Part shown: positions 1 through 20,000 of the stretch, in pieces
How positions within the stretch are numbered: position 1 is the first letter of the stretch
Layout: every line of letters starts with the position of its first letter
DNA from: Chiloscyllium plagiosum
Lineage: Eukaryota
Length of the DNA stretch: 20,000 nucleotides
NCBI RefSeq assembly: GCF_004010195.1
Contig: NC_057719.1
Span: 46,836,222 to 46,856,221, forward strand
Direction: 5' to 3'
Notes under the pieces: generated by a model
Databases searched by the model: none
What the model was told of the DNA's origin: nothing
The model's input: only the letters and a program-made list of their open reading frames with translations
Translations under genes and position numbers: made by a program

Positions 1-224
1 GATTCTGCACTTTTTGTTTATGTATTAAGAGGTCACAGCACCAATATAGATTACTGATGCAGTTCCAGTGACTTATATTTTCATGACCCTTTTTAAATAC
101 CTCAGCATCAAATGTCAGACCGCAATTTGTCACAAATAGGCATTTGCTGTATTGTGTAGCAATTTAAGTCAAGTTAATTGCAGATGTACCACCTTGAGTG
201 GTGCAAATGGTGTTGTGGTTTCAT

Positions 225-1010
225 TTTTGCTTGAACTTCATTTCAAACTTTGCTCCAATTTGAGATTTTAATTCTTTTCCAGGTTTTTCACAAGAAAACA
301 TTTTAGCCAAATCACTATTATCATGTCGCTCCAACACTTTGACAGAGTTCCATCCCTGTATGTGATGTGTCAGGGTCAGAAATGCTTTGTGAATTGGCCT
401 CTGAATGATTCTTCAGTGGTGAGTATTGCCATGATGCGTGTGGGGCTTGCTGACATCAGTAATCAATAGTACCTATTTCTCTCGAAGACTTCAAGTCATC
501 AGCATGAATTTCTCGTCATTGGCACCATTTACAAACAGTGTTGGTCACTGCTGTTCACTGGGTTGTGGTGAGTAGCAATCAGTAATGCCATGCTGTGTGG
601 GTTCTTTCAAGCTTGAAGTGGTTGAGTGTGAATGAGGATATCATGCTTTCTGGTCCAACAGACTTGTTGAGTCAGTGAAATGAAGTTTATTGCATTACTG
701 AAATTGTGTATTACAAGAGATTGTTAGGACCACACTAGCCCTAGGTCTCTTTTGTATAAGCGTTTTCTTTACTCTAACCAGGACCCCATTCTTTCAACAT
801 CGTGGGTGGTGCTTCCTAAACTCAGTCAAGTAGGAACTCCTTCACACTGAAAGGCACTAAGTGCAAATGAAATATACATCTAATGTTGTCTGATGCTGTT
901 CATACCAGTGACCAAATATGTTCCACGCTTTTTATCATGGGTCAACACTTTGTTGTAAATGACAGGGATGCAGTACAAGTACAATTTGAAAATCATAATC
1001 CCAGAGATTG
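225..1010 (-). mobile_element. Possible highly decayed Gypsy-type integrase remnant
   Basis: The minus strand gives motif-like pieces in Gypsy pol order, across frames and stops: GIMIFKLYLYCIPVIYNKVLTH and TYLVTGMNSIR (cf. ...IPxxLxxxVL..H / VYWPGMNxDI), LKEPTQHGITD (cf. LKxxFARHGIPD), an SPH..SNG-like stretch and EVQAKMK. Similarity judged by eye only. Confidence 0.3.
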
Positions 1011-1299
1011 TCTCAGGATGTCAAGATCACTCGGACTGTTTGAAATGTTCAAAGTGCTGGCTGTGGAACAGCTGGATTAACCCTGGTGTCCTGCAGCTCG
1101 CTTCCCAGGGATTTGAGCTTCTTAAGGAACCTGCTAAAGAGCTGAAACATTCTGGAATGCAATGTTTCAAGTTAATTTCTGGTGTACAGCTGTCAGATTC
1201 ACTACAGAGAGCCACAAAATGTTTTTCAAATGATGGGGAAAGTTATGGGGCCCTCGAGTAATCTGCACTGCAACATGCCTTTCTTTGGTTCAATTGCTT

Positions 1300-1545
1300 C
1301 ATTCTGTGGAATTCTCTGCCCCAGAGTGTGATGGAAAATGAGCCATTGAGTAAGCTTAAGGAGGAGATAGACAGGTTTTTAAATAGGAATGTGTTGAATG
1401 GTTATAGAAAGCGGAGGTGAGGCCATCTGCAGTCCTCACTTTCTCCTCCATGATGAGATCAGCCATGATCATATCAAATGGCAGAGCTGACTTGAGGGAC
1501 TGAATTGCCGACTCCTTCTGCTAGGGTTCTGATGTTCTTATGTTC
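1300..1545 (+). mobile_element. CR1-clade LINE 3' end fragment
   Basis: ctgtggaattctctgccccagag...aaggaggagatagacaggttttt...gatcagccatgatcatatcaaatggc...tgaattgccgactcct...gttcttatgttc: end of ORF2 (WNSLP), 3' UTR and short tandem tail. Homologous to 14272-14430. Confidence 0.85.
1424..1448 (+). mobile_element. Tiny Penelope 3'-terminal fragment inserted in the CR1 3' UTR
   Basis: catctgcagtcctcactttctc matches the reverse complement of 15910-15931 at 21/22. It interrupts the CR1 sequence and cca(t) is repeated on both sides. Confidence 0.75.
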
Positions 1546-1968
1546 CCTAGCATTTGACTTGTTGCCGCTCTGTGGATTCTGTCTTTAACAAAGGCTGGCA
1601 CAGACCCTATTGTGTCCAACCAGCAATCAGGCTGCTGCCACTGAATGGAGGGGGCTTCCAGTCAACAGAACAGGGGGCCAGTGCTTACTCTGCTATTCTT
1701 TAACATTCTGCACCACTCCAATATCTGAAACTACATAGTTGCCAGCTCACTCTACAGAAGTGCACCCCCTTCAGAATGGAAGAATGTCACCTTCAGCCTC
1801 CTCTCATATTTGAGTTTTTTTTTATTTCAGTTGGTGCCTTCATCTTGAAGAATCCTCTCATTCACCTCCATCCATCAGCAGTTCCGACCTCTGTCAGTGG
1901 AGCTGTGGATATTTCAATGCTAGCCAGTACACCAGGGTTAACTCAGCTTCACATCAAACTAGCATCAT

Positions 1969-2138
1969 GACAGGTGCTCAGTCTGGCTGAAGATAGATAG
2001 ATAGTGCCTCCAGGATTGCAATACCGCACACCCTCAGCAATTTAGATCTCTAGAGATCAATCTAGATTTTTGTGCTTAAATCTCTGAAATTGGCCTTGAG
2101 GTACAACCTTCGGACTCAGAGTGAGAGTGCACAAACTA
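1969..2138 (-). mobile_element. DeuSINE (SacSINE1-like) 5' half with tRNA-derived head, inverted
   Basis: tctagatttttgtgcttaaatctct...ttgaggtacaaccttcggactcagagtgagagtgcac is co-linear, in the same orientation, with the head of the minus-strand copy at about 15208-15373. Confidence 0.7.
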
Positions 2139-2141
2139 AAA

Positions 2142-2412
2142 TGCCTCCTCAAGTGGATGGAAAGGATCCCACAGTACACCTTTGAGCAAGAACACAGAGT
2201 TATCTCTGGTGTCCTGATTGATAGTTATCCTCTAATCAACGTCACACATAATAAATCCCCAATTGCTGTTTGTGGATGCTGGTTGTGTGCAAATTGGCTG
2301 CTGCATTTCCTATATTACAGTAGGCAGTATGCTTCAAAGACTATTTCATTGCCTGTGAAACAATGTGGGACATTTGGTAGTAATGAAAAGTGCTATATGA
2401 ATGCAAGCTTTT
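2142..2412 (+). mobile_element. DeuSINE (SacSINE1-like) 3' half
   Basis: tgcctcctcaagtggatggaaaggatccc...ggtgtcctg...attgctgtttgtgg...gtgcaaattggctgctgcatttcct...aagtgctatatgaatgcaagcttt. It is the reverse complement of 14951-15207 and fits the remembered Deu-domain SINE consensus. Confidence 0.85.
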
Positions 2413-2951
2413 TGTTAAATCAGAGTCTATTAGTCCTAAGTAATGGCTGTAGGCATGGTTTATTTAATGTTAGACAAAGCTTTCAGGGTAAACCCTTCTT
2501 TGGTGGAAACATCCCGTATACAGTTACCAGACACTCCCAGATAATTCAGAGAATTCCTAAAGGTCATGTGTGAAGTAACAACAGTAGACAGCAGGATTTT
2601 CAAACAGTCTGAAAAGAGACCTAAGTCGTACTTTTTAAAAGAACACCAGCAGCTACTTGGCAGCTTGATATTATGAGGTAACCTTATGACTTAGCAATCC
2701 CACCGGGCAACTGTGCTTGACAGAAATGCAAATTGGAAATTTGGTTGTATGCTGTATACAATTTTCCAATCGTCAAACGATAATATTTAGCATATAAATG
2801 TACCAGACTTGTCAGCATACACCCCCTGTCAGAAACTGTACACTGACAAGCCTTTGCAACAAACAAAAATGATCTTATACTTTTTTTCATGGTGAATGGC
2901 CAATAGAGGTTTGTTTGGGTAGATTAAGTATTGTATATCACTTTCTATGCA

Positions 2952-3095
2952 CTCAAAAGGTGAAATGTTTCCGGCTGTGATATGCTCCACCTAGCAACCC
3001 TGACAAAACATGGTGCGTGCATTAGAATCTCTCAATTCTGAGACTTCAACTCGTGAACATCTGGTTGTAAAGCCAGTACTGTTACTATTGGGATA
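2952..3095 (-). mobile_element. Possible very old SINE head fragment
   Basis: Weak similarity (gagacttcaactcgtgaacatctggttgtaaagccagtactgttactattgg) to the SINE heads at 2062-2138 and 15290-15373. Confidence 0.3.
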
Positions 3096-3335
3096 CCATA
3101 AAGAGAGATCAAGAATCATATAAACTGTGGATCAAATTTCCTGTTTCCACATTCTTGTCCGAGTTTCACATTAGAGCTAAGAGCATAGGTCATGGAAATG
3201 AAGATATCTGGCTTGTAGCATGCACTTGGTTTGTGTCATAACAGCACCCATTAAATGTCAAACTTTTTTTTTAAATTAATGCACCTCGGCCAGTCACAGA
3301 TAAACTAAAGTCAATATGCACACACACCTAAACCA

Positions 3336-3375
3336 TTTCATATCCAACCCAGATGTGATGTAGACTGTCATTAAC
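3336..3375 (+). repeat. 40-bp dispersed direct repeat, copy 1
   Basis: atttcatatccaacccagatgtgatgtagactgtcattaa; 36/40 identical to 6896-6935. Confidence 0.85.
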
Positions 3376-4658
3376 CTATTGGGTTTTAGTTGTGATGTAA
3401 TCCTTTAGTCCTTTCACACCCAATTTCCAACATTTCTCTTAGTTGACTTCCCCTATAACATAGATGTCTCTTTTTCAGTTTTTACTTTTCTGTAAAATTT
3501 TATTTTAGTTTGTCGCTATCTTTTTTTATTTATTACTAAAGTCTGTTTAATGTCAAAATCCATATTATAAACGTGTCTGTTGAATTGCATATATGAGTAA
3601 TATACTTCCAGAATTGAGCTTGCAAGTTCTTTTTTGTTCATGCAGTATTTGAAAATGCTGTTCTTTTCTTTAAATAACCAAAGGTGGATTAGCACACTGC
3701 TTGATGTTTAAATAAACCTACTTTTTTTTTAAATTCAGAATCATCTTACCACACTTATCCCTAGAGGGCTCCACTGGACTTGTGGAACACCAGGTTGATA
3801 AAACAAATACCTGGTCCTTGCAGTTCAGAGCTTGTTCCTTCAATATTTGGATCATAGGAACTCAACATCTTCAGCTTTAAAATAGTTGGCTATCTAATGA
3901 TAAAACTTACATTCTAATAAAAGTGTTTTAACCATCAAAATGTATTGGTATTATCAATAAAGATCAGCAAAACAGACTGAATTATTATCAAAATGTGTGA
4001 AACTCATGTACATCCCTTTGTCAACATTCTGTAAATTATGGTTTATAAGTCAATCTGGTGTTTAAAATGATACAATTTTTGTCATGCCAAAAATCATATT
4101 CTTGCATATACTTGGGATATATAAATTGACCTTCCTTTTCAGCCATGGTACACTATACTTGCATTAGTAATCAACCTCAATTTCTCACCCACAAATGCAT
4201 GTTTACTTACCAGTACCTTATAATTGGGCACAAAGGATCAAGCAAGTGATACAAGCAGTGTTGCAAAGGTGAGAGAGAGGTTATGACATGCCCAATGTTT
4301 GCATTGGATGTTGATGATATCTCAAAATGGCAGCCACCCACACCCACATTGACAGCGAACATTTATACTTGACATATAAGTTGAGCTGTATGTTTGCAGG
4401 GTTTTTCTGTAGCTTCAGAAGTTGACTTACATGCTGAAAGCTACAGTAGCAGCTCATGTTTTCATACTGCAAAGTCTTTTTTTATTACATTACACTTCCA
4501 TAAAAAGACTCCAAAAACTTGAGACAGATTGGTGTTTTTGGAAACGGAAAAGGTTTTCTGAAGAAAGCTAATTACAATTGCATTGTGGAACTGAGAATGA
4601 CTACTTAAGGGAATTTTTTTACATATCAGAAATCACTAATTAAACACCATAAGGTCTT

Positions 4659-4775
4659 CATAGAATCACAGAATTGTTACAGTGCCAAAGAAGGCAGTTC
4701 AGCCCATCATGTCTGCACTCGCTATCTTAACCTCGTGCCAATCTCCTGTTGCCCCATAAATGCTGCATATTATTT
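4659..4775 (-). mobile_element. CR1-clade LINE 3' tail fragment
   Basis: catagaatcacagaattgttacagtgccaaagaaggcagttcagcccatc is the antisense of a CR1 tandem tail plus terminal stem-loop. Similar to 12407-12460. Confidence 0.65.
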
Positions 4776-5013
4776 TGTTGGCCTCAGTTAAATCTTTCAT
4801 CATTTTGCTCCTAGCATGTGAATTTTAAAAACCCATCCTTTGGAAGTTAGACAAGTTTAGATTAAACAAGGTGAGAGATGTAATTGAATTGAGATGCGCC
4901 ACCTTGAAGGACAAGCAAGCTACTCACTCGTCTGTATAATTCTCAAGTTTTTCAAAAGCAGGGAGCAATCTAGATTTCACTGCATAGAAAAGAGAGAACT
5001 AGAATTTATAGAT

Positions 5014-5463
5014 ATAGAGTCACAGAGACGTAGAGCACAGAAACAGACCCTTCCGTCCAACTCATCCATGCTGTCCAGAGACCATAAATTAAACTAGTCC
5101 CATTTGCCAGCATTTGGCCTTTGTCCCTCTAAATCCTTGCTATTCATATACCCATCCACATGCCTTTTAAATTTTGTAATGGTACCAGCATCCACCACTT
5201 TCTCTGGCAGCTTGTTCCAAACATGCACTGCCCTCTACATGAAAAAGTTGCCCCTTAGTTCCCTTTTAAACTTTCCCCTCTTACCTTAAACCTATGCCCT
5301 CTAGTTTTTGACCCCCCCTATCCTGGGGAAAAGACCTTGGCTGTTCACTCGATCAATGCCGCTCATAATTTTATAAACTTGTATAAGGACATCCCACAGC
5401 CTCCGACACTCCAGAGAAAATAGTCCCAGTCTATTTTCCCTGTAGTTCAAACTCAACAACCCT
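5014..5463 (-). mobile_element. HER1/CR1 LINE, 5'-truncated (ORF2 C-terminus plus 3' UTR)
   Basis: Reverse complement aligns along its length with about 12530-12979 (e.g. aaacagacccttccgtccaac, aaacctatgccctctagttt, cataattttataaac). Confidence 0.92.
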
Positions 5464-5856
5464 CATATCATTAAACACCTTCATATGTAATGATAAAACA
5501 GAGTGTTGAGTATTTATCATTAGTCTCCAATAAGACAGGGGTCTTCACCAATTTCTGACAGGTCCACAGTTAGCTATTATCAACATTTGGATTTGGAATA
5601 AATCATGTTCTCTGTTATAGTTATTATTTTTAAGAGAAATGGAATCAGGTCAAATTTTGAAATGTAAGTAGTAAAGTTAATTAGAGCTAAAAATCAAAAT
5701 TAAAATGTAGCAGTCCCATGACTCAAATCACACATATTGTACATTTAACCACATTAATTTACTCAGATTCCATCAATAATAAATAACAATCTACAATTTC
5801 CTTGCCCAGTCTTGCTGCCTCATCCACTTAATCCTCAAACTAACACTGTAGATATT

Positions 5857-6743
5857 GAAATAAAAGAACACTGCAAATGCTGGAAATCTAAGATAAAAAC
5901 AGCAAGTGGCATATATACTCAGCAAGTCAGGCATCATGTGTGGACAGAGGATGGAGTTAACACAGCAGATGTGATTTTCCATTTTGTAGTCTCAGTGTGG
6001 GGCTGAGCATGTTCAGTTGTACCTGACATACACTGAGAAATCCCAGGGGATCATGAGCCAATCAGTGGGCATTATAGCTGACCAGAGGCCCTCAAGGCCT
6101 ATCACGGGATCTGCCAGTGGAGTCCCACATGAGCAGAAGCACTCAAACTACAGCTTCAGGTTCCCAGTGACTGTCAGAAGGCCAAGTCTTTAGGGGATCC
6201 AATGGCAAGAAGGTAAATGGTTTCCTTTTGCTTCTCACAGGGTGGAGGTCATGGTGAAAGGGGTCAGGGGGCTCAGAGATCAAGGCAAAGGACTGGCTTT
6301 CTGAGGCCAGCTATGCTTCTGATTGCTCTCACGTAACAGTAAATGTAGCCCCCACCCTACCCACAACCCACTGGGAGATTTCCCTGGTTTCCCAGACAGA
6401 AAACCAAGCACTTTTCTTGGCTGTAGGCAAGACAAGTTACGTGGGAAGTAGTGATCTGAGGCCTTCAAGCAGCTGTTAATTGAACAATTAAGGGCCTTAA
6501 TTGCTGGTGAGTCAAGAAAGTCCCAAATGGACCTTCTGAGGAGGTGGCTAGAGGAGTGAGGATGGGGCATCACCTCCAGGGCTACATTGCACAGTTTCCC
6601 CTTCTTGTCACTCTTCCAGGGAGGACAAAATTCCACCCATAGTTCTGAAGAAGAATTATAATAGACTCAAAATATTTAGTGTTTCTTTTTCCAAAGATGC
6701 TGCCAGACTATGCCGAGTATTTCCAACGCTTTCTGTTTTTATT
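5857..6743. mobile_element. Penelope-derived inverted-arm element with TSD, containing a ~675-bp internal segment
   Basis: Left arm 5857-5962 (ctgcaaatgctggaaatct...actcagcaagtcaggcatc...gagttaac) and right arm 6641-6743 (agttctgaagaag...gatgctgccagac...ttctgtttttatt) are reverse-complementary Penelope ends. Flanked by actgtagatatt at 5845-5856 and 6744-6755. Confidence 0.85.
5966..6639. mobile_element. Probable non-autonomous DNA transposon (Harbinger-like MITE), decayed
   Basis: More GC-rich block between the Penelope arms. Right end ggacaaaattccaccc has a degenerate counterpart gatgtgattttcc on the left; internal near-palindrome caattaagggccttaattg. Family assignment is from memory. Confidence 0.45.
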
Positions 6744-6895
6744 ACTGTAGATATTAAAATCAGTTAAGAAACCACAGAACACTTTACTATTCCACCCGCT
6801 GAAGCATCAATCTTAAGCATGAAGAAATGCTAACCATAGGACTAGCAAGTTAGGACAGGTCCAACTAATGGAAGTTAAAGAATCATGTTGTTTTA

Positions 6896-6935
6896 ATTTC
6901 ACACCCAACCCAGATGTGAAGTAGTCTGTCATTAA
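6896..6935 (+). repeat. 40-bp dispersed direct repeat, copy 2
   Basis: atttcacacccaacccagatgtgaagtagtctgtcattaa; 36/40 identical to 3336-3375. Confidence 0.85.
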
Positions 6936-7289
6936 TACCACCCTCCACCCACTTCAATTGCTTTGTGGGAGGTACTGAGTGGGTTGCATCTGACCATATT
7001 CCAGCATGAACCATTATCAGAAAGGACAACAAAGGAAAAATTTGGTATTGATAGGAATGGCAGAGTTAATGTTGAAATCTCTACTTCTTCTTCCTGTTTC
7101 TAAAATTACCCTATATTACAAATTGATTGCTAGTTGTATCTGCTACTGCAGACTGCACAAAGCAACTTATGATATATATGAAAATTACTGAATGCCAAAT
7201 GTAGCAACAAAAGTATGTGTGCTAAACTAGTGAGCAGTGACACCAAGATTACAAACAAACTGGCTTAATCTCAGGCTGCTGTCAGGAAT

Positions 7290-7400
7290 AGGGATGGTGT
7301 CAGTAATTTGGGAAGGATAGTACATCTCTTTCCCTGAAGAACTTTAGCAAAGCATTTGGATTTTATGACCATGAATAATAGCTTCATGGGACTGAATTTA
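7290..7400 (-). mobile_element. Old fragment of the tRNA-SINE family seen at 8251-8567
   Basis: gggaaggatagtacatctctttccctgaagaactttagcaaagcatttggattttatgac...gcttcatggg aligns with 8367-8447. Confidence 0.6.
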
Positions 7401-8250
7401 CCAGTTTCTGAATGATGTGGACAATGGTCAATCAGATGAGAAAGTATGAGATCTGTGACATCAAGGGAAAATGTCAGATTTTGCACATGAGATTATAGTG
7501 GTGAGATGAGAATTTCACATGTGAGTATTGAGGGGCCTAGTTTATGCTGCAAATCACTGGTATCTTCTCTATGTATCCATCTTGGCCAGCATTCCCTAAC
7601 AACTCAGGGCAGGTGCATGGGCAGCAACCTGCAAGCTTCGTCCATAGAGGCTGGCAATAGGCATGTACCAGCCTTACCACACCATCATGATATATTTCCA
7701 ACTCATTTATAATGCCGTTCACCACTTCAGTACTGCACTTTGGAGCTCCCCAATGCCTGGCATTGCAGTGTTTCTGCCAAGCTGCTTTGTACGCAATATC
7801 ATAGATTAGACCAGGATGAATCTCAGGGCTTTTAGTTTTCTTTCTTTGTACCTACTTGATTGCTCACAGCATCTCTGCCTTGTCTTTTTGTATACTGACA
7901 TCTCATTCTTAATTTAAAGGCTCATAGTAGTTCTGCCTTGTCTCACTGTTTCGTGACTTCAGAAAGTCAGGCAGCTTGTCATGTTTGCCAGCACTGATCA
8001 GTCAAGGCAGATAAGTTGCTGTACTGTACCATATTCCAACAATGGTCAGACCTGAACAGGCACCAGCAGCTTATATAGCAAACATATATATGAATGTGCT
8101 TCAACCAAGTGAATATGTCTTAAAGTCTAAGGGGAACAGTCATCAGTTAAGTCAAGAGGAACTGTCCTCAGTATAGGGTAGCACAGTTAAACTCCAGTTT
8201 CTGGGGAAAGTTAGCACATGTTCACCGTTGCTAAGAATGGCTTTCAGTTA

Positions 8251-8567
8251 TTTTTTATTCATTTACAGAATGAGGGCTTCTCTGGCTAGGCCACATTTAT
8301 TGCATAGAAGACTGTTAGGAGTCAACCACATTGCTGTGGGTCTGGAGTCACATGTAGGCCAGACCAGGTAAGGGTGGCAGTTTCCTTCCCCAAAGGACTT
8401 TAGTGAACCAGATGGGTTTTACTGACAATTGACAATGGATTCATGGGCCATCTGCAGCCATCTTCCAGCCATCTGCAGTGACAGGTTTCAAACTCAGATC
8501 CCTAGAACATTACCTGGGTCTCTGGATTAACAGTCTAGCAAAAATATTACTAGGCTATCACCTCTCC
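8251..8567 (-). mobile_element. tRNA-derived SINE, near full length
   Basis: On the minus strand: box A-like tagcctagtaa, box B-like gagtttgaaacc, body aaacccatctggttcactaa...ggtctggcctacatgtgactccagacccacagcaatgtggttgactc, and A-rich tail gaataaaaaa. Confidence 0.85.
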
Positions 8568-8668
8568 TTAGTTCTAGATTTAGTCATTGAATCTCAATTC
8601 CACCAGTTGCATCGGTTGGATTTGAAGATGTGTCCCAAGAGCATTAGCCAAACTCTCTAGATTATTAG

Positions 8669-8813
8669 GTCTGCGGATGCTGGAGATCAGAGTTGAGAGT
8701 GTGTTGCTGGAAAAGCACAGCAGATCAGGCAGCATCCGAGGAGCAGGAAAATAGACGTTTCGGGCAAAAGCCCTTCATCAAGAAAAATGTCGATTCTCCT
8801 GCTCCTCAGATGC
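8669..8813 (-). mobile_element. Short hairpin-shaped Penelope end with 14-bp TSD
   Basis: Homologous to 19235-19326 and 15910-16024. 8785-8812 is an inverted copy of 8733-8760. TSD ctctag(a/g)tta(t/c)tag at 8655-8668 and 8814-8827. Confidence 0.9.
8754..8781 (-). ncRNA. Minimal hammerhead-ribozyme-like core (Penelope-associated), C3U variant
   Basis: Minus strand reads UUGAUGA-A-GGGC-UUUU-GCCC-GAAAC-GUC: hammerhead core, perfect stem II, palindromic ACGU stem III and GUC triplet. Stem I is poor in this copy. Confidence 0.7.
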
Positions 8814-8974
8814 CTCTAGGTTACTAGTCCAGTTAATAACACTACGCCATTGTCTCAGGTAAGCAGTCTGCTAGATTAGCAATAGCAAAGCCATCAAAAG
8901 GGACAGTGATTAAATAGAGCTGACAGCGGTCACCATACATGTGAAAGTAAGTCTCCTCTTTTAAATAATGTCAT

Positions 8975-9300
8975 TAAGGGACAAGATGTGGATGAAAGCA
9001 GAAAGGAGTCATAGATTATTGAAAGCGTAGGTAGTGTTGTGGTAGTGGGAAAAAAAGATTAGATCAGCAAGAATGGAACCAGATGGGAGCTACCCCAACC
9101 TGAATAAGAATGGAGGAGAGGTTTGAAGATGATGGTGTGGTCAGCTGAAGCAAAGGCTGCAGCCAGGTCAAAAAAGACCAGGAGGGAAAGGTTCTCATTG
9201 TCACAATCATAACGAATGTTATTGTTTTATTTTAATTCCTGTTTTGATACTGTGACAGGTGGGGAGACCTAATTGGACAGTACATTGAAGAAAGGTAAAT
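8975..9300 (-). mobile_element. L2-clade LINE reverse transcriptase fragment
   Basis: Minus strand: VQLGLPTCHSIKTG ... IRYDCDNENLSLLVFFDLAAAFASADHTII ... APIWFHSC*, matching QSGFRxxHSTETAL / LLDLSAAFDTVDH / WFxSYLS. Frameshifts and stops present. Confidence 0.85.
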
Positions 9301-9694
9301 GAAGGTATTTCTGAAGAGCAATATACAGAGAGGGTCCTTTGTTTACTGGAGCCCATGATGTAAAACATTCTGTGGCAGACATCATAATGAACTCCTGTTA
9401 AAAGTGTGTAAAACTGCCTCTTTATTCAGTACAGTCCTAGAATTCCAATACTTAAAATTGTAATGTCTCTAACAGCTGAATGATCAATATTATGCTAATG
9501 AGAAAGAAGACAACAGTAAACACACCCGTACATTAAACCTGTTTTGAAAATCTTGGGAAACAGACTGATTTCATAATAATCATATCTTTTACTCTTCTTC
9601 CCCATCCCACACAACAATGGCATGTTCCCATAGCTTACAGCGACCTTTCAAAATGTGATAAGTAAGACAAAAAACTTACATTTTCTCCTCACCA

Positions 9695-9810
9695 AACCAG
9701 AAGCACCAGGGTCTGCTATAGTCCAATAACAACATCCTGACTGAGATCAGCAGACATAGCACAGACCAGGAGTCAGTCTTTCTGGTTTCTACAGTTCAGA
9801 AACACTAGAT
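9695..9810 (-). mobile_element. Fragment of another old SINE-like repeat
   Basis: gactgagatcagcagacatagcacagaccaggagtcagtctttctggtttctacagttcag resembles the antisense of the head at about 15515-15600. Confidence 0.4.
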
Positions 9811-12406
9811 CAGAAGATGAGCCCTGGGTTAATAGGATGTAATAGCTGGATCTTCATCTATATGAGTACCCTATTTTGAGATCTTATGTTATGATCTTAC
9901 AAAATCAAAGCAGATTAATTTTATCCTAATGACATCTTTAGTATCATTAATGACATAGCCATTCCAGAAATCAGAACTGGTACATAAAGGTGCATTTAGT
10001 CTTTACAAAAAAAAGTCCTCTGGCTTACAACTCTGTAATAAAATGCTGATTTTTAATACCAAGACAATAATAATATTCTACATGTATTTGGACAAGCGCA
10101 CACACAAAAAATAATTTCTTAACATTTACACAAGAAAATTATTGTTTGTTAGAAGAGAGTATTCCAAATAAGCCATTGGACATTTTCCATCATTGAACCC
10201 CTGTAGATAAAAATCTGTATTGTCTTCAAATATGTGCATAGCTGTGTGTAAAGACAATAGTTACACAACTCAAAGCACCTTTGCATTCTTATTGTGATGG
10301 GTCACAAAGCTTGCTACCTGTGGGAGACAGCTATTTCCATGATTAGCTCATCATATCATCATGTGCTGCCAACACCAGTGAACCTCTCCCCATTCCTGTC
10401 CTCAAATGCCTTGGTGATTACAACTCTAATGTATAATTCAACAACAGTTCAAGTGTTCATCACCATAATAACAAGGCAAGCAGGATAGCAAAGAGGCACA
10501 TCACAAAGAGCAAAAGCTTTTGGGTCCATTAATTAGATGACAACACTTCAGAAGGGGGGGGGGGGAAAACTAGTAGCAAATACTTAGGTAAATTCTGAAT
10601 GACATTAGTTGAAAAAGTTTTGAATGAGTTGTGTGCAAATGCATTGAAGCAGTAATGTGAGGAGATGAATGTGTGGGAAGGTGAATAAAGTAGTTGAAGT
10701 GTGAGGATGTTTGTGACATTATAATGCATTGATAGGCTTAAATTAAGCTTAACTTTAGATTTTCACTCAAAAAATCCAGACAGTTCACCAATGGTGATTT
10801 AAAATATAACAGGCACCCTGATACCTTTCTGTAAGAATTTTCTTTACCTGTAACAACTGACAACAACAAAATCAAACATGAACAGGGATTTGTGTTTTAT
10901 TTAAAATAGCTTTTATTTGCCAGAGTAAAATTCAGCCCACTTATCAGAAACAAACATTGTATCATGTCAAACTGAGAAATAGAATTATTTTAAGAGCTAT
11001 ATTTAAATGCAATTCACCTGAAATCAGCCAAACCAGTATAACAATCAATAAATTTGAAATGCTAATTAAGTCCAGTGTAAGTTGAAGTTCAGCGATTTTC
11101 TGCTCTCATTTAAAAAACATCTGAAGAAGTCTCCCTCTACAAAACTGGACACACCCCTCACATCAATTGAGTTCGATTGGTAAGTTTCCACAAGTTGTCC
11201 CATTGCAAGCTTGCGAGCAGGGTCTTAAAATGAAGATGTTTTTTGGAAGCAAAATATTTAAAAGCTTGTAATTTCTTTTAAAGTTACCAAGAGAATGACT
11301 ACTGCATGCCAGCTTGGTTAATAAATGTTGTGTATCGATCTTAAACTAAACCCCTTTACCTTTTCTTTCCAGTTATTTAAGATTGAGTTGAGCACAAGTG
11401 GTAAACTAAACACTGATCTAAATTTGATTTCTTTTCTAGTGTTCACCACTTCAATCATTAAGATATTCCAGCTGGCCATTCTTAAATATGCCAAGGAATT
11501 ATTCCAATACAAAAAATTAAGTTCTAAACTGTTGCCCAATCACATGAACGCATGGAAGATTTTAAATTCATCAATACTCAAGTGAATTTGAGCAGAAATC
11601 TACGCAACAAAAATACTTCTTAAGACTAGTACAACTGTGAGCATAATTTTTGCCCAAACCACCAATTGTGTCCAAACCAGAACTCTTGGTCACAATCGCT
11701 TGATTTTGTTCATTTCCACAACAATTATTTAGCTGTTTGTAATCAAAAATAAGGTGCATTGTTAAAGTGCTTACACAATATTATGCATGATCACTTGATT
11801 AACATATTGTATTACACATTCAATTTCATCACATAAATACATTGCATTGTTTTGTAGTATTGTTTGAACTGCAGTGCTTAACACTGAGTTTTGAAATTGA
11901 GGTAACATATATCTTTTCTATATGTCCAATAGTGTTTGTTTTGCCTTATGTTGTGTTTTGGTTCTTAGATTGCGTGATCTTCCTGTGCTTTCTCTTACAG
12001 TCACATAGGATTATTTTAATTCTCTAGTTGGAAAGTTAGTCTGATTATGGCCTTCGGGATCAGTCTGTTTCTCTTTAGCCTGCTCCCCCTCCCCTGAGTA
12101 GCAGACAGTTAGTGTCATTTGTTGTTTATCTCCTTGCTGTCATCCTGTCTTTTTGCATAATGCAGGAAGGAAAATACATTGACAGAAATGTATTAGGTCA
12201 AGAAGCTATTCCACAATACAAAATTCTCTTTGAGAAACCTTCTACAGAAGTTAAACCAGCACAATGCAGGAGGCAGGGTTTTAGGATGCCGGTGTAATGA
12301 ATGCCTCATTCTTAATGCAACAACCACCTTGCTGAGTGGAGGCAAGGATCTAGTGAGAGCTCTGATCCAACAAATCATGCTTACCAACTAAAACAGATGG
12401 AGATTT

Positions 12407-12460
12407 ATCATAGAATACTACAGCAAAGGAGGCCACTTTGTCCATCTTCTGTGTCAGTCA
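12407..12460 (-). mobile_element. CR1 3' tail fragment
   Basis: atcatagaatactacagcaaaggaggccactttgtccatc; same tail type as 4659-4720. Confidence 0.55.
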
Positions 12461-12483
12461 TTTTCTACTTGTGAATGATTTCA

Positions 12484-12979
12484 CTGTGAAACTTGAAAGG
12501 GTTCAGAAAGGATTGCCGAGGATGTTGGCAGGGTTGGAGGGTTTGAGCTACAGGGAGAGGCTGAATAGGCTGGGGCTGTTTTCCCTGGAGCATCAGAGGC
12601 TGAGGGGTGATCATATAGAAGTTTATAAAATCCTGAGGGGCATGGATAGGTTGAATAGGCAAGGTCTTTTTTTCTTGAGGTGGGGGAGTCCAGAACTAGA
12701 GGGCATGAGTTTAAAGTGAGAGGGGAAAGATTTATAAAGGACCAAGGGGGAAATACTTTCACACAAGGGATGGTGTGTGTTTGGAGAGAACTGTCAGAGG
12801 AAGTGGTGAGGCTGGTATAATTACACCACTTAAAAAGCATCTGGTTGGGTATATGAATAGGAAAGGTTTGAAGGGATATGGGCGAAATGGATCTAGATTT
12901 ATATAGGATATCTGGTCGGCGTGGACAATTTGAATCAAAGGGGCTGTTTCCGTGCTGTATATCTCTATGACTCTATGAC
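12484..12979 (+). mobile_element. HER1/CR1 LINE, 5'-truncated (ORF2 C-terminus plus 3' UTR)
   Basis: Translates as VKLERVQKGLPRMLAGLEGLSYRERLNRLGLFSLEHQRLRGDHIEVYKILRGMDR, the canonical CR1 ORF2 C-terminus, then frameshifts. Ends in ctgtttccgtgctgtatatctctatgactctatgact. Confidence 0.95.
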
Positions 12980-14271
12980 TGTAATCTCATATTCGTGTTT
13001 CCATCCTGCTTCGGTTAATAAATTGCCTTATTTAGACAACTACCGGACTCTTGCTTCAATGATTTGTGCACGCCAACAACAATTTGTAGCAGAGAATTCC
13101 ACATTCTCATCTGCCTCTGTGTATAGCTGTATTATATTACCTCCCTTTGGTTTTTGGCTATTTTGATGTTGTACTTTTGACAAACCAATAAACTACAGAA
13201 TTTCTTCCCAATATTGTACATATAGGTACAATCTGCATTTTAAATATTTTAATATCATTGAAAAGAAACATGGTGCAGTTTTTCCCTACAAGAGGACAGA
13301 AGTCAGATTCTCACCATTGAGAGAAACTCCCACAAATAAGTTCTCCTTTCTGAAATAGAGGGATCGAATTCTCACCACCCGGTGAGCAGCAGTCTATTGG
13401 CATGTTGCTGCATCTCACTAATTATATAATTGGTCTTATTCACTTACTTCCCAACTAATGTCTTCCCAGTTGAGAAACCCACTAGCTCAAAAACTTGACA
13501 TTAACAAATGCTTGGTTATCTGTCAAATTCGATCGAGCCTGGGCAAATTCTGCCATATATTGCCTTTTGATGAAGGATGTTCCAAAGACAATCCGTCCAT
13601 GTGCCCAAAATGTCAGAGTAATTTCAGGGACTCCAGTCTCAGTAATGACTGCCAAGTTACCATTCATTCTGAGAATGCTTCTTTTAAGAGATTGTCCATG
13701 ACCATCCTTCACACTATAATGATACTAGACTGGTCCCTTGCTGTACCTTAGCATCCTAGCTGTCAAAACTCAAACTACAAAAAGCTCTGATTGGCTAACA
13801 TGCTCACTACAGAAGTTAGGGAATGCATAAAAGTGAACATGTGAGTTTATCATTGTTTACCATTTAGATACATTGCAGCATTTCTTTGAGAAAGCAGGCA
13901 CAGGATAAATTTTCGCTTGCAAAATATATGGAAGCATCACACTGCCAACTTTCCCATCAAATAAGTCTGAGAGGTGAATGATGACAGAATGAGCTATATT
14001 CACTCCTGCAACATCACTTCCTTTTGCTATCTGAATGTCTATCACATCTTTCTATTAGATCATAACTAGGTTTTCTAAGATTAATAAAAAGACTAAAGCA
14101 GATGCTATAACAGTGCAAGTAAATGTGTATTTACAAAAATGGTCTATTTATAAATTGACTTTATGTTTGTGTCATTGATGTGGTTCCAGCACATGAGTTT
14201 AGGTTATAAACTTAGGGTCATTATTCATGTTGGTCAATGATTGCCAACAAGACTTTATGACAAAGGACTGC

Positions 14272-14430
14272 AGAGGTTGGTTCAAGGCTGAGATTGACAG
14301 ATTTTTAATCAGTAAGGGCTATGTAGGCAAGGCAGGCAAATGGACCTGAGAATTATCAGATTAGCCATGATCTCTTTGAATGGTGGAGTCGTAACTGAAT
14401 GGTCTCCTTTTGCTCCTATGTATTATGGTC
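14272..14430 (+). mobile_element. CR1-clade LINE 3' end fragment
   Basis: ttcaaggctgagattgacagatttttaatcagtaaggg...cagattagccatgatctctttgaatggtggag...tgaatggtctccttttgctcctatg; homologous to 1355-1545. Confidence 0.85.
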
Positions 14431-14950
14431 CTAAAACATAAGTTGTGAGGAACCACGTTAAAAATCCTGATAACTTTTCTTGCCAACTAAATGAGGTGGT
14501 GACGGGGGCAGTGCTGTGGTTTGGAAATGTTATATTTATGCACAAATCAAGCAATATATGTTAAAACACAATGCATGGAGGGTGTCCAAGTTTAAATATT
14601 TTGGAGGATGAAAAGAAAACAAGGTTGGAAGTGAAGTGGAATAGCTCAGTCCATTACCTGTACACAATTCCACAATATATAAGTAAACATAACCTACACA
14701 TAGACACTAAAATCAACAGAAGAACCTGTGAAATATGGTAAACTTATTATAGGTAATCGCCCATTACAAAAACAGATGTTCAGAACAGGCTGGAGTGTAA
14801 CAAAAACTAAATAAGATTCTTAAATAAATTAGAAGTAATAACTTGTAATTACTTAAATCATAGATTTGTCTTAATGCCAACACATTCATTATCATCTTTT
14901 CTTAGCTTGCAATATTCTTGATAGATTCTTTTCCATTCTTTATAATAAAT

Positions 14951-15373
14951 AAAAAAGACTTGCTTTTAAATTAAATTTTTCACAATCACCAGCTATTTCA
15001 AAATGCTTTCCAATCAAGTAGCTTTAAAAGTTCACCTTTGTAATTCCAGCTGCCAATTTGTCCACACAAATAACAATGTGACAGTGACCAAATCATCTGA
15101 CTTTTGATGTTGATCAAGGAATCATCATTGATCAAAGCACTAGGGAAAACGTCCCTGCTGTTCTTCAAAGTAATGCAGTTGGATCCTTTATATCCATCTG
15201 AGAAGGCAGACAGACCTGAATTTTAATATTGTAGCTGAAGGTTGTACTTGGAATGGGACACATTCTCTCTCACAGTACCAGAAAGTCAGCCTTGATTTCT
15301 ATGGTTAAGATGTGTAATAGGACTTGAATCCAGCATCTTCTGATTTAGGGGGATTGTTCTACCAAACAACCAC
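14951..15373 (-). mobile_element. DeuSINE (SacSINE1-like), full length, diverged
   Basis: Tail aaaaaagacttgc, cagctgccaatttg, Deu-like core ccctgctgttcttcaaag...ggatcctttatatccatctgagaaggcagac, and head ggacttgaatcc (box B antisense). All parts are co-linear. Confidence 0.85.
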
Positions 15374-15513
15374 ATGTGAAATGCGTAGTAAATATAGTAA
15401 TGATGCATGTTATTAAAAAGGTTCACTGTCATTTTAATACTTTTTCATATACATATGTACATCATTGCTTATGAGAGCAAATGCTAATGTCCAGAAACCC
15501 CTGAGGTTGTTGA

Positions 15514-15800
15514 TGGCTCAGTTTGTTATGAATTTGTATAACTGAGCCAGACAGATCAATAGTCTGAGGCTAAACTGCAAGTTTACACAGAGTCAGAAAG
15601 AGCAATAACCTCTACAGATTGTTTCAGAATCCTTCGATTGGAGAGGGATTCCCTGTCCTGATGTCTATCCTTTGACAGTTTCAGTAATGTCCTTAGATGG
15701 CAGGCAAACTCCGATTCACAATAGCTGTCATGGGGCCAGGGGACATAGCTGACTAACCTTCACCACCTAGGTTTCACCAGAGCAATAACACTCCTCTGAA
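15514..15800 (+). mobile_element. Old SINE-like repeat
   Basis: Starts with box A-like tggctcagtttg followed by actgagccagacagatc. Loosely resembles a common shark SINE from memory and the antisense of 9695-9810. Confidence 0.4.
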
Positions 15801-15909
15801 GTGATGTGGAAAAATGTGATGTGATCCCAGGTCAAATCCAAAACTTGTGCAAAGAGGAGACAAAGAGTTTTATTTTAATGAGATTTTAATTTGACTCAAT
15901 TATATTTTA

Positions 15910-16069
15910 GAGGAAGTGAGGACTGCAGATGCTGGAGATCAGAAGCAAAAAGTGTGGAGCTGGTCAGGCAGAATCCAAGGAGCAGGAGAGTTGATGTTCA
16001 TTAAGAAAGCCCTTCATTAGGAATGACTCTGCTGCTCCTCGGATACTGCCTGATCTGCTGTGCTTTTCA
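15910..16069 (-). mobile_element. Short hairpin-shaped Penelope end with 16-bp TSD
   Basis: gaggaagtgaggactgcagatgctggagatcag...gcccttcattaggaat followed by inverted arm gactctgctgctcctcggatactgcctgatctgctgtgcttttc (16025-16068). TSD actcaatta(t/a)atttta at 15894-15909 and 16070-16085. Confidence 0.9.
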
Positions 16070-16879
16070 ACTCAATTAAATTTTATCCACGATTAAAGTT
16101 CTGATAGTTCTGCAGCAAACATTGTTTGAATTAAAACGAAGGCCCTTTCTGATGTCAGGAACATCTCTCTCTGTCTTTTATGGTTTTGACAAATGGCGCA
16201 GTGAGTTCCTTGTGTTAAGTTGATATTCAAGGGGATTATTGCTTGTTAATAGACCAAGTCACCGCATTAATATTCAGCTTCTTCCCTATCAAGTGTGCCA
16301 GACAAGCTAGACATTGAGAAATGGACATCTGGCGATTTCAGTTTGCCCTGAAGGACTCCATGTTTTGTAAGACCAAACAACATCTCAAAGCACGGGCACC
16401 AGCTGCATACCCAGACATTGGCATCCTGCATTTGTCAGGTCATCATGACTATCATGGGTCTTCTCCAATACACTGGCAAGGATTCGGAAGCACAGACGTC
16501 TAATGCAGAGCACACCAGCAACTAGCATTGAAAAGCTGCAGCGGGTACACTCTGCGTCTCGGGATAGGCCTTCGATTCATGGATTGGACCAGGCTGAATC
16601 TAAAGGCTGCTCACTCAGTCTCCATGCACTCGGACACTTTGTATGCTTGTAGTGTCCGTGGCCTTGCCTTGCTGGTTTACTTCGTGCAGTCTCACAACCA
16701 GGCAGCTTGCCTTGCTGCTCAGCTGTCCTGAGCCAAGCGGATGGATATCTTGCTGTACAGCGGCCTATTATTGCCAATCTCACACCCACTCCATGGGCCA
16801 GCAGCTCATGTGGCAAACATGCAGCATGTTGAGCAAGCCGGCAGCCATGGCTTAAAGTCTTCGGGGATTAGTCTTCACC

Positions 16880-17990
16880 AAAATCCGTCAGTCAGGGGTT
16901 CCAGCACAGGAAGTCAAGGGCAGCCACCGAAACCAGTCCAGGGAATTGGTATTGGTCAGGCATCCAGACAGGGTGTTCTTGGCCAAGGGCTCCATGCCTC
17001 TGGGTCACGGTCAGTCCTGTGGCGCAGTGGCAGCCAGACCAGAGGTTTAGGGAAACTGCGGTCAGACATATACAGCCACTAGCACTTCTCACCTGCTCAG
17101 TGTGTGGTTCCTCCTCGAGTTAGATACCTCCTTGAGAGGTAGCAGCACTGGAGTGTCCACCAGGTTCCCCACACCACTGTCGCTACACCCTGAGTCCACA
17201 CTTTCCGAGCTTAGCATTTCCACCAAGGTGTCACTGTCCAGGTCGGTGGAAGGTTTTGGGGACAGCCTTACTGACAGTCCCTCTGACACCCTCGGTACTC
17301 AAGTCCTCAAAGGTCAAGGAGGTGACTTCTGAGGAACGGGGTATTTCATTGCCATTGCAGTGGAGATACTGGCAGTACCTGCAAGACACAAGTGAGAGAA
17401 TGCATCGAGGTCATTGATTAGAAGTGGTGTGCAATGAATGAGACTAACAGCAGAGTTAATGTGAGAGTTGCAGTGCAGTGAAGAGTGGAACTCTTGTTTA
17501 GCTTGGATAGCAGGAGTACCAGATTCCCCTACAAGGACCAGGATTCTCTCTTCATACAGGGTGAAGCATCTCTCCAGCCACATGAAATATCACTGCCCTT
17601 TTATGGGCCGTTTTCTCCTCTAGCGGGAAAAGGGAGGGATTGAGGGAGATGAAAGTGGTCCGATACTGTTGGTGCAGGTGGTCAAAAGGTTGTGTGAGGT
17701 ATTAGTGGTCAGGCATCCAGTCAGGATTTCTTGGTCAAGAGGCAATGATAAGGCAGTGCAGAGGTCACGCAGGGTTAGGGGGCAGGAGGTTTATGGGCAG
17801 CAGAATTTGGGGGGGGGGCAAGTGAGGGAAGATGTTGCAGGTAATGGAGAGAGTGCCAGAGCATAAACCTTGGAGGGAGGGGGTGCAGTCAATGTGATAT
17901 AGCAGAGACAAGCATGGGGCACTTACCCTGGCTCAGTGGAGAAGATTATTGAAAGGACATCCCGAGATTCCTTCCAGTCAGTGATCACTG
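16880..17990 (-). pseudogene. Decayed PIF/Harbinger transposon Myb/SANT-like accessory gene with introns
   Basis: Exon ending ...FNNLLH*AR|gtaagt (donor 17926-17921). Phase-0 acceptor at 17619-17618 then EKTAHKRA and, after a frameshift, FTLYEERILVLVGE. Second acceptor tgtcttgcag at 17388-17379 then LSPKPST... Matches the remembered FNDL..AR / EK.AHN / LTP.EER.L pattern. The GC-rich block continues to about 16250. Confidence 0.65.
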
Positions 17991-18100
17991 AATTCAGCTG
18001 CATGTGTGCACTCTTGGGGTGGCTTTGTTGTAATTTTCCTCAAGATCGAATGGTCTCATTGCTACTCATTGAGTCCAAATTAAACAAAGAATTCCCTCTG

Positions 18101-19153
18101 GACAAAAAAACCAAACGAACAGCAGATGCGAGAAATCTGGACCGAACGGTCTGTTTCCGTGCTGTCCATCTCTCTGACTCTATGACTGTAAATCGTTGGA
18201 AAAGATCAATGGGTTTAAAGTTTTGGGTCCAGTGACCAATCTTCGGAACCAATGGCAACGAGGAAAAGGATGCTTTTTATATAGAAGATCGCGTGGGGGG
18301 GAGGGGGGGGGAGGGGGAGAGTCAACAACAGGAGGAGATAGAACCCAAAGAAAAAGGAACAGTTCAACAGCCAAAGGAGTGGTTCACGCTCAGTCTGGGG
18401 AAATGAATGGCTGCTAATGGGAACAATTAGTGGCTGACAGTTGGTAGTGTGTAATGACAAGGCCTAGTGTGTGTGGGAATGGGGAAAAGCACAGGAAAAG
18501 GTGCTCAAACTCTAACATTGTTGAATTCAATCTTGAATCCAGAAGGCTGCAAAATTCCCAAGCAGAAAATGGGTACTGTCCTTTCGGCTTGCACTGAGGC
18601 AAGCTGGATTCGCTGGAGGCACTGAGACAGATGTTGGCCAGGGAACAGGGTGGCGTATTGAAGTGACAGGCAACTGGAAGCTCAGGGTTTTGTTTGCGGA
18701 TAGAACATTGGTGTTCTGTGAAGCAGGCAACAAGTCTATGCTTCATTTCCCCAATGTAGAGGAGACCACATTGTGAGCAGTGAGTGCAGTTGGCTAGATT
18801 GAGAGAAGTGTAGGTAAAGCACTGCTTCACCTGGAAGGTATGCTTAAGCCCTTGGATATTGATGAGGGAGGAGGTAAATGAGCAGATGTTACAGCTTCTG
18901 CGGTTGCAGCGGAAGGGGCTGTAGTCAGGCGTTGGGAGTGAAGGAGGAATGAACCAGCATGTCCTGGAGAAAACGGTCTTTGCAGAAGGCTGACAAGGAA
19001 GGGGAGGGGAATATGTGTCTGGTGGGGGCTTCCTGCTGGAGTGGCAGAAACAGCAGTTAATGATCCTCTGGATGTGAATGCTGGTGAGATGGTAGGTAAG
19101 GACAAGGGGGACCCTATTATTGTTGTGGGAGGGAAGACAGGGAGTGAGGGCTT
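18101..19153 (-). mobile_element. Penelope-like element, 5'-truncated, GIY-YIG endonuclease region plus 3' repeat, 14-bp TSD
   Basis: ORF 18414-18830: FTYTSLNLANCTHCSQCGLLYIGEMKHRLVACFTEHQCSIRKQNPELPVACHFN (YIG motif). Perfect TSD aagaattccctctg at 18087-18100 and 19154-19167. Confidence 0.95.
18138..18188 (+). mobile_element. HER1/CR1 (or HE1-type SINE) 3' tail nested in the Penelope end
   Basis: tggaccgaacggtctgtttccgtgctgtccatctctctgactctatgact matches 12930-12979. aaatc occurs on both sides. Confidence 0.85.
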
Positions 19154-19298
19154 AAGAATTCCCTCTGTTACCTGATTCAGTGGTCACTTTTCATCTGAGA
19201 GCTTCAATACTGCATATTGGCTACTTGACTCCTGGAGTCGAGAATGTAGTGCTGGAAAAGCACAGCAGGGCAGGCAGCATCCGAGGAGCAAGAGTATC

Positions 19299-19326
19299 AA
19301 CGTTTCGGGCATAAGCCCTTCATCTG
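19299..19326 (-). ncRNA. Minimal hammerhead-ribozyme-like core, U4A variant
   Basis: Minus strand reads CAGAUGA-A-GGGC-UUAU-GCCC-GAAAC-GUU, with palindromic AACGUU. Confidence 0.65.
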
Positions 19327-19488
19327 AAGGAGGCTTGTGTGTCGGGGCTGAGAGATAGATGGGAGGGGGGTGAGTTTGGGAGCAAGGTAGCTGGGAAAGT
19401 GATAGGTGGTTGAAGGTGAGGGAGAAGGTGATAGGTCAGAGGAGGGAGTGATGGACAGGTCCAGAGGGCGGTGCCGAGTTGGAGGCTT

Positions 19489-19864
19489 GTGACTGGGATA
19501 ATGTGGGGCGAGGGGAAATGAGGAAGCTGTTGAAAACCAGATTTATCCCATGTGCGGGAGTCCCAGAGATGTTCTCTGATATGATCTGCAGGAAGGTGTC
19601 CTGTCTCCCCAATGTAGAGGAGACCACATTGAGTGCCTTATATGCAGTAGATGACATTGGGAGAGGTACAGGTAAAGTGACTGGGATAATGTGGGGCGAG
19701 GGGAAATGAGGAAGCTGTTGAAAACCACATTTATCCCATGTGCGGGAGTCCCAGAGATGTTCTCTAATATGATCTGCAGGAAGGTATCCTGTCTCTCCAA
19801 TGTAGAGGAGACCACATTGAGTGCCTCATATGCAGTAGATGACATTGGGAGAGGTACAGGTAAA
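19489..19864. repeat. Tandem duplication, 2 x 188 bp
   Basis: Units 19489-19676 and 19677-19864; I count 5 substitutions and no indels. Confidence 0.97.
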
Positions 19865-20000
19865 TTTCTGATGGATGTGGAAGGGTCCCTTGGGGCGTTA
19901 AACGGAGGTGAGGGGATTGGTGTGGGTGCAGGTTTTGCACTTCCTATGGTGGCAGGGAAAGGTGCCAGGAGTGGGGTGAGGGCTGGTGGGGGGTGTGGAC

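Follow-up and report, generated by a model that had tools for sequence, protein, structure and literature searches.

The 20,000-nt stretch of Chiloscyllium plagiosum DNA analysed here (the window; contig NC_057719.1) holds five hammerhead-ribozyme-like cores, named below by the position of their first letter. They fall into two groups, A (8781, 16020 and 19326) and B (6645 and 18246). The first-pass annotation of this DNA had given letters and coordinates for four clear sites (8781, 19326, 6645 and 18246), all of which were correct on re-reading, and had mentioned a fifth, heavily decayed copy, whose core we placed at 16020-15993 on the minus strand. It had also assigned the sites to the ends of Penelope-like elements (PLEs), and a GIY-YIG frame does lie directly upstream of cores 19326 and 18246. 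The extra base after A9, claimed for the four clearer copies, is present in 5/5, and every copy in the window has a core lesion as stated there (0/5 complete cores).

The best preserved minimal hammerhead core of group A is at 8754..8781 (minus strand). Its GAAA box and GUC triplet are intact and stem II has 4/4 pairs, with U replacing C3 and the first stem I pair broken. The core at 19299..19326 (minus strand), located 3' of an endonuclease frame, also has an intact GAAA box and 4/4 stem II pairs; here A replaces U4, the triplet is GUU and two of the first four stem I pairs form. The third group A core (15993..16020, minus strand) is heavily decayed, with A5, a broken GAAA box and 1/4 stem II pairs, and shows 61% identity within repeat family D2. 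The group B core at 18217..18246 (minus strand) is decayed (C4 and A12); stem II has 4/5 pairs, the closing 10.1-11.1 pair being lost, and stem I 3/4. A short, group B-like copy at 6636..6741 (plus strand) includes the core at 6645-6676, in which the first box is intact, position 12 is A and stem II has 4/5 pairs, one of them G.U.

Across the five copies of the window, the CUGANGA box is intact in one (6645) and the GAAA box with G12 in two, both of group A; both group B copies have A12. G10.1-C11.1 closes stem II in 3/5 copies (stem II pairs 4/4, 4/4, 4/5, 4/5 and 1/4). The 15.2-16.2 pair is C-G in 8781 and 19326, U-A in 6645 and broken in 2/5, and U16.1 and H17 of the NUH triplet are kept in 5/5. 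Of the first four pairs of helix I, the five copies form 1, 2, 2, 3 and 2.

By itself, the motif is not clearly above chance. In the window, a loose hammerhead descriptor gave no perfect match against a mean of 0.13 in 15 shuffles, 6 matches at up to one mismatch (shuffle mean 2.8, maximum 6; 3/6 unrelated to the five cores) and 48 matches at two mismatches (shuffle mean 28.5), a level at which the 16020 site was still not recovered. The matches at 502, 3874 and 10362 were rejected as within chance expectation and without model support. What does stand above chance is the repeat context, that is, family D2 and the pairwise alignment scores, together with the matches of two cores to R1, a hammerhead model from other organisms' elements. 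R1 matched core 8781 with 39.3 bits (E 1.2e-09) and core 19326 with 32.4 bits (E 1.5e-07); these E-values are rough and the model is partly circular, because the pattern used to collect its training loci was itself derived from the cores of the window. R1 gave no full-length match for 6645, 18246 or 16020. A search of the stretch with Rfam at E up to 10 gave 11 matches, none of them to a hammerhead family; those to microRNA precursors (8735-8811 and 15967-16050) were rejected, as they are far below gathering scores and reflect fold-back hairpins.

One reading of these numbers is that 6645, 18246 and 16020 are chance look-alikes and that only two sites are real relics. Loose descriptor matches are indeed common, the three sites lack a full-length model match, and the regions of 6645 and 18246 fold no better than shuffles. 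However, 16020 sits in register with the two good copies within family D2, and 18246 is preceded by a PLE endonuclease frame, with other copies correcting towards the core letter. The 6645 core is followed by a PLE-type 3' segment, and the 6636..6741 copy aligns above shuffle maxima both with 5861-5955 (score 51, shuffle maximum 31) and with the A copies (scores 33 and 32, shuffle maxima 28 and 26). We give the look-alike reading only a very slight chance. Cores 6645 and 18246 were grouped by inspection, because their mutual alignment score of 22 is not above the shuffle level (29).

The stem II covariation proposed in the first-pass annotation was not borne out: the five-copy covariation score was 0.275, with 188/500 shuffles as high, in a test of five rows that are too few for power. 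The share of paired cells (62.5%) was likewise at shuffle level, being equalled or exceeded in 348/500 shuffles. The two intact group A stems are identical, and a two-sided change occurs in only two stem II pairs. Outside comparators came from a metagenome scan for the motif, which found at least 122 loci, probably of invertebrate origin. When the loci listed were compared with the window by blastn, 3 short matches were obtained, and none from these C. plagiosum families was among the matches listed. In 16 hand-picked distinct motifs among the listed metagenome contigs, 4/4 pairs covary in stem I, a part of the motif left unconstrained by the search pattern. Two scans of viral contigs gave 0 matches to group B motifs.

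Two cores have a GIY-YIG/CCHH frame with a CX4CxxC linker on their 5' side and on their own strand. In the group A element, a broken GIY-YIG endonuclease region at 19449..19960 (minus strand), with the CX4CxxC linker and stop codons, matches proteins combining reverse transcriptase (RT) and GIY-YIG by tblastn at E to 6e-18. It includes a 188-bp tandem duplication (19489-19864; repeat D1), and the element extends past the window end. The group B linker and GIY-YIG/CCHH endonuclease at 18414..19151 (minus strand) form a stop-free, 5'-truncated frame that is frameshifted near its end and has 620 relatives at E up to 0.001. Among 12 scanned homologues, 8 matched both RVT_1 and GIY-YIG at E up to 0.01, and 11 matched Pfam GIY-YIG at that threshold, 2 of them above the curated cut-off. 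A linker of the CX2-5CxxC type, present as CX4CxxC in both the A and B frames, occurs in 91 of the 107 homologues with enough upstream sequence to show it. Pfam gave no match on the six frames of the window, and no RT part was found there (tblastn matches cover linker and endonuclease only), so that the clade assignment rests on the linker. A search for longer homologous proteins gave one match among 21 candidates, to a chimeric-looking protein.

Downstream of the cut site, the group A 3' segment at 19235..19298 (minus strand) belongs to repeat family D2 and is without the terminal tail extension. The group B 3' segment and tail occupy 18103..18216 (minus strand; repeat D4), where the outer part was read as tail by inspection; a 58-bp piece of another repeat (18134-18191), also found at 12927-12984, interrupts it. 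We identified a sixth PLE end, absent from the first-pass annotation, at 5862..5961 (minus strand): a group B 3' segment with tail and no core, whose start lies about 3 nt ahead of the predicted cut site. A lone fragment of the group A terminal tail at 1425..1449 (plus strand) shares 19/20 positions with the tail of the copy at 15911 (score 36, shuffle maximum 24).

Two fold-back insertions are present in the window, both with a tail at one end only. The first, at 8667..8815 (inverted repeat I6), has core and terminal tail on the minus strand (8667-8784) and an inverted arm (about 8785-8815) whose start lies within the GAAA box; the insertion forms a single long hairpin in which the cleavage triplet is paired (z -5.66; 0/200 shuffles as stable). 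The second, at 15911..16074 (inverted repeats I4 and I5), has core and tail on the minus strand and an inverted arm from 16025, whose first base directly follows the predicted cut site; the joint is exact only to a 2-nt microhomology and hence ambiguous in position. An intact ribozyme inside the fold-backs was rejected, as the stem I strand is either paired within the hairpin or displaced by it. The 5' ends of copies, like the fold-back junctions, seem clustered at the 5' edge of the ribozyme.

Other genomic copies were read from two DNA runs. The first-pass annotation had inferred that subfamily consensi encode active ribozymes; at both readable lesions (19325 and 18245) the other copies hold the core letter, with U4 in the majority at 86-94% of depth. 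At 19325, U4 accounts for 34537/40199 (86%) and 21342/22717 (94%) depth units, supported by 88 and 91 contigs, and at 18245 for 3565/3833 (93%) and 1888/2205 (86%); RNA reads show U4 at 19325 in 12/13. Since other copies carry the core U4, these two lesions are specific to the copies in the window. The group A loose-end consensus has C3, GAAAC and GUC, so that at the family level the CUGANGA box has U4 at 19325 and 18245 by majority and C3 in this consensus. In the majority form of group A, stem I has 3/4 pairs and one U.U mismatch.

Other copies have two types of 3' end, as indicated by loose ends before 19235 and 19249, and opposite-strand joints also recur in them. Summed depth in run X1 is 6.6 million over the 3' segment vs 17,000-111,000 in three bins upstream of the core, and because of this excess we conclude that most copies are short. 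Contigs matching these ends number 58,872 and 50,043, counted on 1.4 kb of sequence in which part of another repeat is also present. Truncated and fold-back copies are many, and their inverted 5' arms and one-end tail match PLE anatomy (PMC8557442, PMC11167929).

The shortness of most copies could also mean an independent non-autonomous family, retrozyme or SINE-like, spread via its own ribozyme-processed RNA, and animal retrozymes have been proposed to derive from PLE ends (bioRxiv 10.64898/2026.07.22.740005). These non-LTR retrozymes, reported in one chondrichthyan genome (same preprint), likewise are short non-coding units related to PLEs, with a type I hammerhead. They form tandem arrays with a core in each unit, whereas the copies in the window are dispersed or fold-back and no core is complete. 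We consider such a family very unlikely here: there are no tandem monomers in the window, where cores lie 3.3 and 7.2 kb apart, the joints of short copies are varied and their sequence is common to endonuclease-linked copies, and the cut site is buried in the long hairpin of the fold-back copies.

The five sites are instead very probably dead, 5'-truncated PLE 3' ends (pseudo-LTR, pLTR) from at least two endonuclease-bearing families with a Neptune-type linker, whose parents had a minimal type I hammerhead. Minimal hammerheads (min-HHR) in the pLTRs of metazoan PLEs, including Xena, Poseidon and Neptune of fish and elements of coelacanth and Xenopus, were already described in 2014 (Cervera and de la Pena 2014, PMC4209133), and the present case is ordinary, adding as found one more vertebrate genome to that class. 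The first-pass annotation had named this same class, and the A core fits the published consensus (PMC4209133, supplement file 2). The majority form of group A also fits the published minimal hammerhead, but with a weak stem I. Shared with min-HHR (PMC4209133) are CUGANGA, the unpaired base after A9, G10.1-C11.1, GAAA (at least in group A), the NUH triplet, a palindromic 15.2-16.2, no loop 3, and mostly single truncated copies with some opposite-strand pairs. Unlike those min-HHR, group A has a weak stem I, and stem II is shorter here (4-5 bp) than in most of the vertebrate rows compared from the supplement (5-8 bp). Supplement file 2 of that paper has no shark, Callorhinchus, Squalus or Leucoraja entry. 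A literature search found no paper on a shark PLE hammerhead, nor any on truncation junctions at PLE hammerheads; subscription papers were mostly outside its scope, as were repeat databases, so that absence from print is not implied.

With Neptune/Nematis-type PLEs that have a C-terminal endonuclease (EN+; Craig et al. 2021, PMC8557442), these elements share the CX2-5CxxC linker before a GIY-YIG/CCHH endonuclease, a hammerhead near the 3' end, 5' truncation, an inverted 5' copy and a 30-40 bp tail at one end. Unlike them, the window is without RT or a full pLTR-ORF-pLTR unit, and the Neptune likeness is one of the linker. The Poseidon element PAc of the green anole (Frangieh et al. 2024, PMC11167929) also has its hammerhead about 100 nt before two alternative, tail-defining 3' ends, and also shows no RNA ends at the cut site. 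Poseidon lacks the CX2-5CxxC linker present here, and PAc has been assayed while the families here are known from sequence.

In the parent families, the hammerhead would comprise both boxes of the core, with a base left unpaired after A9, a stem II of 4-5 bp and a short stem I, and would have no stem III of its own. Since ACGU at 15.1-16.1 is self-complementary, two RNA copies could supply stem III mutually. From published work on other PLEs, we infer that in a live element two cores in a tandem transcript would pair, probably with the help of the element's protein, and cut slowly after the NUH triplet; the PLE hammerheads described so far either cut slowly as dimers or depend on the element's protein (PMC4209133, PMC11167929). 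After insertion, the copies presumably decayed neutrally, with CpG loss as the likely source of the G12 and 15.2/16.2 changes (CpG observed/expected is 0.20), and probably none of the five cuts.

It is possible, though not probable, that the family motif is hammerhead-shaped but non-catalytic, at least in A (weak stem I) or in B (native A12), and serves in protein binding, priming or translation start, or is simply carried along at the element 3' end. This would agree with the U.U mismatch in the majority stem I of A and with A12 in both B copies. In the anole PLE, hammerhead mutants insert unaffected in vitro, and the motif is uncut without protein and shows no RNA-seq ends at the cut site (PMC11167929). 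We likewise found no pile-up of RNA starts or ends at the cut site, a weak negative because the single library was a fragmented poly(A) single-cell library of which 2 in 100 reads were used. On the other side, published PLE hammerheads include forms with a 2-bp helix I (PMC4209133 supplement), one of which cut once helix III was extended (PMC4209133), and A12 occurring twice is expected decay, because C11.1-G12 is a CpG in a CpG-depleted genome.

Within the preferred reading of dead PLE ends, the hammerhead region may itself set the 5' boundary of most PLE copies, although we regard this as unlikely. Reverse transcription, or the endonuclease cutting at ATT a few bases 5' of the core, would end most insertions at the ribozyme 5' edge, and some group A fold-back arms would start at the cut site. 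If this is true, 5' junctions clustered at the cut site would be rare in vivo evidence of PLE hammerhead cleavage, a point left open by published in vitro work; the genome, with its millions of dead ends, would document the sites of ribozyme folding and cutting in vivo, and this boundary record would be a readout for the open question of PLE hammerhead function. The tens of thousands of matching contigs are in any case material for per-position selection and insertion-start mapping.

In run X1, depth in the element body is 60- to 390-fold lower than over the 3' segment, and the loose-end consensus persists about 7 letters 5' of the core. In an unrelated family, 40/43 inverted arms (34 loci) have their start at -7 to +21 relative to C3, but 0/43 start within 3 nt of the cut site, and 31/47 other matches share at most 13 nt upstream; assemblies favour short copies and the search pattern demanded an intact core, which also counts against the boundary reading. 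A further point against it is that the complementarity of stem I can by itself prime a fold-back. In its favour, the inversion joints with the best support (19 contigs in X1 and 16 in X13) are compatible with an arm start near the cut site, and in the window one of the two fold-backs begins at this site or adjacent to it, as does the 5862-5961 copy.

On re-reading the window, the letters given in the first-pass annotation for four clear hammerhead-like cores match exactly; the heavily decayed fifth core it reported near 15993-16021 is also present and is placed at 16020-15993 on the minus strand. Named by their first base, none of the five is complete, as had been proposed: 8781 (minus strand) carries U3, 19326 (minus) A4, 18246 (minus) C4 and A12, and 6645 (6645-6676, plus) A12; in 16020, A occupies position 5, the GAAA box is broken and one of four stem II pairs is left. 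G12 is the hammerhead general base (PMC6155905). All five copies should be inactive, and the triplet in the fold-back at 8667-8815 is also buried in a long hairpin (fold z -5.66). The unpaired base after A9, claimed for the four clearer copies, occurs in all five.

As bare motifs, the sites hardly exceed chance. A loose hammerhead descriptor found no perfect match in the window and six with at most one mismatch (mean 2.8 and maximum 6 in 15 dinucleotide shuffles), three of which are sites of the first-pass annotation, and a comparison with Rfam at E up to 10 returned 11 matches, none of them to a hammerhead family. We take the sites as real because of their context: 8781, 16020 and 19326 lie in register within one 90-nt repeat family (direct repeat D2), and a covariance model trained on 16 motifs from other organisms, partly circular since its loci had been fetched with a pattern based on the window cores, matches 8781 at 39.3 bits and 19326 at 32.4 bits (next-best window match 12.8 bits). 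This model gave no full-length match in the window for 16020, 18246 or 6645. That the three weak sites are chance look-alikes is nonetheless highly improbable, as they carry the context of Penelope-like retroelements (PLEs).

The description of the sites as Penelope ends holds, with a minus-strand GIY-YIG endonuclease frame preceding cores 19326 and 18246. Searching with the 117-residue piece at 18600-18950 gave 620 relatives with E no higher than 0.001; Pfam GIY-YIG occurs in 11 of 12 scanned homologues and RVT_1 as well in eight of them (E up to 0.01, many below curated cut-offs). Tblastn with nine of the 12 matched both window frames and found no reverse transcriptase part in the window. 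In both frames CX4CxxC precedes the nuclease, and 91 of the 107 homologues with enough upstream sequence also have the linker; a linker of this type, common to Neptune, Nematis and the window frames, is absent from Penelope/Poseidon (PMC8557442). A 40-nt, 85% match to the window endonuclease region 19641-19680, at L031:1013-1052 and about 400 bases upstream of the hammerhead of that metagenome locus, ties the outside family to a comparable PLE. The group A endonuclease region also contains a 188-bp tandem duplication (19489-19864, 97% identical) that repeats the GIY-YIG core.

The five sites are thus very probably decayed PLE ends carrying a minimal hammerhead, a motif that sits in flanking repeats of metazoan PLEs without helix III (PMC4209133). 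The feature is real and ordinary, a further instance of a kind described in 2014; no shark or ray is named in supplement file 2 of that paper. The short copies could alternatively represent an independent retrozyme-like family, which is very unlikely: tandem units define animal retrozymes (bioRxiv 10.64898/2026.07.22.740005), whereas the window contains none. The supplements of that preprint may list the chondrichthyan families.

Over about 70 bases the two endonuclease frames share 75-78% identity, so at least two families, A and B, are present, presumably of a shark-like type. Group A comprises cores 8781, 16020 and 19326 and a lone 25-nt tail fragment (1425-1449, plus strand), whose flanks presumably resemble the 3' region of a CR1-type LINE. 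Group B comprises 18246, 6645 and a sixth PLE end at 5862-5961 (minus strand), which has a tail and no core and whose start lies some 3 nt ahead of the predicted cut site. Core 6645 was grouped with 18246 by inspection, their alignment score of 22 being under the shuffle maximum of 29; against 5861-5955 it scores 51 (shuffle maximum 31). Two group A insertions (8667-8815, 15911-16074) fold back on themselves and bear a terminal tail at one end only, an arrangement described for PLEs (PMC8557442).

Covariation of stem II, as claimed earlier, is not borne out by the five-copy alignment: 62.5% of cells pair (reached by 348 of 500 shuffles) and the covariation score is 0.275 (188 of 500). In two stem II pairs both sides change, which is consistent with genuine differences between families and, in so small a set, with decay too; the group A stems that remain intact, two in number, have the same sequence. 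The 16 outside motifs, hand-picked as distinct from at least 131 matches in at least 122 loci, score 0.627 (0 of 500 shuffles), with two-sided changes in all four stem I pairs, which the search pattern left unconstrained; the first three stem I positions pair in 92 of 130 outside matches among those listed. This supports the motif class, not the window's families.

Other genomic copies were read from four runs aligned to 18080-19480 at 80% likeness, covering two of the five sites, with base differences taken among the rows listed (119 others). At 19325 in these copies, U4 accounts for 34537 of 40199 depth units (DNA run X1, 88 contigs), 21342 of 22717 (DNA run X13, 91 contigs) and 12 of 13 reads (RNA run X21), and at 18245 for 3565 of 3833 and 1888 of 2205 depth units (X1, X13). 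In the group A loose-end consensus, C3 is present, GAAAC is intact and the triplet is GUC; AUUC precedes the core, as in 16020 itself, and GAUU follows the cut site. The majority stem I is therefore C-G, U-A, U.U, A-U, which is weak, but supplement file 2 of PMC4209133 aligns hammerheads that include 2-bp helices. In group B, the 5' strand of 6645 is complementary over four bases to the 3' strand of the 5862-5961 copy, and A12 lies at a CpG in both core copies, which suggests decay; window CpG observed/expected is 0.20. Two further scans of viral contigs found no group B motifs. RNA reads on 18080-19480 come from both strands, and 99 in 100 continue into unlike sequence, which fits passenger transcription of dead copies; starts or ends pile up nowhere on this stretch, a weak test of cleavage. 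X22, recorded as the same sample as X21, has 0 reads on the repetitive stretch (X21, 2216).

As monomers, minimal PLE hammerheads show no activity, and as dimers they cleave slowly (PMC4209133); a review states likewise and cites dimer cleavage (PMC6765202). The anole element's hammerhead cuts only with protein present and is dispensable for insertion in vitro, and two reverse-transcription start sites define its tail (PMC11167929). The family-level motif could be a non-catalytic relic or have a protein-binding role, which is compatible with PLE-end identity and which we consider fairly unlikely. We lean towards parent forms that were catalytically competent in some context. What the data show directly is the element anatomy, its tie to an endonuclease, lesions private to individual copies and a wealth of short and inverted copies. 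In a live element, ACGU would let two cores of a tandem transcript pair, probably with the protein assisting, and they would be cut after the triplet; the endonuclease would nick DNA, and reverse transcription, with two possible start sites (about 65 and 100 nt downstream of the cut), would usually stop early and leave truncated ends as in the window, which would then decay.

It is conceivable, if quite doubtful, that the hammerhead region sets the 5' boundary of most PLE copies, with some group A fold-back arms arising from the cut site. Summed depth in X1 drops from 6.63 million (19255-19301) through 0.74 million across the core to 17,000-111,000 (19349-19480); such depth is not copy number and can reflect alignments shortened by differences of the window's own copy. 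In both DNA runs the loose-end consensus holds for about seven letters 5' of the core. The three opposite-strand joints listed (884 others) connect 19324 to 19287-19290, with 19 contigs from X1 and 16 from X13, and are compatible with an arm starting near the cut site; within the window, the arm of one fold-back begins at the cut site (16025) and that of the other within the GAAA box (about 8785). Among the matches listed for the main outside family, 11 of 101 were dropped for short flank; an inverted arm lies close upstream in 43 of the remaining 90 (34 loci), starting between -7 and +21 of C3 in 40 and within 3 nt of the cut site in none, and in the other 47, upstream sharing is limited to 13 nt in 31 and extends to 20 nt or more in 14. 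To produce such a pattern, assembly bias and the priming of fold-backs through stem I would be enough. ATT lies a few bases 5' of the core in both families considered, and the anole endonuclease prefers ATT (PMC11167929). A literature search found no paper on such junction clustering, which is little evidence. Metagenome contigs also contain head-to-head intact minimal cores 10-30 nt apart (L001:601-666, L038:601-666, L077:601-673 and similar loci), with fold-back anatomy as in the window and junctions concentrated at the core's 5' half.

Other repeats of the window include a 58-bp piece common to 18134-18191 and 12927-12984 (84% identity), which probably derives from a LINE or SINE 3' end; the copy at 18134-18191 lies inside the group B 3' segment, splitting it, and is very abundant in the aligned runs. 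Two old LINE-like 3' region copies lie on opposite strands at 5111-5456 and 12543-12889 (inverted repeats I1-I3, 75-79%), and a frame at 12414-12719, which had no match in a Pfam search of window frames, presumably resembles CR1-type reverse transcriptase C-termini. A 40-nt direct repeat, D5 (90% identity, 3335-3374 and 6896-6935), is unrelated to the PLE ends.
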